Source: an uncultured Oscillospiraceae bacterium (lineage in GTDB: Bacteria > Bacillota > Clostridia > Oscillospirales > Oscillospiraceae). Taken from it: a stretch of DNA of 64,000 bases. The translations under genes and the position numbers were made by a program. The notes beneath the pieces were generated by a model, which did no database searches, was not told the DNA's origin, and saw only the letters and a program-made list of their open reading frames with translations. Positions within the stretch are counted from its first letter, which is position 1; the number at the start of each line of letters is the position of its first letter. This document shows, piece by piece, positions 1 through 64,000 of the stretch. The DNA lies in assembly GCA_947629955.1 (NCBI GenBank), contig CANRFT010000006.1:3226-67225 (forward strand), written 5' to 3'.

Positions 1-435
1 CACGATGAATCCGGTGCCGGTGCTGTAGCCGCCCCGCAGCGCGGCGGTGACGGATACCACCCCCGGCAGGACCCGCTCATAGATGGAGGAGGCGTTCATC
101 GCGGTGCCTTCGGATGTGTCCAGCGCCAGCCGGACCGCCGGATCCGGGTCAGCCCAGGGCAGGTCCTCCGGGGTCCAGCCGGAGGGCTGCTGGCTGTTGT
201 AGGCGGGGGCCGCGGCGCTCGGAGCGGGGCGGGGACTGGACGCGATCTGGACCAGGAGGATGAGGCGGATGACAAGGAAGCCGATGAGCACCAGCAGGGC
301 GATAAGCGCCAGGATCCCCATGACCAGAAGGACTGCGCGCAGCACGTCCCGCCGGGGCTTTCCGGTCTTGGGCGGCATGGGCAGGGGGCGCTCGTCGGCG
401 TGAGCGGGCCAGCGGTGGGACAGATAGTTGTCCAT
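1..435 (-). CDS. HtrA/DegP-like trypsin serine protease, 5' part (runs off the window)
   Basis: Manual translation from ATG at 435: MDNYLSHRW..., a TM segment (AVLLVMGILALIALLVLIGFLVIRLILLV), then ...IYERVLPGVVSV...GYSTGTGFIV, the typical start of an S1C protease domain. Lies directly downstream of a two-component pair. Not in the ORF track. Confidence 0.75.
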   Translation of the reverse strand, partial: MDNYLSHRWPAHADERPLPMPPKTGKPRRDVLRAVLLVMGILALIALLVLIGFLVIRLILLVQIASSPRPAPSAAAPAYNSQQPSGWTPEDLPWADPDPAVRLALDTSEGTAMNASSIYERVLPGVVSVTAALRGGYSTGTGFIV

Positions 436-453
436 GGGCACGCCCTCCTTTCC

Positions 454-1872
454 TTACGCCCGTGTCAGGGTGAATACGAACTTGGTGAGACCGTCCTCGC
501 TGGTGCAGGTGATGTTCTCCTTGTGGCTGTTGAGGATGGTCTTGACGATATAGAGCCCCAGACCCACCCCGTCCCGGTCCACGCTGCGGGAGTGGTCGGT
601 CTTGTGGAACCGGTCGAAGATGAGGGCCAGCTCCTCCGGGGGGATGGTGTCCCCCTGGTTGCTGATGGTGATGGTGGCCTTGGGCCCTTTGGCCACCACT
701 GACACCCCTAAGGTGCCGCCGGATCTGGAGAACTTGATGGCGTTGTCCAGCAGGTTGTAGCACACCTGGGTGATGGCGTCCTGGTCCCCCCAGACGGGCA
801 CCGGCTCCTCGGGGAGCTGCATATCCACCTGGAGCTGAGCGGCATCCACCTTGCTCTCCAGGGTGATAAGGGTGCGCACCAGGGTCTCCGAGATGTCGAA
901 CTGCTGCTGGGCGGCCCGCTCGTCCGACTGGAGGCGGGACAGGTCCAGCATGGAGCGCACCAGCCGGGACAGCCGCCTGGTCTCGGAGGAGATGATCTGG
1001 AGGTACTCCTTCTCCCGCTCCGGGGGGATGGTGCCGTCCAGGATGCCGTCGGCAAAGCCGGCGATGGTGGTCATGGGGGTCTTGAGCTCGTGGGACACGT
1101 TGGCGATGAACTCGCTGCGGCGCTGCTCGCTGCGGGAGAGGGAGTCGGCCATGGAGTTGAATGCCTCGGCCAACTCGCCTACCTCGTCCCTCCGCTTGCC
1201 CACGTCCACCCGCACGTCCAGCTGTCCCAGGCCGAACTGCCGGGCGGCGGCGGCGATCTCCTTGATGGGCTTGGACTGGCGCATGCTGGTGAAGGAGCAG
1301 AGGATGGCGGCAATGAGCACCACCGCCACCGCCGTGACCAGAAAGATGCCCGCCAGCTCCCGCCACATCCCGCTGATGGAGGACGCGTCGCTGGACACCA
1401 TCACCAGGCCCTGGAGATGCCCGTTGCCGGTGATGGGCAGGCCCACCAGGTAGCGGGCCTCGGCGTACAGCCCGTCCAGATCGGTCATCCCGGCATAGGA
1501 GCCGCTTTTCACCCGGTCCACCAGGGCGGCGGCCAGGACCCGGTCCTCCAGACCGGCCAGCTCCTGCTGGCCGCTGGTGGCGTAGAGGACCAGGCCGGAG
1601 TTGTCGCAGATCATGATGTGGGAGCCCCCCACCTGGGCCACGGTGGACAGGTAGCCCTGGAACTCCTTGGTCTGCCAGCTGGTGCCGCCGTAGACGTTCA
1701 CATAGTTGGAGGTGAAGGCAGCGATGTACCCGGCGTTGCGCTCCAGAGCCTGCTCCTGTTCCCGGATGGCGTACTGATAGCTCAGGGTGGCGAAGGAGGC
1801 GCCCAGCATGAGGAAGGACAGCAGCACCATGCTCGCCATGGCGGCGAACTGCCGTCCGTACATGGTCTTCAT
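454..1872 (-). CDS. HAMP-domain sensor histidine kinase
   Basis: Two TMs, HAMP, H-box SHELKTPMT, N-box NLLDNAIKF, G-boxes; TGATG overlap with the response regulator. Confidence 0.95.
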   Translation of the reverse strand: MKTMYGRQFAAMASMVLLSFLMLGASFATLSYQYAIREQEQALERNAGYIAAFTSNYVNVYGGTSWQTKEFQGYLSTVAQVGGSHIMICDNSGLVLYATSGQQELAGLEDRVLAAALVDRVKSGSYAGMTDLDGLYAEARYLVGLPITGNGHLQGLVMVSSDASSISGMWRELAGIFLVTAVAVVLIAAILCSFTSMRQSKPIKEIAAAARQFGLGQLDVRVDVGKRRDEVGELAEAFNSMADSLSRSEQRRSEFIANVSHELKTPMTTIAGFADGILDGTIPPEREKEYLQIISSETRRLSRLVRSMLDLSRLQSDERAAQQQFDISETLVRTLITLESKVDAAQLQVDMQLPEEPVPVWGDQDAITQVCYNLLDNAIKFSRSGGTLGVSVVAKGPKATITISNQGDTIPPEELALIFDRFHKTDHSRSVDRDGVGLGLYIVKTILNSHKENITCTSEDGLTKFVFTLTRA

Positions 1873-2570
1873 CAGCCGGCCACCTTGAACTTATAGCCCA
1901 CGCCCCACACGGTCAGCAGCAGCTCGGGGTTGGCGGGGTCGTCCTCGATTTTCTCCCGCAGGCGCTTGATGTGGACGTCCACCGTGCGGGAGTCGCCGAA
2001 GTAGTCGAAGCCCCACACCTCGTCCAGCAGCTGGTTCCGGGTGAACACCCGGTTGGGGGAGGAGGCCAGGTGGAACAGAAGCTCCAGCTCCTTGGGCGGG
2101 GTGTCCACCCGCTTGCCGTCCACCACCAGCTCGTAGGAGTCCAGATCGATGATCAGGGACTTGGGCTTGTCGAACACCAGGCGGCGGCCGGCGGTCTCCT
2201 CCTCGCCGCCCGTGCGGCGGAGGACGGCGTGGACCCGCGCCAGCAGCTCCTTTGTCTCAAAGGGCTTGGTGATGTAGTCGTCCGCCCCCATCTCCAGGCC
2301 GTTGACCTTGTCCTCCAGTTCGCCCTTGGCGGTGAGCATGATGATGGGGGTCTTGGAGGTCTCCCGGATCTTCCGGCACACCGCCCAGCCGTCCATGCCG
2401 GGCAGCATGATGTCCAGCAGCACCAGGTCCGGCTGGAGGGACTGGAACTTCTCCATCCCCTCTACGCCGCTGCCGGCGGTCTGGCACTCCATCCCCTCTT
2501 TTTCCATGTAGAGGCGGATCAGATCGGCGATATTCTTGTCGTCCTCGACGACCAAAACCTTTTTGGGCAT
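1872..2570 (-). CDS. OmpR/PhoB-family response regulator
   Basis: VLVVEDD, LLDIMLP, LTAK, ADDYITKPF, C-terminal wHTH (VDVHIKRLREK..TVWGVGY); start taken at MPKKVL (2570). Confidence 0.95.
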   Translation of the reverse strand: MPKKVLVVEDDKNIADLIRLYMEKEGMECQTAGSGVEGMEKFQSLQPDLVLLDIMLPGMDGWAVCRKIRETSKTPIIMLTAKGELEDKVNGLEMGADDYITKPFETKELLARVHAVLRRTGGEEETAGRRLVFDKPKSLIIDLDSYELVVDGKRVDTPPKELELLFHLASSPNRVFTRNQLLDEVWGFDYFGDSRTVDVHIKRLREKIEDDPANPELLLTVWGVGYKFKVAG

Positions 2571-2642
2571 GGATAACACCCTCTCCTCGGTAGATTTCAT
2601 ACAGAGATATTATACCTGTTTTCAACAGGATGCGCAAGCCTT

Positions 2643-3767
2643 TTACAGCACGTGGGAACGGTCCACCCCGATGTCCGGCCGGCAGCGAGGCTCCTTTTCC
2701 CGCAGCTTTTCGGTGAGGGCCGCTCTGATCTCCTCGTCACTGAACTCCGCTTCATAGGGAACCACCACGTCGAACCGCAGGTCCGTGGGGTCGTCGCCGT
2801 CACAGCGGAGGTCGTGGACGGTGGCGGCGGGGTGCAGCTCCCTGGCGGCCTCCTCCGCCAGGGCCCGAAGCCGGCGGAGCTGGGGGCCGTCCGCCCCCAC
2901 CGGGTCCATGTGGATGACGGCGTCCAGCCCGAACCGCTCCTTCAGTTCCCGCTCGATGTGGTCTACCACAGAGTGGATGGCTACGAGCGGGGAGTCCTCC
3001 GGCACCTCCGCGTGGACCGACATCATCCGGCGGCCGGGGCCGTAGTCGTGTATGATGAGGTCGTGGACACCCCTGATCTCCCTGTGGGAGAGGATGAGCG
3101 CCTCGATCTCCGCCACGACGGAGGGGTCGGGAGGCTCTCCCAGCAGGGGACTGACCGTTCCCTTGGCCGCCGTCCAGCCGGAGCGGAGGATGAGAAGGGC
3201 GACTGCCAGCCCCAGCACCCCGTCCACACGGGGACCGAACACCGGCGTCAGCGCCAGACCGATCAGCACCGCGCCGGTGGCCAGCGCGTCCCCCACGGCA
3301 TCCGCGGCGGCGGCGTCCAGGGTGGGGGAGCCAATCTTTTTCGCCCAGTGCCTGTCGAACCATGCCAGGGCCGCCTTGACCAGGATGGTCAGTGCCAGGA
3401 TGGCTGCCGCCGGGGCGGTGAGGGCGGCCCGCTCCGGGCGGACGATCTGCACGATGGCGTCCCTCGCCAGCTCCACCCCCACCAGCAGGATCAGCAGGGA
3501 CACCCCCAGTCCCGCCAGGTACTCCATCCGGCCGTGGCCAAAGGGGTGTTCCTGGTCGGCCCGCTGAGCGGACAGCCGGAAGCCGATCAGGGTCACCAGG
3601 GAGCCGGCGGCGTCAGACAGGTTGTTGAAGGCGTCGGCGGTGACGGACACCGCCCCGGTGAGCAGGCCGGCGATCATCTTGAAGGCGAACAGCGCCAGAT
3701 TGACCCCCACCCCCACCCAGCCGGCGAAGGCGCCCTTTGATTGTCTGGTTTGGCTGTTGTGTTCCAT
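2643..3767 (-). CDS. Cation diffusion facilitator family transporter
   Basis: ADAFNNLSD, HPFGHGRMEY, DAVGD, HDLIIHDYG motifs. Confidence 0.93.
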   Translation of the reverse strand: MEHNSQTRQSKGAFAGWVGVGVNLALFAFKMIAGLLTGAVSVTADAFNNLSDAAGSLVTLIGFRLSAQRADQEHPFGHGRMEYLAGLGVSLLILLVGVELARDAIVQIVRPERAALTAPAAAILALTILVKAALAWFDRHWAKKIGSPTLDAAAADAVGDALATGAVLIGLALTPVFGPRVDGVLGLAVALLILRSGWTAAKGTVSPLLGEPPDPSVVAEIEALILSHREIRGVHDLIIHDYGPGRRMMSVHAEVPEDSPLVAIHSVVDHIERELKERFGLDAVIHMDPVGADGPQLRRLRALAEEAARELHPAATVHDLRCDGDDPTDLRFDVVVPYEAEFSDEEIRAALTEKLREKEPRCRPDIGVDRSHVL

Positions 3768-3895
3768 AGCGGCCTCCCACAGCAGAATGGTTATTTGACA
3801 GGAAACATGGATGTGCTTCTATCATAGTCTCTTCCGCCTGTCCTCTATGCCGGGGCGGGTACAAGAAAACCGCCCGGGGGCGGCTTTCTCTTTTC

Positions 3896-5116
3896 TCAGG
3901 AACCGGGGCGGCAGGCCCGGAGCACGGACAGGGGAGGCATCTGCCGGGGGAGCCTCATGCGGAACAGGGTCTGGGGTGTTTTGACCTCCCGGAGGTCGAT
4001 GCCGTCCGCGCCCACCGGCATGGGCGCGGTGAAGGGGACAGCGGCCACATCCGGGCCCACGATCTCCACTCGGTCCCCGGCGGCGAACTTGTTCCGCAGG
4101 GAGAGCAGGGCGTCCCCGTCGGGAGCGCAGCTGACCACCACGGCCAGCACCTGCCAGTCCCGGATGTACCGGGCGTCCCCGGTGTACTGGCCCGGCTGGC
4201 CGAACCAGAAGCCGGTGGAGTAGGGCCGGTGGCTGACCTTGTCCACCTCGGCCCGCCACACCGGGTCCAGGGGAGCCCCTTCCCACGCCGCGTCGATGGC
4301 GTGGCGGTAAGCGGCGGCGGTCATGCCGGCGTAGTAGGCGCTCTTGGCCCGCCCCTCGATCTTCAGCGAGTGGAGTCCGGCGGCCATCAGCTCAGGGATG
4401 TGGTCGATCATGCACATATCCCGGCTGTTGAGGATAAAGGTCTCGTTGTTCTCCTCGAACACGGGGAAGTACTCGCCGGGGCGCTTCTCCTCCATGAGGG
4501 CGTATTTGTAGCGGCAGGGCTGGGCGCAGGCCCCCCGGGTGGCGTCCCGCCCGGTCATATAGTTGGACAGCAGGCAGCGCCCGGAATAGCTGACGCACAT
4601 GGCCCCGTGGACGAAGCCCTCCACCTCCAGCCCCTTGGGGGCCCTGGCGCAGAGCTCGGATACCTCGTCCAGGGAGAGCTCCCGGGCCAGGATCACCCGG
4701 CTGACCCCCTGCTCATGCCAGAAGCGGGCCATCTCGTAGTTGGTGATGCCCGTCTGGGTGGACATGTGGACCTGGAGCCGGGGGGCGTACCGCCTGCACA
4801 GGGACAGCACCGCCCCGTCCCCGGCGATGACCGCGTCGGCCCCGGCGGCGTCCAGCAGTTCCAGCCAGCCGGGGAGCTTTTCGATCTCACCGTTCCGGGC
4901 CATGGTGTTGCAGGTGACGTGGACTCTGGCTCCGTAGCGGTGGGCCAGTTCCACGGCCCGGGGCAGTTCCTCCTCCGAAAAGTTGCCGGCAAAGGCACGC
5001 ATCCCGAAGGCGGGACCGGCCAGATAGACCGCGTCCGCCCCGTAGGCCAGGGCCATCTGCAGCCGCTCCATATCTCCCGCCGGGGAGAGAAGTTCCGGCT
5101 TAATTCCCGGCCTCAC
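3896..5116 (-). CDS. U32 family peptidase (TrhP/YrrO-like, tRNA hydroxylation)
   Basis: KPELLSPAG, GADAVY, HMSTQ, LARELSL, HGAMCVSYSGRCLLS, CAQPCR, SLKIEGR; GTG start at 5116 overlapping the mltG stop. Confidence 0.9.
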   Translation of the reverse strand: MRPGIKPELLSPAGDMERLQMALAYGADAVYLAGPAFGMRAFAGNFSEEELPRAVELAHRYGARVHVTCNTMARNGEIEKLPGWLELLDAAGADAVIAGDGAVLSLCRRYAPRLQVHMSTQTGITNYEMARFWHEQGVSRVILARELSLDEVSELCARAPKGLEVEGFVHGAMCVSYSGRCLLSNYMTGRDATRGACAQPCRYKYALMEEKRPGEYFPVFEENNETFILNSRDMCMIDHIPELMAAGLHSLKIEGRAKSAYYAGMTAAAYRHAIDAAWEGAPLDPVWRAEVDKVSHRPYSTGFWFGQPGQYTGDARYIRDWQVLAVVVSCAPDGDALLSLRNKFAAGDRVEIVGPDVAAVPFTAPMPVGADGIDLREVKTPQTLFRMRLPRQMPPLSVLRACRPGS

Positions 5117-6305
5117 GGTTGATCCGGTCGATGTTGGCCTGGTGCTCGGACAGGTTGCGGGCGAACACATGCTCGCCGGTGGCAGGATCCAGCACATAGT
5201 AGTAATACTTTGTGTTCTCCGGGTTCATGGCGGCGTACAGGGAGTCCATGCCGGGGTTGGCGATGGGCCCGGCGGGTAGGCCCTGGTACAGATAGGTGTT
5301 GTAGGGGGAGTCGATGAGCTTGTCCTCCTCAGTGGGCTGTTTGCCGCCGTTGATATAGACCAGGGTGGCGTCGATCTGGAGGTAGCCCGCCGGTTCGGCG
5401 TCCAGGTGTTCCAGCCGGTTGTGGATGACGGAGGAGATGGTCTTGTAGTCCTGGCCGTCGGTCTCCTTCTCGATCAGGGCGGCGATGGTGACGATATCGT
5501 GGAGGGAGTAGGTGCTCTCCTCGGTAAAGCTGTCCAGATATTCGTCCATCTTGGCGTCGAACTGGACCAGCATCTTATTGAGGACGTACAGCGGGTCCTC
5601 GCCCATATAGAAGGTGTAGGTGTCAGGGAACAGATAGCCCTCCAGCCGGTGGTAATCTCCCAGGGGCTCGTGGCCCTTCAGCCAGGAGAAGGCGTAATCG
5701 TGTTCAGCGGCCATCTTCTGGAGCTGCTTCACTGTGGACACGCCCTTTTCCTCCAGCAGGCTGAACACCTGGTCGATGGAATAGCCCTCCGGGATGGTGA
5801 CATCCACCGTCTGCCGGGTGGAGGAGGACGAGCTCATGTTCACCACCAGGGCCCGGTAATCCATCTCGGTGTTCAGCTCGTAGGTGCCGGGGACGATCTT
5901 CCGGTCGGCGTGGGAGAACCAGGCGTACAGCTTGAACAGCCACTTGTACTGGATCAGGCCCTCGTCCTTCAGCTGGTCCACGATGGCGTCCATATCCGCC
6001 CGGGTGGAGGTGACGGGATCGCCGTTTTCGTCGGTGGACTCCACCTCTGCCATTGAGGATTCGGGCACCGAGATGATAACGGAGGTGTATTCCTTATTGA
6101 GGCCCAGAAGGTCACAGGCCCAGATCCAGCCCATAGTGGCGAGGATGGCCGACAGTCCGATGACCACCAGAACGTACAGCAGGGCCCCGGCGATCTTGGC
6201 GCCGCCGCTGTGTTTTACCTGGCGGGACCGCCGGCGGGTGGAGGTGCGCCGCCCCCCGGGCTCCTGACTGGGGCGCTGGGAACGGGCGCGGTTGTTTTCT
6301 GCCAT
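5100..6305 (-). CDS. mltG: Endolytic transglycosylase MltG
   Basis: N-terminal TM, TIPEG, LEGYLFPDTY, ALIEKET, SVIHNRL, SPYNTY..GLPAGPIANPG. Confidence 0.93.
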   Translation of the reverse strand: MAENNRARSQRPSQEPGGRRTSTRRRSRQVKHSGGAKIAGALLYVLVVIGLSAILATMGWIWACDLLGLNKEYTSVIISVPESSMAEVESTDENGDPVTSTRADMDAIVDQLKDEGLIQYKWLFKLYAWFSHADRKIVPGTYELNTEMDYRALVVNMSSSSSTRQTVDVTIPEGYSIDQVFSLLEEKGVSTVKQLQKMAAEHDYAFSWLKGHEPLGDYHRLEGYLFPDTYTFYMGEDPLYVLNKMLVQFDAKMDEYLDSFTEESTYSLHDIVTIAALIEKETDGQDYKTISSVIHNRLEHLDAEPAGYLQIDATLVYINGGKQPTEEDKLIDSPYNTYLYQGLPAGPIANPGMDSLYAAMNPENTKYYYYVLDPATGEHVFARNLSEHQANIDRINREAGN

Positions 6306-6336
6306 GGGGTTCACTCCTTTATGAGGGGGCGGCGTG

Positions 6337-6365
6337 TCACCGGTCCTGCGCGCGCCGCATAGTAT
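6337..6365 (+). promoter_or_regulatory. Possible sigma-K-like sporulation promoter for the Cys/Gly-rich small gene
   Basis: AC (6339-40), 17 nt, CATAGTAT (6358-65) fits AC-N16/17-CATAnnnT; a short motif that could be chance. Confidence 0.3.
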
Positions 6366-6480
6366 GACCTGGAAACGGGAACGGAGCCCGGCTCCGGCGC
6401 CGCCGAGGCTGAGCGCTCAGCGTGGTGCGGCGTCCGAGCCGGTCCCTGTGACCGGGAATATAATGTGAGGTGACAAAATC

Positions 6481-6642
6481 ATGTGTTGTGGCAACAATGG
6501 TGGTTTCGGCGGGGGCTGCTGGTGGATCATCATCCTGATCCTCATCCTGTGCTGCTGCTGCAACGGCGGCAACAACGGCTGCGGCTGCGGGAACAGCTGC
6601 GGCGGCAACGGCTGCGGCTGTAACGACGGCTGCGGCTGCTGA
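6481..6642 (+). CDS. 53-aa Cys/Gly/Asn-rich small membrane protein (likely spore-associated)
   Basis: MCCGNNGGFGGGCWWIIILILILCCCCNGGNNGCGCGNSCGGNGCGCNDGCGC*; RBS GAGGTG just upstream; below the ORF-track length cut-off. Confidence 0.85.
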   Translation: MCCGNNGGFGGGCWWIIILILILCCCCNGGNNGCGCGNSCGGNGCGCNDGCGC

Positions 6643-6710
6643 GCGTACTTCCACCGGGGCGGGGGAGCGGAGCTCCTCCGCCCTCTGCCGGTGTCAAAGG
6701 GGACGGGCCC

Positions 6711-7235
6711 TCAGCCCGTCAGCACCAGGTCCACCGGACGATCGAAGCTGTCCCTGGGGAGACGGTCTACCAGACGCTCCGGCGGGCAGAAGCACACCGA
6801 AAAGCCCCGGAACTCCGCCAGAAAACGGTCGTAATAACCGCCGCCGCGGCCCAGACGGTATCCCTCCCGGTCGCATAGGACGTGGGGGATCAGGGCGGCG
6901 TCCGCCTCCTCCGCCGGGACTACGGGGCAGTCCGGGCCCGGGGCGGGGATGCCGTATCTGCCGGGAAGCAGGTCGGCCTCTGACAGGACTGAGCGCAGCT
7001 CCAGACAGTTTCCCGGCAGGCACACCGGGTAGACCGCCCGCCTGCCCGCCGCAAGCAGGGCGCGGAGCAGGGGGCGGGTGTCGGGCTCGGCGCCCACGCC
7101 GTCGAAGAGCAGCACGGTGCGGGCGGACCTCACCCGGGGAAGGGACAGAAACCGCTCCGGCAGGCCGGCGGCCTCCATTTTTGGGAGGGAGGCTGCCCAG
7201 CGCCGAAGGGCGGTTTTTTCCGCTTCAACCGTCAT
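6711..7235 (-). CDS. 5-formyltetrahydrofolate cyclo-ligase
   Basis: EPDT, YGIPAP, ALIP..LCDREGYRLGRGGGYYDRFL, DRPVDLVLT; start MTVEAEK. Confidence 0.92.
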   Translation of the reverse strand: MTVEAEKTALRRWAASLPKMEAAGLPERFLSLPRVRSARTVLLFDGVGAEPDTRPLLRALLAAGRRAVYPVCLPGNCLELRSVLSEADLLPGRYGIPAPGPDCPVVPAEEADAALIPHVLCDREGYRLGRGGGYYDRFLAEFRGFSVCFCPPERLVDRLPRDSFDRPVDLVLTG

Positions 7236-7789
7236 TCGCCGTAGTGGACGGCGGCCCGGACCTGGTCGGCCTTGGCGGTGCCGGCCAGCATCTCTACGAT
7301 GGCGAGACCAAAATCGAAAGCGGAACCGGCGGCCCGGCCGGTGATGAGCCGTCCCTGTGCCACCACAGGCCTGTCCATCACGGGGGCGGCGCCGGCGGCG
7401 GAGAGCTGGCTCTCCATGCCGGGATAGCACACCGCGTGGACGCCGGCAGGCAGCAGGTCCGCCCTGGCCAGCAGGGTGGGGGCGGCGCAGATGGCGGCCA
7501 GCCAGACCTGGGGATCGTCCGCCGCCTGGCGGATCAGCTTCATAGCGGCGGGGCTGTGTTCCATGGCGGAGACACCTTTCAGCCCACCGGGGAGGATGAG
7601 CATATCGTCGGGGGCCAGAGAGACGGCCGCGGCGGGCAGGTCCGCCTGGACGGTGATCCCGTGGCTGCCGGTGATGGTGCGGCCGGTCACTCCGGCCAGC
7701 GTCACCGGCAGGTCCGCCCGGCGGAGTAGATCGGCGGGGACCAGTGCCTCGGCCTCCTCAAAGCCGGGGCCCAGCAGAATATAGATCAT
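7232..7789 (-). CDS. DJ-1/PfpI (YajL/ThiJ) family protein
   Basis: GFEEAEA, LILPGG, AAICAAP, LITGRAAG; start MIYILLG. Confidence 0.93.
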   Translation of the reverse strand: MIYILLGPGFEEAEALVPADLLRRADLPVTLAGVTGRTITGSHGITVQADLPAAAVSLAPDDMLILPGGLKGVSAMEHSPAAMKLIRQAADDPQVWLAAICAAPTLLARADLLPAGVHAVCYPGMESQLSAAGAAPVMDRPVVAQGRLITGRAAGSAFDFGLAIVEMLAGTAKADQVRAAVHYGE

Positions 7790-7794
7790 GGAGG

Positions 7795-8517
7795 TCACTT
7801 TCCTTTCAAACGGGCACCCACAGCCTGGAACAGGATCAGGGGCAGCTTGGCCATTCGGCCGATTCGGGAGGGCTCTTTGTACAGGCGGTAAAGCCATTCC
7901 AGCCCCAGCTTCTGCATTTTTTCCGGGGCCCGGTCTACCTTGCCAGCAAACACGTCCAGGGAGCCGCCCAGACCCACATACAGCTTTGCCCCCGCCTCGG
8001 CCCCGTGGGCGGCGGCCCACAGCTCCTGCTTGGGGAAGCCCAGGCAGACAAAGACCACGTCGGCCCTCACGGCCCGGATGGCCTCCACCACCGGGGCGTC
8101 GTCCTGAAAGTAGCCGTCATGGACGCCGCAGATGTTCAGGCCGGGGTACCGGGCGGTCAGCCGTCTGGACGCCTCCTCTGCCACGCCGGGCTTGGCTCCC
8201 AGCAGGAACAGCCGCTTGTCCGTTCCCACCAGCTTTTCCATCAGCGCGGAGGCGAAGTCCACGCCCGGGACCCGTCCCTTCAGCGGCCTGCCCAAAATTT
8301 TCGCGGCGTAGATCACGCCGATGCCGTCAGGCAGGACCAGGTCGGCCTCCGAGAGCACTTTGGCAAAGGCCGGATCCTTTTCCGCCCGCTGGATCATCTC
8401 CGGATTGGGGGTGGCGGCCAGGTGCGGCCGGTCCTCCTCCAGCATAGCCAGTGCCCGGTCCACTGCCTCGTCCAGTGTGATATTGTCAAAGCTGACGCCC
8501 AGTACGTCGATCCGCAT
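7795..8517 (-). CDS. WecB/TagA/CpsF family glycosyltransferase
   Basis: TPNPEM, PDGIGV, RVPGVDF, LGFPKQE, GLEWLYRL..EPSR. Confidence 0.93.
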   Translation of the reverse strand: MRIDVLGVSFDNITLDEAVDRALAMLEEDRPHLAATPNPEMIQRAEKDPAFAKVLSEADLVLPDGIGVIYAAKILGRPLKGRVPGVDFASALMEKLVGTDKRLFLLGAKPGVAEEASRRLTARYPGLNICGVHDGYFQDDAPVVEAIRAVRADVVFVCLGFPKQELWAAAHGAEAGAKLYVGLGGSLDVFAGKVDRAPEKMQKLGLEWLYRLYKEPSRIGRMAKLPLILFQAVGARLKGK

Positions 8518-8664
8518 GGATGCCGCTCCTTTCGCCCAGTCATAGCAAACCAATTTTGAGGTAGTATATCATACCGAAACGGAAAAGTCCACCTCTGAAC
8601 GCAAGGATTTACAGTTGCGTCACAACTTGATGGGAAACCTTGATGGGAAACACAGAAAAAGCCC

Positions 8665-8693
8665 TTGACAAAGGCCCGGTTTGCGGATATAAT
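8665..8693 (+). promoter_or_regulatory. sigma-A promoter of tRNA-Val
   Basis: Perfect TTGACA-N17-TATAAT. Confidence 0.9.
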
Positions 8694-8734
8694 ACAATTC
8701 CGTTGAGCGATGAGCGCTCGGCGCATCCGAATAC

Positions 8735-8811
8735 GGACGATTAGCTCAGCTGGTATGAGCATCCGCTTGACGTGCGGGAGGTCACAGGTTCAAGTCCTGT
8801 ATCGTCCACCA
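8735..8811 (+). tRNA. tRNA-Val(GAC)
   Basis: GGACGAT...ATCGTCC acceptor stem, D-arm TAGCTCAGCTGG, anticodon loop TTGACGT, GGTTCAAGTCC T-arm, CCA end; 77 nt. Confidence 0.95.
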
Positions 8812-8847
8812 AGGAAACCCCGGAATCCAACGATTCCGGGGTTTCCT
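8812..8847. terminator. Intrinsic terminator between tRNA-Val and the convergent fructan operon
   Basis: AGGAAACCCCGGAATC-caac-GATTCCGGGGTTTCCT 16-bp hairpin. Confidence 0.8.
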
Positions 8848-8866
8848 CCTTTGTGAAGCGTCATAT

Positions 8867-9829
8867 TCACAGCAGCGCCATGATTTGCTCCCGCTCCGGC
8901 ATGGAGCGGATGGCCCCCTTTTTGGTGGTGACCAGGTAGGCCGCTGTGTTGGCGAAGCACAGCATCTGCCCCAAATCGTCACGGGTCAGGCCTTCCAGCC
9001 CGTGCTCCAGCACATAGTTCAGCACGCAGGCGCAGAAGGTGTCCCCCGCGCCGGTGGTCTCGATGGTGCCGCCCAACTTGAGGGCGGGCTGATACACCCG
9101 CATGCCGCCGTAGTGGGCCCAGCTGCCGTCGGCGCCGGCGGTGGCGTTCAGCAGTTTGATGTGGGGGTGCTTCGCCTGAAGGATGGCCACGGCCCGGCCG
9201 ATGTCCGTCTGGCCGGTGAGGAACTCCAGCTCGTTGTCGGCAATCTTGAGCACGTCGCACTGGCTGAGGCCCCACTCGATCTGGGCCCTGGCGTCGTCCA
9301 GGCTGTCCCACAGGGGCGGGCGCAGGTTGGGGTCGAAGGAAATCACCGCGCCGCTCTCCCGGGCCAGGGCCACCGCCTGTTTTGTGGCGGAGCGCACCGG
9401 CTCATGGGTGAGGGACAGGGAGCCGAAATGGAACACGCGGGCGCTCTGGATCAGCTCTGCGGGGACCTCCTCCGGCGTCAGCATCATGTCCGCGCCGGGG
9501 GCCCGGTAGAAGGAGAAGTCCCGGTCGCCCCCCGGCAGGGTCTTCACAAAGGCCAGGGTGGTACGGACGGACCGGTCCACGGCCAGGCCGCTCATGTCGA
9601 TGCCGGCCTCCTCCGCCACGCCCCGCAGCAGGGCGCCGAACATATCGTCCCCCACCTTGCCGATGAAGGCGGTCCTTTTGCCCAGCTTTTGCAGCATGGC
9701 CAGCACGTTGCAGGGGGCTCCGCCGGGATTGGCCTCGAACAGGGGATTGCCCTGGCCGCTGGCGCCGTTCTCCGTGAAGTCCATGAGCAGCTCGCCCAGG
9801 GCGACCACGTCAAATACCTTGTCTGTCAT
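8867..9829 (-). CDS. PfkB-family carbohydrate kinase (probable fructokinase)
   Basis: GELLMDF, GGAPCNV, SFDPNLRPPLW, ETTGAGDTF; GH32 context. Confidence 0.9.
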   Translation of the reverse strand: MTDKVFDVVALGELLMDFTENGASGQGNPLFEANPGGAPCNVLAMLQKLGKRTAFIGKVGDDMFGALLRGVAEEAGIDMSGLAVDRSVRTTLAFVKTLPGGDRDFSFYRAPGADMMLTPEEVPAELIQSARVFHFGSLSLTHEPVRSATKQAVALARESGAVISFDPNLRPPLWDSLDDARAQIEWGLSQCDVLKIADNELEFLTGQTDIGRAVAILQAKHPHIKLLNATAGADGSWAHYGGMRVYQPALKLGGTIETTGAGDTFCACVLNYVLEHGLEGLTRDDLGQMLCFANTAAYLVTTKKGAIRSMPEREQIMALL

Positions 9830-9842
9830 TCCGTCCGCCCCC

Positions 9843-11330
9843 TCAGTCCATGACGATGTCGTATTTCTCCACATCCATCAGCACCGAGCCCACCGCGTCG
9901 AAACTGATGGCGGCGGCCTCCTGCCGGGTGAAGATGGTGGCGGAGGCAACCTGCTCCCCGTCGTTGACGAAGACCTCCACGCTGAACCGGTCCAGGACGA
10001 TCCGCAGCTTGAGCGCGCCGTCCCTGGGCCGCACCAGGAGGCTGCGGGTGTGGACAATGTCGGCGTTGCTGCCGCTGCGGGTGCGGTCCAGCTTCAGGAT
10101 GCTGGTGTCCGGCTTGTACCGCAGGGTGGTGACGTACTCCCCGTCCTTGGCCACATTGACCCGGAAGCTGCGGTAGGAGTCCCGGCTGGCGGGCCGGACG
10201 GTGACGATCATGTCGATCATCCGCCCCTGGATGCCGTGGAGGGTGGTCTCCGCGCCCACCAGCACGTTCTGGTAGGCGACCTTGTTCCGGCGATACCCCT
10301 CCAGCTCCCGCACCGGCGTCTGGATCAGGCGGCCCTCCCGGATGGACAGCTCCCGGGGCAGGGACATCTGCCCGAACCAGCGGTTGGCCCGGGGCTTGCC
10401 GCCGATGGTGTTCCAGTTCTGCATCCAGCCGATCATGATCCGGCGGCCATCGGCGGCCTCCAGGGTCTGGGGGGCATAGAAGTCGATGCCGTAGTCGATG
10501 GCCTGGACGCTCTCCCGCTCGAACCGGTTGCGCTCCTGATCGTAGCTCCCGATGAGGCAGACGTTCCCGTGGCCGGCGTGGAACTCCAGCCCGATGGGGC
10601 TCATCTCCATGGGGCTGACCAGCAGCACCTGCTTTCCGTCCAGGGGGAAGAAATCGGGGCACTCCCACATCTGCCCGTACTGGTTGTGAGAGGCGTCCAC
10701 GGGCCCCACCAGGGACCAGTCCACGCCGTTTTCGCTCTTGTAGAGCAGCACCGTCCCGCTGCTGTCCGGGATACGGTTGCCCACCACCAGGCGGTAGGTG
10801 CCGTCCGGCTCCCGCCACACCTTGGGGTCCCGGAAGTCCTCCGGGCTTCCCCCGGCGGGCAGGTCCCTGGCCGTCAGCACCGGATTGGCGGGCCACTTCT
10901 CATAGTCCACTCCATCGCCGATGGCGACGCACTGGGTCTGGCAGTCGTGGAGTTCGCCGTTCTCCTGCCGGATCTGGCGCACCCCGGTGTAGACCAGCAG
11001 CTGGCGGCCGTCGGGCAACTCCGCCGCGCCGCCGGAAAAGCACCCGTTTTGGTCGTACTCCATGTCAGGGGCCAGGGCCGCGGGCAGCCGCTCCCAGCGG
11101 AGGAAGTCCCGGGTCTTGACGTGGCCCCAGTGCATGGAGTCCCAGTCTGTGGAGTAGGGGTGGTACTGGTAAAAGAGATGGTATTCCCCCTTATAGAGGG
11201 AGAAGCCGTTGGGGTCGTTCATCCAGCCGATGGTGGGGGTCAGGTGAAAGGCCGGACGCCGGTCGTCCGGGATGAAGGGGCCGTAGTGTGCCTCAAATTC
11301 CCGCGCTTTTCGCAGCTTGTCGCTGATCAT
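9843..11330 (-). CDS. GH32 beta-fructofuranosidase / sucrose-6-phosphate hydrolase (cytoplasmic)
   Basis: WMNDPNG, WGHVKT, FSG, DFRDP, WECPD motifs; no signal peptide. Confidence 0.95.
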   Translation of the reverse strand: MISDKLRKAREFEAHYGPFIPDDRRPAFHLTPTIGWMNDPNGFSLYKGEYHLFYQYHPYSTDWDSMHWGHVKTRDFLRWERLPAALAPDMEYDQNGCFSGGAAELPDGRQLLVYTGVRQIRQENGELHDCQTQCVAIGDGVDYEKWPANPVLTARDLPAGGSPEDFRDPKVWREPDGTYRLVVGNRIPDSSGTVLLYKSENGVDWSLVGPVDASHNQYGQMWECPDFFPLDGKQVLLVSPMEMSPIGLEFHAGHGNVCLIGSYDQERNRFERESVQAIDYGIDFYAPQTLEAADGRRIMIGWMQNWNTIGGKPRANRWFGQMSLPRELSIREGRLIQTPVRELEGYRRNKVAYQNVLVGAETTLHGIQGRMIDMIVTVRPASRDSYRSFRVNVAKDGEYVTTLRYKPDTSILKLDRTRSGSNADIVHTRSLLVRPRDGALKLRIVLDRFSVEVFVNDGEQVASATIFTRQEAAAISFDAVGSVLMDVEKYDIVMD

Positions 11331-12001
11331 CAGGATTCCTCCGTTTCGCTGTTGTCAGGGTCGCCGTCCCCGGCCGTCTCTTTCTCTGCGTCCTCCGGCC
11401 GCATGTGCAGCAGGAACACCTTTTCCATGGTGACGCTGCCGATCCAGCAGGCGGCGGCGGGGGCGATCAGGAGCAGGACGGGGGCGGTCAGGATCAGGGC
11501 TGCCCCGGTCAGGATGGGCAGGAACACCCACAGAGACTTGACGGGGTGGGCCGCCATGAGCAGAGCACTGAAGCGCAGCACGTCCTTCACGCTCCCGTTG
11601 AACCGGGCGCAATAGGCGGACAGCCATGCCGTCCAGGTCACCTCCACGCAGATGAGGATCAGGATCACCCAGTAGAGGTTCCCGATCAGCTTTCCCTGGA
11701 GGTACATGGAGCGGAACACCAGGGCGTCCACCGCCAGCAGGATCAGCAGGGCCAGGGCGGGCAGCCAGGCCAGGGTGGAGCGCTTCAGGTTCTCCCGGAA
11801 GGCCTCCCAGAAAGTTCGCCACAGATACCCCTCGTCCCGGCGGATGTATTTGTACACCGCGGCGTACAGGGCGGCGGACGCCGCGCCCATGGTGACGATG
11901 GGAATGGAGAAGACCAGCCACAGTACGCTGAGACAGATGCAGTCGGCAATGTGGATCAGGCCGCGCATGAACTTGCTGTCGACGTCAAACAGTCGTCTCA
12001 T
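11330..12001 (-). CDS. YesL/DUF624-like membrane protein
   Basis: LWLVFSIPIVTMGAASAALY, F...FRENLK pattern; typical of carbohydrate ABC operons. Confidence 0.85.
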   Translation of the reverse strand: MRRLFDVDSKFMRGLIHIADCICLSVLWLVFSIPIVTMGAASAALYAAVYKYIRRDEGYLWRTFWEAFRENLKRSTLAWLPALALLILLAVDALVFRSMYLQGKLIGNLYWVILILICVEVTWTAWLSAYCARFNGSVKDVLRFSALLMAAHPVKSLWVFLPILTGAALILTAPVLLLIAPAAACWIGSVTMEKVFLLHMRPEDAEKETAGDGDPDNSETEES

Positions 12002-12053
12002 TTTCCCTGCCCCCGCTCGTTTAAAGTGTGGTTTGGATGGAACTCAGGCGCCG

Positions 12054-13802
12054 TCACGGCCTGGTGTACTCCCGCAGAGAGGAGAACAGCACCGAATTGT
12101 TTTCCGCGAACAGCTGGATGGTCTTGCCGCTGGCCCCGTAGAGCCGGACGGTGAGGGCGGCCTGGCCGTCGATGTAGAACACGCCAGCCGAGCCCTCCTG
12201 GATGTAGGTGAAGGAGTAGTCCGTATCGGGTTCCAGGTCCACCGCCGTCTCGGTGATGAGGGTGCCGCCCTCGTTGAACTGGAGCTGCACCTTGTCCTCA
12301 GCGGGGACCAGGGCGATGAACTTGTTTTTGTCGTCCCGGCCGTTGTAGTCAAAGCTGAGGCCGAAGGAGCCCTGGCCGGTGTAGCGGAACTCGCCGGTGA
12401 GCTTGAAGCTCTCATAGCAGGTGAAGGCATCGGCATAGGCGTAGACGGAGCCGGACTCCACGGAAACGTGGGTGTCCTCTGCCGCCAGCGCCCGCCGGAC
12501 AGAGAAGGCGTCCTCTACGGCGTCCACCGGGGCCAGGGACAGGGCGCCGTCCTCGTTCTGGATCAGCTTCTGGACGGCCAGATTGCCCGCCCAGCCGGAT
12601 ACGTCCTGGGTGGAGGAGGGGGACTCGGACCTCCTGGCCCAGCCCACCATGTAGCAGTTCTCGCCGTCCTCCACGTGTTTGGCGGCGTAGAACAGCTTGC
12701 CGTCCAGCCGCACGGGGTCCCCGTAGGGGCCGTAGGGGGTGTCGGACACGGCGTACCAGAGGGTGTCGTCCTGAGCGGAGTAGGTGATGTAGTACTTGCC
12801 GCCCATCTCAAAGGTGTCGCTGCACTCCAGGTTCCAGAAGTCGCCGTTTTTCGCCTCGTCGTTGGTGAAGATGACCCCGTCGTAGTGTTTGTTCTCCAGA
12901 TCGGGGCTGAGGGTGTATTTCAGGATACGGGCCACCCCGTCCTGGGAAGCGGTGACGGTGAGGACGATGTTCCCACTCTCGTCCACGTATGCCTGGGGGT
13001 CCCGAAAGTCGTTTTTCTGGCCCAGCTCGGCGGGGGGCATGATCTCCCAGCCCTCCAGCTTCTCAAAGGCGGTGGGGCTGTCGCCCACGGCCACCATGAT
13101 CTTCTCGGCGTACTCCAGGATGTTCCCGTCGCCGTGACCGGTGTAGAAGAAGTAATATTTCCCGTCAACCTTCACAACGGAGCCGGTGCCGATCCAGCTG
13201 TCCTGGCCGCCGGAGCGATTGGCCTCCAGCACCGGGTCGTCGTATTCGGTATAGGTGAGGAAATCGGTGGTGGTGGTCAGATAGGCCGAGTGGTTGTAGG
13301 AGTCGCCGGCCTCTTTCAGGTAGTAGATGTAATAGGTGCCGTCCTCATAATAGGGCATGGTGTCGCCCACGTAGGGCTGGCTGGTGCCGTCCATCTCCGG
13401 GAGGAAGAAGGTGGTGTAGTCGTAGGCCTCCTCCTGGCTGCCGGGGGTGCGGAGGGAGGAGAAGTCCTTATCGTTTCCGGGGTCGGAGACGGAGTCCCCG
13501 GTGTCCTTATCCCAGCCGGCGTAGAGGGTCATATCGGCCTTGACCTTGTCCGCGTCGGCGTTCCAGGGCTGGGTGAGGCCGGCATCCTGGAACCAGCCCA
13601 GGAAGGTGTAGCCCTCCCGGACGGGGGCCTCGGGGGCCGTGATGGTCTTGCCGGAGGTGACCGTCTGGTTGGGGATGGTGATGTCTGCATCGGAGTTGTC
13701 GTCAAAGGCCACTGTGTACTCCGCGGAGGGGCCGCAGCCGCACAGCAGGGCGCTGAGGAGCAGGCACAGGGCGGTGAGCCCCGCGATGATGGTTCGTCTC
13801 AT
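12054..13802 (-). CDS. Secreted/lipoprotein GH32-like fructanase with InlB B-repeat (possible endo-levanase)
   Basis: Signal ending LLCGCG; B-repeat (PEAPVREGYTFLGWF..TLYAGW); catalytic motifs VGDTMP, GTGSV, DFRDP, LECSD; C-terminal beta-sandwich. Confidence 0.8.
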   Translation of the reverse strand: MRRTIIAGLTALCLLLSALLCGCGPSAEYTVAFDDNSDADITIPNQTVTSGKTITAPEAPVREGYTFLGWFQDAGLTQPWNADADKVKADMTLYAGWDKDTGDSVSDPGNDKDFSSLRTPGSQEEAYDYTTFFLPEMDGTSQPYVGDTMPYYEDGTYYIYYLKEAGDSYNHSAYLTTTTDFLTYTEYDDPVLEANRSGGQDSWIGTGSVVKVDGKYYFFYTGHGDGNILEYAEKIMVAVGDSPTAFEKLEGWEIMPPAELGQKNDFRDPQAYVDESGNIVLTVTASQDGVARILKYTLSPDLENKHYDGVIFTNDEAKNGDFWNLECSDTFEMGGKYYITYSAQDDTLWYAVSDTPYGPYGDPVRLDGKLFYAAKHVEDGENCYMVGWARRSESPSSTQDVSGWAGNLAVQKLIQNEDGALSLAPVDAVEDAFSVRRALAAEDTHVSVESGSVYAYADAFTCYESFKLTGEFRYTGQGSFGLSFDYNGRDDKNKFIALVPAEDKVQLQFNEGGTLITETAVDLEPDTDYSFTYIQEGSAGVFYIDGQAALTVRLYGASGKTIQLFAENNSVLFSSLREYTRP

Positions 13803-13899
13803 GTTAGCTAACCTCCCTATGTCGTTGAGCGCGTCCGCAGTACGCCTGCAGAGGGGATACCCAGGCATCCTCTCTGCAGGCGTTTTGCGTATAGTCGGA

Positions 13900-15711
13900 T
13901 CAGATCACGCTGCTCTGGTAGATGGTGATGTCGGAGATTTCGATGGTCACGTCGCCCATGTTGGCCAGATCGGCGGAGCCGAACTGGAACAGCATCTCGA
14001 AGTCCATGTCCATGATGAGGGTGTCGGTGGTCTCAAAGGTGAAGGTCTGTTCCTCGGTGGTGAAGTCGATGGTCCCGGAGATCCGGGGGTCCCAGCCGCC
14101 CAGCACGTTCAGGAAGAAGCCGCAGGACACGGGCTTGGACGCCTTGGCGGTGACCTCCACGGTGAAGTAGCTGTCGGCGGGGAGGGTCAGGGGGTTGTCG
14201 GTGTAGCCGAGGATGAGCTTGTTGTGCCAGTCCACGGTGCCGCCCTGGTCGATGCGGTAGTTGAGGCTGCCGTTTTCGGTCCAGATGGTGCCCACGCCCC
14301 GGTCGTTGTCCTCGTCGGTGCCGTTGTAGGTGGTCCACAGGCAGTCCGGGTCAGGGGCGGTGGTGGTGCTCATGCCGAAGGCGTCGATGGTCTTGGCGGT
14401 GTTCAGGTCGCCCTCCACCTTGCCGAACTCCAGGGCGGTGACGGTGATGGTGTTGGCGGTGACACCGTCGGAGGGGTTGCCGATCTGCATGCGGATGACG
14501 GGGTCGGACACGGCGTTCTCGGCGGTGAACACGTTGGTGATCTCGACCTCCTCGCCGGCGGCCAGGTTCAGGCTGTTGAAGTTGGCCCGGGCCGCGTCGG
14601 CCTGAGAGGCGCTCTCCACCAGCAGCTCGCCGGACTGGGCGCTGTCTGCCTTGACGGTGAAGCGGTAGTAGTACTTGGTGCCCGCCTCCACGGCCACGCC
14701 GGGCAGGGCCAGGTCGGCCTTGATGCTCCACACGCCGCCCTCGGTGGGATAGGAGTCGATCTGGAAGGCAGCCGCGCCGCCCGCCGCGTTCACCGAGGCG
14801 GCGGCCCCGTCCCCGGCGGAGACGGTGGCCTCGGCCGCGTCGGAGAAGGTGGCGGTGTAGACGGGGGCCATGGTCTGCTCGCCGGTGATCTCATAGATCT
14901 CGATCTTGTCGATGGTGACGGTGAAATCGCTGGGGGTGGTGTCGCCGGGGTTGTCGGGGTTGGGGGTGATCTTGCCCAGGTTCAGGAGCAGGTCGGCGGT
15001 GTTCTCCCCGGCGGAGGTGAAGTTCAGCTCGATGGGGGCAATCTCAGGGCCGATGGGCAGGTTGTAGGCCCCGCCCAAGTTCTGATCCCCGGCGTTGGCC
15101 AGCAGGTGGGCGTAGGTGGGGGCGGTGGACTTGGCCCACACCTTCACCCGGTAGTCCGCCGCCTTCAGCGCCACGCCGGACTTGACCAGCTGGATGTCGG
15201 TGTCGCCGCTGCCGGGGTCGGTGATGTCGAACACATAGGCGCCCTGCTTCAGCGCGCCGGCGGCCTGGACGCCGTCCGCGACCTTGGCGGTCCAGCCGTG
15301 GCTGTCGGCGGCCCTGTCGGAGAAGTCGAACTTCTGGAACACCACCGCCTCGGCGGTCTGGCGGGTGACGGTGAGGGTGGCATAGGCCTTGCTCTCCAGC
15401 CCGCCCTTGTCGGTGACAGAGTAGGTCAGCTCATAGTCGCCGGGGTTCTCCGGGGTGGCCTTGCCGTTCTGGAAGGTCAGTTCGGGCAGGGAGGTGATGA
15501 CGATCTTGGCGGTCACGTCGCCGTCCTCCGCGTCGGTGGCGGAGACGCCGGCCATGGCGTCGAACTCGCTGCCGGCCTGGACGCTCTTGTCCGCCACGCC
15601 GGCGATCTCAGGGGCGGTGTTGTCCCCGCCGCCGGACTGCCCGCAGGCGGAGGCGGAGAGCAGCAGGGTCAGGCACAGAAGCGCCGCGAAAACTTTACGA
15701 AGCTGTTTCAT
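13900..15711 (-). CDS. Lipoprotein with Ig-like (DUF5011-like) domain and about three CBM4/9-like modules
   Basis: Lipobox SASAC; APEI..GVSATDAEDGDVT..PGDYELTYSVTD; three repeated beta-sandwich segments; no catalytic motif recognised. Confidence 0.65.
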   Translation of the reverse strand: MKQLRKVFAALLCLTLLLSASACGQSGGGDNTAPEIAGVADKSVQAGSEFDAMAGVSATDAEDGDVTAKIVITSLPELTFQNGKATPENPGDYELTYSVTDKGGLESKAYATLTVTRQTAEAVVFQKFDFSDRAADSHGWTAKVADGVQAAGALKQGAYVFDITDPGSGDTDIQLVKSGVALKAADYRVKVWAKSTAPTYAHLLANAGDQNLGGAYNLPIGPEIAPIELNFTSAGENTADLLLNLGKITPNPDNPGDTTPSDFTVTIDKIEIYEITGEQTMAPVYTATFSDAAEATVSAGDGAAASVNAAGGAAAFQIDSYPTEGGVWSIKADLALPGVAVEAGTKYYYRFTVKADSAQSGELLVESASQADAARANFNSLNLAAGEEVEITNVFTAENAVSDPVIRMQIGNPSDGVTANTITVTALEFGKVEGDLNTAKTIDAFGMSTTTAPDPDCLWTTYNGTDEDNDRGVGTIWTENGSLNYRIDQGGTVDWHNKLILGYTDNPLTLPADSYFTVEVTAKASKPVSCGFFLNVLGGWDPRISGTIDFTTEEQTFTFETTDTLIMDMDFEMLFQFGSADLANMGDVTIEISDITIYQSSVI

Positions 15712-15726
15712 TTCGGCGCACTCCCT

Positions 15727-17421
15727 TTAAAAGCTGGCCGTATAGCGGTCATAGGCGTCCTGATAGATCTGCTGGATGGCGCTGAGGTTGACCCGGCCGT
15801 CCAGGTCGCTCTGGAAGGTGGACCAGTCGCTGTCGGACACGCCGCCGTTCATCAGCCACTTGATGAGATTGGTGCGGATATAGTCGTTCAGGTTGGACTC
15901 ATAGCTGCTCAGGGTGTTCAGCTCCTCCAGGGTGAACTGGAGGTTGGTGGGGCAGGGCACCACGCCCTCGGGCACATAGGGCTTGGCGCACAGGTCCAGC
16001 CGCTCCAGGCGGAGCTGGGCACGGGGCTCCATGTGGACCACGCTGGTCCAGGCGTCCTCGGACAGGTAGATGATGCCCAGAGGGGCGTTCTGGAGGCGGA
16101 GCTCGTCGGAGGTCATGCCCTCGGGCACTTCCTTTTGCACCAGCATGCCGTTCTCGTCCAGCTCGTCCTCATAGACGATGCCGATGGGACCGTAGTTGAT
16201 CTGGGCGGAGACGATGGGATCATAGTAGCGGTCGAAGTAGGCCAGCAGGACCTCGATGTTGGGCACGCCGTTGAAGAAGATGACCTCGCCGGTGCTGACC
16301 TCGGGGTTGTTGGACACGCAGACGGTCTGGTCGCCGTTGGGACCCACCAGGGGAGAGCAGCAGATGTAATTCTCAGGGTTGGACACCACGGTCTCGCTCT
16401 CCCACCAGTAGAAGGCGCCGTAAGTCTCGTCGCCCTTGCCGTTGGCCAGGAAGTTGTCCTGGGAGATCTCGAAGGACACCTTGTCGATGAGGCCCTTGGA
16501 TACCCAGTCGGCGATGAAGTTTGTGGCTTCCTTGAAGCGGTCGTCCTGGACGGTGTAGGTGACCTTGCCGTCCACGATGACCCGGTGGTCGGTGTTGTCA
16601 TTCAGGCCGAACATGCCGTAGAGGTCGCACTGGTTGCCCTGCCAGTTGTTGTAGACGAAGCTCAGGGGCCGCTCGTCGTCGGTCTTGCCGTTGCCGTTCA
16701 TGTCGTTGTCCCGGAAGTAGGCCAGCATGGCCTCCATCTGGGCGGCGGTGAGGGACAGGCCGTCCTTCAGGTCGGCGGCGGTGAGGCCGGTGACGGCGCC
16801 GGCGTCGATGGCAGCCTGGGCCCAGTTCTTGTTCAGGAAGAGCAGGTTGGGGTGCTCCAGCAGACCCATCTCCTCCACACGGGGCAGGGAGTAGATCTTG
16901 CCGTCCTCGCTGGTGAGCTGCGCCTTGATGTCGGGGCGGTCTTCCAGGATCTTGGACAGGTTGGGCATGTACTCCAGATAGTCGCTGATAGGCAGCAGGA
17001 CTTCCCGCTGGGCGTACTTGATGATCTCGCCGGCGCTCATGCCCGCGTGATAGATGGCGTCGGGCCGGTCGGAGGCGTTGCCGAAGATCAGGTTCTTCTG
17101 CTGGCCGTAGACGGACTCGGACACGTTCTCCCAGGACACGTACACGTTGGTGCTCTCATACAGGTCCTGCATGATCTTCATGTCGTTGTAGTCCAGGGCA
17201 GAGGCGTTCTTGGAGGAGTAGACGTTGAAGGAGATCTCCTGGGCGCCCTTGTCGTTGAGGATGGGGGCGTCGGGGTCGGTCCACTGGAAGCCGTACTCGG
17301 ATTTAAGGGTCTCGATGTCGGAGCCGCTCTGCTGTCCGCCGGGGTTATTGCCGCTGGGGCCGCAGGCGGCCAGGGACAGGACGAGCGCCGCCAGCGCGAG
17401 GATGGAAAGGAACTTTTTCAT
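15727..17421 (-). CDS. Carbohydrate ABC transporter solute-binding lipoprotein (LplA-like)
   Basis: Lipobox LAAC, PLSDYL..MPNL, DGKIYSLP, DMNGNGKTDDERP. Confidence 0.9.
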   Translation of the reverse strand: MKKFLSILALAALVLSLAACGPSGNNPGGQQSGSDIETLKSEYGFQWTDPDAPILNDKGAQEISFNVYSSKNASALDYNDMKIMQDLYESTNVYVSWENVSESVYGQQKNLIFGNASDRPDAIYHAGMSAGEIIKYAQREVLLPISDYLEYMPNLSKILEDRPDIKAQLTSEDGKIYSLPRVEEMGLLEHPNLLFLNKNWAQAAIDAGAVTGLTAADLKDGLSLTAAQMEAMLAYFRDNDMNGNGKTDDERPLSFVYNNWQGNQCDLYGMFGLNDNTDHRVIVDGKVTYTVQDDRFKEATNFIADWVSKGLIDKVSFEISQDNFLANGKGDETYGAFYWWESETVVSNPENYICCSPLVGPNGDQTVCVSNNPEVSTGEVIFFNGVPNIEVLLAYFDRYYDPIVSAQINYGPIGIVYEDELDENGMLVQKEVPEGMTSDELRLQNAPLGIIYLSEDAWTSVVHMEPRAQLRLERLDLCAKPYVPEGVVPCPTNLQFTLEELNTLSSYESNLNDYIRTNLIKWLMNGGVSDSDWSTFQSDLDGRVNLSAIQQIYQDAYDRYTASF

Positions 17422-17471
17422 ACTGCGTTACCTCCAGTTCGATGGTAAGTTGAGAAATATGTCGGTAGGGA

Positions 17472-18389
17472 TCAGCCCTTGAGGGAGCCGATCATCACGC
17501 CCTGGGCGAAGTACTTCTGAACGAAGGGGTACAGGCAGATGACCGGGGCGCTGGACACGATGACGGACACGTACTTGATCTGGTTGGCCAGGCGGTACTG
17601 CTCCAGGATGGTCTCGCCGCTGCCGCCGGTGGTGCTCTCGGAGGCGATGAGGATCTCCTTCAGCACCAGCTGGAGCGGGTACAGGTTCTCGTCCTGGAGG
17701 AAGATCATGGCGTTGAAGTAGCTGTTCCACTGACCCACCGCGTAGTACAGCGCCATGACGGCCAGGATGGCCTTGGACAGGGGGATGACCAGGTTGGTGA
17801 AGATGCGCCACTCCCCCGCGCCGTCGATCCGGGCGGCCTCCACCAGCCCCTCCGGGATGCTGGACTCGAAGAAGGTCCGGGTCATGAACAGGTTCCACAC
17901 CGACAGGATGGAGGGCAGGATCACCGACCACATGTTGTTCACCAGGTGCAGGCTGTTCATCACGTTGTAGAAGGGGATCAGGCCGCCGCCGAAGAACATG
18001 GGGATGATGAAGTAGATCATCCAGAACTTTTTGCCCAGCAGCGTCTTCCGGCTCAGTGCCCAGCCCGCGGGGATGGTGACGATCAGGGAGAGGACCACCG
18101 TGAGGACGGTGTAGATGATGGTGTTCAGGTAGCCCCGCCACACGTCGGACCGCTCCAAAATCTTCTGGAAGCCGGACAGGGTCACCCGCACGGGGTAGAG
18201 CACCACCTCGCCGGCCAGGACGGCGTCCGGGTCGGAGATGGCGGCGATGATGATGAAGTAGATGGGGTACAGGATGATGAGGGTCATCAGGCCCAGGAAC
18301 AGGTAGTTGAGGGTGTAGAACACCTTGTCGCCCATGGTGCTCCGCATCAGCTTATTGGGCTTTGCTTTCGTTTTCACTGGCATCGTCAC
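17472..18389 (-). CDS. Carbohydrate ABC transporter permease
   Basis: EAARIDGA EAA motif, FGGGLIP, WNSYF, YPFVQKYF. Confidence 0.95.
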   Translation of the reverse strand: MTMPVKTKAKPNKLMRSTMGDKVFYTLNYLFLGLMTLIILYPIYFIIIAAISDPDAVLAGEVVLYPVRVTLSGFQKILERSDVWRGYLNTIIYTVLTVVLSLIVTIPAGWALSRKTLLGKKFWMIYFIIPMFFGGGLIPFYNVMNSLHLVNNMWSVILPSILSVWNLFMTRTFFESSIPEGLVEAARIDGAGEWRIFTNLVIPLSKAILAVMALYYAVGQWNSYFNAMIFLQDENLYPLQLVLKEILIASESTTGGSGETILEQYRLANQIKYVSVIVSSAPVICLYPFVQKYFAQGVMIGSLKG

Positions 18390-18398
18390 AGCCTCCCT

Positions 18399-19370
18399 TT
18401 AGAACAGCGAGTTCTCGGAGAACTTCTTGGATGTGGTGTTGGCGATGATGAGCAGCACCACGTTGATGACCGAGTTGAACAGGCCGATGGCGGTGGCGTA
18501 GGCCTGGTCGGGCACGCCGGTAAGACCCTGTTTGTACACGTAGGTGGCGATCAGCTCGCTGACGCCCAGGTTGCCGTCGGTCTGCATCAGCAGGGCCTTC
18601 TCGTAGCCCACGCCCATCAGGCCGCCGATGGACATGATGAGCATCACGCTGACCATGGGCATGATGGCGGGCAGATCCACGTGGATGACCCGCTGGAACC
18701 GGGAGGCGCCGTCCAGGATGGCCGCCTCATGGAGCCCCGGGTCCACGTTGGACAGGGCCGCGATGTAGATGATGGCGCTCCAGCCGAAGTCCTGCCAGTT
18801 GCTGGAGAGGATGTACATGGGCCGGAAGGCGCCCTCCTCCAGGAAGTAGGACACCCGGTCCCCTCCGATGCCCGCGATGATGTTGTTCACCAGGCCGTAC
18901 CGGCCGAAGAACAGGGTCAGCATACCGACCATGACCACCAGGGAGATGAAGTGGGGGGCGGTGAAGATGGTCTGGATGACCTTGGCCGTCCGCTTGCCCT
19001 TCAGGGCGTTGAGGGACAGCGCGATGATGATGGGCAGAGGAAAGCCGATGATGAAGCCCAGGATGCACAGCAGGAAGGTGTTCTTCATCAGGGGCCAGAA
19101 CTGCACGTCGGTGAAGAAGCGGATGAAGTTGTCGAACCCGACCCAGTGGGTGTAGGGGCCGATGATCTGGTCGCCGGGCATGAAGTCCTGGAACGCGATC
19201 AGCACGCCGTAGATGGGCAGGTAGTTGAACAGGAACACTACCAGCACCGCGGGAAGCAGCATGAGCAGCCACGGGAAGCTCTTCCGCAGCCGCCTCCATT
19301 TTCCTCCGCCCACGGTGTTCCCGTTTTTCGGGACGGCCACCGCGGTGGAGGAGCTTTTTTGTCTCGCCAT
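18399..19370 (-). CDS. Carbohydrate ABC transporter permease (LplB-like)
   Basis: PHFISLVV, WQDFGWSAIIYIAAL, EAAILDGA, TAIGLFNSVI. Confidence 0.95.
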   Translation of the reverse strand: MARQKSSSTAVAVPKNGNTVGGGKWRRLRKSFPWLLMLLPAVLVVFLFNYLPIYGVLIAFQDFMPGDQIIGPYTHWVGFDNFIRFFTDVQFWPLMKNTFLLCILGFIIGFPLPIIIALSLNALKGKRTAKVIQTIFTAPHFISLVVMVGMLTLFFGRYGLVNNIIAGIGGDRVSYFLEEGAFRPMYILSSNWQDFGWSAIIYIAALSNVDPGLHEAAILDGASRFQRVIHVDLPAIMPMVSVMLIMSIGGLMGVGYEKALLMQTDGNLGVSELIATYVYKQGLTGVPDQAYATAIGLFNSVINVVLLIIANTTSKKFSENSLF

Positions 19371-19430
19371 TTTTTGATCCCCTTTCTTTTTTCCAAGCTT
19401 TATATATAAGGCTTTACGCCAAAGAGCGCG

Positions 19431-20588
<1,158 letters not shown>

Positions 20589-20664
20589 AGTTTTGACTCT
20601 CCTTTTCTTCAAATGTGCGGCTGGCCGTCATGGGAGGGCCCCGCCATTGGGACAACAGCTTTGG

Positions 20665-20691
20665 TTTACATTTGTAAATACGATATTTACA
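20665..20691. promoter_or_regulatory. Candidate LacI-type operators (overlapping palindromes)
   Basis: TTTACA-tt-TGTAAA (20665-78) and TGTAAATA-cga-TATTTACA (20673-91) in the divergent intergenic region. Confidence 0.5.
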
Positions 20692-20840
20692 TTATCGACT
20701 GTTCTGATGGGGCTATTGTAACCCTCGATTTACGATATGTCAACAGATTTTTGTGCATTAAAATCAAAAATGGCACATTCGCCAATTCTAAAGCGCATAT
20801 TTTGTTTACATTTACATATTGGATTTACAAAATGCACATC

Positions 20841-20869
20841 TTGATTTTTCACTCTGAGTGTGTTATCAT
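20841..20869 (+). promoter_or_regulatory. sigma-A promoter of the LacI regulator
   Basis: TTGATT-N17-TATCAT with extended TGn. Confidence 0.6.
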
Positions 20870-20907
20870 AATAAAAACTGGCAGAGAAATGCAGAGGAGT
20901 TTGACAA

Positions 20908-21954
20908 ATGCCGCATAAACGTGTAACCATGCAGGATCTGGCCGACGCCTGCGGCCTCTCCCGGAACACGGTCTCCAAAGTCTTCAATGACCGGGGCGCC
21001 GTGCCGGAGGCAACCAAGAAAGCTGTCCTCCAGAAGGCCCAGGAGATCGGCTATCTACAGACACCTTATTTTCTCGTCCCGGAGAACGAGGCCGCTCCGT
21101 CCCCCGCCCGCCCTCAGAACATCGCCCTGATCACCAGCCACATGCCGAAGGACTACCACTTCGCCATGCTGATCCTGCCCGTCTTTACCGAGCGCCTGGG
21201 CCGCGGCGGATATACGCTGATGATCTATGAGCTCTCCCCGGAGGAGCTTCGGGAGAGACGGCTGCCCTCCCATATGCCCCTGGAGCAGACCGCCGGCATC
21301 CTGGGGATCGAGCTGTTCGACCGGGGCTATATGGATATGCTCTGCTCCCTGGGGCTCCCCGTCCTCTCCGTGGACGGCTACATGGAGGCCATGACCACCC
21401 CCATGAAGTGCGATTTCATCCTGATGGAGAACCTCTCCAGCACCATCGCCGTCACCGGGCGCGCCATTGCCGCCGGGGCCAGGCGGCTGGGTTTCGTGGG
21501 GGACATTGCCCACTGCTGCAGCTTTCACGAGCGGTGGATGGGCTTCTGTCTGGCGCTGGAGAGCGCGGGCGTCCCCCTGGACAAAAGCTGCTGCATTCTG
21601 GAGAAGGACTCAGAGCCCTACGACGATGTGGACTGGGTTCAGGAGCAGCTGCAAAAGATGCCCGTCATTCCGGACGCCTTCGTCTGCGCCAACGACTATC
21701 TTGCCTTCCCTGTGGTGGCGGCGCTGAAGCGTCTGGGCCTGGCGATCCCCAGGGACGTGATGGTGGCTGGCTTTGACGACACGCCGCCCTCCGCCGTGAT
21801 GGACCCGTCCCTGACCACGGTGCAGATCCCCAGCGCTGACTTCGGGCGGATCACCGCGGAACTCCTGCTGGACCGCATCCAGCGCCCCGGCGCCCCGTTT
21901 TTGAGCACCTACGTCAAGACCACGCCGGTCTGGCGGGGGTCTACGGATAAATAA
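20908..21954 (+). CDS. LacI family transcriptional regulator
   Basis: VTMQDLADACGLSRNTVSKVFN HTH; AFVCAND, PRDVMVAGFDD, PSLTTV. Confidence 0.95.
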   Translation: MPHKRVTMQDLADACGLSRNTVSKVFNDRGAVPEATKKAVLQKAQEIGYLQTPYFLVPENEAAPSPARPQNIALITSHMPKDYHFAMLILPVFTERLGRGGYTLMIYELSPEELRERRLPSHMPLEQTAGILGIELFDRGYMDMLCSLGLPVLSVDGYMEAMTTPMKCDFILMENLSSTIAVTGRAIAAGARRLGFVGDIAHCCSFHERWMGFCLALESAGVPLDKSCCILEKDSEPYDDVDWVQEQLQKMPVIPDAFVCANDYLAFPVVAALKRLGLAIPRDVMVAGFDDTPPSAVMDPSLTTVQIPSADFGRITAELLLDRIQRPGAPFLSTYVKTTPVWRGSTDK

Positions 21955-23626
21955 ACGCAAATAAAACAGCCGGTTTCGCAAGAAACCGGCTGTTTTCCGT
22001 GGGCTGACCATCCCAAAATACATAGGCGAAAGGGGTCCCTGTAAAACCGCCCTTTGGCTTTGCGGGGAGAGGAGGAGCAGCGGAGCGAGCGCGCTCCGGC
22101 GTAAAAAACGCCGGAGCAAGCGATACGCAGCTTGCTCCGACGTGGTGACCCGCCTCGTCCAGCGGTCGAACCCGCTGCGCTGCGGCGTCTACTTCCTTCA
22201 GGGTGATCGTGCGATTATCTCCAGAGTAATTGAAGGTGATGGTGCCCCTGTCATCATAGACGAACACCGCGTTGACGAATACTGAGATGATCCTCCGCTG
22301 ACTTTCTGGCTCATTGAGATCCATATTGCGGAATTGCGGGAGGAAGTATTTGATTTGTTCCTGGGTCAGCTTGAAGCCGTTGATCAGCTCCGCGTCGGCC
22401 AGGGCCGCCTCCAGGTCTGCTTTTTGCCGGTCGAGTTCATCCATTCGTGCTTTGGTGGCGGAATTGAAAATGCCCGCCTCCATAGCTTTGATCAGATTGG
22501 AAATGGCTGCCTGTACTTGCCCCAGTTCCGCGCGGAGCGCGTCTGTGTAGGAGGTATCCGTGTTTTGCTCCTGGTAGTAGCGGAAGGTCTGTTCAGAGAT
22601 GTAGTCCACCATCTCGTCGCTCATAACGATGGAGATCGCCTTTTGCAGGACCAGATTCTCGATCCACTCTTTACGGACAGCCCGCTTTCGGCAGGAATGG
22701 TGGTTCTTCTTCCCTAGACAGGTGTAGTAGTAATAGGTGGTGCCATGCTTGCCAGTCCCGCATTCTCCAATCATCGTGCTTCCGCACAGGCCGCAGAATA
22801 GTTTTCCGGTGAGCAGATAGTCTGCTTTTGACCACTTCCTGGCCGGGGCCCGCCTGTTTTTCACAAGAAGGTCCTGGACCTTTGCAAATGTCTCCGCATC
22901 AACAAGGGCGGGGATATAGGCGTCAGGGTACTCTTTCCCGTCGTAGTGGTACACGCCTATGTATTTCTTGTTTTTGAGGACCGCCCGGATGCTGTTCACA
23001 GTCAGAGGTTTCCCTTTCCTGGTTCGCAAGCCTTCGGCGTTCAGCGCCTCGATGATTTCTTTTTGGGTGTGCCCCGCCGCATACATCTCAAAGATGCGGG
23101 TGACCAGAGGAGCGGTCTTGGGATCCGGTTCCAGATGCTTGTCTGGGCCGGTCCGATAACCGAGCGGGAGCGTTCCGCCTATGCTTTGACCTTTCCGGGC
23201 CGCATTGTCCATGCCGCGCTTGACGTTGGTGGCCAACTGCACGGAATAATACTCCGCCATACCCTCCAACACAGCTTCCAGGATGATCCCCTCTGGGGTA
23301 TCGGGAATGCTCTCGGCGGTATAGAGGACTTTAACTCCGTTTTTCTTACAGCGGTATTTATTGAAGGCGATCTCTTCCCGGTTGCGGCCAAAGCGGTCGA
23401 TCTTCCAAATGATAATGGCCTCAAACTGATGCTTGGCGGTGTCCTTCAGCATTTGCTGAAACTGCTCCCGGTCATCGTTGCGCCCGGTCTGTGCCCGGTC
23501 GCAATACTCGTGGATGATGGTGTAGCCGTGCTCTGCGGCGTACTTGTAGGCAGAGGCTAACTGCCCCTCAATGGACTGTTCGCCCTGCTTATGGCTGGAG
23601 TATCGGGCATAGACAACAGCGTTCAT
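21941..23626 (-). CDS. Large serine recombinase; frame reads through the att site
   Basis: YARYSS catalytic Ser, DRFGRN, recombinase domain, zinc ribbon (CGLCG..YYTC..C), coiled coil; codons 493-495 lie in the att core. Confidence 0.93.
   Translation of the reverse strand: MNAVVYARYSSHKQGEQSIEGQLASAYKYAAEHGYTIIHEYCDRAQTGRNDDREQFQQMLKDTAKHQFEAIIIWKIDRFGRNREEIAFNKYRCKKNGVKVLYTAESIPDTPEGIILEAVLEGMAEYYSVQLATNVKRGMDNAARKGQSIGGTLPLGYRTGPDKHLEPDPKTAPLVTRIFEMYAAGHTQKEIIEALNAEGLRTRKGKPLTVNSIRAVLKNKKYIGVYHYDGKEYPDAYIPALVDAETFAKVQDLLVKNRRAPARKWSKADYLLTGKLFCGLCGSTMIGECGTGKHGTTYYYYTCLGKKNHHSCRKRAVRKEWIENLVLQKAISIVMSDEMVDYISEQTFRYYQEQNTDTSYTDALRAELGQVQAAISNLIKAMEAGIFNSATKARMDELDRQKADLEAALADAELINGFKLTQEQIKYFLPQFRNMDLNEPESQRRIISVFVNAVFVYDDRGTITFNYSGDNRTITLKEVDAAAQRVRPLDEAGHHVGASCVSLAPAFFTPERARSAAPPLPAKPKGGFTGTPFAYVFWDGQPTENSRFLAKPAVLFAFIYP
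21963..21996. terminator. Bidirectional intrinsic terminator (lacI on +; tRNA operon/recombinase on -)
   Basis: AAAACAGCCGGTTTC-gcaa-GAAACCGGCTGTTTT, with a T-tract on both strands. Confidence 0.85.
22032..22142 (-). repeat. tRNA-3'-linked ~110 bp repeat, copy 1
   Basis: Shares GGCTTTG(C/T)GGGGA.AGGAGG.GC, GAGC, GATACG.AG and CCGACG blocks with 34511-34619 and 34712-34819. Confidence 0.85.
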
Positions 23627-24246
23627 TCGTGCCTCACATCCTTAAGCGGCTCCAGGTCGAGAGCCAGACGGGCGGTGTTCCTGTCCTTTAGGGAGGCGGC
23701 GTCATAGGCTCTGGCCACCTCCCGTGCCTCTACCGTGATGTCCTGCGGAGTGTAGGACTTGTCCCCCGTCCACACCTCCAACGGCACTCCCAGGGTGTCG
23801 GAGAGCTGCAAAGCGATGGGGAGGGGCGCATCCTTCATCCTCCGCAGGATGATCGTACGCACCTGACGGTCGGTCAGCCCGGACACCCGGACAAGTCCCG
23901 GAATGTCCAACCCCATCCCTTCCATGACCGAGATCAGGATCTTATAAAAAGGCGGACGGTCCCCGGGACACAGGGAGTTGAAGGCGGCCTCCTCGGCGGA
24001 GTCCCCCATTAGATAATCTGCTGAGACATTCAACGCCTTGGCATACTGCTGTACCTGGGTGATTTTGGGGATACGCTGGCCGATCTCGTACCGGCTGAGT
24101 ACCTGCTTAGAGGTACCCAACAGCGCCGCGAAATCATCCTGAGACAGCCCCTTTTCCTTACGGATCGCCCGGAGACGCTGACCGAAAGACACATACTCCA
24201 CATCTACTGCCGGCGGTTCAGGGTACTCAGTCTTAAAAAAGTCCAT
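23623..24246 (-). CDS. XRE/HTH_3 repressor, possibly with a second HTH-like domain
   Basis: RLRAIRKEKGLSQDDFAALLGTSKQVLSRYEIG; ATGA overlap with the recombinase. Confidence 0.88.
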   Translation of the reverse strand: MDFFKTEYPEPPAVDVEYVSFGQRLRAIRKEKGLSQDDFAALLGTSKQVLSRYEIGQRIPKITQVQQYAKALNVSADYLMGDSAEEAAFNSLCPGDRPPFYKILISVMEGMGLDIPGLVRVSGLTDRQVRTIILRRMKDAPLPIALQLSDTLGVPLEVWTGDKSYTPQDITVEAREVARAYDAASLKDRNTARLALDLEPLKDVRHE

Positions 24247-24348
24247 ACTTCTCCACCTCGTTTTTGATCAGGGTATTCCAATTAAAGCACATAAAGTCAA
24301 CTAAGTCAATACCTAAATGTACATATATACAAATTTATCACCATGTAG

Positions 24349-24377
24349 TTGACAAACGGGAAAGGAGGCGCTATACT
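24349..24377 (+). promoter_or_regulatory. Rightward sigma-A promoter of the element
   Basis: TTGACA-N17-TATACT. Confidence 0.75.
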
Positions 24378-24441
24378 GTCACTATCATCCGTCAACTGTT
24401 CCAGTGAATTTCTACTAAAAGTGTCACCAAACGGTTGACTA

Positions 24442-24645
24442 TTGGAGGTGATACCTACTGTTGACCTGATTCGGGTCGATCCCCAGGCCATCCCCCGCGT
24501 GGAACAAAAAATACTGTGCGCCACTTTGCTGGAAGCCGTGCTGCGATTTTACGAGGACCCTGAAAATCGGGCAGCTTTCGAGCGGTGGCGCATGGGGAAA
24601 GGAGGAACCCAGCGTGGACAAGAAGACTGCGGACCAGTTGCGTAA
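24442..24645 (+). CDS. Small hypothetical protein in a cro-like position (start uncertain)
   Basis: 67-aa ORF divergent from the repressor, after a consensus promoter; the RBS-like GGAGGTG lies inside the track ORF start. Confidence 0.55.
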   Translation: MEVIPTVDLIRVDPQAIPRVEQKILCATLLEAVLRFYEDPENRAAFERWRMGKGGTQRGQEDCGPVA

Positions 24646-24838
24646 AGAGTATCCCAACTATATTAAGCTGGAAGTGGCCAGCAAGTATCTGGGCGTGTCG
24701 CCCCGGCAGCTCTCAAAGCTGATCGCGGAAGGCCGGGAGCCCTTCGCATCGATTGGCGCAAACATCGGAACGACACAACGGTATACCCGCATCTATACGG
24801 AACCCATGATTGCTTTACTTAGTGGAGAGCTGCGCTGA
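24614..24838 (+). CDS. Small HTH DNA-binding protein (excisionase-like)
   Basis: RBS AAAGGAGG; IKLEVASKYLGVSPRQLSKLIAEG MerR/Xis-like HTH. Confidence 0.7.
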   Translation: MDKKTADQLRKEYPNYIKLEVASKYLGVSPRQLSKLIAEGREPFASIGANIGTTQRYTRIYTEPMIALLSGELR

Positions 24839-24977
24839 CCGTGGGTAAGCATTGACAGGGGGTGATTGCCTTCTGTGAGGGCGAACCGTTCTCAACACCC
24901 AGCCGGGCGGCAGAGAAACAGCTTTTGTCAGGAAGCTGTTTCTCTGCCGCCCGGACACTTTTTATGAGGAGCTTCAA

Positions 24978-26063
24978 ATGAAACTGCACGAAAATCAACT
25001 GAATTTGATTCGCTTTTTAGCGCGGTTCAATCTGCTTGATTACCAGGACTGCCTGCAATTTCTGGATACGGCAGGGACGGGCGACCGCACCGCGCTCTCC
25101 TATATGTTCCGGCCCTTGACGAAGAACGGGTATCTTATCAAGCATAAAGACGGCAGCGTCTCCATCTCGGCGAAGGGCCGGGCCTTATTTCCGGAGATCA
25201 CTCCGCTGATCTCTACTGGCGGCAGAGGGCCAGAACAACATAGAGTGATGAAAGTCTCCCATGTGGCGGCCCTGATGGATCGAAACGGTATCCCGGCATC
25301 CGCGAAACCGTCGAAGGACGGCGAGCCTCGTTTTATCCCATCGGCTTGCTGGCGGAATATTGCCCCTGGGATCTTGTCCACCACGCGCTTTGTCGGTGTG
25401 CTGACGGCTGAAGAACACCGCCTGGCAGTCTATGATATTGGGGACGGCAAAATGGAGTGGCAAGTCCGGGCGGAAGGATCTCTGTTTTATACCAAGTATG
25501 GGAGTTATAAGACAATGGCCACAGGAATGCTGCTGATTTGTCGGGAGGACGATTGGGATCAGATCGCCAAAAACATTATCCGGCATACCATGTGGCACCG
25601 CCGCCGGCTTATGAAGGATCGGTGCCTGGAGCGGAACAGACCTACACGCTGGTCCAGATCTCCCATTGTACTGCGTTCCAAGTATGAGCATGTCTATCTC
25701 ACTACGCCGAAGCGGCTGGCGAAAAGCCTCCGGCTGATTTGGGAAGAAGAGGAGTACATCGAGGATTTTCTCGGTAATGCTGTCAAAAGTAATGAGCCGC
25801 AGATGTGCGACGCTGAACTCTGACCCCGGCGCTTGTTCGTAAATCCAGCCACTGATTTGTTGAAATATGTATACTTTTTTGCGGCGGTCAAAGATCAGTT
25901 GAGTCTATTGAAGGATGAGCGTTTCTTTATCAGTCCCATTCAGTATGAAATCTATATCCAGCCGGCGGATCGGGCGATTCTACAGATGTACCCGGAAATC
26001 GTCAGGGAGGAGAGTGTAACAGTCTATGTATATCGATCTGAAGAAGACGATGGAGACGATTGA
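24978..26063 (+). pseudogene. wHTH protein (replication/relaxation-like?) interrupted by an in-frame TGA at 25821-25823
   Basis: The 281-aa ORF and the following 76-aa ORF are in the same frame: ...GAA CTC TGA CCC CGG CGC TTG TTC...; no RBS before the second ORF. Confidence 0.55.
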
Positions 26064-26595
26064 GCGGTGCCTGCCGGAAAACGAGGCCGCCACTCTGCCA
26101 AGCTTGCAGCAAGCTTACCGGCATACAATCCGTCTGCAAAGCCAACTTCTATCCGTCATTTATGATATGGAGACATTCGGCACCCACACAGAGCGGGATC
26201 CGCCCCCGCTGGCGAAGCAACTGAGCGCGGGAGGAAATGCCGGCCATGCGGTTACGCTGACGATCCAAGAGCCGCTGCCTGCCATGAAATATCTCTCTGA
26301 ATCTGTGGAGGAACACTGGAAAGCAATGATCCACTCGGCGATCGCTGATGCGGCGGCACTGGGACCGCTCCCTTACTTTGCGAAGGCCTTTGTAGAGATT
26401 GAGATCATCACTCCCAAAGGGGCCAATAACAGCCGCGTGTGGGATACCTCCAACCGGGCCATCAATGTGATCATCAACAACCTGAAAGGAATCTTTTTTC
26501 GGGACGACGATATGGGGCACATGGCTTTCTCGGTGGTAGGAAGGTGGGGTGAAGAAGGTGTCACGATTATTCGTGTTTCGGACTTTGACAAATAA
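26026..26595 (+). CDS. Hypothetical protein with a degenerate RusA-like C-terminal half (start may be 26050)
   Basis: VWDTSNR..IINNLKGIFFRDDD resembles RusA D-x-D-N..D-x-L-x-G..DD. Confidence 0.5.
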   Translation: MYIDLKKTMETIERCLPENEAATLPSLQQAYRHTIRLQSQLLSVIYDMETFGTHTERDPPPLAKQLSAGGNAGHAVTLTIQEPLPAMKYLSESVEEHWKAMIHSAIADAAALGPLPYFAKAFVEIEIITPKGANNSRVWDTSNRAINVIINNLKGIFFRDDDMGHMAFSVVGRWGEEGVTIIRVSDFDK

Positions 26596-27281
26596 CAGCA
26601 AATCAGAGCCATCCGATCATGCGGTAAAAACAGTTGAAACTATGGCTTTTCAAAAATGTCATGGGGAAAAGAACGCGAAGCCCTGAAATCAGCATTTTGG
26701 ATCGTAATATGGCGTGATTTGTATTGAATGGGCAAGCGGCTTTACCATAGCCGCGGAGGGGTTCTGTGAGGAGCCTCTGCGGCAGCAGATGCGACGAACA
26801 GAACAGAAAAAGGGGCCGAAACCGTGTGAGCGTCAGAATTGACGCGAACACGGTTTCGGCCCCTTGGTGATCTTCAGTTTTGCTCGGTTTCAATTATCCG
26901 TTCACTTTGTAAAAAACAACGAGGGCAAGGCGGCCTAAGAAATCATTCCGCCACTAAGCGTGTGGCAGGCAACTTCACAAGGAGGTTCTTACGTTTCTTG
27001 TCACTTGAGGACGCTGGGGAAAACAGATTTCAGAGTCTTGCTGGATGTAATCCCGAAAGCTGTTTGTGCTGCAACTGTTGAAGAAAAAACAACCCGGAAG
27101 ACGGCATATGAACAGACATTGTATCTCTATCTCTGGATTTCGTTTAGAGAGATTTTGCCATATTCCTGTTTGATGTCCGGATTATGGGACTGTAGATGCG
27201 GTGAAATTAGTAGGATAAGTAGAACAGCGGGTAATCATTCATTTGAAATAATGTAATCTTGAGTATGTGGGAATGTCTTTG

Positions 27282-27310
27282 TTGAAAAGAGGCTGTGTTT
27301 GTTATAAAAT
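27282..27310 (+). promoter_or_regulatory. sigma-A promoter of the cargo operon
   Basis: TTGAAA-N17-TAAAAT, then AGGAGG at 27339-44. Confidence 0.65.
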
Positions 27311-27353
27311 AATAATTAGAAGCAGCTTTCCCAAGATCAGGAGGTCGGTACCG

Positions 27354-28781
27354 GTGCTGAATAAAGAATATATCTTAGAGACCATCCGGCCCTACCTAAT
27401 TGAAGGAAAAAAACTTCGGGAAAGTGATTTTGACCAATTATTTTCTGAACTTACCCGTAAAGAGCAATATCAAATCATTGAAATTTTAATCGACGAAGAT
27501 ATCGACTATGTTGATGATGAAATGGATCCCACTATTGCCCAGGAGAGTACTATAGACATACTTGCCGAAATTGAGCCAGAGCAAATTACCGAGACAAAAA
27601 AGCTATCTACAGCGAAAAAATCCACCATGGGAGGAGATGCTAAACAGCTCCTCGGCCTTAAAAACGAACAATTGTGTACTCTATATCAGCAGGGAGAGTC
27701 TCTCGCTCTTGAAGCGCTGATCCTTAAAAATGAGAAATTTGTTTATCGAGATGCCCTTATCCTTTCAAGACAGTTTAAGCAGAACAGCCTTACGATAGAT
27801 GACATTGTTCAATACGGAAATATCGGACTAATTGCGGCAGCAGATCGTTTTGATGCTACTCGTGAATGTTCATTTTTGACATACGCAGGCCACTGGATTA
27901 AGCAAAGCATTATCAGGAATATTATTGACCATGCATATATGATACGGTTGCCTGTCCATGTAATGGAACGGGTGCGCCGTTTTTGGGGTATACGTGCAGC
28001 ACATCCCGATTTTACTGAAACTGAATTGATCAATGAAATTATCACATTAGGATATGCTACATCGGCAAAAGAAATCCGCTACCTTCTTAACCTCGGTGAT
28101 CAATATTTGAATACTACCAGCCTTAATGTCCTAATTGGCGAAGATGAAGAAACAGAGCTTGAGGAATTTATCCCTTCGGATATTTCAGTGGAAGAAGTCG
28201 TAGATCAAACATTGCTTCGGGAAAGCTTGGAAAAAGTGTTATCCATGCTTACGCCACGAGAGGAAAAAATTCTTCGCCTTCGGTTCGGGCTTGATGATGG
28301 CATCGAGCGGACTTTGGAGGATGTTGGCAAGATATTTGACGTTACACGAGAACGAATCAGGCAGATTGAAAACAAGGCGCTAAAGAAATTGCGACATTCA
28401 TCAAGGGCCAAATACATTCGTGACTTTTACGGTGACAAAGCGAAGAAAAAATCTTCTTCCAAAAATAAACTGAAGCCAACACAGCAGGATGTTACTCCTA
28501 AGCAACAACATAGAGAATCCTTTGACTTTTTCGCAGACACAGAATTCGATACCCAAATACAAGAGGTCTTGAATCATCTTACCGAAAAGGAAGGTTTTAT
28601 CTTCTCGTTAAGGTTCGGAATAGATTATGGGCATTGTTTAACTCCGGAAGAAATGGATACTCTTTACGGAATCAAAAAAGAAGAATTATATATCGTAGAA
28701 AACAAAGCATTGTTTCAAATGGATGCTTCATTTCGAGAAAAGTTTAAGGCTATATTCTATGGAAGGAGCGCACAAAAGTGA
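27354..28781 (+). CDS. RpoD/SigA-like sigma-70 factor with an additional C-terminal region-4-like domain
   Basis: GTG start after AGGAGG; region 2 (QYGNIGLIAAADRFD..FLTYAGHWIKQSI), region 3 (IRLPVH..SLNVLIGEDEETEL), region 4 (RTLEDVGKIFDVTRERIRQIENKALKKLRH), second LTEKE..LRFGID..ENKAL block. Confidence 0.88.
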   Translation: MLNKEYILETIRPYLIEGKKLRESDFDQLFSELTRKEQYQIIEILIDEDIDYVDDEMDPTIAQESTIDILAEIEPEQITETKKLSTAKKSTMGGDAKQLLGLKNEQLCTLYQQGESLALEALILKNEKFVYRDALILSRQFKQNSLTIDDIVQYGNIGLIAAADRFDATRECSFLTYAGHWIKQSIIRNIIDHAYMIRLPVHVMERVRRFWGIRAAHPDFTETELINEIITLGYATSAKEIRYLLNLGDQYLNTTSLNVLIGEDEETELEEFIPSDISVEEVVDQTLLRESLEKVLSMLTPREEKILRLRFGLDDGIERTLEDVGKIFDVTRERIRQIENKALKKLRHSSRAKYIRDFYGDKAKKKSSSKNKLKPTQQDVTPKQQHRESFDFFADTEFDTQIQEVLNHLTEKEGFIFSLRFGIDYGHCLTPEEMDTLYGIKKEELYIVENKALFQMDASFREKFKAIFYGRSAQK

Positions 28782-31700
28782 TTGTGGATAAAATTCAAGA
28801 ATATATTGAGAAACATAATGGCCCTGGAACACTTTTTGTAATCAAAGGATATGCCTTCACAGAATTTGAAAGCTGCAATGCATCGCTGGAAAGGACACTG
28901 AGGGACAAAGGTGCCCGATTTATGGAAATTCTTCAACAGCCCACAAAGGTTGTCCTCTATGAAGAATTTATTTGTCTTCGAGAGATTATTCTTTCGATGT
29001 TCTCAAAAATCTATATTTTTGAGAACATCGATTATATAAATCTGTTCCCTGTCCGTGTGAACCTTCAGCCAGAAATTATTTCTGCGTTGTGCGTACATTA
29101 TGACGAAGAATCCCAGGAAGAGATCTCGCTGGAACATTTAAGCGGCTATATTGATATTTACAGCAACTTTTTAAAGATTGGGGATTATTTCGCCTGCCGC
29201 TATAATTTGGATGAAAGTTATCTGCTCAGCGAAAAAATTGAACGCCTGTTTATTTCAGAAGATGAGCCATGTGATTTATGTACATGCGAAGTAGATAACG
29301 AAACCATTTTGACCATTTGTGAGGAGAGTGATTATTTTTCCTTAGCATACGGTTTAGAGGTGTCAGATACCGTCTTTGCGGTTGCGTTGGACAGTGCTTC
29401 CGTAGGAAAAACTGTACTGCAGGACAAGCTGCGGGGACTATGCGGAAAATATCCCAACAGACTGTTCAACTATGTTCCCCGAGCGGATAAGCAGATTCGG
29501 AAGTGCCCGCAAGAGATATACGATACGCTTGGCCGCTACTGGGGATACGATACTTTCCGGTCAATAAAAATGTATGACGTGGCCGCTGTTGAAGATCATC
29601 AAAAGAAAGTCATCACGATCTCGCAGGAAGACATTATTTGCGATCTTATTGAACAGGCGGAAAATTGTGTGGAGGGGAAAACATACCGGGATATATTTGT
29701 AACTGCGCCGACGGGTTCCGGAAAATCATTGATGTTCCAGCTTCCGGCGATTTACTTGGCGGAAAAATATAAGCTGTTGACTCTGGTTATTACTCCCTTG
29801 ATTGGGTTGATGAAGGATCAAGTTCAAAATCTTGAGGAACGGGGATATTTTGGCGCCAAAACCATCAATTCTGACATTTCTCCGATTGTTAGAGAGGAGA
29901 CCCTTGCCGCGGTTGCAAATGGGGAGTGCGATATTTTGTACTTATCTCCAGAATCTTTATTGAGCCGCAATGACGTGGAACAACTCATTGGGAAACGCAG
30001 GATTGGTATGCTTGTTGTGGACGAATCTCACATTGTCACAACGTGGGGAAAGCAATTTCGCCCGGACTATTGGTATTTGGGGGATCACATTCGAAAACTC
30101 AGAAAGCGCCAGTCTCAAAGGGAAAACGATCCTGCTCCGTTTATTATTGCCACATTTACTGCAACGGCGATTTACGGCGGAAGCGAAGACATGTATCACG
30201 AAACGCTGAATAGTCTCCATATGGTGAATCCCATTACCCATTTGGGACATATCAGGCGGAGTAACATTTCTATTGAAGTGACTCAGGCGGAAAAAAGAAC
30301 CCGCAATGAGTACGAGAGTGACAAATTTGACTTTTTAATTTCAGAAATCCATAAAGCGCTAATCCGTGGACAGAAAGTGTTGATTTACTTTCCGACAGTC
30401 GTCCTGATTAACAGCTTCAAGTCCTATTGCTATGCCAAAGGCCTTGGAAAACACCTCTCCATTTACCATGGCCAGTTAGATGCCGACGAAAAGGACTTCA
30501 ATCTCAATGAATTCCGTAATGGCAACAGACTTGTTATGGCCGCAACAAAGGCGTTTGGCATGGGCATCGACATTCCAGATATTAGCATCGTCATGCATTT
30601 TGCACCTACTGGGAATGTGTGCGACTATATGCAGGAGATTGGTCGCGCTGCGCGAAAAGCGGAGATTGATGGACATGCCATCTACCAGCATATTAGCGAT
30701 GACTTTAAGCACATTAACAGGTTGCATGGACTTTCGACCATTAGGAACTATCAACTTATCGAAGTCATTAAAAAAATCCTGGAACTTTACACGGCCTCCC
30801 GTTATTCTGAAAAATCTAAGCCTCTCACCAAAAAACGGAATGAGATGCTTGTGGATGCGGAAAGTTTTGCCTATATTTTTGGAGCGGCATCGGCAGATGA
30901 TAGCGATTTGATTGCAAAAGTAAAAACGGCGATGCTGTTGATTCAGAAAGACTACGAGCGGAAAGGATTCGCACCATTTTACATGAGACCGATCCCCGTT
31001 TTTGCCCATGGCTATTTCGCAATTCCGATTACTCAACAAGCAAAGCTAAATCGAAAGTATCCTGTTGCCGCGCAACTGGTTTTCCGCGAAAAGAATATAT
31101 TCAAAGTCGATCTGCGCTTGATTTGGGATCGGGAGTACAGCAGAGAAATGTCCTTTCCGAAATTCAAATACCTGCTTTACACGCAGAGCCCGGAATTATC
31201 ATTTAACGAGCAATTCTCTCTGACGCCGGCAATGTCTATTGACATCACGCTGGCAGATAACAGCGGGCTTATATTTGACTCCGTCATAAATGCTTTGCAC
31301 GGTATATTCCAAGAGTCGATTTCCTCGGGGAACTACCTGAAGGAATCCATCATTTCAGAACGGCTTGCATCTTTGTGCAGTTCCTTGGGCATCAATCGTT
31401 ATAGAGCGCAAAGCGCAATTAACGTTTTTTTTGCGGCTGCCAACACATATGCAAGTGAATACTCTAAGCGCCTCAATGGAAGGCTTTATCTCACTCGGGC
31501 AACCCATGCGGGAGACACGTCATATTCCATCAGGTCTTCTATTCAGGACTTTTTTAACTGGATCAAACGCCGCTTCAGGGAGATTTTAACACAGTCGATC
31601 CCTGCTGATTCGGAGACTCAGCGTAAATTGTACCTTATAAACGACAGTCATAATACGCAATGCAAGGAGTATCTAACCTGCTTAGGTGTCTTGGAGACCA

Positions 31701-32314
31701 TGGGGGTTCTTCGTTTTAAGTCGCTGGGCGGCTCAAATAGCCAGCTTTACATCTATGTAAACTCGGTAAAGGATATGACCATAGTCAGAGACCGCCCTGC
31801 TAGCTACATAAACCGACTGCTGGAATTGGTGAATAAGCGGCATAGAGATTCCGTTGAAATGTTGACGTACTTATTCCAGAACGATTTTACAAGCGAAGAA
31901 ATCTGGGATCATTTGGAGAACTATTTTCTTGGAATCATGCCAGATACATTTGGCGGGAAGACTGTCATGGACACATCCATTGATTGCGACGACAGAACTG
32001 TTATTCTCCAGATTGGCGATGATTTTAAAGAAGATTACACGTCTTGGAGCGAGGCCGCGATTCTGTTTGATGATTTTCAAACCGAAAAACTTGACCTCGC
32101 AGGGATACCTTTGGCTGACTACTACAGCGCAAAGCTGTATGCCGGCAGTCAGTATGTGGATGTCCTCCTTGCTTGGCAGAGTCAAAAAATAGCTTTGGTT
32201 GATGTCAATATTCCTGACGAGCTGGGCGAAACCTTTAAAGAGAATGGATGGCTTGTCTGCCAGTGCAATACCTTGGACTTAGATAAAATGAAACACAGAT
32301 TTGAGGAGCGATAG
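28778..32314 (+). CDS. Large RecQ-like SF2 helicase with long N- and C-terminal extensions
   Basis: APTGSGKS, PLIGLMKDQV, VDESH, WGKQFRPDY, TATA, ATKAFGMGID, QEIGRAAR; GTGA overlap with the sigma gene. Confidence 0.92.
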   Translation: MIVDKIQEYIEKHNGPGTLFVIKGYAFTEFESCNASLERTLRDKGARFMEILQQPTKVVLYEEFICLREIILSMFSKIYIFENIDYINLFPVRVNLQPEIISALCVHYDEESQEEISLEHLSGYIDIYSNFLKIGDYFACRYNLDESYLLSEKIERLFISEDEPCDLCTCEVDNETILTICEESDYFSLAYGLEVSDTVFAVALDSASVGKTVLQDKLRGLCGKYPNRLFNYVPRADKQIRKCPQEIYDTLGRYWGYDTFRSIKMYDVAAVEDHQKKVITISQEDIICDLIEQAENCVEGKTYRDIFVTAPTGSGKSLMFQLPAIYLAEKYKLLTLVITPLIGLMKDQVQNLEERGYFGAKTINSDISPIVREETLAAVANGECDILYLSPESLLSRNDVEQLIGKRRIGMLVVDESHIVTTWGKQFRPDYWYLGDHIRKLRKRQSQRENDPAPFIIATFTATAIYGGSEDMYHETLNSLHMVNPITHLGHIRRSNISIEVTQAEKRTRNEYESDKFDFLISEIHKALIRGQKVLIYFPTVVLINSFKSYCYAKGLGKHLSIYHGQLDADEKDFNLNEFRNGNRLVMAATKAFGMGIDIPDISIVMHFAPTGNVCDYMQEIGRAARKAEIDGHAIYQHISDDFKHINRLHGLSTIRNYQLIEVIKKILELYTASRYSEKSKPLTKKRNEMLVDAESFAYIFGAASADDSDLIAKVKTAMLLIQKDYERKGFAPFYMRPIPVFAHGYFAIPITQQAKLNRKYPVAAQLVFREKNIFKVDLRLIWDREYSREMSFPKFKYLLYTQSPELSFNEQFSLTPAMSIDITLADNSGLIFDSVINALHGIFQESISSGNYLKESIISERLASLCSSLGINRYRAQSAINVFFAAANTYASEYSKRLNGRLYLTRATHAGDTSYSIRSSIQDFFNWIKRRFREILTQSIPADSETQRKLYLINDSHNTQCKEYLTCLGVLETMGVLRFKSLGGSNSQLYIYVNSVKDMTIVRDRPASYINRLLELVNKRHRDSVEMLTYLFQNDFTSEEIWDHLENYFLGIMPDTFGGKTVMDTSIDCDDRTVILQIGDDFKEDYTSWSEAAILFDDFQTEKLDLAGIPLADYYSAKLYAGSQYVDVLLAWQSQKIALVDVNIPDELGETFKENGWLVCQCNTLDLDKMKHRFEER

Positions 32315-32316
32315 AG

Positions 32317-34041
32317 ATGGCCAGGATGATTCCCAGCAATGTTACCCACGAAGAATTTCATGGTAGTATCGGTGAGGAACGCACCTACAACGCACTGTCT
32401 ACGCTGCCGGATGAGTATGTTATATTTCATTCGGTCCATTGGAACAAGGCTTGCTCAAGTGGGAGAGTTGTCTGGGGGGAATCGGATTTTGTTGTCTTCC
32501 ATCCGAAGCGCGGGCTACTTGTCATCGAGGTTAAATCCGGCGGCATTGCCTGCAAAGATGGCCGCTGGTATCAAACAAATACTTTGACAGGCGAGTGTAT
32601 GCAGATGAAACGTTCGCCCATGGCGCAGGCTGAACGAAGTAAGTTTACATTTGTGGATCTTTTGGCAAACTCAAAATTGGATACAGTCAGGAATTACTGG
32701 GTGGAATGTGCGGTTTGGTTTCCAAGTGTCAATGAGCGTAGCAAAATTGGAGATATGCCTTGTGAGTATTCTGTGGGGAATGTACTCTTGCAAAATGATC
32801 TGAACAATCCTGGCGTAGCCATCATGCGAGTTTTCGACTTCTACAAAATGCACGCACCCTTTAATGCCTCTAAAGAAGAAACCGATGAGGTTATTCGCAT
32901 TCTATCCCCCAGTTTTGATGTTGTTCTTACCTTCTCAGGTAAGGCCATTGAGCAAGACTATTGTTTTAACCGAATGACAACGGAGCAAAGCTATTTGCTT
33001 GATTATCTAGAGGAACAACGTGTTGCAGCCATTCAGGGCGGTGCCGGAACGGGGAAAACGATGTTGGCAATTGAGAAAGCCCGGAGACTGGCAGAAACGG
33101 ATCAGGTTCTGTTTCTATGTTTCAACCGCCATTTGCTACAATATCTCCAGAGCTCCTACGGGACTGCCATTCCCAATATTACATTTACAAATCTACCCCA
33201 ACTTACCTGCAGACACATGCAAGTCCTTGATGCCGGTGGAGATGAGGGGATATCCCGGTATCTCAATGAATATGATCGGCACTCCTGGCCCTATCGTCAT
33301 ATCATCATTGATGAAGGGCAGGACTTTGCCGAACACCATCTGGAACTCCTCTACACCATAGCCGAAATAGCAGATGGCTGTTTCTACATTTTCTACGACA
33401 AAAACCAACTTGTCCAACAGCGGCAGACCCTGGATTGGGTTAACCGTGTTGAGTGCAGATTAATTCTTTCTCGCAATTGCAGAAATACCCGTAGCATCGC
33501 AGTGACATCGTACAAGCCCCTTGGAATTGAGAAAATCAAAATGCGATTAGATGTTCCGGGGCAGAAACCGACTATGTATCTCTCCAGGAATATAGAGGAT
33601 GCACAGCAAACTATTGGATCTGTAATTCACAACTACACACAGCAGGGGATTCAGAAAAAGCAAATTGTAATTCTCACTGTAAAAACAGAAGATACGTCGA
33701 TTCTGTCTGGCGTTTCCTCTATTAGAGAGTACCCACTTGTTCCCAATCGGGATGATAGTGGGATACTGTTTACATCTTCCCGCAAATTCAAAGGCTTGGA
33801 ATCAGATGTCGTTATCGTTGTGGACGTAGATAACAGCTGTTTCCTTGACGATGAAAAACGGAGAGTGTTCTACGTGGGAGCATCAAGAGCAAAACATTAT
33901 CTGGATATCGTATCTGTGATGAGTGATGAGGAAACGAATAGCATGGTTTTGCTTTTAACTGGTGAAAAAAAGAAGAACGCTAAATTAGCGTTGGGATCAT
34001 TCTTAAAAGTTAAAATTGTTTCTGGTGGCACAACGTCTTAG
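32317..34041 (+). CDS. NERD nuclease fused to an SF1 (UvrD-like) helicase/ATPase
   Basis: ESDFVVFHPKRGLLVIEVKSG nuclease motif; GGAGTGKT, IIDEGQD, RNCRNT, FKGLESDVV, YVGASRAK. Confidence 0.9.
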   Translation: MARMIPSNVTHEEFHGSIGEERTYNALSTLPDEYVIFHSVHWNKACSSGRVVWGESDFVVFHPKRGLLVIEVKSGGIACKDGRWYQTNTLTGECMQMKRSPMAQAERSKFTFVDLLANSKLDTVRNYWVECAVWFPSVNERSKIGDMPCEYSVGNVLLQNDLNNPGVAIMRVFDFYKMHAPFNASKEETDEVIRILSPSFDVVLTFSGKAIEQDYCFNRMTTEQSYLLDYLEEQRVAAIQGGAGTGKTMLAIEKARRLAETDQVLFLCFNRHLLQYLQSSYGTAIPNITFTNLPQLTCRHMQVLDAGGDEGISRYLNEYDRHSWPYRHIIIDEGQDFAEHHLELLYTIAEIADGCFYIFYDKNQLVQQRQTLDWVNRVECRLILSRNCRNTRSIAVTSYKPLGIEKIKMRLDVPGQKPTMYLSRNIEDAQQTIGSVIHNYTQQGIQKKQIVILTVKTEDTSILSGVSSIREYPLVPNRDDSGILFTSSRKFKGLESDVVIVVDVDNSCFLDDEKRRVFYVGASRAKHYLDIVSVMSDEETNSMVLLLTGEKKKNAKLALGSFLKVKIVSGGTTS

Positions 34042-34057
34042 GGGTATAAAAGAACAA

Positions 34058-34093
34058 AGATAGAGCCAAGGCCTTATGGCCTTAGCTCTATCT
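34058..34093 (-). terminator. Element-borne terminator, better on the minus (tRNA operon) strand
   Basis: 16-bp hairpin; its single C-A mismatch on + is a G-U pair on -, followed by TTGTTCTTTT on -. Confidence 0.7.
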
Positions 34094-34149
34094 CTTCTTC
34101 AACCGCAAATACATTCCTTACAACAAAGAGGGTTCGTATCTGCGCGTTT

Positions 34150-34225
34150 TGGTGACCCGTCGGGGGCTCGAACCCCGGACCTTCGCCTTAAAAGGGCGTT
34201 GCTCTACCAACTGAGCTAACGAGTC
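34150..34225 (-). tRNA. tRNA-Lys(TTT), integration target
   Basis: GACTCGT/ACGGGTC acceptor stem, anticodon loop CTTTTAA, CCA; 76 nt. Confidence 0.93.
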
Positions 34226-34275
34226 ATTTTTTGGTGAGGGGTTTCCAAAAATCCGCTGGGCGGATTTTTGGAAAC

Positions 34276-34350
34276 TGGCTGGGATGGCTGGACTCGAACC
34301 AGCGAATGCGGGAGTCAAAGTCCCGTGCCTTACCACTTGGCTACACCCCA
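34276..34350 (-). tRNA. tRNA-Gln(TTG)
   Basis: TGGGGTGTAGCCAAGTGGTAAGGCACGGGACTTTGACTCCCG...CCA; 75 nt. Confidence 0.95.
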
Positions 34351-34401
34351 ATGTGGAGTGAGGCAAGGGCCGGAGCGGACGCCCCGGCCCTCAGCCTGAT
34401 A

Positions 34402-34478
34402 TGGGGTGGGTAATGGGGCTCGAACCCACGACACCCGGAACCACAATCCGGTGCTCTCCCAGCTGAGCTATACCCACC
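34402..34478 (-). tRNA. tRNA-His(GTG)
   Basis: G-1 start GGTGGGTATAGCTCAG, anticodon loop TTGTGGT, CCA; 77 nt. Confidence 0.95.
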
Positions 34479-34510
34479 ATATCAACTTGTACTGCCATAC
34501 CCGCCCTGAT

Positions 34511-34619
34511 GGGGTCCCCGCAAAGCCGTCCCCCAGGCTTTGTGGGGAAAGGAGGCGCAGCGGAGTGAGCGAGACCTGCCGCTTGCGGCGGGGCGAACGA
34601 TACGTAGCTTGCGCCGACG
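34511..34619 (-). repeat. tRNA-3'-linked ~110 bp repeat, copy 2 (directly after tRNA-Arg CCA)
   Basis: Block similarity to copies 1 and 3. Confidence 0.85.
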
Positions 34620-34696
34620 TGGTACGCCTGAAGGGACTCGAACCCCCGGCCCGCTGCTTAGAAGGCAGCTGCTCTATCCACCTGAGCTACAGGCGC
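34620..34696 (-). tRNA. tRNA-Arg(TCT)
   Basis: GCGCCTGTAGCTCAG, anticodon loop CTTCTAA, CCA; 77 nt. Confidence 0.95.
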
Positions 34697-34711
34697 ATAT
34701 TGTGCCCTTTC

Positions 34712-34819
34712 GGGGCCCCCGCAAAGCCGCTCTCCAGGCTTTGTGGGGAAAGGAGGCGCGACGAAGTGAGCGAGCTCTGGCCGCAGGCCGGAGCGAGGGA
34801 TACGCAGTCCGCGCCGACG
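34712..34819 (-). repeat. tRNA-3'-linked ~110 bp repeat, copy 3 (directly after tRNA-Gly CCA)
   Basis: Block similarity to copies 1 and 2. Confidence 0.85.
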
Positions 34820-34893
34820 TGGAGCGGGTGATGGGAATCGAACCCACGCGACCAGCTTGGAAGGCTGGGATTCTACCATTGAACTACACCCGC
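34820..34893 (-). tRNA. tRNA-Gly(TCC)
   Basis: GCGGGTGTAGTTCAATGGTAGAAT, anticodon loop CTTCCAA, CCA; 74 nt. Confidence 0.95.
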
Positions 34894-34923
34894 ATGGCGA
34901 CTCCGCAAAACGTCGGCCTAAGC

Positions 34924-34953
34924 ATAATAGCACAGGGGCCGGGGCTTTGTCAA
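34924..34953 (-). promoter_or_regulatory. sigma-A promoter of the tRNA operon
   Basis: TTGACA-N18-TATTAT with TGn on the minus strand. Confidence 0.75.
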
Positions 34954-34975
34954 TCCCCACATTGAAAAAACCTCT

Positions 34976-35743
34976 CTATACGGGCCCGAAAATTTCCTCC
35001 AGGCAGCCCTCCGCCTCCGGCCCGGGAAGAAGGGCGGCACAGAGGCCCGCCCGGTCGGCGGCGGCCAGTTTTTCCCGGACGGAGCGTGGGCTGTCGAACA
35101 GCACGAAGTGGGCCTTGTCCCGGTCCATGTAGGTGTAGTAGTGGGCACAGAGGCCCCGGTCCAGGAACACCGCCGGCTCCAGGCGGGCGATCTGCCCCTC
35201 CAGCGCCGCCCGGCTGACGGGGGTCCCCCGGCCCGCCGCCGGCAGGGGAAAGTCCTCCCGGACCCACTCCACTGCCAGGGCGGTCCGCTCTGGGCCGTAC
35301 CGCTCCGCCGCGGCCCGGAGACGCCGCTCCAGCGACCCGGCGGTGACGGCGGAGGGGACGAGCACCCGGGCGGCCCGGACGAAGGGGGCGCAGCTCTCTG
35401 GGACGTACAGCGTCCAGCCTCTGGGGGCGCAGTTCCGGTCCAGCAGCTCCACCAGCCGGGGCAGGCAGCCGGAGGGCATCCCCTCAAAGTCGCAGACGAT
35501 CCCCCGGTATTCCCGGCGACGGCACTCCATCAGGATCTGCCGGGCGCAGGGGACCGGGTCGCCGTTCCCGTCGAAGCCCTGGCAGTCCAGCAGCATGTAC
35601 CCGCCCCGCAGGCCGGCGGGCAGGCGGGCGCCCAGCAGCCGGGGCCCCGGTCCCACCCGGTAGGCCATGTGGGCGGGGACGAGCCCCCATCGGCCGCATT
35701 GGGTACAGCGCCCGGCGGGCAGGGCCAGCAGCAGTTCTTTCAT
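34976..35743 (-). CDS. Hypothetical protein, degenerate GH18-like TIM barrel
   Basis: RGIVCDFE (cf. GH18 DxxDxDxE) and YYTY..HFVLFDSPRSVREKL (cf. W..D.RS..AK). Confidence 0.5.
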   Translation of the reverse strand: MKELLLALPAGRCTQCGRWGLVPAHMAYRVGPGPRLLGARLPAGLRGGYMLLDCQGFDGNGDPVPCARQILMECRRREYRGIVCDFEGMPSGCLPRLVELLDRNCAPRGWTLYVPESCAPFVRAARVLVPSAVTAGSLERRLRAAAERYGPERTALAVEWVREDFPLPAAGRGTPVSRAALEGQIARLEPAVFLDRGLCAHYYTYMDRDKAHFVLFDSPRSVREKLAAADRAGLCAALLPGPEAEGCLEEIFGPV

Positions 35744-35828
35744 CTCAAGTCCCCCTTGTGACCGGCGGAAAGTTGTGGTATGATACTACCATCGTATGCT
35801 GATCTCAGAGGGAATAGAAGGTGAGTCC

Positions 35829-36332
35829 ATGGCGCTGTTCCGGGCCGCTTATCTGGCCGACGATATCTATGCGGTGACCGGTGAGGCGCTGGAGCGCCGG
35901 GGCATCAAACTGCTGTTGGCCGATCTGGACAACACCCTGGTCCCCTACGGGGTGCCCCTGCCTGACGACCGGCTGAGGGCCTGGCGGGACGACCTGGCCG
36001 CCCACGGGGTCACCCTGTTCATCCTGTCCAACAACCGGAAGGAGCACCGGCCCCGCGTCTTCTCCGAGGCGCTTCAGGTGCCCTATATCGGCCACGCGGG
36101 CAAGCCCAAGACGCCCTCCTTTTACAAGGCCATGGAGCAGATGGGGGTCACAAAGGAGCAGACCGCCATCATCGGCGACCAGGTGTTCACCGACGTGCTG
36201 GGGGGCAATCTGGCCGGGGTGGCCGCCATCCTGGTGAAGCCCATCCGGCTGGCGGGCAATCCGGGGCGGTATCTGCGCTATGCGGTGGAGGTCCCCTTCC
36301 GCCTGCTGAGTCGAAGGGGGGAGGCCCTGTGA
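35829..36332 (+). CDS. yqeG: YqeG-family HAD IIIA phosphatase
   Basis: LADLDNTL, LSNN, AGKP, IGDQVFTDVLGGN; promoter TTGTGA-N17-TATGAT at 35756-84. Confidence 0.9.
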   Translation: MALFRAAYLADDIYAVTGEALERRGIKLLLADLDNTLVPYGVPLPDDRLRAWRDDLAAHGVTLFILSNNRKEHRPRVFSEALQVPYIGHAGKPKTPSFYKAMEQMGVTKEQTAIIGDQVFTDVLGGNLAGVAAILVKPIRLAGNPGRYLRYAVEVPFRLLSRRGEAL

Positions 36333-37195
36333 GCGCCATCTTCGGCCCCGCCGGCAACTGCGACAGCTTCTCCAAGGTCCACAAGTCCTCCCTGGACGCG
36401 CCAAAGTGGATCGCGGACTTCGGCCTGGACTGCTACGAGTACCAGTGCGGCAAGGGGGTCCACGTGGGGGAGGCGTCCGCCGTGAAGCTGGGGGAGAACG
36501 CCAGAGCCGCCGGCGTCGTCCTGTCTCTCCATGCCCCCTACTTTATCAACCTGGCCAACCCGGACCCGGACAGACTGCAAAAGACCATCGGGTACATCAC
36601 CGCCGCTTGCCTGGCGGCCTCCTGGATGGGGGCAAATCGCGTGGTGGTCCACTCCGGGGCCCTCATGAGCCGGAGCAGGGGAGAGGCCCTGTCCATTGCG
36701 AAAAAGTCTCTGGCGGAAGTCCTCACCGCCTGTGACGATCAGGGCTTCGGCTCCATCGCCCTGTGCCCTGAGACCATGGGAAAGATCAATCAGCTGGGGG
36801 ACCTGGACGAGGTGCTGGAGCTCTGCACCCTGGACGAGAGATTGGTCCCCTGTATCGACTTCGGTCACCTGTACGCTCGGTCCCTGGGGGCGGACGACGG
36901 GGCGGAGGCCGTGGAGCGGATGCTGGACCGGGTGGAGGAGTTCCTGGGCCCCGGCCGGGCCTCCCGGTTCCACAGCCACTTCTCGCATATCCAGTTCACC
37001 CCCAACGGCGGGGAGAAGTGTCACCGCACCTTCGGGGACGACGGCGGCTACGGCCCCGCCTGGGAGCCTCTTGCCGCCGCCGTGGCCCGCCGGGGATGGA
37101 GCCCCGCCTTCATCTGCGAGTCCGCCGGCACCCAGGCGGAGGACGCCCTGACCATGAAACAGATCTACCGGCAGTACGCCGCTGAAGAAAAATAA
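36329..37195 (+). CDS. Endonuclease IV-like TIM-barrel protein (AP endonuclease 2 family)
   Basis: LSLHAPYFINL, VVVHSG, CPETMGK, CIDFGH, HFS..H, ICES. Confidence 0.85.
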   Translation: MSAIFGPAGNCDSFSKVHKSSLDAPKWIADFGLDCYEYQCGKGVHVGEASAVKLGENARAAGVVLSLHAPYFINLANPDPDRLQKTIGYITAACLAASWMGANRVVVHSGALMSRSRGEALSIAKKSLAEVLTACDDQGFGSIALCPETMGKINQLGDLDEVLELCTLDERLVPCIDFGHLYARSLGADDGAEAVERMLDRVEEFLGPGRASRFHSHFSHIQFTPNGGEKCHRTFGDDGGYGPAWEPLAAAVARRGWSPAFICESAGTQAEDALTMKQIYRQYAAEEK

Positions 37196-37209
37196 AGGAG
37201 TGCATCGAT

Positions 37210-38274
37210 ATGAACCATTTTGAAAAGATCGCCGCCAGGCTGCCCGAGTACGGCCTGGACGCCATGCTGGTCAACTCCGACCCCGGCGAGTTCTACGCCG
37301 CCGGCTTCCACGGAGAGGGCGTGGCCCTGATCACCCCCGGCAAGACCTGGTATTACACCGACTCCCGGTATATTGAGGCCGCCGAACAGCTCGTCAAGGG
37401 GGCAGAGGTGGACTTGGGGCTGCGGGGCAAGAGCTACGCCGCTCTGGTGGCCGAACTGTGCGCCGCCCACGGCATCAAAAAGCTGGGCTTTGAGGAGCAG
37501 TACATGTCGGTGGCCGCCTACAACCGCTGGACCGCCGCCGTAGAGGCGGAGTTCGTGCCCGCCTCCGCCCTGCTGGCCGGACTGCGGGCGGTGAAGGACG
37601 AGGAGGAGCTGGCCGCCATGAAGGAGGCCCAGCGGCTCACAGACGCGGCCTTCACCGAGATCCTGAACGACATCAGGCCCGGCGTGGCGGAGTGTGAGAT
37701 CGCCGCCAAGCTGACTTACTATATGGCCAGCATGGGCGCCGAGCGCAACTCCTTCGACCCCATCGTGGCCTGCGGGGCCAACGGCTCCAAGCCCCACGCC
37801 ATCCCCAGCCGGAAGAAGATCGAGAAGGGGCACTTTGTCACCATGGACTTCGGCTGTGTCGTCGGCGGCTACTGCTCCGATATGACCCGCACCGTGGCGG
37901 TGGGGGAGCCCTCCGACGAGATGAGGCTGGTCTATAACACCGTGCTGAAGGCCCAGCTGGACAGCATCGCCGCCGCAAAGGCCGGGGTGCCCGGGGCGGA
38001 TATCCACGCCGTGGCCGCAAAGGTCATCGGTGACGCCGGTTACGGCGGCTATTTCGGCCACGGCCTGGGCCACTCGGTGGGCATCGAGATCCACGAGGAC
38101 CCCGGCTTCGCCCCCCGGTGCGACAAGCCCACCCCCGCGGGCGCGGTCATCACCGTGGAGCCCGGCATCTACCTGCCCGGGAAGTTCGGTGTGCGCATCG
38201 AGGACATGGTGCGCCTCACCGAGGACGGCTGTGAGGACCTGACCCACTCCCCCAAAGAGCTCATCATCCTCTAA
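37210..38274 (+). CDS. Xaa-Pro aminopeptidase (M24B)
   Basis: MDFG..YCSDMTRT, GHGLGHSVG..IHEDP, TVEPGIY..GVRIEDM. Confidence 0.95.
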   Translation: MNHFEKIAARLPEYGLDAMLVNSDPGEFYAAGFHGEGVALITPGKTWYYTDSRYIEAAEQLVKGAEVDLGLRGKSYAALVAELCAAHGIKKLGFEEQYMSVAAYNRWTAAVEAEFVPASALLAGLRAVKDEEELAAMKEAQRLTDAAFTEILNDIRPGVAECEIAAKLTYYMASMGAERNSFDPIVACGANGSKPHAIPSRKKIEKGHFVTMDFGCVVGGYCSDMTRTVAVGEPSDEMRLVYNTVLKAQLDSIAAAKAGVPGADIHAVAAKVIGDAGYGGYFGHGLGHSVGIEIHEDPGFAPRCDKPTPAGAVITVEPGIYLPGKFGVRIEDMVRLTEDGCEDLTHSPKELIIL

Positions 38275-38358
38275 AATGTCTTGCATTTGCTCCGATAATA
38301 GGGTATAATGACTTGACTATATTTGTCTACCAACTTTTTCATACGGGAGGAATTACCC

Positions 38359-38928
38359 ATGGCAATGATCACCGCAGGCGATTTCCGCAACGGCGTGACC
38401 TTCGAGATGGACGGCAAGGTCATGCAGGTCCTGGAGTTCCAGCATGTGAAGCCCGGCAAGGGCGCCGCCTTTGTGCGCACCAAGTACAAGAACGTCATCA
38501 CCGGCGCCATCCGCGAGGAGTCCTTCAACCCCACCGCCAAATTCGAGCAGGCCTTTGTGGACCGCAAGGACATGGAGTACAGCTACACCGACGGCGACCT
38601 GTACTACTTCATGGATCCTGAGACCTACGATCTGGTGCCCATCTCCAAGGACGTGCTCAGCGACAACTTCAAGTTTGTCAAGGAGAACATGGTCTGCAAG
38701 ATCAGCTCCTACAAGGGCAGCGTGTTCGGCGTGGAGCCCCCCAACTTCGTGGACCTGGAGGTCACCGACACCGAGCCCGGCTTCGCCGGCAACACCGCCA
38801 CCAACGTGACCAAGCCCGCCACCCTGGAGACCGGCGCCGAGATCAAGGTGCCCCTGTTCATCGGCCCCGGCGACAGGATCCGCATCGACACCCGCACCGG
38901 CGAGTACCTGGAGCGGTCCAAGGGCTGA
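38359..38928 (+). CDS. efp: Elongation factor P
   Basis: [42 protein letters not shown]; promoter TTGCAT-N17-TATAAT at 38281-309. Confidence 0.97.
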
Positions 38929-38948
38929 GATCCGGAAAGGGAACAGAT

Positions 38949-39398
38949 ATGACCATCACCGAAAAAGTGGCTTACATCCAGGGCCTGTTTGACGGCATGG
39001 GTCTGGACAAGTCCGAGGAGCCCCAGGCCAAGGTGCTGTCCGAGGTGCTGGACGTGCTCAAGGAGGTCGGCGAGGAAATCGACATGCTGGACGCCACCCT
39101 GGACGAGCACGGCAAGGAGTTCGATGGGGTGGAGGATGCCCTCAACGACCTGACTGTGGGCCTCACTGAACTGGAGGACGAGGTCTACGGCGTCGACGAT
39201 GATGACGATGACGAGGACGAGGACGACGAGGAGGAGGACGACGACAGCGAGGACTTTTTCGAGGTGGAGTGCCCCAACTGCGGGGAGGAACTGACCATCG
39301 ACGACGAGGTGCTGGCTGCCGGGTCCATCGACTGCCCCAACTGCGGGCAGACATTCGCCCTGTCCTTCGACGAGGACGAGGAGAGCGGGGACGACTGA
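38949..39398 (+). CDS. CD1247-like acidic zinc-ribbon protein
   Basis: EKVAYIQGLFDG N-terminus, acidic tract, CPNC..CPNC. Confidence 0.8.
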   Translation: MTITEKVAYIQGLFDGMGLDKSEEPQAKVLSEVLDVLKEVGEEIDMLDATLDEHGKEFDGVEDALNDLTVGLTELEDEVYGVDDDDDDEDEDDEEEDDDSEDFFEVECPNCGEELTIDDEVLAAGSIDCPNCGQTFALSFDEDEESGDD

Positions 39399-39413
39399 AT
39401 TGTGTTTCATGTG

Positions 39414-39447
39414 AAAAGGCCCGGCTGGGAGACCAGCCGGGCCTTTT
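39414..39447. terminator. Bidirectional terminator
   Basis: AAAAGGCCCGGCTGG-gaga-CCAGCCGGGCCTTTT. Confidence 0.85.
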
Positions 39448-39456
39448 GCGCTCAGG

Positions 39457-39669
39457 TCAGGGTTTTGCTTTCAAATGAAAAATGACCGCCAGCGCCGCGC
39501 ACACGGCGATCCCCACGGCGTAGGGGATGGCCAGCAGAAACGCCGCGTAGGGGGGAAAGCTGGTGGCCGGGTTCCACTGCAGGGCGCAGTAGTTGTACGC
39601 CACCGCCGCGCACATCACGTCGGACAGCAAAACGGCGAGGGCTCCAAAGACAACGGACAGGGTCTTCAT
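39457..39669 (-). CDS. Small two-TM membrane protein
   Basis: 70 aa hydrophobic; RBS AGGAG; downstream of the HTH gene. Confidence 0.7.
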   Translation of the reverse strand: MKTLSVVFGALAVLLSDVMCAAVAYNYCALQWNPATSFPPYAAFLLAIPYAVGIAVCAALAVIFHLKAKP

Positions 39670-39681
39670 CAGGATACTCCT

Positions 39682-40140
39682 TTACTTTTTTGAGGTGTTT
39701 TTCAGGAGCAGGCCGGCGCCCACGGCCACGGCGGCGGCACACAGGCCAAGAAAGATGCCATTGCCGTCGATCCGGACGGCGGACGACGCGCCGATCTGTT
39801 CGGCAGCGGCGGGGTCAAAGATGGAAAGCAACCCCCACACGATCAGCCCGATGATGCCGCCGGCGCAGATGATGAGGCCGGGCAGCCAGCCGGGCCGCGG
39901 GGCGCGGCCGTCCGGCGTATGGGCGGGAGCGGCGGACTGCTCTTCGCCCTCTTTCATCAGGTAGTCCAGTGTGACGTTGAAATACCGACTGACGGCCAGG
40001 AGCTTGTCGCTTTCCGGCACGGACTGACCGGACTCCCATTTTGAGATGGCCTGCCGGGACACCCCCAGCCGCTCCGCCAGCTGCTCCTGGGATAGTCCGC
40101 TTTTTCTGCGGAGCGCGTACAGCTTTTCTGAGAGAGCCAT
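39682..40140 (-). CDS. XRE-family HTH regulator with C-terminal TM helices
   Basis: EKLYALRRKSGLSQEQLAERLGVSRQAISKWESG; two TMs. Confidence 0.88.
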   Translation of the reverse strand: MALSEKLYALRRKSGLSQEQLAERLGVSRQAISKWESGQSVPESDKLLAVSRYFNVTLDYLMKEGEEQSAAPAHTPDGRAPRPGWLPGLIICAGGIIGLIVWGLLSIFDPAAAEQIGASSAVRIDGNGIFLGLCAAAVAVGAGLLLKNTSKK

Positions 40141-40205
40141 AGTACCTCCTTTCCCATCCAGCATACCGGCGGCCCGTGTGGCACGCAATACACCCGGATA
40201 GGCAA

Positions 40206-40228
40206 TTCCGCAACTTTGGGTTGCGGAA
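40206..40228. promoter_or_regulatory. Candidate operator of the HTH-TM regulator
   Basis: TTCCGCAAC-N5-GTTGCGGAA perfect inverted repeat upstream of the gene. Confidence 0.5.
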
Positions 40229-40281
40229 CTGTTTTTTTACGAAAACGCCCGGACATTTGACCCGCCCGGGCATTTTTGCGC

Positions 40282-40947
40282 TTATGTTCCCGATTCGATG
40301 GGGTCGATGATGGGGATCAGATCGGCGGCGGTTTCCGCGATGTAATCCGCTCCGGCCGCCTCAAGTTCCGCCCGGCTTCCGTAGCCGAACAGCACCCCGG
40401 CGGCGGGGAGACCCATGGCGTGGGCGCCCAGGATGTCGTGCTCCCGGTCCCCCGCCATCAGGGGCCGGCCCCCCGGCATGTCCAGCCGCTCCAGCGCCAC
40501 GCCGATGATCTCCGCCTTGTCACAGTGGGCGCCTCCCAGGTCGGCACCGGCGATCACGGCAAAGTATTTGCTCAGCTCGAAGTGGTCCAGCACCCGCCGG
40601 ACGAACACCTCCGGCTTGGAGGAGGCCACCGCCAGGGTCTTTCCCCGGGCGGTCAGCTCCGCCAGCAGTTCCGGGATGCCGGAGTATACCAGGTTCTCGT
40701 AAATGCCCCTGTCCCGGTAGTATTCCCGGTAGATCTCCACGGCCCTCTGCCCCTCCCCGGCGGGGAGGCCTAAGAAGCGCTCAAAGCTCTCGTGCAGCGG
40801 CGGGCCGATGAAGCAGTTGAGGACAGACAGGTCGGCCACCTCCACGCCGTAGCGTTTCAGGGCGTAGGCCACCGAGTTGCGGATGCCCTCCCCCGAGTCG
40901 GTGAGGGTGCCGTCCAGGTCGAACAGGATGGGGTCGAATCCGCTCAT
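40282..40947 (-). CDS. HAD-family hydrolase (phosphoglycolate phosphatase/nucleotidase-like)
   Basis: FDLDGTLTDS, ASSKP, GDREHDILGA. Confidence 0.92.
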   Translation of the reverse strand: MSGFDPILFDLDGTLTDSGEGIRNSVAYALKRYGVEVADLSVLNCFIGPPLHESFERFLGLPAGEGQRAVEIYREYYRDRGIYENLVYSGIPELLAELTARGKTLAVASSKPEVFVRRVLDHFELSKYFAVIAGADLGGAHCDKAEIIGVALERLDMPGGRPLMAGDREHDILGAHAMGLPAAGVLFGYGSRAELEAAGADYIAETAADLIPIIDPIESGT

Positions 40948-40948
40948 G

Positions 40949-42064
40949 TCACTCCTCCAGCAGCCCGGCGCACTTTTTCAGCTGGTCGATGACCGGCAGA
41001 TGTTGGGGGCACATCTTCTCGCACTGGTGGCAGCCCACGCAGTCGGAGGCTTTGCCCCTGCCCTTCACGGCGGCCTGATAGTCCGCTTTTGCCTCGGCGG
41101 TCTGGCCGTTGGTCAAATGCTTGTTGGCGGCGGCGAAGATCTCGGGGATGGGGATGTGCTTGGGACAGCCCTCCACGCAGTACCGGCAGGCGGTGCAGGG
41201 GATGGCGGCGGACTTGCCCAGTACCACCTGGGCCTTCTGGATAATGGCCCGCTCGTCGTCATTGAGCGGCTTAAAGTCGCTCATAAAGCCCAGGTTGTCC
41301 TCCATCTGGGCCAGGTTGGACATGCCGGACAGCACGGTGATCACCCCGTCCAGGGAGGCGGCGAACCGGATGGCCCAGGAGGCGGGGGAGGCGTCCGGAG
41401 CGTAATCTTTGAACAGCTTCTTCACCTCCGCCGGAGGGTCGGCCAGGCGGCCCCCCTTCACCGGCTCCATGATGACGATGCCCTTGTTGTGCTTCCTCGC
41501 CACCTCGTAGTTGGCCCTGGAGGTGACCTTGGGGTTCTCCCAGTCGGCGTAGTTGATCTGGAGCTGGACGAACTCGGCCTCCGGGTGGTCGGTGAGCAGC
41601 CTGTCCAGCAGCTCCGGCCCGTCGTGGTAAGAGAAGCCGATGTGTTTGATGAGCCCCTTCTCCTTCTGCTCCTTTACAAAGTCCCACAGGCCGAACTTAT
41701 CATACCGGCCCACCCCCCCGGAGGACAGGGCGTGGAGCAGATAGTAGTCGAAATAGCCGGCCCCGGTGCGCTTCAGGCTGGTCTCAAACTGCTTCTTCGC
41801 GGCCTTCTCCGTAGGGGCCGCCATAGCGTTCACCTTGGTGGCCAGGGTGTAGCTCTCCCGGGGATGGCGGTCCACCAGAGCCTTCTTGGCAGCCGCCTCG
41901 GAGCCCACGTACACATAGGCGGTGTCGAAGTAGGTGAATCCCGCCTCCAAAAATTTGTCCACCATGGCGGCGGTCTGCTTCACGTCGGTCCGCACCGTCA
42001 CCTTGGGCAGCCGCATGAGGCCGAAGCCCAGCTTGGGGGTCTCTTTCCCAAAATAGTCGCTCAT
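40949..42064 (-). CDS. Aldo/keto reductase with C-terminal 4Fe-4S dicluster
   Basis: LGFGLMRLP, YFDTAYVY, MEPVKGG, CTACRYC..CP and CVGCHQCEKMCP. Confidence 0.92.
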   Translation of the reverse strand: MSDYFGKETPKLGFGLMRLPKVTVRTDVKQTAAMVDKFLEAGFTYFDTAYVYVGSEAAAKKALVDRHPRESYTLATKVNAMAAPTEKAAKKQFETSLKRTGAGYFDYYLLHALSSGGVGRYDKFGLWDFVKEQKEKGLIKHIGFSYHDGPELLDRLLTDHPEAEFVQLQINYADWENPKVTSRANYEVARKHNKGIVIMEPVKGGRLADPPAEVKKLFKDYAPDASPASWAIRFAASLDGVITVLSGMSNLAQMEDNLGFMSDFKPLNDDERAIIQKAQVVLGKSAAIPCTACRYCVEGCPKHIPIPEIFAAANKHLTNGQTAEAKADYQAAVKGRGKASDCVGCHQCEKMCPQHLPVIDQLKKCAGLLEE

Positions 42065-42223
42065 AAGCACACTTCCCATCAATTAGTTGTTGAGCATATG
42101 TATTATATCATATCGGCAGTCCTCTGTCCATTCGATTTTATCCCGCTGATGATTGTCTTTTCCTGGGGATTCCTGTATAATCGGAGTAACAAGCCCGGCA
42201 AATTTGATTTGGAGGTCTGCCCT

Positions 42224-43201
42224 ATGTGTACCGCGGTATCCTTTCTGACCGATCATCACTACTTCGGCCGCAACCTGGACCTGGAATTCTCCTACAACGA
42301 GACGGTCACCGTCACTCCCCGGAACTACCCCTTCCGCTTCCGCCGGATGGGGGAGAGGCCCTCCCACTTCGCCATGATCGGCATGGCCTATGTGGCGGGG
42401 GGCTACCCCCTCTACTACGACGCGGTGAACGAGAAGGGCCTGGGTATGGCGGGACTCAACTTCCCCGGCAACGCGGTCTATCTGCCGGAAACGGAGGGCA
42501 AGGACAACGTGGCCCCCTTCGAGTTCATCCCCTGGGTGCTGGGCCAGTGCGCCACTGTGGCGGAGGCCAGGGCCCTGCTGTCCAACCTCAACCTGGCCGC
42601 CATCAATTTCAGCGAGCAGCTTCCCGCCTCCCCCCTCCACTGGATCATCTCCGACCGGGAGGAATGTATCGTGGCCGAGCCCATGGCCGACGGCCTGCGG
42701 GTCTACGACAACCCGGTGAAGGTCCTCACCAACAACCCGCCCTTCGACTTCCACCTGCTGAACCTGGCCAACTACATGGGCTGCACCCGGGAGGAGGCCA
42801 CTGATCGTTTCGCCTCCGAGCTGGAGCTGCCCCTGGCCGCCTACAGCCGGGGCATGGGCGGCATGGGCATCCCCGGCGACCTGTCCTCCGCCTCCCGGTT
42901 CGTGAAGGCCGCCTTCACCCGGGCCAACTCCGTGTGCGAGAAGGACGCCTGCTCCAGCATCAGCCAGTTCTTCCACATCCTCGGCTCGGTTGCCCAGCAG
43001 ATGGGCTGCTGCCGGGTGGGGCACAAGTTCGAGTACACCATCTACTCCTCCTGCTGTGACACCGACGCCGGCGTCTACTACTACACCACCTATGAGAACA
43101 GCCAGATCACCGGCGTGGACATGCACAAGGAAGATCTGGACGGCGATCAGCTGGTCAGCTATCCCCTGGTGACCGGCCAGCGGATCAACATGGTAAACTG
43201 A
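42224..43201 (+). CDS. bsh: Choloylglycine hydrolase (bile salt hydrolase / penicillin V acylase family)
   Basis: N-terminal MCT nucleophile, YFGRNLD, DAVNEKGL, LTNNP, PGDLSSASRF; promoter TTGTCT-N17-TATAAT at 42153-81. Confidence 0.88.
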   Translation: MCTAVSFLTDHHYFGRNLDLEFSYNETVTVTPRNYPFRFRRMGERPSHFAMIGMAYVAGGYPLYYDAVNEKGLGMAGLNFPGNAVYLPETEGKDNVAPFEFIPWVLGQCATVAEARALLSNLNLAAINFSEQLPASPLHWIISDREECIVAEPMADGLRVYDNPVKVLTNNPPFDFHLLNLANYMGCTREEATDRFASELELPLAAYSRGMGGMGIPGDLSSASRFVKAAFTRANSVCEKDACSSISQFFHILGSVAQQMGCCRVGHKFEYTIYSSCCDTDAGVYYYTTYENSQITGVDMHKEDLDGDQLVSYPLVTGQRINMVN

Positions 43202-43208
43202 ACCCACA

Positions 43209-43248
43209 CAGACAAAGGGCCGCGCCGTATGGCGCGGCCCTTTGTCTG
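43209..43248. terminator. Terminator between convergent bsh and ABC genes
   Basis: CAGACAAAGGGCCGCGCC-gtat-GGCGCGGCCCTTTGTCTG. Confidence 0.8.
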
Positions 43249-43251
43249 CCC

Positions 43252-45027
43252 TCATTCAAACTGGGAGGCGTAGAGCTTGTAATAGTAGCCCCTCTCCGCC
43301 ATCAGCTGGTCGTGGGTGCCCTGCTCCACCACGTCGCCGTGATCCATCACCAAAATCTTGTCCGCGTTCTGGATGGTGGACAGCCGGTGGGCGATGACGA
43401 AGCTGGTCTTGCCCTTCATCAGCTCCCGCATGGCCTTCTGCACCTGCTGCTCCGTGTGGGTGTCCACGTTGGAGGTGGCCTCGTCCAAAATCAGCATCCG
43501 GGTGTCGTACAGCATGGCCCGGGCGATGGTGAGCAGCTGCTTCTGCCCCTTGCTGATGTTGCCGCCGTCCTCGCTGACCACGGTGCGGTAGCCCTCGGGC
43601 AGGCGCATGATGTACCCGTGGATGCGGGCGGCCTTGGCGGCGGCCACCACCTCCTCCATGGTGGCGTTCTCCTTGCCGTAGGCGATGTTCTCGAAGATGG
43701 TCCCCCGGAACACCCAGGTATCCTGGAGCACCATGGCGTAGGCCCGGCGCAGGCTCTTCCGTGTGAGGCCGCGTATCTCCTTCCCGTCCACCCGGATCTC
43801 GCCGGAATCCACGTCATAGAACCGCATGAGCAGGTTGATGACGGTGGTCTTTCCCGCCCCCGTGTGGCCCACGATGGCCACCGTCTGCCCCGGCTCCGCC
43901 GTCAGGCTCAGGTCGTGGAGGATGGTCTTGCCGGGGAGATAGCCGAAGGACACGTGGTCGGCCTCCACCGCCCCGGCGGGGTCGGTGAGTTCCTCCGCGC
44001 CGTACAAGTCGGCCAGCTCCTCCGGCTGGTCCAGCAGCTGGAACACCCGCTCGGCGGCGGCCAGGGCCGAATAGATCTCGTTGATGATGTTGGCGATCTC
44101 GTTGATGGGGCCGGAGAACTTCCGGGAGTACAGCACGAACTTGGAGATCTGCTTCAGATTCACGATGTTGAACAGGTAGAACACCGCCCCCAGCAGGCCG
44201 ATGAGGGCCAGACCCAGGTTGGAGATCAGTCCGATGGTGGGACCCATGGTCATGCCTAAGGAGTCCGCGTCCCGGTAGGCGTCGGCCGCCTTGTGGTTGA
44301 TGGCGCTGAACTCGTCGCACACCCCGTCCTCGTGGGCGTAGGCCAGGATGGTCTTCTGGCCGGAGAACATCTCCTCCACAAAGCCGTTCATCTCGCCGTA
44401 GGCGCGGCTGCGCTTGGAGTACCGGGGCCGGGTCTTTTTGCCCATGAACCGGGTGTACAGGATGGACACCGGGATGGTGACGAGCATCACCGTCACCAGG
44501 GGCAGGGAGGTGACGCACATCATCACGAAGGAGCCCGCCACCGTCACCACCGAGGTCAAAATCTGCACCACGTCGGTGGACAGGCTGGTGGACACCACGT
44601 CGATGTCGTAGGATACCCGGCTGATGATGTCGCCAGCCTGGTTCTGGTCAAAGAACTTCACCGGCAGGGTCATCAGCTTGTCGAACACGTCCTTCCGCAT
44701 CCGTTTGGCCACGTTGCGGCTCACCCGCATCATCCCCTGGCTCACCAGGAAGGACAGCAGATTGCTGCCCAGGTAGGCCGCCAGCATACACTTGGCGTAG
44801 AAGAACACCCGGTCGAAGTCCACCTTGCCCGCGCCGGCCTCGATGACGCCGATGGCCTCTCCGGCGAAGGAGGGCCCCAGCAGGTTGCCGATGTTGCTGG
44901 CAAAGGCGCAGAGCAGCAGGAGGAGCACGATCCACTTGTACTCCGCCAGATAGTTCAATATCCGCAGCAGGGCGCCGCGGGTGTCCTTTGGGCGGCCCTG
45001 GCCGCCCCGGTCGCCGTGTCCGGGCAT
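43252..45027 (-). CDS. ABC exporter half-transporter (TMD+NBD), consensus subunit
   Basis: GHTGAGKT, ISKGQKQLL, LDEATS, IAHRLS. Confidence 0.93.
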   Translation of the reverse strand: MPGHGDRGGQGRPKDTRGALLRILNYLAEYKWIVLLLLLCAFASNIGNLLGPSFAGEAIGVIEAGAGKVDFDRVFFYAKCMLAAYLGSNLLSFLVSQGMMRVSRNVAKRMRKDVFDKLMTLPVKFFDQNQAGDIISRVSYDIDVVSTSLSTDVVQILTSVVTVAGSFVMMCVTSLPLVTVMLVTIPVSILYTRFMGKKTRPRYSKRSRAYGEMNGFVEEMFSGQKTILAYAHEDGVCDEFSAINHKAADAYRDADSLGMTMGPTIGLISNLGLALIGLLGAVFYLFNIVNLKQISKFVLYSRKFSGPINEIANIINEIYSALAAAERVFQLLDQPEELADLYGAEELTDPAGAVEADHVSFGYLPGKTILHDLSLTAEPGQTVAIVGHTGAGKTTVINLLMRFYDVDSGEIRVDGKEIRGLTRKSLRRAYAMVLQDTWVFRGTIFENIAYGKENATMEEVVAAAKAARIHGYIMRLPEGYRTVVSEDGGNISKGQKQLLTIARAMLYDTRMLILDEATSNVDTHTEQQVQKAMRELMKGKTSFVIAHRLSTIQNADKILVMDHGDVVEQGTHDQLMAERGYYYKLYASQFE

Positions 45028-45045
45028 AAGCGTTCTCCTCCTTTC

Positions 45046-46824
45046 TCAGGTCATGGAGCCCATCTGGGTCTCGTAGATGGCGTGGTAAGCCGGGCAGGTC
45101 TCCAGCAGGTGGGCGTGGCTGCCGTAACCGATGCACCGGCCCTCCTCCAGCACCAGGATGTTGGTCATGGACTGCACCGAGCTCACCCGCTGGGCCACCA
45201 TGATGACGGCGGCGTCCCTGTGCCGGGCGAAGATGGCCTTGCGGAGGGCCGCGTCGGTCTTGTAGTCCAATGCGGAGGAGGAGTCGTCCAAAATCAAGAT
45301 CTCCGGCTGGCCCGCCAGGGCCCGGGCGATGAGCAGCCGCTGTTTCTGCCCGCCGGACAGGTTGGCCCCCTTGATGTCCGCCATATAGTCCAGGCCCGCG
45401 TCCAGCTCGCCGATGAACTCGGCGGCCATGGCGTCCTCCACGGCGTTCAGCACATCCCGCTCCTCCAGCCCCCGGCCGAAGTCGATGTTCCGGCGGAGGG
45501 TGTCGTTGAACACCATGTCGTTCTGGAACACCACGCCAAATTTGCGGTGCAGGTCGTCCTTCTCATAGGCGCGGACATCCTTCCCGTCCACGAATACCCC
45601 GCCGGCGTCCACGTCGTAAAACCGCATGAGCAGGTTCAGGATGGTGGATTTGCCGCAGCCGGTGGAGCCGATGATGCCAAGACTCTCCCCACGGTTCAGG
45701 GCGAAGCTGATGTCATAGAGGCACTTCTCCCGCTCCGCCCCGGCAAAGCCCTCATGGGCGGGGTCGTCGGCGGAGCCGTAGCTGAAGTCCACGTGCTCGA
45801 AGCGGATGAACTCGTCTCCCACCGGAGCGGGGCACTCCGCCGCGGGCAGGGTGGTCTGGTCCTCCTCTGCGCCGAGGACCAGGTCGATGCGGTCGGCGGA
45901 GGCGGAGGCCTTGCTCAGCATCATGAACACCCGGTTCAGGCCCATGACCCCCATCATGATCATGTTGAAATAGGTCAGAAACGCCAGGATGACGCCGGGA
46001 TCCATCTGCCCGCCGTTGACCCGGTAGGCCCCCAGCACCACCACCAGCGTCAGGCCGATGTTCAGGCACATCTGCATGGCGGGACCGGGGACGGCCATGA
46101 TGGTGCTGGCCTTGATGTCGCTTTTGGCCATGGCCTCGTTGGCCGTGCCGAAATGGCTCTTCTCGTACTCCTCCTTGGACAGGGCCTTCACCACCCGGAT
46201 GCCGGTGATGTCCTCCCGCATGATGCGCACCACGTCGTCCAGCCGCTGCTGGACCTTGTTATAGAGGGGGATGCCGAACCGGGACACCCCCACGCACACC
46301 AGGATCAGCACCGGGGCCATCACGCACATGATGAGGGCCATCCGCACGTCCATGGTCAGGGCCATGATGATGCTGCCCACCAGCAGGATGGGGGCCCGGA
46401 CGCACAGGGTCTGAAGGGACTGGACGCAGGACTGGACGTTGTAGCTGTCGCTGGTCATGCGGCTGATGAGGCTGGGCAGGCCGAAGGCGTCGAACTGGCT
46501 GCCGGACAGGTTCACCGTCTTGTGGAACAGGGCCTGGCGCACATCGTAGGAGATGTTGTGGGCGTTCTCCACCGCCCGGCGGTTGGCCGCCACGTTCAGC
46601 TGCCGGGTGACGATGGCCGCCGCGATCATCAGCAGGCCCCAGAAGATCACCGGGCCCAGCTGCCCCAGGGGCACCACTTTGTCCAGCAGGTGCTCCAGTA
46701 TGTACGGCAGGGTCAGCTCCGCCATAGTGCCCACCAGCTTGACTGCCATCACCAGCAGAACGCTCCACTTATATCGTCCCAAATATCGGAAAATCAGCTT
46801 CAAAGGGGTCTCCTCCCTGGTCAT
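45046..46824 (-). CDS. ABC exporter half-transporter (TMD+NBD), degenerate subunit of a heterodimer
   Basis: GSTGCGKS, LSGGQKQR, degenerate ILDDSS and AQRVSS as in TM287-like subunits. Confidence 0.93.
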   Translation of the reverse strand: MTREETPLKLIFRYLGRYKWSVLLVMAVKLVGTMAELTLPYILEHLLDKVVPLGQLGPVIFWGLLMIAAAIVTRQLNVAANRRAVENAHNISYDVRQALFHKTVNLSGSQFDAFGLPSLISRMTSDSYNVQSCVQSLQTLCVRAPILLVGSIIMALTMDVRMALIMCVMAPVLILVCVGVSRFGIPLYNKVQQRLDDVVRIMREDITGIRVVKALSKEEYEKSHFGTANEAMAKSDIKASTIMAVPGPAMQMCLNIGLTLVVVLGAYRVNGGQMDPGVILAFLTYFNMIMMGVMGLNRVFMMLSKASASADRIDLVLGAEEDQTTLPAAECPAPVGDEFIRFEHVDFSYGSADDPAHEGFAGAEREKCLYDISFALNRGESLGIIGSTGCGKSTILNLLMRFYDVDAGGVFVDGKDVRAYEKDDLHRKFGVVFQNDMVFNDTLRRNIDFGRGLEERDVLNAVEDAMAAEFIGELDAGLDYMADIKGANLSGGQKQRLLIARALAGQPEILILDDSSSALDYKTDAALRKAIFARHRDAAVIMVAQRVSSVQSMTNILVLEEGRCIGYGSHAHLLETCPAYHAIYETQMGSMT

Positions 46825-47020
46825 TCACATATTTTTTCACACGAATCGCATTATATCAAATGAGTCCGGGGAAAGTCAAACCCTTTCCCGCAAAAAGGGC
46901 CATCCGCCCGCCCCTCAACCGGCGGTTGGACCCGGTCAAAAACGCCGCCATTGTCTTTCCCGCCCCGCCGGGGTATCATAGAACCAGTCCGGCCGGACAG
47001 AGCAAAAGGAGGTTTTCACC

Positions 47021-48047
47021 ATGGAGATCGGCAATCAGATCAAGGCCCTGCGCCAGCAGCGGGGCGTCACCCAGGAGGCGGTGGCCGCCGCCCTGGGGGT
47101 CACCGCCCAGGCGGTGAGCAAATGGGAGACGGACGCCGCCGCGCCCGACATCCAGCTCCTGCCCGCCATCTCGGCCTACTTCGGCGTCACCATCGACGCG
47201 CTGTTCGCCCTGACGGACGAGACCCGGATGGAGCGCATCCAAAACATGATGTGGGACGAGCGGGACCTGGACCCCGCCGCCGCGGAGCGGGAGGCCGCCT
47301 TCCTGCTGGACAAGGCCCGGCGGGAGCCGGACAACGGCCAGGTGTGGACCATGCTGGCCTGGATGGAGAACCACATCGCCGGCACCCACCGCCGCCGGGC
47401 GGAGGGGTACGCCAAGGAGGCGCTCACCCGCGCCCCGGACGACAAGGACGCCCACGCCGAGCTGGCGGAGGCGGCGGGCATCCGCTGCCCCGACTGGTAC
47501 TACAACTCCCACCGCCGGATCATCGACTGGTACAAGGGCTTTGTGGCGCACAATCCCGCGGTCAAGAGGGGCTATCTGTGGCTCATCGACGCTCTGGTGG
47601 AGGACGACCGCCTGGACGAGGCCAGGGCGTACTGCGACAAAATGGGCCAAATCGACCGCACCTTCCGCACCCCGATGCAGCGGGGCCGCGTCGCCTGGCG
47701 GGCGGGGGACCATGACGGGGCGGTGGCCATCTGGGAGCAGATGTGCCGGGACTTCCCCGACGACTGGATGGCCTGGTCCTCCCTGGGGGACGGCTACACC
47801 GTGGCCGGACGGTACGCCGAGGCCATCGCCTGCCACCAGGAGGCCAAACAGCGGCAGACCGCCCCCCCGATTCACCGACTCGTGGGAGGCCGTTGCCCAG
47901 CTCAGGGAGCGGATGGGGGACATCCCCGGCGCCATCCGGGAGCTGGAGGAGGAGATCGCCGTCATGGCCTCCGACTGGGAGACCACCAGCGGTGAGACCG
48001 TTGACGCCGTCCGCCGGGAGATCGACCGGCTGAAAAAGAAGCTGTGA
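47021..48047 (+). pseudogene. XRE HTH + TPR-repeat protein with a +1 frameshift in a C7 tract (47862-47868)
   Basis: N-terminal HTH and TPR-like helices; removing one C gives ..RQTAP-RFTDSWEAVAQLRERMGD..KKKL* (341 aa). Confidence 0.75.
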
Positions 48048-48135
48048 TCTCGATGGACTGACAAGCGTTCATCAAACCGCCCCAAATAATCGTCCGGACG
48101 TGTACGCGATACACGGTCCGGACGATTTTTGCGCG

Positions 48136-48915
48136 CTATTTGCCGCCGGCCAGCTGTGCCGCGAAGCCGGCGGATTTGGCGGTCAGTTCCACCCAGGCGG
48201 GGCGGAAGCCGCTCCTGATGGCGTTGCGTACCGATCTCAGGTTGGACCAGGCGGCACAGTAAAAGGGAACTTTGCCACGGTCCAAAATTTCCAGGGCGAG
48301 CCGGCTGGTCAAGGCGGAGGCCACGCCCCGGCGGCGGTATGCCGGCAGCACGTCCACGCCGATCTGCCACATGGTCTCGCAGTCCGCGGAGCAGCCCGCC
48401 AGCCCCACAAGAGTCCCGCCGTCGTAGGCGCCCACGCCCAGCACGTCCAGTTCCCGGCGGGCTTCGCACAGGGCGTTGGACCACTGGGGCGTGTAGAGCC
48501 CGTCAAAATCGGCCTGGCGCAGGAGCCGCAGCTCGAAGGGGCAGGGGAGAGGCCTCAGCAGGTCCAGGGCCGGGAGGAAATACTCCGCCATGAAGCAGAC
48601 CCGCAGGCCCTTTGCCCGGAGCGCGTCGTCGAGGATGAGGAGGTTGGGCGTCTCAAAGCAGCGGAAGGCCGGGAATCGGCCGATGTACTCCTCCACGGCG
48701 GCCCGGCAGCCCTCCCCCACCGAGGCCACGATGTTGTTCCCGTAGGAGATCAGGTTGCAATCAAAGGGGAGTGCCAGATACCGGCGGGCGGCGGGGTTTG
48801 CCGCCGAGACCGCCACCACGTTTTCGGCCCGGGTGAAGTCCTCCGGGGCGCAGCTGGCGTCGATGGCCGATTGGGCCATGGCGATGCGCAGGATATCCTG
48901 ATCGGTAAAACTCAT
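48136..48915 (-). CDS. GNAT family N-acetyltransferase
   Basis: QIGVDVLPAYRRRGVASAL, PFYCAAWSNLRSVRNA. Confidence 0.88.
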   Translation of the reverse strand: MSFTDQDILRIAMAQSAIDASCAPEDFTRAENVVAVSAANPAARRYLALPFDCNLISYGNNIVASVGEGCRAAVEEYIGRFPAFRCFETPNLLILDDALRAKGLRVCFMAEYFLPALDLLRPLPCPFELRLLRQADFDGLYTPQWSNALCEARRELDVLGVGAYDGGTLVGLAGCSADCETMWQIGVDVLPAYRRRGVASALTSRLALEILDRGKVPFYCAAWSNLRSVRNAIRSGFRPAWVELTAKSAGFAAQLAGGK

Positions 48916-48925
48916 GTCGTCTCCT

Positions 48926-50584
48926 TTATGGGGTCCCGGCCTCCGCCGTCTCTGCGGCCAGGGCCTTTTCGATGTCCGCACGGATGGCCAGCATGGGCCC
49001 CACCGGCACCTTGCGCTCTGCCCGGTCGTAGGTGTAGAGACCGTTGATCTCCCCCTCCACGTCGGAAAGCTGGGTGTAGATGCACCCGCACAGCCCGTTG
49101 GGGATGGAGGGCAGCACCATCTGGCCGTAGAGTTCCCGGATCTTTGCCGTGAGGGCCTCCTCCGAGTCGGCCTCTCCGTAGCCGTAGACCTTCTTTCCCG
49201 GCATATCATGGGCCCTCATCTGCCGGGTATAGCCCCCGCACTCGCTGAGGAACAAAAACTTGCCGGGGCGCTTCGCCTCCAGCACCTCGTTGTGGAGGTA
49301 GATGTGCTCGCTCTGGGCGTCCCCCTCCTCCTGAGCAAACCAGCCGGAGGTGGCGATGTAGAACCGGGAGGGGTCCCGCCTTTTGCAGTCCCGGTAGATG
49401 CGGTCGGAGTCATACTGGCCCCAGCCCTCGTTGAAGATGGTGTAGCCCACCACACAGGGGTGGTCATAGAGGTGGGCCTGGGTGTCCTTTACGTGCTGTT
49501 CAAAGAACGCCTTGCGGAAGGGGGAGTTGAAGCGGTGGGTGTCTCCCCGCTTTTTGAAGCCCAGGTTGGGCAGGGCGGTGTCCCGGATGTAGTCGTAGCC
49601 GCCGGAGTTCACCATGTCCTGGAGCACCAGCATCCCCAGTCTGTCGCAGGCGTGGTAAAAGGCCTCCGGCTCGATCTTGATGTGCTTGCGGAGGGTGTTG
49701 AACCCCAGCTCCTTCATGCGGCGCACGTCCCGCTCATACTCCTCCGGCTCCGCCGGGAGGAACAGACCGTCCTCGAAATAGCCCTGGTCCAGCACCCCGT
49801 GGAGGAACACCGGCTCCCCGTTCAGCAGCAGATGGGTGTGGCCGTTGATTTCCGCTGTGGACACGGTGCGGAGGGCGAAATAGCTGTGGACGATGTCCGT
49901 TCCGGTATAGACGGTCAGGTCGTACAGGAAGGGGTCCTCTGGCGTCCACAGGTGGGGATGGGGCAGGTCGATGCGCACCCGCTTTCCCGAGGTGGCGATG
50001 ACCCCGTCCACCTGGGCGATGACGATGGTGAAGCCCTCTGCCTCCGAGTCGATCTCCAGGTCGATCCCCGTCAGATCAGGGGTGATGCGCAGGCCCCGGA
50101 TGGCGTCTCTGGCGGGGACCGCCTCCAGCCACACCGGCTGCCAGATGCCAGACACGGGGGTGTACCACATGCCGTGGGGCTTTTTGGTCTGCTTGCCGTA
50201 GGGGTAGTCGTGGGAGAGGGTGTCCACCGCCTCCACCGCCAGGGCGTTTTCACCGGCTTTCAGCGCGTCGGTGATGTCGGCGGAGAAGGGGAGGTAGCCC
50301 CCCTCGTGCCGGACCACGGACACCCCGTTGACGAACACCTCCGCCACCTGGTCCACCGCACCGAAGTGGAGGAGCAGCCGGTGGTCCGGGGGCAGGAAGC
50401 CCTCTGGCAGGGTGAAAGCGGTCTCGTAGCGGAGCTGGTCCCCCACATCCCCGTAGGCGGACAGAAGCGCCTGGGGCGGCCAGGGCAGGCGGATGATCCG
50501 CCCGTTCAGCTTCCAGCCGTTGTTCAGGGGGAGAAAGCTGTCCCGCCGCAGTTGCGGGCGGGGATAGTACTGATCCCAGGTCAT
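48926..50584 (-). CDS. Glycoside hydrolase family 2
   Basis: LHFGAVD, SGIWQPVWLE, HGVLDQG, GFNTLRKHIK, FNEGWGQ, LSECGG, YTQLSDVE. Confidence 0.88.
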   Translation of the reverse strand: MTWDQYYPRPQLRRDSFLPLNNGWKLNGRIIRLPWPPQALLSAYGDVGDQLRYETAFTLPEGFLPPDHRLLLHFGAVDQVAEVFVNGVSVVRHEGGYLPFSADITDALKAGENALAVEAVDTLSHDYPYGKQTKKPHGMWYTPVSGIWQPVWLEAVPARDAIRGLRITPDLTGIDLEIDSEAEGFTIVIAQVDGVIATSGKRVRIDLPHPHLWTPEDPFLYDLTVYTGTDIVHSYFALRTVSTAEINGHTHLLLNGEPVFLHGVLDQGYFEDGLFLPAEPEEYERDVRRMKELGFNTLRKHIKIEPEAFYHACDRLGMLVLQDMVNSGGYDYIRDTALPNLGFKKRGDTHRFNSPFRKAFFEQHVKDTQAHLYDHPCVVGYTIFNEGWGQYDSDRIYRDCKRRDPSRFYIATSGWFAQEEGDAQSEHIYLHNEVLEAKRPGKFLFLSECGGYTRQMRAHDMPGKKVYGYGEADSEEALTAKIRELYGQMVLPSIPNGLCGCIYTQLSDVEGEINGLYTYDRAERKVPVGPMLAIRADIEKALAAETAEAGTP

Positions 50585-50643
50585 GTGATCCGCTCCTTTC
50601 GCTTGACGTTCTCCATTTTACCCCCGTTTTCGGGGCAAATCAA

Positions 50644-50673
50644 GACCCCCGGGGAGTGAACTCCCCGGGGGTC
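50644..50673 (-). terminator. Hairpin ending the opp operon
   Basis: GACCCCCGGGGAG-tgaa-CTCCCCGGGGGTC. Confidence 0.65.
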
Positions 50674-50681
50674 GATTTCTG

Positions 50682-51944
50682 TCATTGGTCCAGCGTGTAG
50701 GCAACGCCGTTTACATCATACACATCGGTGATGGCGGCGTCCGGGACGTTGGAGTGGATGATCCGATCCTGGCACCAGACCGTCCAGATGCCTGAGCCGG
50801 CCAGTTCCCCGACGCCGGCGGGGGAGAAGTCCGATCCCACATAGAGAGGGGCCATCCGCAGAGCGATCTCGGCGCAGCCCTCGGTCCCGGAGCAGCACAT
50901 CAGCTGGGGCAGGGAGGTCCGGCACAGACCGTCCGACAGGTCCACAAATGGGGAGCGGATATCGCCGTTTTCCCACTGGTAGTAGCGGGAGAGATCCTCG
51001 CTGTCGACGGGATAGGCCCGAAGACTGACCAGGCTGAGGGGACCGGTGTAGTTCAGTACCCCGACGGTGCGGAGGGCGCCCTCTGACCGATCGAACAGGT
51101 TGAGGGAAAAGGACGTACCGCTGCCATCCAGATTGCGGGTGTAGCCGTCATAGCTGGACAGGACGCCCCGGGTGTAGCCGTTGGCCGCCAGTGTGTCGGC
51201 CAAATAGTCGGCCACGAAGGCGTTTTTCAGCCAGAAGAAGTCCAGAAAGTCCTCACCGCCGTTGGCCTCCGCCCAGTCCAGGTACTCCCGGGAGACGTTC
51301 AGCCGCACCCGGTCATCCCCCAGCAGTTCCAGGTCGACCGCGCCGGCATCCCGGGCGAAGGCCGCGCCCTCAGAGGCGAAGGCGGCGGCGCCCGCGTCGG
51401 TCAGGGGATCGAAATAGGCGGCGTCGACGTCGCTTTCGCAGAAGAACAGGCTTTGGTACATCCCGTAGACCGGCCCCAGGTAAAGGGCCCGGCTGCCGTG
51501 CTCCTCCAACAGGGTAAAGGCTCGGTACAGTACGGGGTCCACCTCCACGATCTCATTGGGATGGTGGTTCACGTCGTAGAGGCCGCCCACCCCGTCCCAG
51601 CTCTGCGCCGTGTCGAACACCTGATAGGCGTGGACGGCGGCGTCGGCATACAGGGCGCTGAGCGCCCGGTTTTCCGCGGTGGCGGAGGTCCCGGAGGCGC
51701 CAAGCTCATAGGACAGGATGAACTCACTGGCGCAGTTCAGACCGGTGGAGGAGCTGATCTCGATCTCCTGCCAGCCCGTGCTTGGAGTCATAAGGGCCGT
51801 AAAGCCGTAGGCAAGCGCGCCCGCCCCGATCAGGAGCAGGATCACCGCGGCCGCCAGCCGTAGCTTGATGTGCTCGTGGGAGAGCTCGATCCGCTCTACC
51901 GGCGGGAGATGGGGCAGATCGCGGTTTCTTGCGGTGCGGCCCAT
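50682..51944 (-). CDS. Membrane-anchored, divergent ApbE (FAD:protein FMN transferase)-like protein
   Basis: N-terminal TM; LYDVNHHP..VEVDPVLY, AFVADYLADTL..GY, SPFVDLSDG loosely match ApbE blocks; TGATG overlap with oppF. Confidence 0.55.
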   Translation of the reverse strand: MGRTARNRDLPHLPPVERIELSHEHIKLRLAAAVILLLIGAGALAYGFTALMTPSTGWQEIEISSSTGLNCASEFILSYELGASGTSATAENRALSALYADAAVHAYQVFDTAQSWDGVGGLYDVNHHPNEIVEVDPVLYRAFTLLEEHGSRALYLGPVYGMYQSLFFCESDVDAAYFDPLTDAGAAAFASEGAAFARDAGAVDLELLGDDRVRLNVSREYLDWAEANGGEDFLDFFWLKNAFVADYLADTLAANGYTRGVLSSYDGYTRNLDGSGTSFSLNLFDRSEGALRTVGVLNYTGPLSLVSLRAYPVDSEDLSRYYQWENGDIRSPFVDLSDGLCRTSLPQLMCCSGTEGCAEIALRMAPLYVGSDFSPAGVGELAGSGIWTVWCQDRIIHSNVPDAAITDVYDVNGVAYTLDQ

Positions 51945-53251
51945 CAGATCACAGCCAGGATCAGCAGCAGGATAAAGATGACCAAAATCACCGCCAGGAA
52001 GATCAGTCCGGCGATGGCGCCCTTCCAGCACGCCTTATAGTTGCGGATGTGGTTATAATGCCGGAACAGCAGGGCCCCGATGATGCCCAGAATGGGCAGC
52101 AGGAAGGACAGGAAGGTGAACCAGGCGGAGCCGGTGTCGTGGACAGGGGCGGCCAGGAACTGCTTCTCGGCCTCGGCGTCCACGGCCTCGCTGCGGTGCT
52201 TGTTGGCCGCGGCGGCCGTCTCCGGGTCGGCAATGGTGATGGGCTTCAGGGGCTCGCCCTTCTCCCGGATGGCCTTGTACTCCTCGATCTCCTTCTTGTT
52301 GCCGTAGACCCAGTGGTCATGGCCGATATTGACGAACTCCGGCTTGTCTACGCTGTAGTCGTGGATAGAGGGGTCGTAGGTATAGAGCACCTTGCTCTTT
52401 TCCAGTTTGGGGTCCGGGATGGGGATGGCGGAGATCAGGGAGTGGGTGTAGGGGTGCAGGGGGAAGTCGAACAGCTCCTCGGCGGCGGCGACCTCCACGA
52501 TGCGCCCCTTGTAGATGACGCCGATGCGGTCAGAGATGAAGCGGACCACGGACAGGTCGTGGGCGATGAACAGATAAGTCAGGCCCTTTTCCCGCTGGAA
52601 CTTCTTCATCAGGTTCAGCACCTGCGCGCGGATGGACACGTCCAGAGCGGAGATAGGCTCGTCGGCCACCACCAGCTCAGGCTCCATGACCATGGCCCGG
52701 GCGATGCCGATGCGCTGCCGCTGGCCGCCGGAGAACTCATGGGGGTAACGGGTCAGGTGCTCGGGGAGCAGGCCAACTTCCTCGATCATGGTCTCCACCT
52801 TGTGGACGCGGTCGGCCTCGTTCTCGAACAGATGGAAGTTGTAAAGGCCCTCGGAGATGATGTAGTCCACCGTGGCGCGCTCATTCAGCGAGGCGGCGGG
52901 GTCCTGGAACACCATCTGCACGTTGCGGATGACGTCCCGGTCCAGGGAGTGGGGGATCTTGCCGGAGATTTTCACGCCCTTGTAGTCGATCTCGCCGGCG
53001 GCCAGGGGATTGACACGGATGACCGCCCGGCCGATGGTGGTCTTGCCGGAGCCGGACTCGCCCACCAGGGAGAAGGTCTCGCCCTTGTAGATGTCGAAGG
53101 ACGCGTCCTGCACGGCGCGGACGGCGTTGTCGCCCTTGCCGAAGGTGATGTCGATATTCTTGATGGAGACCAGGATCTCTTTGCCGTTTTCGGCAATGGG
53201 GCCGGTCATATCATGGAGCTTGCCGTTGACCGTCACTGCGGTTTCAGCCAT
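51944..53251 (-). CDS. oppF: Oligopeptide ABC ATPase OppF/AmiF with C-terminal two-TM extension
   Basis: [39 protein letters not shown]. Confidence 0.92.
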
Positions 53252-55016
53252 TGCTGGTCCCCCCTTCCTCGATGTTGTACGCAGCCATCAGCTTCTCGTG
53301 GATGTTGTGGATGCCCTCCGGCTTGTCGATCTTGGGGGCGCGCGGGTCCAGCAGCCAGGTCTTGGCGGAGTGGGTCTCCGTGACCTTGAACATGGGGGGC
53401 TCCTCCAGGGTGTCGATCTTCAGGCAGTACGGGTTGCGGGGGGCGAACGCGTCGCCCACGATCTGGTTGTACAGGGAGGGCGGGGTGCCGGTGATGGAGT
53501 ACAGCTGGCCGCCCGACTGGGCGAGCTGGGGCAGGGAGGACAGCAGAGCCCAGGTGTAGGGGTGCCTGGGATCGTAGAAGACCTCTTCCACGGTGCCCAG
53601 CTCGATGATCTGGCCGGCGTACAGCACCGCCACCCGGTCGGCGATGTTGGCCACCACGCCCAGGTCGTGGGTGATGAACACGATGGTGTAGCCGAACTCC
53701 TTCTGCAGGTCCTTGATCAGCTGAAGGATCTGGGCCTGGATGGTCACGTCCAGAGCGGTGGTGGGCTCGTCGCAGATCAGGATCTTGGGCTGGCAGGACA
53801 GGGCGATGGCGATGACGATACGCTGGCGCATGCCGCCGGAGTACTGGAAGGGGTAGTCATCGAACCGCTGCTCGGCCTTGGGGATGCCCACCTTGTGCAT
53901 CAGTTCGATGGCGCGGCGGCGGGCCTCCACCTCGGAGCAGCCCTGGTGCTTGAGGATGACCGAGGTGATCTGCTTGCCGATGGTGATGATGGGGTTCAGA
54001 GAGGTCATGGGGTCCTGGAACACGGTGGCGATGCGGCGGCCGCGGACCTTGGTCCAGTCCTTGGCGTAGTGCATGTTGGCCAGATTCAGGATGCAGGTGC
54101 CATGGAGCTGCTCCGGGGTCTCGTCCAGATAGCGCACCCGGAAGGTGACCGTGTCGAACACGGCGCTGCGCTGGATGTCGTCATTCAGGTCCACGCCCAT
54201 CTCCATGGCCTTTTTCAGAGCGTCTGCCAGCTTGCGGGCCAGCTTGATCCGGGACGCCAGGGGATAGCGGCCCACGGACAGGTAGATCTCCTTGGCCAGG
54301 ATCTCGTTGCGCTTGACGGTCTCGGGGCTGATCTCGGCCTGGATCTCCTGGGCATGCTTGGCCTTCAGAGCGGCCATCTTCTCGTTGAACTGGGCCTGAT
54401 AGGCGGTATCATGGGCCAGTTCGGCCGCCTTCTCCTTGGCCAGGCGCTCGTTGCGGGCCTTCATGTCCTTGATCTGTTTGTCCAGATCGTTGATCTTGTC
54501 GGTGAGGGCCTTGATCTCGGCCTTCTCCTTGTGGGGGTCGAGGGTCTGCTTCAGGTTGAAGGCCTCGGTGCGCTCGTGGACCAGCTCCTGCACTTCGGCC
54601 TCGGCCTGGGCCTCCTCCTCGGCGCTGAGGCCGCTGCGCGCCTTCTTCTCGCTCTCCAGGGCGAGGATCGCCTTATAGGTCTCGGCGCCGAACTCCAGCT
54701 TGGAGTACTCGTTCAGCTTCTTCAGGGAGGTGCTCATGATGTTCTTGGCGATGCCGTCGATCTTCACCACGGTGTCGGCCAGCTCGTCGTCATGGAAGAT
54801 CAGCTGGCCGTTGCTGATGAAGCCGTTGGAGTCCAGCATACCGGCGAAGGTCTTGGTAAACACCGACTTGCCGGAGCCCGACTCGCCCACGATGGCGATG
54901 GACTCGCCCTCGTAGATGTCCAGGGAGATGCCCCGGATGGCGGTGAGGATACGGCCGCGGACGCGAAATTTCACATGCAGGTCCTTGACGGACAGCAATA
55001 CTTTTTTGTCTTCCAT
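53244..55016 (-). CDS. oppD: Oligopeptide ABC ATPase OppD/AmiE with ~235-aa helical insertion
   Basis: [47 protein letters not shown]. Confidence 0.92.
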
Positions 55017-55028
55017 AGCTGTCCCTCC

Positions 55029-56018
55029 TTACATGTGGGTCCGGGGATCGGACGCGTCGCCCAGATTCTGGCCGACTACGTACAGCACCACGGTGATGAT
55101 GGAGGCGATGACCACGGGGGACCAGAACTCGATCTCCCAGCCGGGGGTGACCATGGCGGTCTCGGACGCGTAGATCAGCTTGCCCAGAGACATCTCGCTC
55201 ATGCCCATGCCGATGTAGGACAGGAACACCTCGTAGCTGATGTAGGAGGGGATCTCGGTGGCCAGCAGGGTCACGATGACGGAGGTCATGAAGGGCAGGA
55301 TGTTCTTCATGGCGATCTTGATGGTGGAGGTGCCCAGGCAGCGGGAGGCCAGGTTGTACTCCCGGTCACGGATGATGACCACCTGGGTCCGGATGAAGTA
55401 GGCGATGCCCAGCCAGCCCACCACCGTCAGGGCCAGGACCATGGTCCAGAAGGTGGGGGAGAACAGCATGGCCATGACGGAGATGATCAGGATCATAGGC
55501 ACGTTGCCGATGATGTTGTAGACCTCAGTCATGATGATATCCACTCGCTTGGAGAAGCCCCACACAGCGCCCAGCAGCACGCCGATGGTCATGTTGATGG
55601 CGGCGCAGATGAAGGCCAGGGAGATGGAGATGCGGGAGCCGTACCACATGGCATCCCAGGTGGACTGGCCGGAGCCGCCGGTGCCCAGGATCCAGTGGAG
55701 GGTGTGGCCGAACATCTGCATGGCCGCGGCGGGACCTAAGTGCTTGGACTCGGAGTTCATCAGGTTGATGTAGGGGTCCACCTCAGGGTCGTAGCCGATC
55801 ACGGCGGGATAGATGTAGGCAAAGGCGACCAGGGCCACCAGCAGGACCAGGATGACGATATTGATCTTGTTGCGGAAGAACACGCGGAACACCGACTTCC
55901 AGTAGGAGTACCGGGGGGCGGTGATCTTTTCCGACTCCAGCGCGCTGTGGTCTACGGGAGCGAAGAGCTCAGCGTCGCTCAGATCGTGCTTTTTGTTCAG
56001 ATCCAATGTCTCTTTCAT
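55029..56018 (-). CDS. oppC: Oligopeptide ABC permease OppC/AmiD
   Basis: SYWKSVFRVFFRNK, LGT, WYGSRISI, REYNLASRCLG. Confidence 0.92.
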   Translation of the reverse strand: MKETLDLNKKHDLSDAELFAPVDHSALESEKITAPRYSYWKSVFRVFFRNKINIVILVLLVALVAFAYIYPAVIGYDPEVDPYINLMNSESKHLGPAAAMQMFGHTLHWILGTGGSGQSTWDAMWYGSRISISLAFICAAINMTIGVLLGAVWGFSKRVDIIMTEVYNIIGNVPMILIISVMAMLFSPTFWTMVLALTVVGWLGIAYFIRTQVVIIRDREYNLASRCLGTSTIKIAMKNILPFMTSVIVTLLATEIPSYISYEVFLSYIGMGMSEMSLGKLIYASETAMVTPGWEIEFWSPVVIASIITVVLYVVGQNLGDASDPRTHM

Positions 56019-56024
56019 CTTCGC

Positions 56025-57602
56025 TCACCTCGCTTTGTCCGTAAAGGAGATACGGGGATCCACAGTGGACATGAGCACGTCGCCCAGGATCAGGGCCACC
56101 ACGGACAGCACCGCGTAGAACAGGGTCACGCCCACGATAACGCCGTTGTCGTACTTGTTGATGGCCTGGGTCAGCAGGTTGCCGGCGCCGGGGACCACGT
56201 ACACGCGCTCGGTGATGATGGCGCCCGTCATGGCGAAGATCACGCTGCCGGGGATGCCGTGGACCAGCGGGATCATGGCGTTCTTCCAGATGTGCTTGGT
56301 AAAGATCTCAGACTCGGACAGGCCGCCGGACCGGGCGAACTTCACATAGTCGGAGTTCATCTGGTCGATCATGTACCGGCGCATCCACTTCATCAGGTTG
56401 GCGATGGAGGGAAGGGCCAGGGACACGATGGGCAGGATGTACATCAGCTTGCTGGAGGAGTCCATGTCGAACACCGTCGGCAGTCCGAAGACCCGGCCGC
56501 CCACCGCCTTGAACAGGAAGATGTAGGCCAGGGAGGGCACGGCGATGATGAACATGATGTAGATGGTGCCGATCTTGTCCAGCAGGCCCTCCTTGAACCG
56601 GGCCATGGCCAGGCCGATGGGCAGGCCCAGGACATAGGCCATGATGGTGGACAGGATGCCGATCACGAAGGAGTAGCCCAGCTTGCTGAAGCCGCCCCGC
56701 CGGGCCGCCACGCTGGTGTAATCGTCAGTGAAGCGGGTCTGGAGCAGCGGGTTGGCGGACAGGGACCCGGCCAGATAGGTGGCGGTGTGCAGGTCGTCCG
56801 CGCTGTCCTCGGTGTGGCCGGTGGGATTGGTGACGTAGGAGTATTTATAGGAGCCCTGGGACAGGGACATGGTGTCGAACACGTCCACGCCCATATTCAC
56901 ACTGTAGGACTGGCCCAGATGGATGGTGGCCAGGTTCTGGTGGAGATAGGGGAATTGATCGTCGAAATAAAGCAGGTACTTGTGATAGGTACCGTTGCCC
57001 ATGATGGCGGGGGAGAACTTCTCGCCGCCGTAGATGGGGTCATAGAGCGTAAAGGACAGGCCCCGCTCTCCGATGTCGTTCTCAGCGGGGACATAGTGGA
57101 TGTTGTCCACAAAGATCAGGTCCATGAAGTAGGTCAGCGCCCGCTGGAACACCGGGATGTCCCGGCTGGCGAAGAGCTGCTGTTGGCCGCCGTTGGCCAC
57201 GCGTCGGCCGCTCATCTTGGCGTCCAGGCGGGTCACGGTGTAGCCCTGCTCCTCGTAATACGCGGTGAATTGCCGGACATACTCCGCGGTCTCGTCGGAG
57301 TCCTGTTCCGCGGTGCGGCCGATGGAGACCACCGCGTCGCGGGTCTCCTGGTCGATCTCACCGTCTCTGGCAAGCTGGTTGATGTAGTCCTGATAGGTGA
57401 CATAGTGGAGGTAGCCGTAGTCCTCCCATTTCTGATACATATAGGTCGTGCGGCTGTTGTTGCTCTGGTGGGTGAAGTTGGGGTCCTGGGCGAAGATCTG
57501 ATTCCGGTTCATCAGGGAGTAGATCAGCACCATGACCACGAGCACGACGATGATCACGGAGATCGCGCCGTGTATGAGCCGTTTCACTACATATTTTCCC
57601 AT
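56025..57602 (-). CDS. oppB: Oligopeptide ABC permease OppB/AmiC with large extracellular loop
   Basis: SDYVKFARSGGLSE, KHIWKNAMIP, ITERVY. Confidence 0.92.
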   Translation of the reverse strand: MGKYVVKRLIHGAISVIIVVLVVMVLIYSLMNRNQIFAQDPNFTHQSNNSRTTYMYQKWEDYGYLHYVTYQDYINQLARDGEIDQETRDAVVSIGRTAEQDSDETAEYVRQFTAYYEEQGYTVTRLDAKMSGRRVANGGQQQLFASRDIPVFQRALTYFMDLIFVDNIHYVPAENDIGERGLSFTLYDPIYGGEKFSPAIMGNGTYHKYLLYFDDQFPYLHQNLATIHLGQSYSVNMGVDVFDTMSLSQGSYKYSYVTNPTGHTEDSADDLHTATYLAGSLSANPLLQTRFTDDYTSVAARRGGFSKLGYSFVIGILSTIMAYVLGLPIGLAMARFKEGLLDKIGTIYIMFIIAVPSLAYIFLFKAVGGRVFGLPTVFDMDSSSKLMYILPIVSLALPSIANLMKWMRRYMIDQMNSDYVKFARSGGLSESEIFTKHIWKNAMIPLVHGIPGSVIFAMTGAIITERVYVVPGAGNLLTQAINKYDNGVIVGVTLFYAVLSVVALILGDVLMSTVDPRISFTDKAR

Positions 57603-57702
57603 ATTATTCTCTCAACTCGCTTTTCTACGGCACAGGGGGGTAGGGACAATCCCTACCCCCCTGTAAGCGTTTTTTGAAGTTTTCAGCGGATGATCGATCA
57701 GA

Positions 57703-59946
57703 TCAATACACGCCGATGCACTTGGCCATGTAGCCGGAGTACTGGGGCAGGAAGGTGTCCAGATAGGTCTGAGGATCGCCGTAGTCAGGACCCCAGCCGG
57801 AGTCGTCGTACATGTCGTAGTTGGCCTGCGAGCCGTTCTCGGTGTCGTAGCCGCAGCCGTTCCAGCCGTCGTAGTCGATCACGTCGACCAGGTTGATGAT
57901 GACGGCGCCGCCCAGAGAGGCCTCAACGGACTGCTTCCAGGCGTTGGCGCGGTCGGCATACTGCTGAACGCTGCCGGGATAGGGCAGGTCGAGATAGATG
58001 GGATGGTCAGCGGAGATGTCCACGCCGATCTGGGACAGCTCGGCAACGGCCTTGGCCAGCTCTTCCTGGGCGTTCTCGGGGCTGTACCAGCCGTCGAAGC
58101 CGTCGGAGGACAGCAGGTCGGGATCCCAGACCTTGATCTTCACGCCGTCGGCGTCGATCTGATCCTGCATGATCTCACCGTAGAAGGTGCCGGCGGGATA
58201 GGTCTTGGACTCGCCGTTGATCTCGATGGTGGCCTCGTTGGGCAGGGTCACGAAGTTGCCGGGGGTGTAGGTGTTCCGCAGGGAGTTCAGCTTCAGCTCC
58301 TCGCCGACGCCGGCGGCGTTGTAGGAGGCCCGGTCAAAGCCCATGGAGATGGCCAGACGGAAGTGGACGTTGTTCATGGCGCTGCGGGTGCGGGCGGCGT
58401 CCTCCTCGGTCTGGGTGGACACGCCCACGGTGGCGTCAGCCATGTTGGAGAAGGCCTGCCGGTTCAGGTTGTAGAAGCCCATGAAGGAGGTGGCCTCGGT
58501 GGCGCTCACATAGCTGTACAGGTCGTAGTAGGTGGCGTCCTCGCCCTCAGGCTTCTCCTGGCGGGCCAGAGGCAGGGTGTTGGTGCTGAAGGAGCAGCCC
58601 ACAACCTTGCCGGCCTTGCACTCCTCATAGATGCGGGTGGGATCGGTGCCGTCGTTGAAGGTCCAGGTCAGCAGCTGGATGTTGATGTTGTCCTTGTTCC
58701 AGTAGGTGGGGTTGGCCTCGAACCGGATGACGGTGTTGGCGGTGTTGTTGGTCACCAGATAGGGGCCGCAGTAGGCGATGTGGCTGGGGTCGGTGCCGTA
58801 GGTGTAGCTGCTGCTGTCGCCGGTGGTAGCGGCCTTATAGGCGTCCTGGCCGAACACGCCGCCCTGGGACTCATAGTAGGTGCGGCACATGGGGGCGAAG
58901 ATGGAGTAGGTCAGCATGGTCTCGAAGTAGGGGCAGGGACCGGTGAGGGTGTACTGCAGGGTGTAGTCGTCAACGGCCTTGACGCCCACCTGGGAGAAGT
59001 CGGTGATGTCGCCGTTGATGTACTCGGAGTAGTTGACCACGATGCCCTCCAGCAGGTACTCCAGGCCGCCCATGGTGTCGCACATATGCTGCAGGCCGGC
59101 GACCCAGTCGTCCGCCTTCACCTCGGCGCCGATCTCACGGCCCTGATAGTCCACCCACTGCACGCCCTTGCGGATGTGGAAGGTGTACACGGTGCCGTCG
59201 TCAGAGACCTCCCAGCTCTCGGCCAGGGCGGGCTGCATCTTGTTCAGCACGTCGTACTCCACCAGGCCGTCGAAGGTGTTGATGATGGCCTCGGAGTCGG
59301 CGCTCCGGGAGGTGGCCAGCACGTCCCAGGTCACGGGGTCGCTGGAATAGCCGATGGCGTAGGTGGTGTTGATGGTGTAGCCGTGGTCGGCCAGGTACTG
59401 CTTGACGAACTCCTCGTACTCTTTGCCGTCGTGGCCGGCCAGCTCCGCCCACTTGGCGCGCATGGCGTCCTGATCCTCGGACTTGATCAGCTCGTTGGCC
59501 ACGATGGCCTGGTGATAACGGCTGGCGTCAGAGCCCCAGAGGACGGTGGGGATGGTGCGGGTGGCGCAATGGCTCATGGCGTACTGACCGCCGCGGGTGG
59601 TGGTGGGCACCATGACGGCGGCCTCCATCAGCTTGGCCTCGGCCTGAGCGAACAGGGCGTAACGCAGGCCGATGTCATCGACCTCGTCACGGCCGGCCAT
59701 GTAGGTGTCATAGAAGTCACCCAGAGCGGCGTCGTAAATGGTGTCGGACTGCTCGTCGTACTCCATGGCGTCGATGACCTCCCAGTCGAGGCCGGTGTAA
59801 GCCTCGGGAGCCTCGGTGGGCTCGGTGGTGGGCTCGGTGCCGGGCTCAGAGGCGGGGGGATTGGTCTCGGTGGTCCCGCTGCCGCAGGCGCACAGCGCGA
59901 ACACCATGACCAGAGCCAGCAGCAGAGCAAGGATTCTCTTCATCAT
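57703..59946 (-). CDS. oppA: Oligopeptide-binding lipoprotein OppA (AmiA/AliA-like)
   Basis: Lipobox LCAC, Pro/Thr/Glu linker, DGLVEYD, PALAESWEVSDDGTVYTFHIRKG, GWGPDYGDPQTYL. Confidence 0.9.
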   Translation of the reverse strand: MMKRILALLLALVMVFALCACGSGTTETNPPASEPGTEPTTEPTEAPEAYTGLDWEVIDAMEYDEQSDTIYDAALGDFYDTYMAGRDEVDDIGLRYALFAQAEAKLMEAAVMVPTTTRGGQYAMSHCATRTIPTVLWGSDASRYHQAIVANELIKSEDQDAMRAKWAELAGHDGKEYEEFVKQYLADHGYTINTTYAIGYSSDPVTWDVLATSRSADSEAIINTFDGLVEYDVLNKMQPALAESWEVSDDGTVYTFHIRKGVQWVDYQGREIGAEVKADDWVAGLQHMCDTMGGLEYLLEGIVVNYSEYINGDITDFSQVGVKAVDDYTLQYTLTGPCPYFETMLTYSIFAPMCRTYYESQGGVFGQDAYKAATTGDSSSYTYGTDPSHIAYCGPYLVTNNTANTVIRFEANPTYWNKDNINIQLLTWTFNDGTDPTRIYEECKAGKVVGCSFSTNTLPLARQEKPEGEDATYYDLYSYVSATEATSFMGFYNLNRQAFSNMADATVGVSTQTEEDAARTRSAMNNVHFRLAISMGFDRASYNAAGVGEELKLNSLRNTYTPGNFVTLPNEATIEINGESKTYPAGTFYGEIMQDQIDADGVKIKVWDPDLLSSDGFDGWYSPENAQEELAKAVAELSQIGVDISADHPIYLDLPYPGSVQQYADRANAWKQSVEASLGGAVIINLVDVIDYDGWNGCGYDTENGSQANYDMYDDSGWGPDYGDPQTYLDTFLPQYSGYMAKCIGVY

Positions 59947-60157
59947 TGGTTTCCTCCTTAATAAAATATCTTTAACCTTTCGGCGGCGGGTCGCCGCCGG
60001 GAGATTAAACCACGTAGAGGGGGCGATTTATCGCGTTGCCCCGTGAAAGTGTCCCGGTAAACCGGGACAGAGCGGCCCGCGGCCGCGGGCCGCGATGCCG
60101 TTTCGCTCACACAGCATGTACAATTGTCCGCAAAAGATAGACAAATACATACTAAAT

Positions 60158-60185
60158 ATTTTATACGAATACAGCTTTTTGTCAA
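60158..60185 (-). promoter_or_regulatory. sigma-A promoter of the opp operon
   Basis: TTGACA-N16-TAAAAT on the minus strand. Confidence 0.65.
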
Positions 60186-60359
60186 TAGTTTTTTTTCTCA
60201 ATTCGGCCGTTTGATGGGAAACGGGATTTGGGCGTGATTCCCAACTTTTGACGGATCTGACAGATATCCGTCATTTTTCCGGTGAAACCGCACGAAAAAT
60301 GGCGCTCGGGGACCAGGCTCCGGGCGCCGCTTTTGGTGAGATCGCACAAAAAACTCCTG

Positions 60360-61073
60360 TCACCCCGGGAGCAGTCCGCTCAGCCACTGGGCCAGGGGGA
60401 TGTAGGCGATGGGCAGGAACATGGCGGGGAGCATGTTGCCCACCTTGATCTTCTCCTTCCCCAGGGCCAGCATATTGACGGAGATCCCCACGATGAGGGC
60501 CCCGCCCACGGCGGTCATCTCGGTGATGACGGCCTCGGGCAGGTAGGGGCCCACCCAGCCCGCCAGCAGGGTGATCCCCCCCTGGTAGATCAGCAGGGGG
60601 ATGACCGAGAAGGCCACGCCGATCCCCATGGTGGCGGCGAAGGAGATGGAGGTGACCCCGTCGATGACCCCCTTGGAGATGATGGTGGTGTAGTTGTGGT
60701 TGAGGCCGGCGTCGATGGAGCCGGTGATGGCCATGGCCCCCACGCAGAACAGCAGGGAGGCGTTGACGAAGCCCTCGGTGAAGCGGCTGCTGCCGTCTCC
60801 CTGGGCCATGTGGGCCCGGAGGGCGTCCCCGGCGGACTCCAGCCGGGCCTCGATGTCCACGGCGCTGCCGATGACGGTGCCGATGACCATGCACACGATG
60901 ACGCAGAGCATATCCTTCGTGCCGATGAGGTTGCTCACGCCGATGCCGAACACGCACAGGCCCAAAGCGTGGGTGATGACGGACATGAGCTTTTCGCTGA
61001 TGAGGTTTTTGAACAGCAGGCCCGCGGCCGAGCCGGCGAGCACTAAAATGATGTTGATGACGGTAGCCAGCAT
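60360..61073 (-). CDS. DUF554 family membrane protein
   Basis: ATVIN, GFVNASLLFCVGAMAITGSI, KGVIDG, KVGNMLPA. Confidence 0.88.
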   Translation of the reverse strand: MLATVINIILVLAGSAAGLLFKNLISEKLMSVITHALGLCVFGIGVSNLIGTKDMLCVIVCMVIGTVIGSAVDIEARLESAGDALRAHMAQGDGSSRFTEGFVNASLLFCVGAMAITGSIDAGLNHNYTTIISKGVIDGVTSISFAATMGIGVAFSVIPLLIYQGGITLLAGWVGPYLPEAVITEMTAVGGALIVGISVNMLALGKEKIKVGNMLPAMFLPIAYIPLAQWLSGLLPG

Positions 61074-61095
61074 GGAAAAGGTCCCTTTCTGTCTG

Positions 61096-62004
61096 TTATC
61101 TGTTGAAGTAGGCCCGGGTCTCCTGGGCGTTTTGCAGGATAGCGGCGCGGAGCGCCTCCACCGAGGGGAATTTCCGCTCGGGCCGGAGCCGTCTGTAAAA
61201 CTCCAGCCGGATGGTCCGGCCGTACAGGTCGCCGTCGAAGTCCAGGATCCACGGCTCCACCGAGACGGCGCGGCCGTCGCTCACCGTGGGGCGGGTCCCC
61301 ACGTTGGTCACCGCGGGCCGCTCTGTCCCGTCAGGCAGGATGACTTTGCAGGCATATACCCCGAAGGCGGGGGGCAGAACCCCCGCCGGCAGGGTCAGGT
61401 TGGCAGTGGGGGTGCCCAGCGTCCGGCCCAGCTCCGCCCCGTGGACCACCGTGCCGGACAGGATGTGGGGGTGGCCCAGGAAACGGGCGGCCTCCTCCGT
61501 CTCCCCCTGGGCGATGAGGGAGCGGATATAGGTGGAGGACACGGTGACCCCGTCCAGCTCCACCCGCGGGATGATGTCGCAGCCGACGCCCAGCCCGGCG
61601 CACAGGTCCCGGAGCCGCCGGGGGGTGCCCTCGCCCTTATAACCGAAGCGGAAGTCGTGCCCCGCCACCAGGTGGACCGCGCCGTGCTCTTTCACCAGGT
61701 ATCCGGTGACGAAGTCCCGCCAGTCCATGCGCATCATGGCCTCGTCGAAGTGGGCGGTGACGACCTCCCGGATGCCGTACAGCCGCTTCATCAGCCCCTC
61801 CCGGTCACCGGGGGAGTTGATCAGCGGCACCTGCTCCCGCCCGACGATGACGTTCTCCGGGGGGGTGTCAAAGGTCCCCGCCGCGGGGACGGCCCCCAGC
61901 TCTCTGGCCCGCTCCGCCACCCGGCGCAGCAGGGCGGCGTGGCCCAGATGGACCCCGTCGAAAAAGCCCAGGGCGATGACTCGTTTTGTCTGTTCCATGC
62001 GCAT
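61096..62004 (-). CDS. ribF: Bifunctional riboflavin kinase / FAD synthetase
   Basis: GFFDGVHLGH, GHDFRFG, VSSTYIR, PTAN, NVGTRPT. Confidence 0.96.
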   Translation of the reverse strand: MRMEQTKRVIALGFFDGVHLGHAALLRRVAERARELGAVPAAGTFDTPPENVIVGREQVPLINSPGDREGLMKRLYGIREVVTAHFDEAMMRMDWRDFVTGYLVKEHGAVHLVAGHDFRFGYKGEGTPRRLRDLCAGLGVGCDIIPRVELDGVTVSSTYIRSLIAQGETEEAARFLGHPHILSGTVVHGAELGRTLGTPTANLTLPAGVLPPAFGVYACKVILPDGTERPAVTNVGTRPTVSDGRAVSVEPWILDFDGDLYGRTIRLEFYRRLRPERKFPSVEALRAAILQNAQETRAYFNR

Positions 62005-62876
62005 CAGACCTCGAAAAAGCTTTTGATGGCAGTCAAGGTCCCGCCCTTGACGCGGCCAAGGGCGAGGAATCCCCCGTCCTGCCCGTAGACCCGGTACTCT
62101 CCGCCGGGGACGTCCGGCGGCAGGGAGACGGAGGCCCCGCAGCGGACCTTTTTCTCGCCCGCCGCCCCTACGGACAGCGCCGGCCGGTCCGCGAACAGGG
62201 AGTCCACCGGCCGCAGCAGGGCGGCGGGGTCGGCGGCGGCCTGGATCTGCTCCAGGGTGACGGAGTCCCCCAGCGTAAAGCCGGCGGCCTTGACCCGGCG
62301 GAGGGCGCTCATGCAGCCCCCGCAGCCCAGGGCCCGGCCGATGTCGTGGCAGAGGGTGCGCACATAGGTGCCTTTGGAGCAGACCACCCGCAGCTCGTAC
62401 TCCTCCGCGGCAATACGCCGGGTGATATCCAGCGCTTTTATCACGATCCTGCGGGGTTCCCGCTCCACCTCTTTGCCCTTCCGGGCCAGCTCGTAGAGCT
62501 TTTTCCCGTCCCGCTTGACGGCGGAGAACATGGGGGGCATCTGTTCGATCTCTCCCCGGAACCGGGGCAGGACGGCCTCCAGATCGGCCTGGATGGCCGT
62601 GGCCGGATGGGTCTCGGTCACCTCCCCGGTGGTATCCTGGGTATTGGTGACCACGCCCAGTTTTAAGGCGGCGATGTATTCCTTATCGGACTGGGCGGCG
62701 AACTCCACCGCCCTTGTGGCTCGGCCGATAAAGACGGGCAGCACCCCGGTGGCCATGGGGTCCAGCGTCCCTCCGTGGCCCACCCGCTTTTCGTGGAAGA
62801 TGCCCCGGAGCTTGGCGCACACGTCCATAGAGGTCCAGCCCTGGGGCTTGTCCACGATGAGGATGCCGTTAGCCAT
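62004..62876 (-). CDS. truB: tRNA pseudouridine(55) synthase TruB
   Basis: DKPQGWTS, GHGGTLDPMATGVL, CSKGTYVRTL. Confidence 0.97.
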   Translation of the reverse strand: MANGILIVDKPQGWTSMDVCAKLRGIFHEKRVGHGGTLDPMATGVLPVFIGRATRAVEFAAQSDKEYIAALKLGVVTNTQDTTGEVTETHPATAIQADLEAVLPRFRGEIEQMPPMFSAVKRDGKKLYELARKGKEVEREPRRIVIKALDITRRIAAEEYELRVVCSKGTYVRTLCHDIGRALGCGGCMSALRRVKAAGFTLGDSVTLEQIQAAADPAALLRPVDSLFADRPALSVGAAGEKKVRCGASVSLPPDVPGGEYRVYGQDGGFLALGRVKGGTLTAIKSFFEV

Positions 62877-63828
62877 GGCTCTGCTCCGCCAGCTCCGCGT
62901 CGATGGCGGCCAGGATGGCGGCCTTGGCCTCCTCCATAGTGCCCTTCACCGTGCAGCCGGAGGCGGCGGCGTGGCCGCCCCCGCCCAGCCGGGCGCAGGC
63001 TTTGGAGGCGTTCAGCGCCTTCCCATCGGAGCGCAGGGAGATGCGGTACTCACCGTTCTCGTGCTCCCGGAGGGTAGCCGATACCTTCACGCCCTCGATC
63101 TGTCCGGCGAAAGCGGCGATGTCCTCCGTGTCCTCGCTGGTGGCCCCGATGGAGTCCAGCAGTTCCAGGGTGATGGGGGCCACGGCCACTGTCCCCCCAT
63201 GATAAAACTCCATGCGCTGGGTCAGCAGGCTCTCCAGCTTCAGCCGCTTCAGCGACTTGGTGCGGAAATGCCGCTTGTTGATGAGTTGGTAGGGGATACC
63301 TATATCCATCAGCGCGGCGGCCACTCGGTGGGTGTGGGCGGTGGTGTTGGAGTAGGCGAAGCAGCCGCAGTCGGTGGACACCGCCAGGTACAGCAGGGCA
63401 GCGGCCTCTGCGTCCAGAGCGCCCAGCTCTTTGCAGATCTTCCAGATGATCTCCCCGCAGGCGGCCTTGTCCGCCTCCAGGCAGGTCTCCTTGGCAAAGC
63501 CCTCGTTGGAGGGGTGGTGGTCGATGGCCAGGGCGATCCGGCCCCTGTACTGCTCCGCGTTGGAGGGCAGCAGGCCCAGACTGGCCACGTCCACGCTCAC
63601 TACCGTGTCGGGGACAAACCCCTCCAGGGCGGTACAGCCCTCCAGATAGGAGCCCAGCAGGGCGGTGGCGTCCAGGGAGGGCAGCACGTATGCCGTTTTG
63701 CCCAGATTCCGCAGGGTGCGGCACAGGGCTCCGGCGCAGCCGATGGTGTCCCCGTCGGGCCGCTTGTGGGTGAGGATGAGATAGCCGTCGTGGGTCCTCA
63801 GAAATTCCGCCGCTTCCAGGTACGTCAT
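62869..63828 (-). CDS. nrnA: DHH/DHHA1 bifunctional oligoribonuclease / PAP phosphatase
   Basis: HKRPDGDTIG, IDHH, STDCG, SLRS, GGGGHAAASG. Confidence 0.92.
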   Translation of the reverse strand: MTYLEAAEFLRTHDGYLILTHKRPDGDTIGCAGALCRTLRNLGKTAYVLPSLDATALLGSYLEGCTALEGFVPDTVVSVDVASLGLLPSNAEQYRGRIALAIDHHPSNEGFAKETCLEADKAACGEIIWKICKELGALDAEAAALLYLAVSTDCGCFAYSNTTAHTHRVAAALMDIGIPYQLINKRHFRTKSLKRLKLESLLTQRMEFYHGGTVAVAPITLELLDSIGATSEDTEDIAAFAGQIEGVKVSATLREHENGEYRISLRSDGKALNASKACARLGGGGHAAASGCTVKGTMEEAKAAILAAIDAELAEQSHG

Positions 63829-63831
63829 GGG

Positions 63832-64000
63832 TCACTCCTCCTCGTCGTCCAAAATGATGTGGGCGTTGGCCGGGTTGGCGGGCTTGACCACCTCTGGGTC
63901 CCGCAGCATCTCCAGGATGTGGACCCCCCGGTCGATGGAGTCGTCCTCGATGAAAATGAGCTCCGGGGTGTAGCGAAGGTTCAGGGCGTGGCCCACCTCC
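63832..64000 (-). CDS. rbfA: 30S ribosome-binding factor RbfA, 3' part
   Basis: Manual translation EVGHALNLRYTPELIFIEDDSIDRGVHILEML..; canonical rbfA-nrnA-truB-ribF order. Confidence 0.93.
   Translation of the reverse strand, partial: EVGHALNLRYTPELIFIEDDSIDRGVHILEMLRDPEVVKPANPANAHIILDDEEE

Follow-up and report, generated by a model that had tools for sequence, protein, structure and literature searches.

Evidence that the free and integrated states of a genomic island encode different C-termini of its large serine integrase

The window analysed here, a stretch of DNA of 64 kb in its entirety, contains a low-GC island of 12,007 bp that abuts the CCA end of tRNA-Lys(UUU) and whose other border lies inside an integrase gene (Table 1). 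By its domains, the product of this gene is a large serine recombinase (LSR), or serine integrase. Pfam detected the domains Resolvase (PF00239, E 9.4e-29, residues 3-147), Recombinase (PF07508, 2e-19) and Zn_ribbon_recom (PF13408, 1e-13), and residues Y6, R8 and S10 were invariant in an alignment of 83 sequences. AF2 placed long antiparallel helices at residues 359-417, corresponding to an inserted coiled coil, and a modelled member of the family was matched by Foldseek to the SPbeta, Bxb1, phiC31 and LI integrases. No Phage_integrase domain was found in the LSR by the Pfam scan, setting it apart from the tyrosine recombinase fold of the SSV or Mx8 type. The HTH_3 regulator and the LSR constitute a two-gene module that is also present in relatives L043 and L046. 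The cargo of the island is defence-like. None of the ten island ORFs that were domain-scanned was recognisable as an RDF; RDFs are small and diverse.

The borders of the island were defined by a repeat and, independently of it, by a GC drop and by empty sites in relatives. A 10-bp direct repeat, TGGTGACCCG, occurs at both ends, and its second copy (34150-34159) is the 3' end of tRNA-Lys(ttt), CCA included, the gene that closes a Gly-Arg-His-Gln-Lys operon. Independently of the repeat, the GC content is 0.39-0.55 inside the island versus 0.62-0.68 in the host. An uninterrupted attB was found in three genomes of the same genus (G183, G597 and G603), where one single alignment covered the empty junction assembled in silico. 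Repeat, GC drop and empty site show an island integrated at the CCA end of tRNA-Lys; the enzyme that inserted it is a large serine integrase of the phage type. The left flank is most similar to that of G583 (~90% identity), which was rejected as an empty site because the DNA beyond a LacI-type gene differs.

Table 1. Positions of genes, att elements and terminators in the window (a slash marks the end of the core within a codon)
Feature	Position	Strand	Evidence or remark
LSR ORF, 561 aa (P0001)	21941..23626	-	ORF and Pfam domains
Host-derived tail, 67 codons and stop (TAG 21943-21941)	21941..22142	-	tRNA-linked repeat family D1/D4
Displaced tRNA-operon terminator, 14-bp stem and U6 (predicted)	22100..22142	-	fold, terminator scan
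Integrated island	22143..34149	.	10-bp direct repeat, GC drop, empty attB; one repeat copy counted
attL copy of the core, TGGTGACCCG	22143..22152	.	codons 493-495, GGT CAC CA/C on the minus strand
P arm of attP within the LSR gene, T-loop mimic (GGGTTCGA)	22153..22174	-	sequence
HTH_3 regulator, 207 aa	23623..24246	-	Pfam; overlaps LSR start (ATGA)
Cargo: MzaA-like sigma-type protein, DpdF/'C3a193'-like DEAD helicase (1178 aa), NERD-UvrD helicase	27267..34041	+	Pfam, PADLOC
Bidirectional terminator of the element	34056..34095	.	18-bp hairpin; native LSR stop in loop
Native tail, 25 codons (QNAQIRTLFVVRNVFAVEEEIELRP) and TAA	34074..34151	-	tail HMM, E 2.8e-10
P' arm of attP (AAAACGCGCAGATACGAACCC)	34129..34149	-	DNA conservation
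tRNA-Lys(ttt)	34150..34225	-	CCA end is attB/attR core

The reading frame of the LSR crosses its own attP. Joining the ends of the island in silico gave an attP of ~51 bp, GGGTTCGACCGCTGGACGAGGCGGGTCACCAAAACGCGCAGATACGAACCC, in which the crossover is delimited to the 10-bp block of identity. As proposed in an earlier note on this DNA, codons 493-495 (GGT CAC CAC, residues G-H-H) fall in the att core and overlap TGGTGACCCG. The P arm encodes a variable linker, ..RVRPLDEA.., which is predicted to be disordered. The last bases of the P' arm, CGAACCC, form an inverted repeat with GGGTTCG of the P arm. From GGTTCGA to CCA we counted 20 nt in the LSR gene versus 15 nt in tRNA-Lys, and the same offset of +5 was read by eye from the sequence of a tmRNA-targeting relative, G412. 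According to a rule outlined in the LSR literature, attP carries the zinc-ribbon (DBD2) motif at a distance from the centre that is ~5 bp greater than in attB; the sites deduced here appear to follow it. The 3' part of the gene is layered into P arm and linker, the 10-bp core, ~7 codons of P' arm, a conserved peptide and a terminator with the stop in its loop.

Since the core of attP lies inside the integrase gene, insertion replaces everything after the core, i.e. the last 25 residues. The earlier note had claimed that the joined ends keep the frame open, and the in-silico junction bears this out with 494 + 25 = 519 residues. It had placed the tail correctly, but not its exact ends, which it gave as 34149-34072: the codons occupy 34151-34077 and the TAA 34076-34074. 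The 67-aa tail that it had attributed to a tRNA-linked repeat in the integrated LSR is confirmed by repeat family D1/D4, and further copies of this repeat in the window's own genome match LSR residues 494-533. Free and integrated DNA encode two different C-termini of the LSR, a view that the junctions support. In the AF2 model of the 561-aa form the body is confident and residues 486-561 have pLDDT values of 27-38; the host-encoded tail is predicted to be disordered. For the native tail AF2 gave a hairpin (510-514/517-523, pLDDT 72-78), and the peptide LFVV[R/K]NVFAV is predicted to form a beta-hairpin with a basic-Asn pair at its tip. The conserved motif of this tail, [LFV][FY][VIF][VF][RK][NK]VFA[VIL], is present in the LSR of the window, and its regular expression occurs once in the six frames of the 64 kb. 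When the 2.2-Mb genome to which the window belongs was searched with the tail profile, the native tail was the single match with E < 0.01. Both results show that it is not there by chance. It terminates in ..IELRP, without the ..AA of an ssrA-like tag.

The stop codons of the two forms differ in their position with respect to terminators. In the circle form, the TAA is situated in the 4-nt loop (AUAA) of the element's own hairpin (dG -32.7 kcal/mol, z -7.3), as already noticed in the earlier note. In the integrated form, the displaced terminator of the tRNA operon sits inside the LSR ORF, ~160 nt before the stop, and a second one at ~21960-21999 also precedes the stop codon of the 561-aa form. 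The presence of a predicted tRNA-operon terminator inside the integrated LSR ORF is new here. Because of its position ahead of the stop, the full 561-aa form may rarely be made, and we think that this is probably so. A terminator scan found a host terminator ahead of the stop in five of six integrated homologues. In G412, the loop of the host terminator contains a stop codon in frame, and the idea of a non-stop transcript is therefore not universal.

The earlier note had left it to the homologues to decide on the significance of the circle tail. The tail is kept as a protein across the family, and an objection from non-conservation therefore fails. The 120 best homologues are conserved up to GH, xH, CST or GSP and divergent beyond, with a first divergent residue that is always permitted by a codon CA/N or A/NN (the slash marking the junction). 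The native tail was present in 16 of them; the other 104 diverge exactly past a tRNA-type CCA. Two genes with a native tail were examined and both lie within free phage genomes, with lysis genes immediately downstream; immediately downstream of two genes with a replaced, or junk, tail (P0005 and P0012) are host genes. The far ends of these two closest integrated relatives were absent from the 10-kb flanks. From IMG/VR, 25 of 80 homologues were native according to the HMM, each with at least 1.1 kb of contig past the stop, and many of the junk-tailed homologues there are located at contig ends. Junk tails extend over 31-176 aa from an NYSGD anchor to the end and are unrelated in sequence; the junk-tailed proteins in databases have lengths of 492 to 640 aa.

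Tail-coding copies were also found on chromosomes. In 401 genomes of the order there were 11, all in frames of 19-63 aa and all directly behind the CCA of a tRNA (Lys, Arg, Ala or Met), a tmRNA or a tRNA/tmRNA-like 3' end. G412 provided a second case with both ends: its tmRNA and LSR, 15.8 kb apart, join in frame to 519 aa with the motif. The entropy at the three codon positions was 0.94, 0.47 and 1.55 bits for the tail and 0.35, 0.10 and 1.46 bits for the NVFA block, which shows selection on the tail protein. In the sequences compared, this layout extends across a large gut-bacterial family of phage and island integrases from Clostridia/Oscillospirales whose targets are the CCA ends of tRNA and tmRNA genes. 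In genomes of the family with LSRs 40-47% identical, the tail profile gave no significant match; either the tails differ or the elements are split over contigs.

An integrase gene containing attP is already in print for the Roseburia phage Shimadzu, and the element in the window is a further case. The Shimadzu integrase (LR596903 orf31) is a homologous LSR with 42% identity to P0032, itself ~72% identical to the LSR of the window, and it shares the tail motif, ending in ..NPVYFFKKVFAVVVNFTRK. The passage of the preprint devoted to it places the integration site within int, describes integrases of prophage and free phage as different in their last ~20-22 residues and suggests an effect on stability (Cornuault et al. 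2019, bioRxiv 10.1101/575076). It further mentions that lysogens yield virions and that ~5e-3 of the cells are cured (10.1101/575076), so the integrase encoded by the prophage supports excision. This account is a single passage on one phage; a conserved tail, a family pattern, the CCA-end rule, the att anatomy and a test do not form part of that passage. The carrier, too, is different: a 12-kb cargo island, which according to the earlier note is without virion (terminase, capsid) or transfer genes, ten of its ORFs having been domain-scanned. A literature search that excluded most subscription journals returned the Shimadzu remark alone on LSR genes spanning attP or on serine integrases at tmRNA ends.

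Related layouts are known from other recombinases. In myxophage Mx8, attP is reported to lie within int (IntP/IntX), integration makes a new 3' end, and the prophage form of the integrase is described as still active, but altered (Tojo 1996, Magrini 1999). IntP, however, is a tyrosine recombinase unrelated in fold and mechanism to the LSR of the window. The segment replaced in Mx8 is also much longer, ~112 residues. In the integration-dependent immunity of mycobacteriophages, to which the earlier note had pointed, the attP core lies in a phage gene that loses its 3' end, with a changed fate of the protein, and the 3' remnant is found at the other prophage end, beside a tRNA (Broussard 2013). 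This analogy holds for the layout and not for the parts: there, a repressor is split, the integrase is of the tyrosine type and integration removes an ssrA-like degradation tag, whereas in the island the split gene is that of the integrase, the HTH_3 gene is intact at 1.5 kb from the core, and the native tail does not carry a tag ending in ..AA. The 'suicidal' archaeal integrases of the SSV type have their att site inside the gene as well, gene and site being described as a compact portable module, and in a review of archaeal integrases self-disrupting recombinases are said to be known from archaea only. Those are tyrosine recombinases cut into N- and C-terminal halves with separation of the catalytic domain, in contrast to the exchange of the last 25 of 519 residues in the LSR. 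SSV-type integrases target tRNA genes.

In the free circle, the gene codes for 519 residues that include the conserved hairpin and are closed by a proper stop codon; in the integrated copy, the body of the enzyme is unchanged and runs on into translated terminator sequence of the tRNA operon. In the explanation that we favour, the hairpin would be a working part of the free-form enzyme, which is the form that integrates. The integrated enzyme would be devoid of it, and its transcript probably stops short at the displaced tRNA terminator, with no stop codon included. Lack of the hairpin and an early end of the mRNA would lead us to expect less, and less able, integrase while the element is integrated. 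Insertion would be a commitment step that does not abolish excision; the ready excision of Shimadzu implies that any down-modulation is at most partial. The layout itself is directly visible, and we regard the whole explanation, with the hairpin as the working part and a weakened integrase in the integrated state, as reasonably probable. Terminators leak, which counts against the step of the non-stop transcript. A farther-reaching proposal makes the tail exchange a state sensor: the basic-tipped hairpin of the circle form would dock at the zinc-ribbon/coiled-coil hinge or on T-loop-like DNA and drive attP x attB recombination, and the integrated form, without hairpin and made from a non-stop mRNA, would be tmRNA-tagged, scarce and altered in direction preference, so that the product of recombination would itself fix direction and dosage, with no need for a dedicated RDF. 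This we hold to be improbable.

The exchange could also act on direction proper, the native hairpin docking on the zinc-ribbon at the coiled-coil hinge and holding the enzyme in an integration-only state, and the isoform without it being permissive for attL x attR recombination with or without an RDF. Each isoform is indeed present solely in the state whose reaction falls to it, aromatic and hydrophobic positions of the tail are invariant, and no RDF was recognised among the ten ORFs of the domain scan, although one could be among the unassigned ORFs at 24306-26595. The best structural match, the SPbeta integrase SprA (PDB 9y66, 9dxd, 9dxh; Foldseek E 7e-20 over ~515 aligned columns), has 18-19% identity to the modelled family member and likewise possesses a C-terminal extension after the coiled coil, whose extreme end acts in direction control. 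Direction in SPbeta is set by a separate RDF, and we know of no attP inside sprA. The published structural work on SPbeta locates the extreme C-terminus in a hydrophobic pocket at hinge 1 in contact with the RDF, and points to residues 530-545 and F532 as important for direction, F532 being required for one direction only. There, however, excision depends on the C-terminus, whereas the tail of the present LSR is missing at the stage at which excision would occur, and the polarity is thus the opposite one. Docking of the tail is putative, and the PDB profile search aligned up to position 470 alone, which leaves the tail outside and gives no residue-level equivalence. We consider a direction switch of this kind possible, yet doubtful.

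To an equal degree doubtful is a neutral origin by compaction, where attP simply extends over the 3' part of int, the tail aids folding or DNA binding, and the swapped enzyme is about equal and has no regulatory role. The free length and unrelated sequences of the junk tails argue against any selection on the integrated tail. Excision of Shimadzu is efficient, the canonical LI/A118 integrase ends before the tail extension and works without it, and for archaeal integrases att inside int has been argued to give a compact portable module. Yet the native tail is under clear purifying selection down to ~42% integrase identity and across many target tRNAs, making it unlikely to be dispensable, and since it is present in only one of the two states, these must differ in whatever the tail does.

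For the first ~7 tail codons it is the DNA (the P' arm) that is conserved and not the peptide, with two frames in different subfamilies; the ~20 nt past CCA (AAACGCGCAGATACGAAC) are read as NAQIRT versus KTHRYE. That the entire tail is conserved as DNA only, as an extended attP arm or terminator with an accidentally open junction frame, would agree with these two frames and with the overlap of the last tail codons with the terminator stem, but we reject it as highly improbable on codon periodicity, the central block being strongly three-base periodic with free third positions and Arg encoded by CGG and AGG/AGA, and also because a 2-nt indel brings the subfamilies back into frame, the window and G412 both have an open joined frame, and the distance of 36-60 nt between crossover and block takes the latter past a normal LSR half-site.

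Serine integrases are valued as genome-engineering tools because they are one-directional, and what determines the direction is under active structural study, in which recent cryo-EM of the SPbeta and phiC31 enzymes implicates the coiled-coil hinge and the extreme C-terminus. The present family offers a natural experiment, one enzyme body with or without a conserved C-terminal hairpin, the sole determinant being the free or integrated state of the DNA. An effect of the tail on direction, affinity or half-life, if there is one, would provide a small transferable handle on integrase behaviour. Such an effect would also account for the way small islands and gut phages stabilise their insertion. 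As the best matches indicate, protein databases hold mostly junk-tailed prophage forms, and a search of this clade for tools should begin with reconstruction of the circle form. The tail motif immediately behind the CCA of a tRNA or tmRNA provides a rule for finding the ends of such elements.

In another genome, G543, the LSR is 81% identical and a tail is found 12.7 kb away; this genome was rejected as a second clean example, its LSR-side junction being GGGTC/GAATTTT and its tRNA-Lys truncated. In G145, a tail match was observed behind a decayed 3' remnant of an LSR, not a tRNA.

The large serine recombinase (LSR) gene lies at the left end of a block of low GC content (0.39-0.55, as against 0.62-0.68 outside), which is bounded by two copies of the 10-bp repeat TGGTGACCCG. 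The right copy is the 3' end of tRNA-Lys(ttt), CCA included, the final gene of a minus-strand Gly-Arg-His-Gln-Lys operon. A ~110-nt repeat, seen also behind other tRNAs of the operon, stands to the left of the first copy. In three congeneric genomes (G183, G597, G603) the site was uninterrupted and the repeat joined tRNA-Lys directly (...gcttgctccgacg:TGGTGACCC..., a colon marking the junction here and below). Since a single BLAST alignment to these genomes spanned the empty junction assembled in silico, the insert measures 12,007 bp, with borders exact to within the 10-bp repeat.

Features of the island and of the modeled homologue P0032
Feature	Position	Strand	Remarks
LSR ORF	23626-21941	-	561 aa; Resolvase, Recombinase, Zn_ribbon_recom domains
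10-bp repeat TGGTGACCCG	22143-22152 and 34150-34159		two copies
~110-nt repeat	22023-22142, 34503-34623, 34704-34823		begins CGTCGG immediately after tRNA CCA ends
tRNA operon terminator	22142-22100	-	CGUCGGAGCAAGC-UGCGUAUC-GCUUGCUCCGGCG-UUUUUU
Second terminator	~21960-21999		
Hairpin at native stop	34056-34095		18 bp, AUAA loop, dG -32.7, z -7.3
Small conserved ORFs	24306-26595		~72, 281, 189 aa; adjoin HTH-LSR pair
Cargo: sigma-70-like protein	within 27267-34041		PADLOC MzaA, 1e-46
Cargo: DEAD helicase, 1178 aa	within 27267-34041		'C3a193'/DpdF, 4e-139
Cargo: NERD-UvrD helicase	within 27267-34041		'RTasNERD-Hel', 8e-72
P0032 hairpin	residues 457-471		AlphaFold2
P0032 helix	residues 482-490		AlphaFold2
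P0032 linker	residues 494-507		pLDDT <50; attP-encoded stretch
P0032 beta-hairpin	residues 510-514/517-523		AlphaFold2; pLDDT 72-78; conserved K/R-N at turn

The earlier note had claimed that integration exchanges the C-terminus of the LSR, because the gene spans its own att site. Judged from the sequence this is confirmed, and the two DNA states are predicted to yield two C-termini. Residues 493-495 (GHH, GGT CAC CA:C) indeed cross the core, and joining the two ends gave an open frame of 494 + 25 = 519 aa ending QNAQIRTLFVVRNVFAVEEEIELRP. The circle tail was located in the region proposed, but its exact limits had been two bases off (codons 34151-34077, stop 34076-34074). The native stop falls, as had been described, in the loop of a terminator hairpin, which also terminates the converging cargo gene.

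Conservation of the circle tail, the check suggested along with that claim, was borne out. The 120 best homologues (55-93% identity) were conserved up to a short core, with unrelated sequence beyond. The cores ended in GH:H/Q, xH:H/Q, CST:K/I/R/N/S/T or GSP:, as expected if a tRNA-type ...CCA splits a codon (CA:N, A:NN) and is followed by arbitrary DNA. A native tail was nevertheless shared by 16 of the 120 (tail HMM E 1e-12 to 7e-17), for example CST-ITHTYEHPTTFVVWRNVFAITVPVK and GSP-KREDTNTFFVVKNIFAITVKIPERR, both matching the TLFVVRNVFAVEEEI obtained in silico for the window. Two native-tail genes whose contigs were read lay inside phage genomes, with a lysogeny module upstream and a holin and an amidase directly after the stop, which is the arrangement of an unintegrated attP; two genes with junk tails, the host-encoded C-termini, had host genes directly downstream. 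In IMG/VR the strict HMM found the native tail in 25 of 80 relatives, all with at least 1.1 kb of contig past the stop, and diverged versions were seen by eye in about ten more; many junk-tailed relatives stood at contig ends.

Conversely, the tail profile alone, run against 401 genomes of the same order, matched 11 places in 10 genomes. All lay in open frames of 19-63 aa, none contiguous with an integrase body. Directly ahead of each was a CCA, belonging to a tRNA (Lys, Arg-cct, Ala-cgc, Met), to a tmRNA or to a 3' end resembling that of a tRNA or tmRNA but not called by ARAGORN. The window's own genome had one match below E 0.01 (E 2.8e-10), at the expected place. Genome G412 provided a second case with both ends: in order, a tmRNA, the tail, 15.8 kb and an integrase with 57% identity to that of the window; joined at CCACCA, the ends gave an in-frame 519-aa protein ending ...SH-HNAHRRTLYIVKNVFAFTEEIPPKP. 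The arrangement runs through a large family targeting tRNA and tmRNA CCA ends.

The tail is constrained both as DNA and as protein, in different parts. The first ~20 nt after the CCA, AAACGCGCAGATACGAAC, keep their position relative to it, and are read by different subfamilies in two frames (NAQIRT vs KTHRYE), a 2-nt indel past this stretch restoring the frame. This stretch is attP's P' arm. On the coding strand the whole attP of the window is GGGTTCGACCGCTGGACGAGGCGGGTCACCAAAACGCGCAGATACGAACCC: 51 bp with perfect 7-bp terminal inverted repeats and a central core. Its P arm copies the tRNA T-loop (GGTTCGA) at 20 nt from the CCA, compared with 15 nt in tRNA-Lys, and the same offset was seen by eye in the G412 tmRNA pair. 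A half-turn shift of the zinc-ribbon motif is the quoted rule distinguishing attP from attB of serine integrases, and the T-loop offset is read as this shift. The next ~11 codons are evidently constrained as protein: among 13 independent sequences the mean entropy by codon position was 0.94, 0.47 and 1.55 bits; the N-V-F-A block gave 0.35, 0.10 and 1.46 bits. Arg is encoded here by CGG as well as by AGG/AGA. The last tail codons overlap the terminator stem.

An observation that goes beyond the earlier note concerns the messenger. The tRNA-linked repeat starts with a canonical terminator, presumably the one that served the tRNA operon in the uninterrupted site. Once the element is inserted, the operon is terminated by the element's own terminator, and the tRNA terminator lies inside the integrase ORF (~codons 496-509), ~160 nt ahead of the in-frame stop; the second terminator also precedes that stop. 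The same order was found in five of six integrated homologues with DNA; in the sixth the loop of the host terminator contains the stop. The native stop, by contrast, sits within the terminator loop in the window and, by eye, in most of the other native tails whose DNA was inspected. Because terminators precede the stop, the 561-aa form may rarely be made in full. A transcript that ends at the displaced tRNA terminator would carry no stop codon. Non-stop mRNAs are normally rescued by tmRNA and their product is tagged for degradation.

An AlphaFold2 model of P0032, a native-tail homologue ~72% identical to the window's LSR (120-sequence alignment, mean pLDDT 83), showed the usual catalytic, recombinase, zinc-ribbon and coiled-coil parts. 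Residues 486-561 of the window's integrated form had pLDDT 27-38 and practically no secondary structure. The closest structural matches were SPbeta integrase cryo-EM chains, followed by Bxb1, phiC31 and LI. The LI/A118 integrase stops immediately beyond the hairpin aligning to 456-470, so the window's family has an extension of ~55 aa. In SPbeta integrase, residues 530-545 occupy a hydrophobic pocket at the hinge of the coiled coil and touch the directionality factor, F532 being required for excision but not integration. By this analogy the extreme C-terminus is a plausible control point.

What the swap does can be proposed only by inference from these features. We tentatively favor, at somewhat under even chances, that in the integrated state it makes the integrase less abundant or less competent. 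A genuine switch of direction seems unlikely, and it is similarly improbable that the swap is a neutral by-product.

The layout is already in print for one homologue, the integrase of Roseburia phage Shimadzu. Cornuault et al. (bioRxiv 10.1101/575076) place the Shimadzu integration site within its LSR gene, report that lysis and lysogeny yield two integrases whose last ~22 residues differ, and suggest that the difference might alter stability. By their data the prophage-encoded form supports excision, since Shimadzu lysogens make virions and ~5e-3 of cells are cured. The Shimadzu integrase belongs to the present family (42% identical to P0032, tail ...NPVYFFKKVFAVVVNFTRK); its CDS is flagged partial/pseudo in the record (LR596903.1, L099). 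Our literature search, thin on subscription journals, returned no general description of LSR genes spanning attP and no functional test. Myxophage Mx8 has the same, classical layout but with a tyrosine integrase, and archaeal SSV-type integrases a related, more drastic one; mycobacteriophages with integration-dependent immunity have a related layout in the repressor. The 'complete genome' record of Faecalibacterium phage FP_Epona (MG711462.1, L100/L101) begins just past its LSR gene, whose product ends soon after ..CCTCCACCA without the tail motif and, on sequence, looks like the prophage form.

Some further observations were made. The ~110-nt repeat occurs genus-wide at many loci, as many as 18 copies being listed for a genome, and the U6 tract of a terminator is present only in the copy behind the operon's last tRNA. 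The cargo resembles an anti-phage system by PADLOC matches. None of the libraries searched records a function for the small ORFs beside the HTH-LSR pair; they recur in relatives with different cargo (76, 361 and 194 aa at L043 and L046) and may hold excision or replication functions. The window's genome also encodes a second LSR (G000:C2:36177-37631, L002; 672-aa open frame, 36% identity), as well as several serine recombinases that are more distant. The tmRNA 3' end was the target in 5 of the 11 chromosomal tails (L072, L074, L075, L076, L077; G273, G412, G478, G571, G352), and G273 carried the same tail at contig ends beside both tmRNA and tRNA-Met. In G145:C2 (L068 1500-1770), the T-loop mimic, the core and an intact native tail (..ASTITRAYEHLEITWVAHVFALTVKAERP*) survive on the decayed 3' remnant of another LSR gene, which has no adjoining tRNA and lies ~6 kb upstream of an LSR with a junk tail; nested or tandem insertion at an att-like site may be the cause. 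In G543:C5:3000-17500 (L106), 12.7 kb separates an LSR with 81% identity to that of the window from a near-identical tail, ahead of which stand only the 3' two-thirds of a tRNA-Lys; the LSR-side junction, GGGTC:GAATTTT instead of ..CACCA:, could mark a secondary-site or rearranged insertion.

Follow-up and report, generated by a model that had tools for sequence, protein, structure and literature searches.

A sigma-70-family protein paired with a RecQ-like SF2 helicase, and a NERD-SF1 accessory, on a tRNA-Lys island: a candidate defence module

Sigma factors are the textbook specificity subunits in bacterial transcription. The partners in the MZA system are MutL-like, Z1, and AIPR proteins. 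MzaA itself (NCBIfam NF041931; PADLOC PDLC02203) is a sigma-70-family protein that is encoded in the anti-phage operon. On the helicase side, C3a193 (“poss. alt. Cas3”) is cluster 193, tabulated in Shah et al. (2018, RNA Biol, PMC6546367), where it is defined by its proximity to type III CRISPR-cas and has a function that is predicted only. No sigma partner is described for cluster 193 in that paper, as “sigma” occurs there in summation signs only.

The locus described here lies in a window of 64,000 nucleotides from an uncultured Oscillospiraceae bacterium (contig CANRFT010000006.1, positions 3,226 to 67,225). A cassette of three co-directional low-GC genes at 27354-34041 encodes a sigma-70-family protein, a RecQ-like SF2 helicase, and a protein that joins a NERD domain to a UvrD-like SF1 helicase. 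The best explanation, to which a probability of about 45% is assigned, is a conserved core of sigma and RecQ-family helicase, extended in this case by NERD-SF1, that would defend against invading DNA.

The operon and its island

The initial annotation had proposed a trio of linked low-GC genes under a single sigma-A promoter, with a GTGA overlap at the first junction and a 2-nt gap at the second. When the ORFs and junctions were re-read and the Pfam domains searched, the trio was recovered with the following features.

27282..27310, plus strand: promoter-like site TTGAAA-17 nt-TAAAAT, 10/12 consensus and the region’s best, 44 nt ahead of the sigma start codon
27354..28781, plus strand: sigma-70-family gene, 475 aa (Pfam Sigma70_r2 1.5e-11, Sigma70_r4 6.3e-19)
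~27765-27923, plus strand: sigma region 2 (Pfam r2)
~28239-28397, plus strand: sigma region 4 (Pfam r4)
~28545-28763, plus strand: extra C-terminal copy of region 4, 38% identity to the protein’s own region 4 (E 4e-15)
28778..32314, plus strand: RecQ-like SF2 helicase, 1178 aa (Pfam DEAD and Helicase_C)
28778-29527, plus strand: N-terminal alpha/beta domain of the helicase
~29678-30664, plus strand: RecQ-type motor of the helicase
30725-31957, plus strand: family-specific C-domain of the helicase
~32000-32311, plus strand: clade-specific tail of the helicase
32317..34041, plus strand: NERD + UvrD-like SF1 nuclease-helicase, 574 aa (Pfam NERD 2.4e-13, UvrD_C_2, AAA_19)
~32362-32724, plus strand: NERD nuclease domain (Pfam NERD)
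~32974-33921, plus strand: UvrD-like SF1 helicase domain (Pfam UvrD_C_2, AAA_19)
34056..34095, no strand assigned: palindromic hairpin with an 18-bp stem, directly after the third gene (terminator scan)

The sigma gene starts with GTG and is preceded by AGGAGG at 27339-27344. Both junctions read as proposed: the GTG of the helicase lies within the TGA of the sigma gene, and the TAG of the helicase is followed by 2 nt and then by the ATG of the NERD-SF1 gene, whose upstream GAGGAG falls within the helicase 3′ end. One promoter-like site, predicted and sigma-A-like, matches the single promoter that had been claimed. Its block TTGAA-N-TTTGYTATAAAATAA is kept in the related loci L001/L005 and L007/L017 despite diverged flanking DNA. 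The hairpin is likely the operon terminator. The dN/dS values (0.10–0.11 for the sigma gene, 0.03–0.05 for the helicase gene, 0.04–0.07 for the NERD-SF1 gene, thus 0.03–0.11 overall) point to strong purifying selection on each of the three genes, with the accessory domains constrained too.

The cassette is carried by an island of ~12 kb of the serine-recombinase type that is inserted in the 3′ end of tRNA-Lys.

21941..23626, minus strand: large serine recombinase (Pfam Resolvase, Recombinase, and Zn_ribbon_recom)
22143..22152, no strand assigned: left attachment core TGGTGACCCG, the displaced tRNA-Lys 3′ end, from sequence comparison with the right copy
23623..24246, minus strand: XRE-family HTH regulator of the island (Pfam HTH_3 1e-18)
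34150..34225, minus strand: tRNA-Lys(UUU) (ARAGORN), with the right core copy TGGTGACCCG in its 3′ end at 34150-34159

The tRNA-Lys integration that had been proposed holds, as the core sequence is found at both ends and the island flanks, when joined in silico, align unbroken in three sister species, which represent the empty sites. The recombinase ORF crosses the left core into host DNA. To call the three genes the whole cargo was slightly overstated: they make up most of the island, on which the recombinase and the XRE regulator are also encoded, along with a small HTH ORF and a pair of unknown ORFs (281 and 189 aa). A phage origin was rejected: a PHROGs search returned generic sigma and helicase families only, and phage records match the helicase no further than its generic RecQ core. 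The operon is a horizontally acquired accessory, judging from its GC content (37–48%, ~42% for the cassette, in a host genome of 63%), its absence from 36 of the 36 other species of the host genus that were searched, the empty sites, and the mixing of phyla in the helicase tree.

The encoded proteins and the conserved pair

The cassette sigma is RpoD-derived. It carries the regions 2 and 4 of the sigma-70 family with core-binding, -10, and -35 motifs, and across 75 sigma relatives the core-binding motif DLxQxGxxGL is conserved and the FSTYA-x-(F/H)-WIKQSITR and IRIPVH motifs are retained. From these motifs, the protein looks functional. It does not classify as a primary sigma (RpoD/SigA), for which regions 1.2, 2, 3, and 4 are not all detected. 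All RpoD cut-offs are missed (225.7 against 572 for PRK09210, 220 against 354 for TIGR02393), and identity to the host’s own SigA amounts to only 46.5% over 217 aa. Region 3 reaches the Pfam threshold in most of the scanned relatives but not in the cassette sigma, in which Pfam matches neither region 1.1 nor region 1.2; the latter is a gap in the alignment with host SigA. The N-terminal domain is acidic, and its likeness to region 1.1 depends solely on the MAFFT alignment. The C-terminal extension gives no Pfam match at E up to 5.

In the helicase, the Walker A K316 and the DExH box D415/E416/H418 are invariant across 73 relatives. The AF2 model has a pLDDT of 83, and in the PDB it is matched best by RecQ catalytic cores (E 2e-22). 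At E up to 5, Pfam finds no match for the N-domain, the C-domain, or the tail. When the N-domain model was submitted to Foldseek, nothing significant was returned (PDB best E 0.1, TM <=0.24; BFVD best E 0.03). The C-domain alone, used as a query, retrieves 375 representative clusters. An ExK-like motif in the tail reads EQK in the related loci L011 and L012 and SQK in this helicase.

In the NERD-SF1 protein, D57, E71-V-K73, Walker A K247, and D332/E333 are invariant across eight orthologues. The alignments with relatives thus bear out that the catalytic motifs of the cassette enzymes are all intact. NERD-SF1 is a lineage-specific accessory that was added in this lineage, as it is restricted to one helicase clade (clade I), where it lies downstream of the helicase. 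Clade II harbors a different third gene that encodes a 655-aa SF1 protein with a nuclease-like N-terminus (DVDLF...IEIKSH), and its position is shuffled, either ahead of the sigma gene or between sigma and helicase. At about two-thirds of the loci there is no third gene, and no nuclease domain was detected in these two-gene versions. Synteny, which had been put forward as a test of the system, is conserved: the genes lie together elsewhere at sigma identities of 80%, 71%, 49%, and 44%. What stays constant, however, is the pair of sigma and SF2 helicase only.

This pair was followed in other species, at 79 loci with a gene for a helicase relative. Upstream sequence was present for 75 of them, and in 74 of these the helicase is immediately preceded by a sigma gene. 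The start and stop codons of the two genes overlap or nearly touch. Pairwise identities of sigma and helicase correlate with r = 0.89 over 2211 pairs, and with 0.74 among pairs below 60% helicase identity, a pattern of co-divergence. Distant members of the helicase family lack the sigma; one of them (G057, 24% identity) is followed by a gene that shows no relation to NERD-SF1. No Rosetta-stone fusion of sigma and helicase occurs in the best 150 of the 375 helicase representative clusters. As a unit, the pair is found in well over 100 other species and on plasmids, including those of E. faecium (pW142; WP_231411327 and WP_227311111) and L. plantarum (WP_053339270 and WP_053339271), where the sigma gene again directly precedes the helicase gene (helicase identity 34–37%). 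It is rare and patchy, with matches in 184 species when a collection of 185,579 species was scanned, and is spread over five or more phyla-level groups among gut and rumen bacteria. The cassettes measure 4.5–6.7 kb and are self-contained with clear catalytic residues; the plasmid versions reside in cultivable Lactiplantibacillus and Enterococcus.

Candidate functions

The genes that surround related loci include HsdR, HsdS, HsdM, AspBHI/Mrr, a MutH-like REase with a C5 MTase, Vsr, a McrB-like AAA_5 protein, an nSTAND NTPase, and toxin-antitoxin genes. Restriction-modification genes often adjoin the cassette, and GNAT, ClpB, MCP, and transporter genes equal them in frequency in a raw census of 124 neighbors without a control set. 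The cassette probably has a defence role and is, on this context, most likely an anti-phage or anti-plasmid module. In the favored mechanism, the RpoD-derived sigma would be made together with, and probably bound to, the large RecQ-family helicase, and the target would be invading DNA of a phage or plasmid. Recognition would be provided by the sigma, either via the RNA polymerase core and promoter-like DNA or via the variable N-terminal domain. The RecQ-like motor would unwind the target, and the NERD-SF1 partner, where present, would degrade it. We infer the defence role, from genomic context, as well as the sigma–helicase contact, the order of events, and the sparing of self. A basis for self/non-self discrimination was not identified.

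It is possible, if somewhat doubtful, that the transcription-initiation machinery itself serves as the immune sensor. In such a sigma-guided, DNA-targeting immunity, the dedicated RpoD-like sigma would form a holoenzyme or bind promoter-like or modified invader DNA. The sigma would then pass the opened DNA to the co-evolving RecQ-like helicase and subsequently to the nuclease-helicase where there is one. The sensor domains on the sigma would be exchangeable, one example being DpnI_C in Lactiplantibacillus; the sigma of L. plantarum bears this methyl-DNA-binding wHTH domain.

The sigma could also act as a decoy or guard that mimics the housekeeping region 4. A phage protein that binds it, either an anti-sigma or one that appropriates sigma, would thereby release or activate the helicase and the nuclease. 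The cassette sigma and host SigA have the same sequence in region 4.2 (VTRERIRQIE), which is conserved in at least 95% of the 75 relatives from several phyla, while the remainder of the sigma diverges faster than the helicase; the translational coupling, in turn, suggests a stoichiometric complex. All working sigmas of groups 1 and 2, however, conserve region 4.2 to the same degree, so it is not diagnostic. The family also retains region 3 and the residues for core binding and -10 melting, none of which would be required in a pure decoy. We know of no phage partner. The conservation of the sigma sequence fits a decoy no better than it fits a working sigma, and the guard function is considered unlikely.

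Improbable as well is a regulatory function in which the helicase holds the sigma inactive in an anti-sigma-like manner until foreign DNA is sensed. The freed sigma would redirect RNA polymerase and either induce effectors or switch off transcription in both host and phage (abortive infection). Its RNA polymerase-competent motifs would allow this. The helicase N-terminal domain, conserved and confidently predicted (pLDDT 89.6) with no fold match, is a further point in favor, and the clade’s sigma-A-like operon promoter, which a factor whose -35 head is canonical could read, makes feedback possible. A conserved target promoter was not found family-wide, however: for 71 cassettes, the top sigma-A-like matches in the upstream sequence score no better than those in shuffles (8.9 against 8.6). 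In addition, a separate effector that could be induced is missing from the two-gene versions, and one-to-one translational coupling of a dedicated regulator to an 1100-aa enzyme is rare.

The cassette might instead lie outside immunity and serve as a mobile module of transcription-linked genome maintenance that acts, for example, on R-loops, stalled RNA polymerase, or transcription–replication conflicts. RECQL5 and HelD, RecQ- and UvrD-family proteins with solved RNA polymerase complexes, are sequence relatives of the cores. In Selenomonadaceae, the pair is placed between the LMW phosphatase gene and trxB among housekeeping genes; it tracks the lineage there and looks vertically inherited. This function is nevertheless held to be rather unlikely, given the rare and patchy distribution, with no copy in the 36 other species of the host genus that were searched, the location on islands and plasmids, often beside restriction-modification and toxin-antitoxin genes, and the attached nuclease partner.

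It is highly improbable that the genes drive the transcription and replication of their own satellite or integrative element, although the trio forms the bulk of a recombinase-bearing island with no other recognizable replication genes, since the cassette also occurs in chromosomal sites without an integrase, on plasmids with their own replicons, and in no phage record, and neither helicase type is a replicative helicase.

Comparison with described systems

A sigma that is obligately paired with a giant helicase points to an undescribed link between DNA surveillance and RNA polymerase or promoter recognition. Should the pair be a defence module, as favored here, it would constitute a new architecture among helicase-nuclease systems. 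MzaA, with which no other sigma in the catalogued systems can be compared, would gain a comparable case. If it is not, it would still be a new mobile RNA polymerase-associated helicase module. The initial annotation knew of no described system of this kind. This stands insofar as the set matches none of the systems named in PADLOC or NCBIfam and a full-text literature search found no paper on a sigma and RecQ-like pair; it does not stand for the sigma in an anti-phage operon, for which MzaA is the precedent.

MzaA is the best PADLOC match of the cassette sigma (1.4e-46) and its top NCBIfam match. The MzaA models measure ~700 aa, whereas the sigma core aligns only to their C-terminal third (model positions 491-720 of 726), and an assignment as MzaA was rejected with 233 bits against a cut-off of 800. 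The operon has only two further genes, and among their best 25 PADLOC matches listed there is no Mza model; the helicases match C3a193/DpdF/PsyrT and RTasNERD-Hel/GajB.

The match of the helicase to C3a193 (3.9e-139) is near full length, with residues 246-1052 aligned to positions 221-980 of 983. It spans the motor and the family-specific C-domain and places the helicase in this family. No cas genes were found on the island or in related loci with annotated neighbors.

NERD-SF1 matches RTasNERD-Hel over its full length (8e-72, residues 1-533 against positions 1-511 of 519), with no reverse transcriptase on the island or beside orthologous cassettes. The reverse transcriptase at the related locus L004 belongs to an inserted prophage. 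Matches of NERD-SF1 to C3a187, Nhi, and GajB are partial, those to Nhi and GajB being short stretches only, and the cassette differs from Gabija in that it has no GajA-like partner.

With PsyrTA/RqlHI and Dpd, the cassette has the RecQ-type motor in common. The matches to PsyrT (3.7e-50) and DpdF (7e-64) are limited to helicase residues ~303-650, and partner genes and terminal domains differ. The best sequence and fold matches of the motor are 4tmu, 1oyw, 6crm, and RECQL5, that is, the family of E. coli RecQ and human RECQL5. Assignment as RecQ proper was rejected, as the helicase scores 167 bits against the NCBIfam recQ_fam cut-off of 219.8 and Pfam detects neither RQC nor HRDC. Compared to RecQ, the cassette helicase has unique sequence at both ends, ~250 aa N-terminal and ~500 aa C-terminal.

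Operon, island, and insertion site

The operon at 27354-34041 is formed by three co-directional ORFs that encode a sigma-70-family protein, a RecQ-like SF2 helicase, and a NERD-SF1 nuclease-helicase. The three low-GC genes, the GTGA overlap, and the 2-nt gap described in the initial annotation are confirmed by the ORF coordinates and by the composition (37-48% GC in the cassette stretch vs 63% in the host genome, 2.2 Mb in 75 contigs). The features of the island are the following:

21941-23626, minus strand: large serine recombinase
22143-22152: attachment core TGGTGACCCG, left copy
24978-25823 and 26026-26595: two ORFs of 281 and 189 aa, no Pfam or PHROG family
27282-27310: promoter-like site TTGAAA-17-TAAAAT, 44 nt upstream of the sigma gene, best of the region
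27354 (GTG) to 28779-28781 (TGA), plus strand: sigma ORF, AGGAGG nine bases before the start
28778 (GTG) to 32312-32314 (TAG), plus strand: SF2 helicase ORF, start overlapping the sigma stop as GTGA
32317 (ATG) onward, plus strand: NERD-SF1 ORF, two bases past the helicase stop, GAGGAG within the helicase gene end
34056-34095: hairpin with an 18-bp stem, 3' of the NERD-SF1 gene
34150-34159: attachment core TGGTGACCCG, right copy, the 3' end of tRNA-Lys(UUU)

The single sigma-A promoter that had been proposed holds insofar as the block at 27282-27310 is kept at the orthologous loci in two further lineages, where the surrounding DNA is unalignable. Promoter-like matches in the whole region are, however, rarer than in shuffled sequence (7 vs 15), and only this site carries weight.

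Integration into tRNA-Lys is borne out by the core repeat and by the flanks, which align unbroken in three sister species when joined in silico (G020, G002, and G026); these are empty sites. The helicase is absent from all 36 other species of the genus searched. From the core repeats, the empty sites, and this absence it follows that the insertion is real and recent. Calling the three genes the “whole cargo” was a slight overstatement, as the core copies also enclose the recombinase, an XRE regulator, a weak HTH_17 ORF, and the two family-less ORFs, which may be further cargo or serve element functions.

The recombinase ORF crosses the left core into host DNA. Its last ~67 residues, a low-complexity tail, come from the host flank, so the C-terminus would not be the same before and after excision. 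A GC-rich repeat of ~110 nt (...CCCGCAAAGCC...GGCTTTGYGGGGA.AGGAGG...CGACG) at 22030-22142, 34511-34620, and 34700-34819 adjoins tRNA-Lys (displaced copy), tRNA-Arg, and tRNA-Gly at their 3' ends, and has many matches per genome throughout the genus.

Linkage of sigma and helicase

The helicase (1178 aa) has a RecQ-type motor, and its AF2 model (pLDDT 83) matches RecQ catalytic cores (E 2e-22). Residues 246-1052 match the PADLOC model C3a193 (3.9e-139), a model that goes back to an untested type III CRISPR accessory gene cluster (Shah et al. 2018, PMC6546367). The N-terminal 250 residues have a confident predicted fold (pLDDT 90) that found no match in structure comparisons with PDB and BFVD. 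The C-domain (residues 650-1060) defines the family, with 375 representative clusters among 1.84 billion proteins.

The conserved three-gene synteny that the initial annotation proposed to look for is found elsewhere: sigma homologs at 80%, 71%, 49%, and 44% identity all stand in the order sigma, SF2, NERD-SF1. They occupy two chromosomal sites, a tyrosine-integrase island, and a locus adjoining HsdR and an nSTAND NTPase. A helicase-profile search with one genome per species identified relatives in 184 species, and the top 80 (Clostridia, Negativicutes, Gastranaerophilales, Mucispirillum, and one Desulfovibrionaceae MAG) yielded 79 loci for linkage analysis. With gene calls from our own ORF picking, a sigma ORF lies directly upstream of the helicase in 73 of these loci, seven of them with one gene interposed. 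Four of the other six end at a contig edge, one (L055) has a sigma, and only L019 lacks it. On Enterococcus faecium and Lactiplantibacillus plantarum plasmids, the helicase (34-37% identity) likewise adjoins an annotated “sigma-70 family RNA polymerase sigma factor”. The divergence of the sigma and that of the helicase are tightly correlated (r = 0.89 overall, 0.74 for pairs whose helicase identity is under 60%). Since no sigma accompanies a family member at 24% identity, the helicases linked to a sigma form a single branch within the C3a193 family.

Two loci need separate comment. L067, on a contig labeled Escherichia coli, is almost identical to Phascolarctobacterium succinatutens L065; the bin is probably contaminated, and the locus not a proteobacterial occurrence. 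In L004:11422-21425, a metagenome contig from the species with the 80%-identical cassette, the helicase gene ends after 97 codons and is followed by prophage genes (lysin, XkdX, tail genes, and a reverse transcriptase with an Mtd-like gene, the latter two a diversity-generating retroelement). The helicase gene has apparently been disrupted by phage integration or replaced by a phage.

Sigma protein and accessory third gene

The sigma protein (475 aa) carries Pfam regions 2 and 4, and shares 46.5% identity over 217 aa with the host's own SigA. In an alignment with 74 cassette sigmas of other species and host SigA, the DLxQxGxxGL motif of region 2.2, FSTYA-x-(F/H)-WIKQSITR, and IRIPVH are kept, and VTRERIRQIE of region 4.2 is invariant among the cassette sigmas. 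In the FSTYA motif, the first of the two tryptophans is replaced by F, or by H in the window's sigma. Region 1.2 is missing, and region 3 is above the Pfam threshold in most relatives scanned. The acidic N-terminal domain aligns with SigA region 1.1 in MAFFT only, without Pfam support. A diverged second copy of region 4 (38% identity, E 4e-15) makes up the final 90 residues and is confined to the closest lineages.

DpnI_C is, in DpnI, a winged helix that binds methylated GATC. This domain (E 2.4e-18) forms the N-terminus of the L. plantarum plasmid sigma (L098:4809-6182, NZ_CP028223), which suggests that the sigma N-terminus is an exchangeable DNA-sensing module.

The best model, favored by the coupling, by the co-divergence, and by the sigma motifs that are retained, is that the sigma would act within a sigma-helicase complex as a working subunit supplying RNAP and/or DNA recognition. 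A pure decoy is less favored, given that the core-binding and -10 residues are likewise conserved, and so is a plain regulator, given that a search across the family gave no shared target promoter.

The third protein (574 aa) combines a NERD nuclease and a UvrD-like SF1 helicase in one chain; its catalytic residues are all invariant and its full length matches PADLOC RTasNERD-Hel (8e-72). In the helicase tree (FastTree, with some long branches), NERD-SF1 is restricted to clade I, the window's own branch (8 of 13 rows), where most helicases carry an extra tail of ~110 aa. Clade II has a different, 655-aa SF1 protein in 18 loci, which matches C3a187 “NERD+UvrD” and has a PD-(D/E)xK/NERD-like pattern in its N-terminal part (DVDLF...IEIKSH). 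Its gene either precedes the sigma gene or separates it from the helicase gene, and has been lost between near-identical helicases (e.g. L032 vs L035). The third gene is thus an accessory that recurs in a second form. That a second clade has the same three parts in a different order is good evidence for a functional trio. The three-gene set proposed earlier holds for the four homologous loci, but not for the family, in which NERD-SF1 is limited to clade I and about two thirds of the loci are two-gene cassettes. In these two-gene cassettes, the search for a nuclease was negative.

Against orthologs at 71-89% protein identity, dN/dS is 0.10-0.11 for the sigma, 0.03-0.05 for the SF2 helicase, and 0.04-0.07 for NERD-SF1. 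The accessory domains are also constrained (sigma C-terminal extension 0.19, helicase N-domain 0.09, helicase tail 0.04).

Proposed defence role and known systems

A role in defence is favored at roughly three in five. A conflict or defence function is supported by mobility and patchiness, by the fact that both helicases' families are catalogued only from defence contexts, by the methyl-DNA-binding domain acquired by the L. plantarum sigma, and by the repeated occurrence of restriction or toxin-antitoxin genes as neighbors. These include type I RM, AspBHI/Mrr, MutH-like REase with C5 MTase, Vsr, McrB-like AAA_5, HNH-helicase, and the Doc and YafQ toxins. MutH-like REase and C5 methyltransferase accompany the cassette in ten clade II loci (L015, L037, L041, L045, L052, and others), five of which have an AspBHI/Mrr-type methyl-dependent endonuclease directly 3' of it and four a 233-aa gene without assigned function. 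Together these genes resemble a composite restriction island moving along with the cassette.

The role is weakened by the neighbor census, which is mixed and uncontrolled, and by the Selenomonadaceae. In the latter (L066, L095, L080, and L073), trxB and the gene for an LMW phosphatase flank the pair, which has no mobile or RM genes around it, the helicases form one clade, and the pair follows the lineage. This suggests vertical inheritance in a housekeeping-like setting.

No named system is matched in PADLOC or NCBIfam, in agreement with the initial annotation. By membership comparison the cassette is not MZA, Gabija, Nhi, PsyrTA, or Dpd, the helicase is not RecQ proper, and the sigma is not a primary sigma. 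The window contributes the three-part variant, its second independent form, a measure of co-divergence, and selection data. The view that a sigma is without precedent in such a system holds for the pair with a RecQ-like helicase, of which no description was found in full-text literature searches, but not for defence operons as such. Their closest precedent is MzaA of the MZA system, the best NCBIfam match of the window's sigma at 233 bits (cut-off 800), followed by RpoD models at ~220-226 bits (cut-offs 354-572); with all scores under the cut-offs, both identities are rejected. For the SF2 helicase, the closest family is C3a193.
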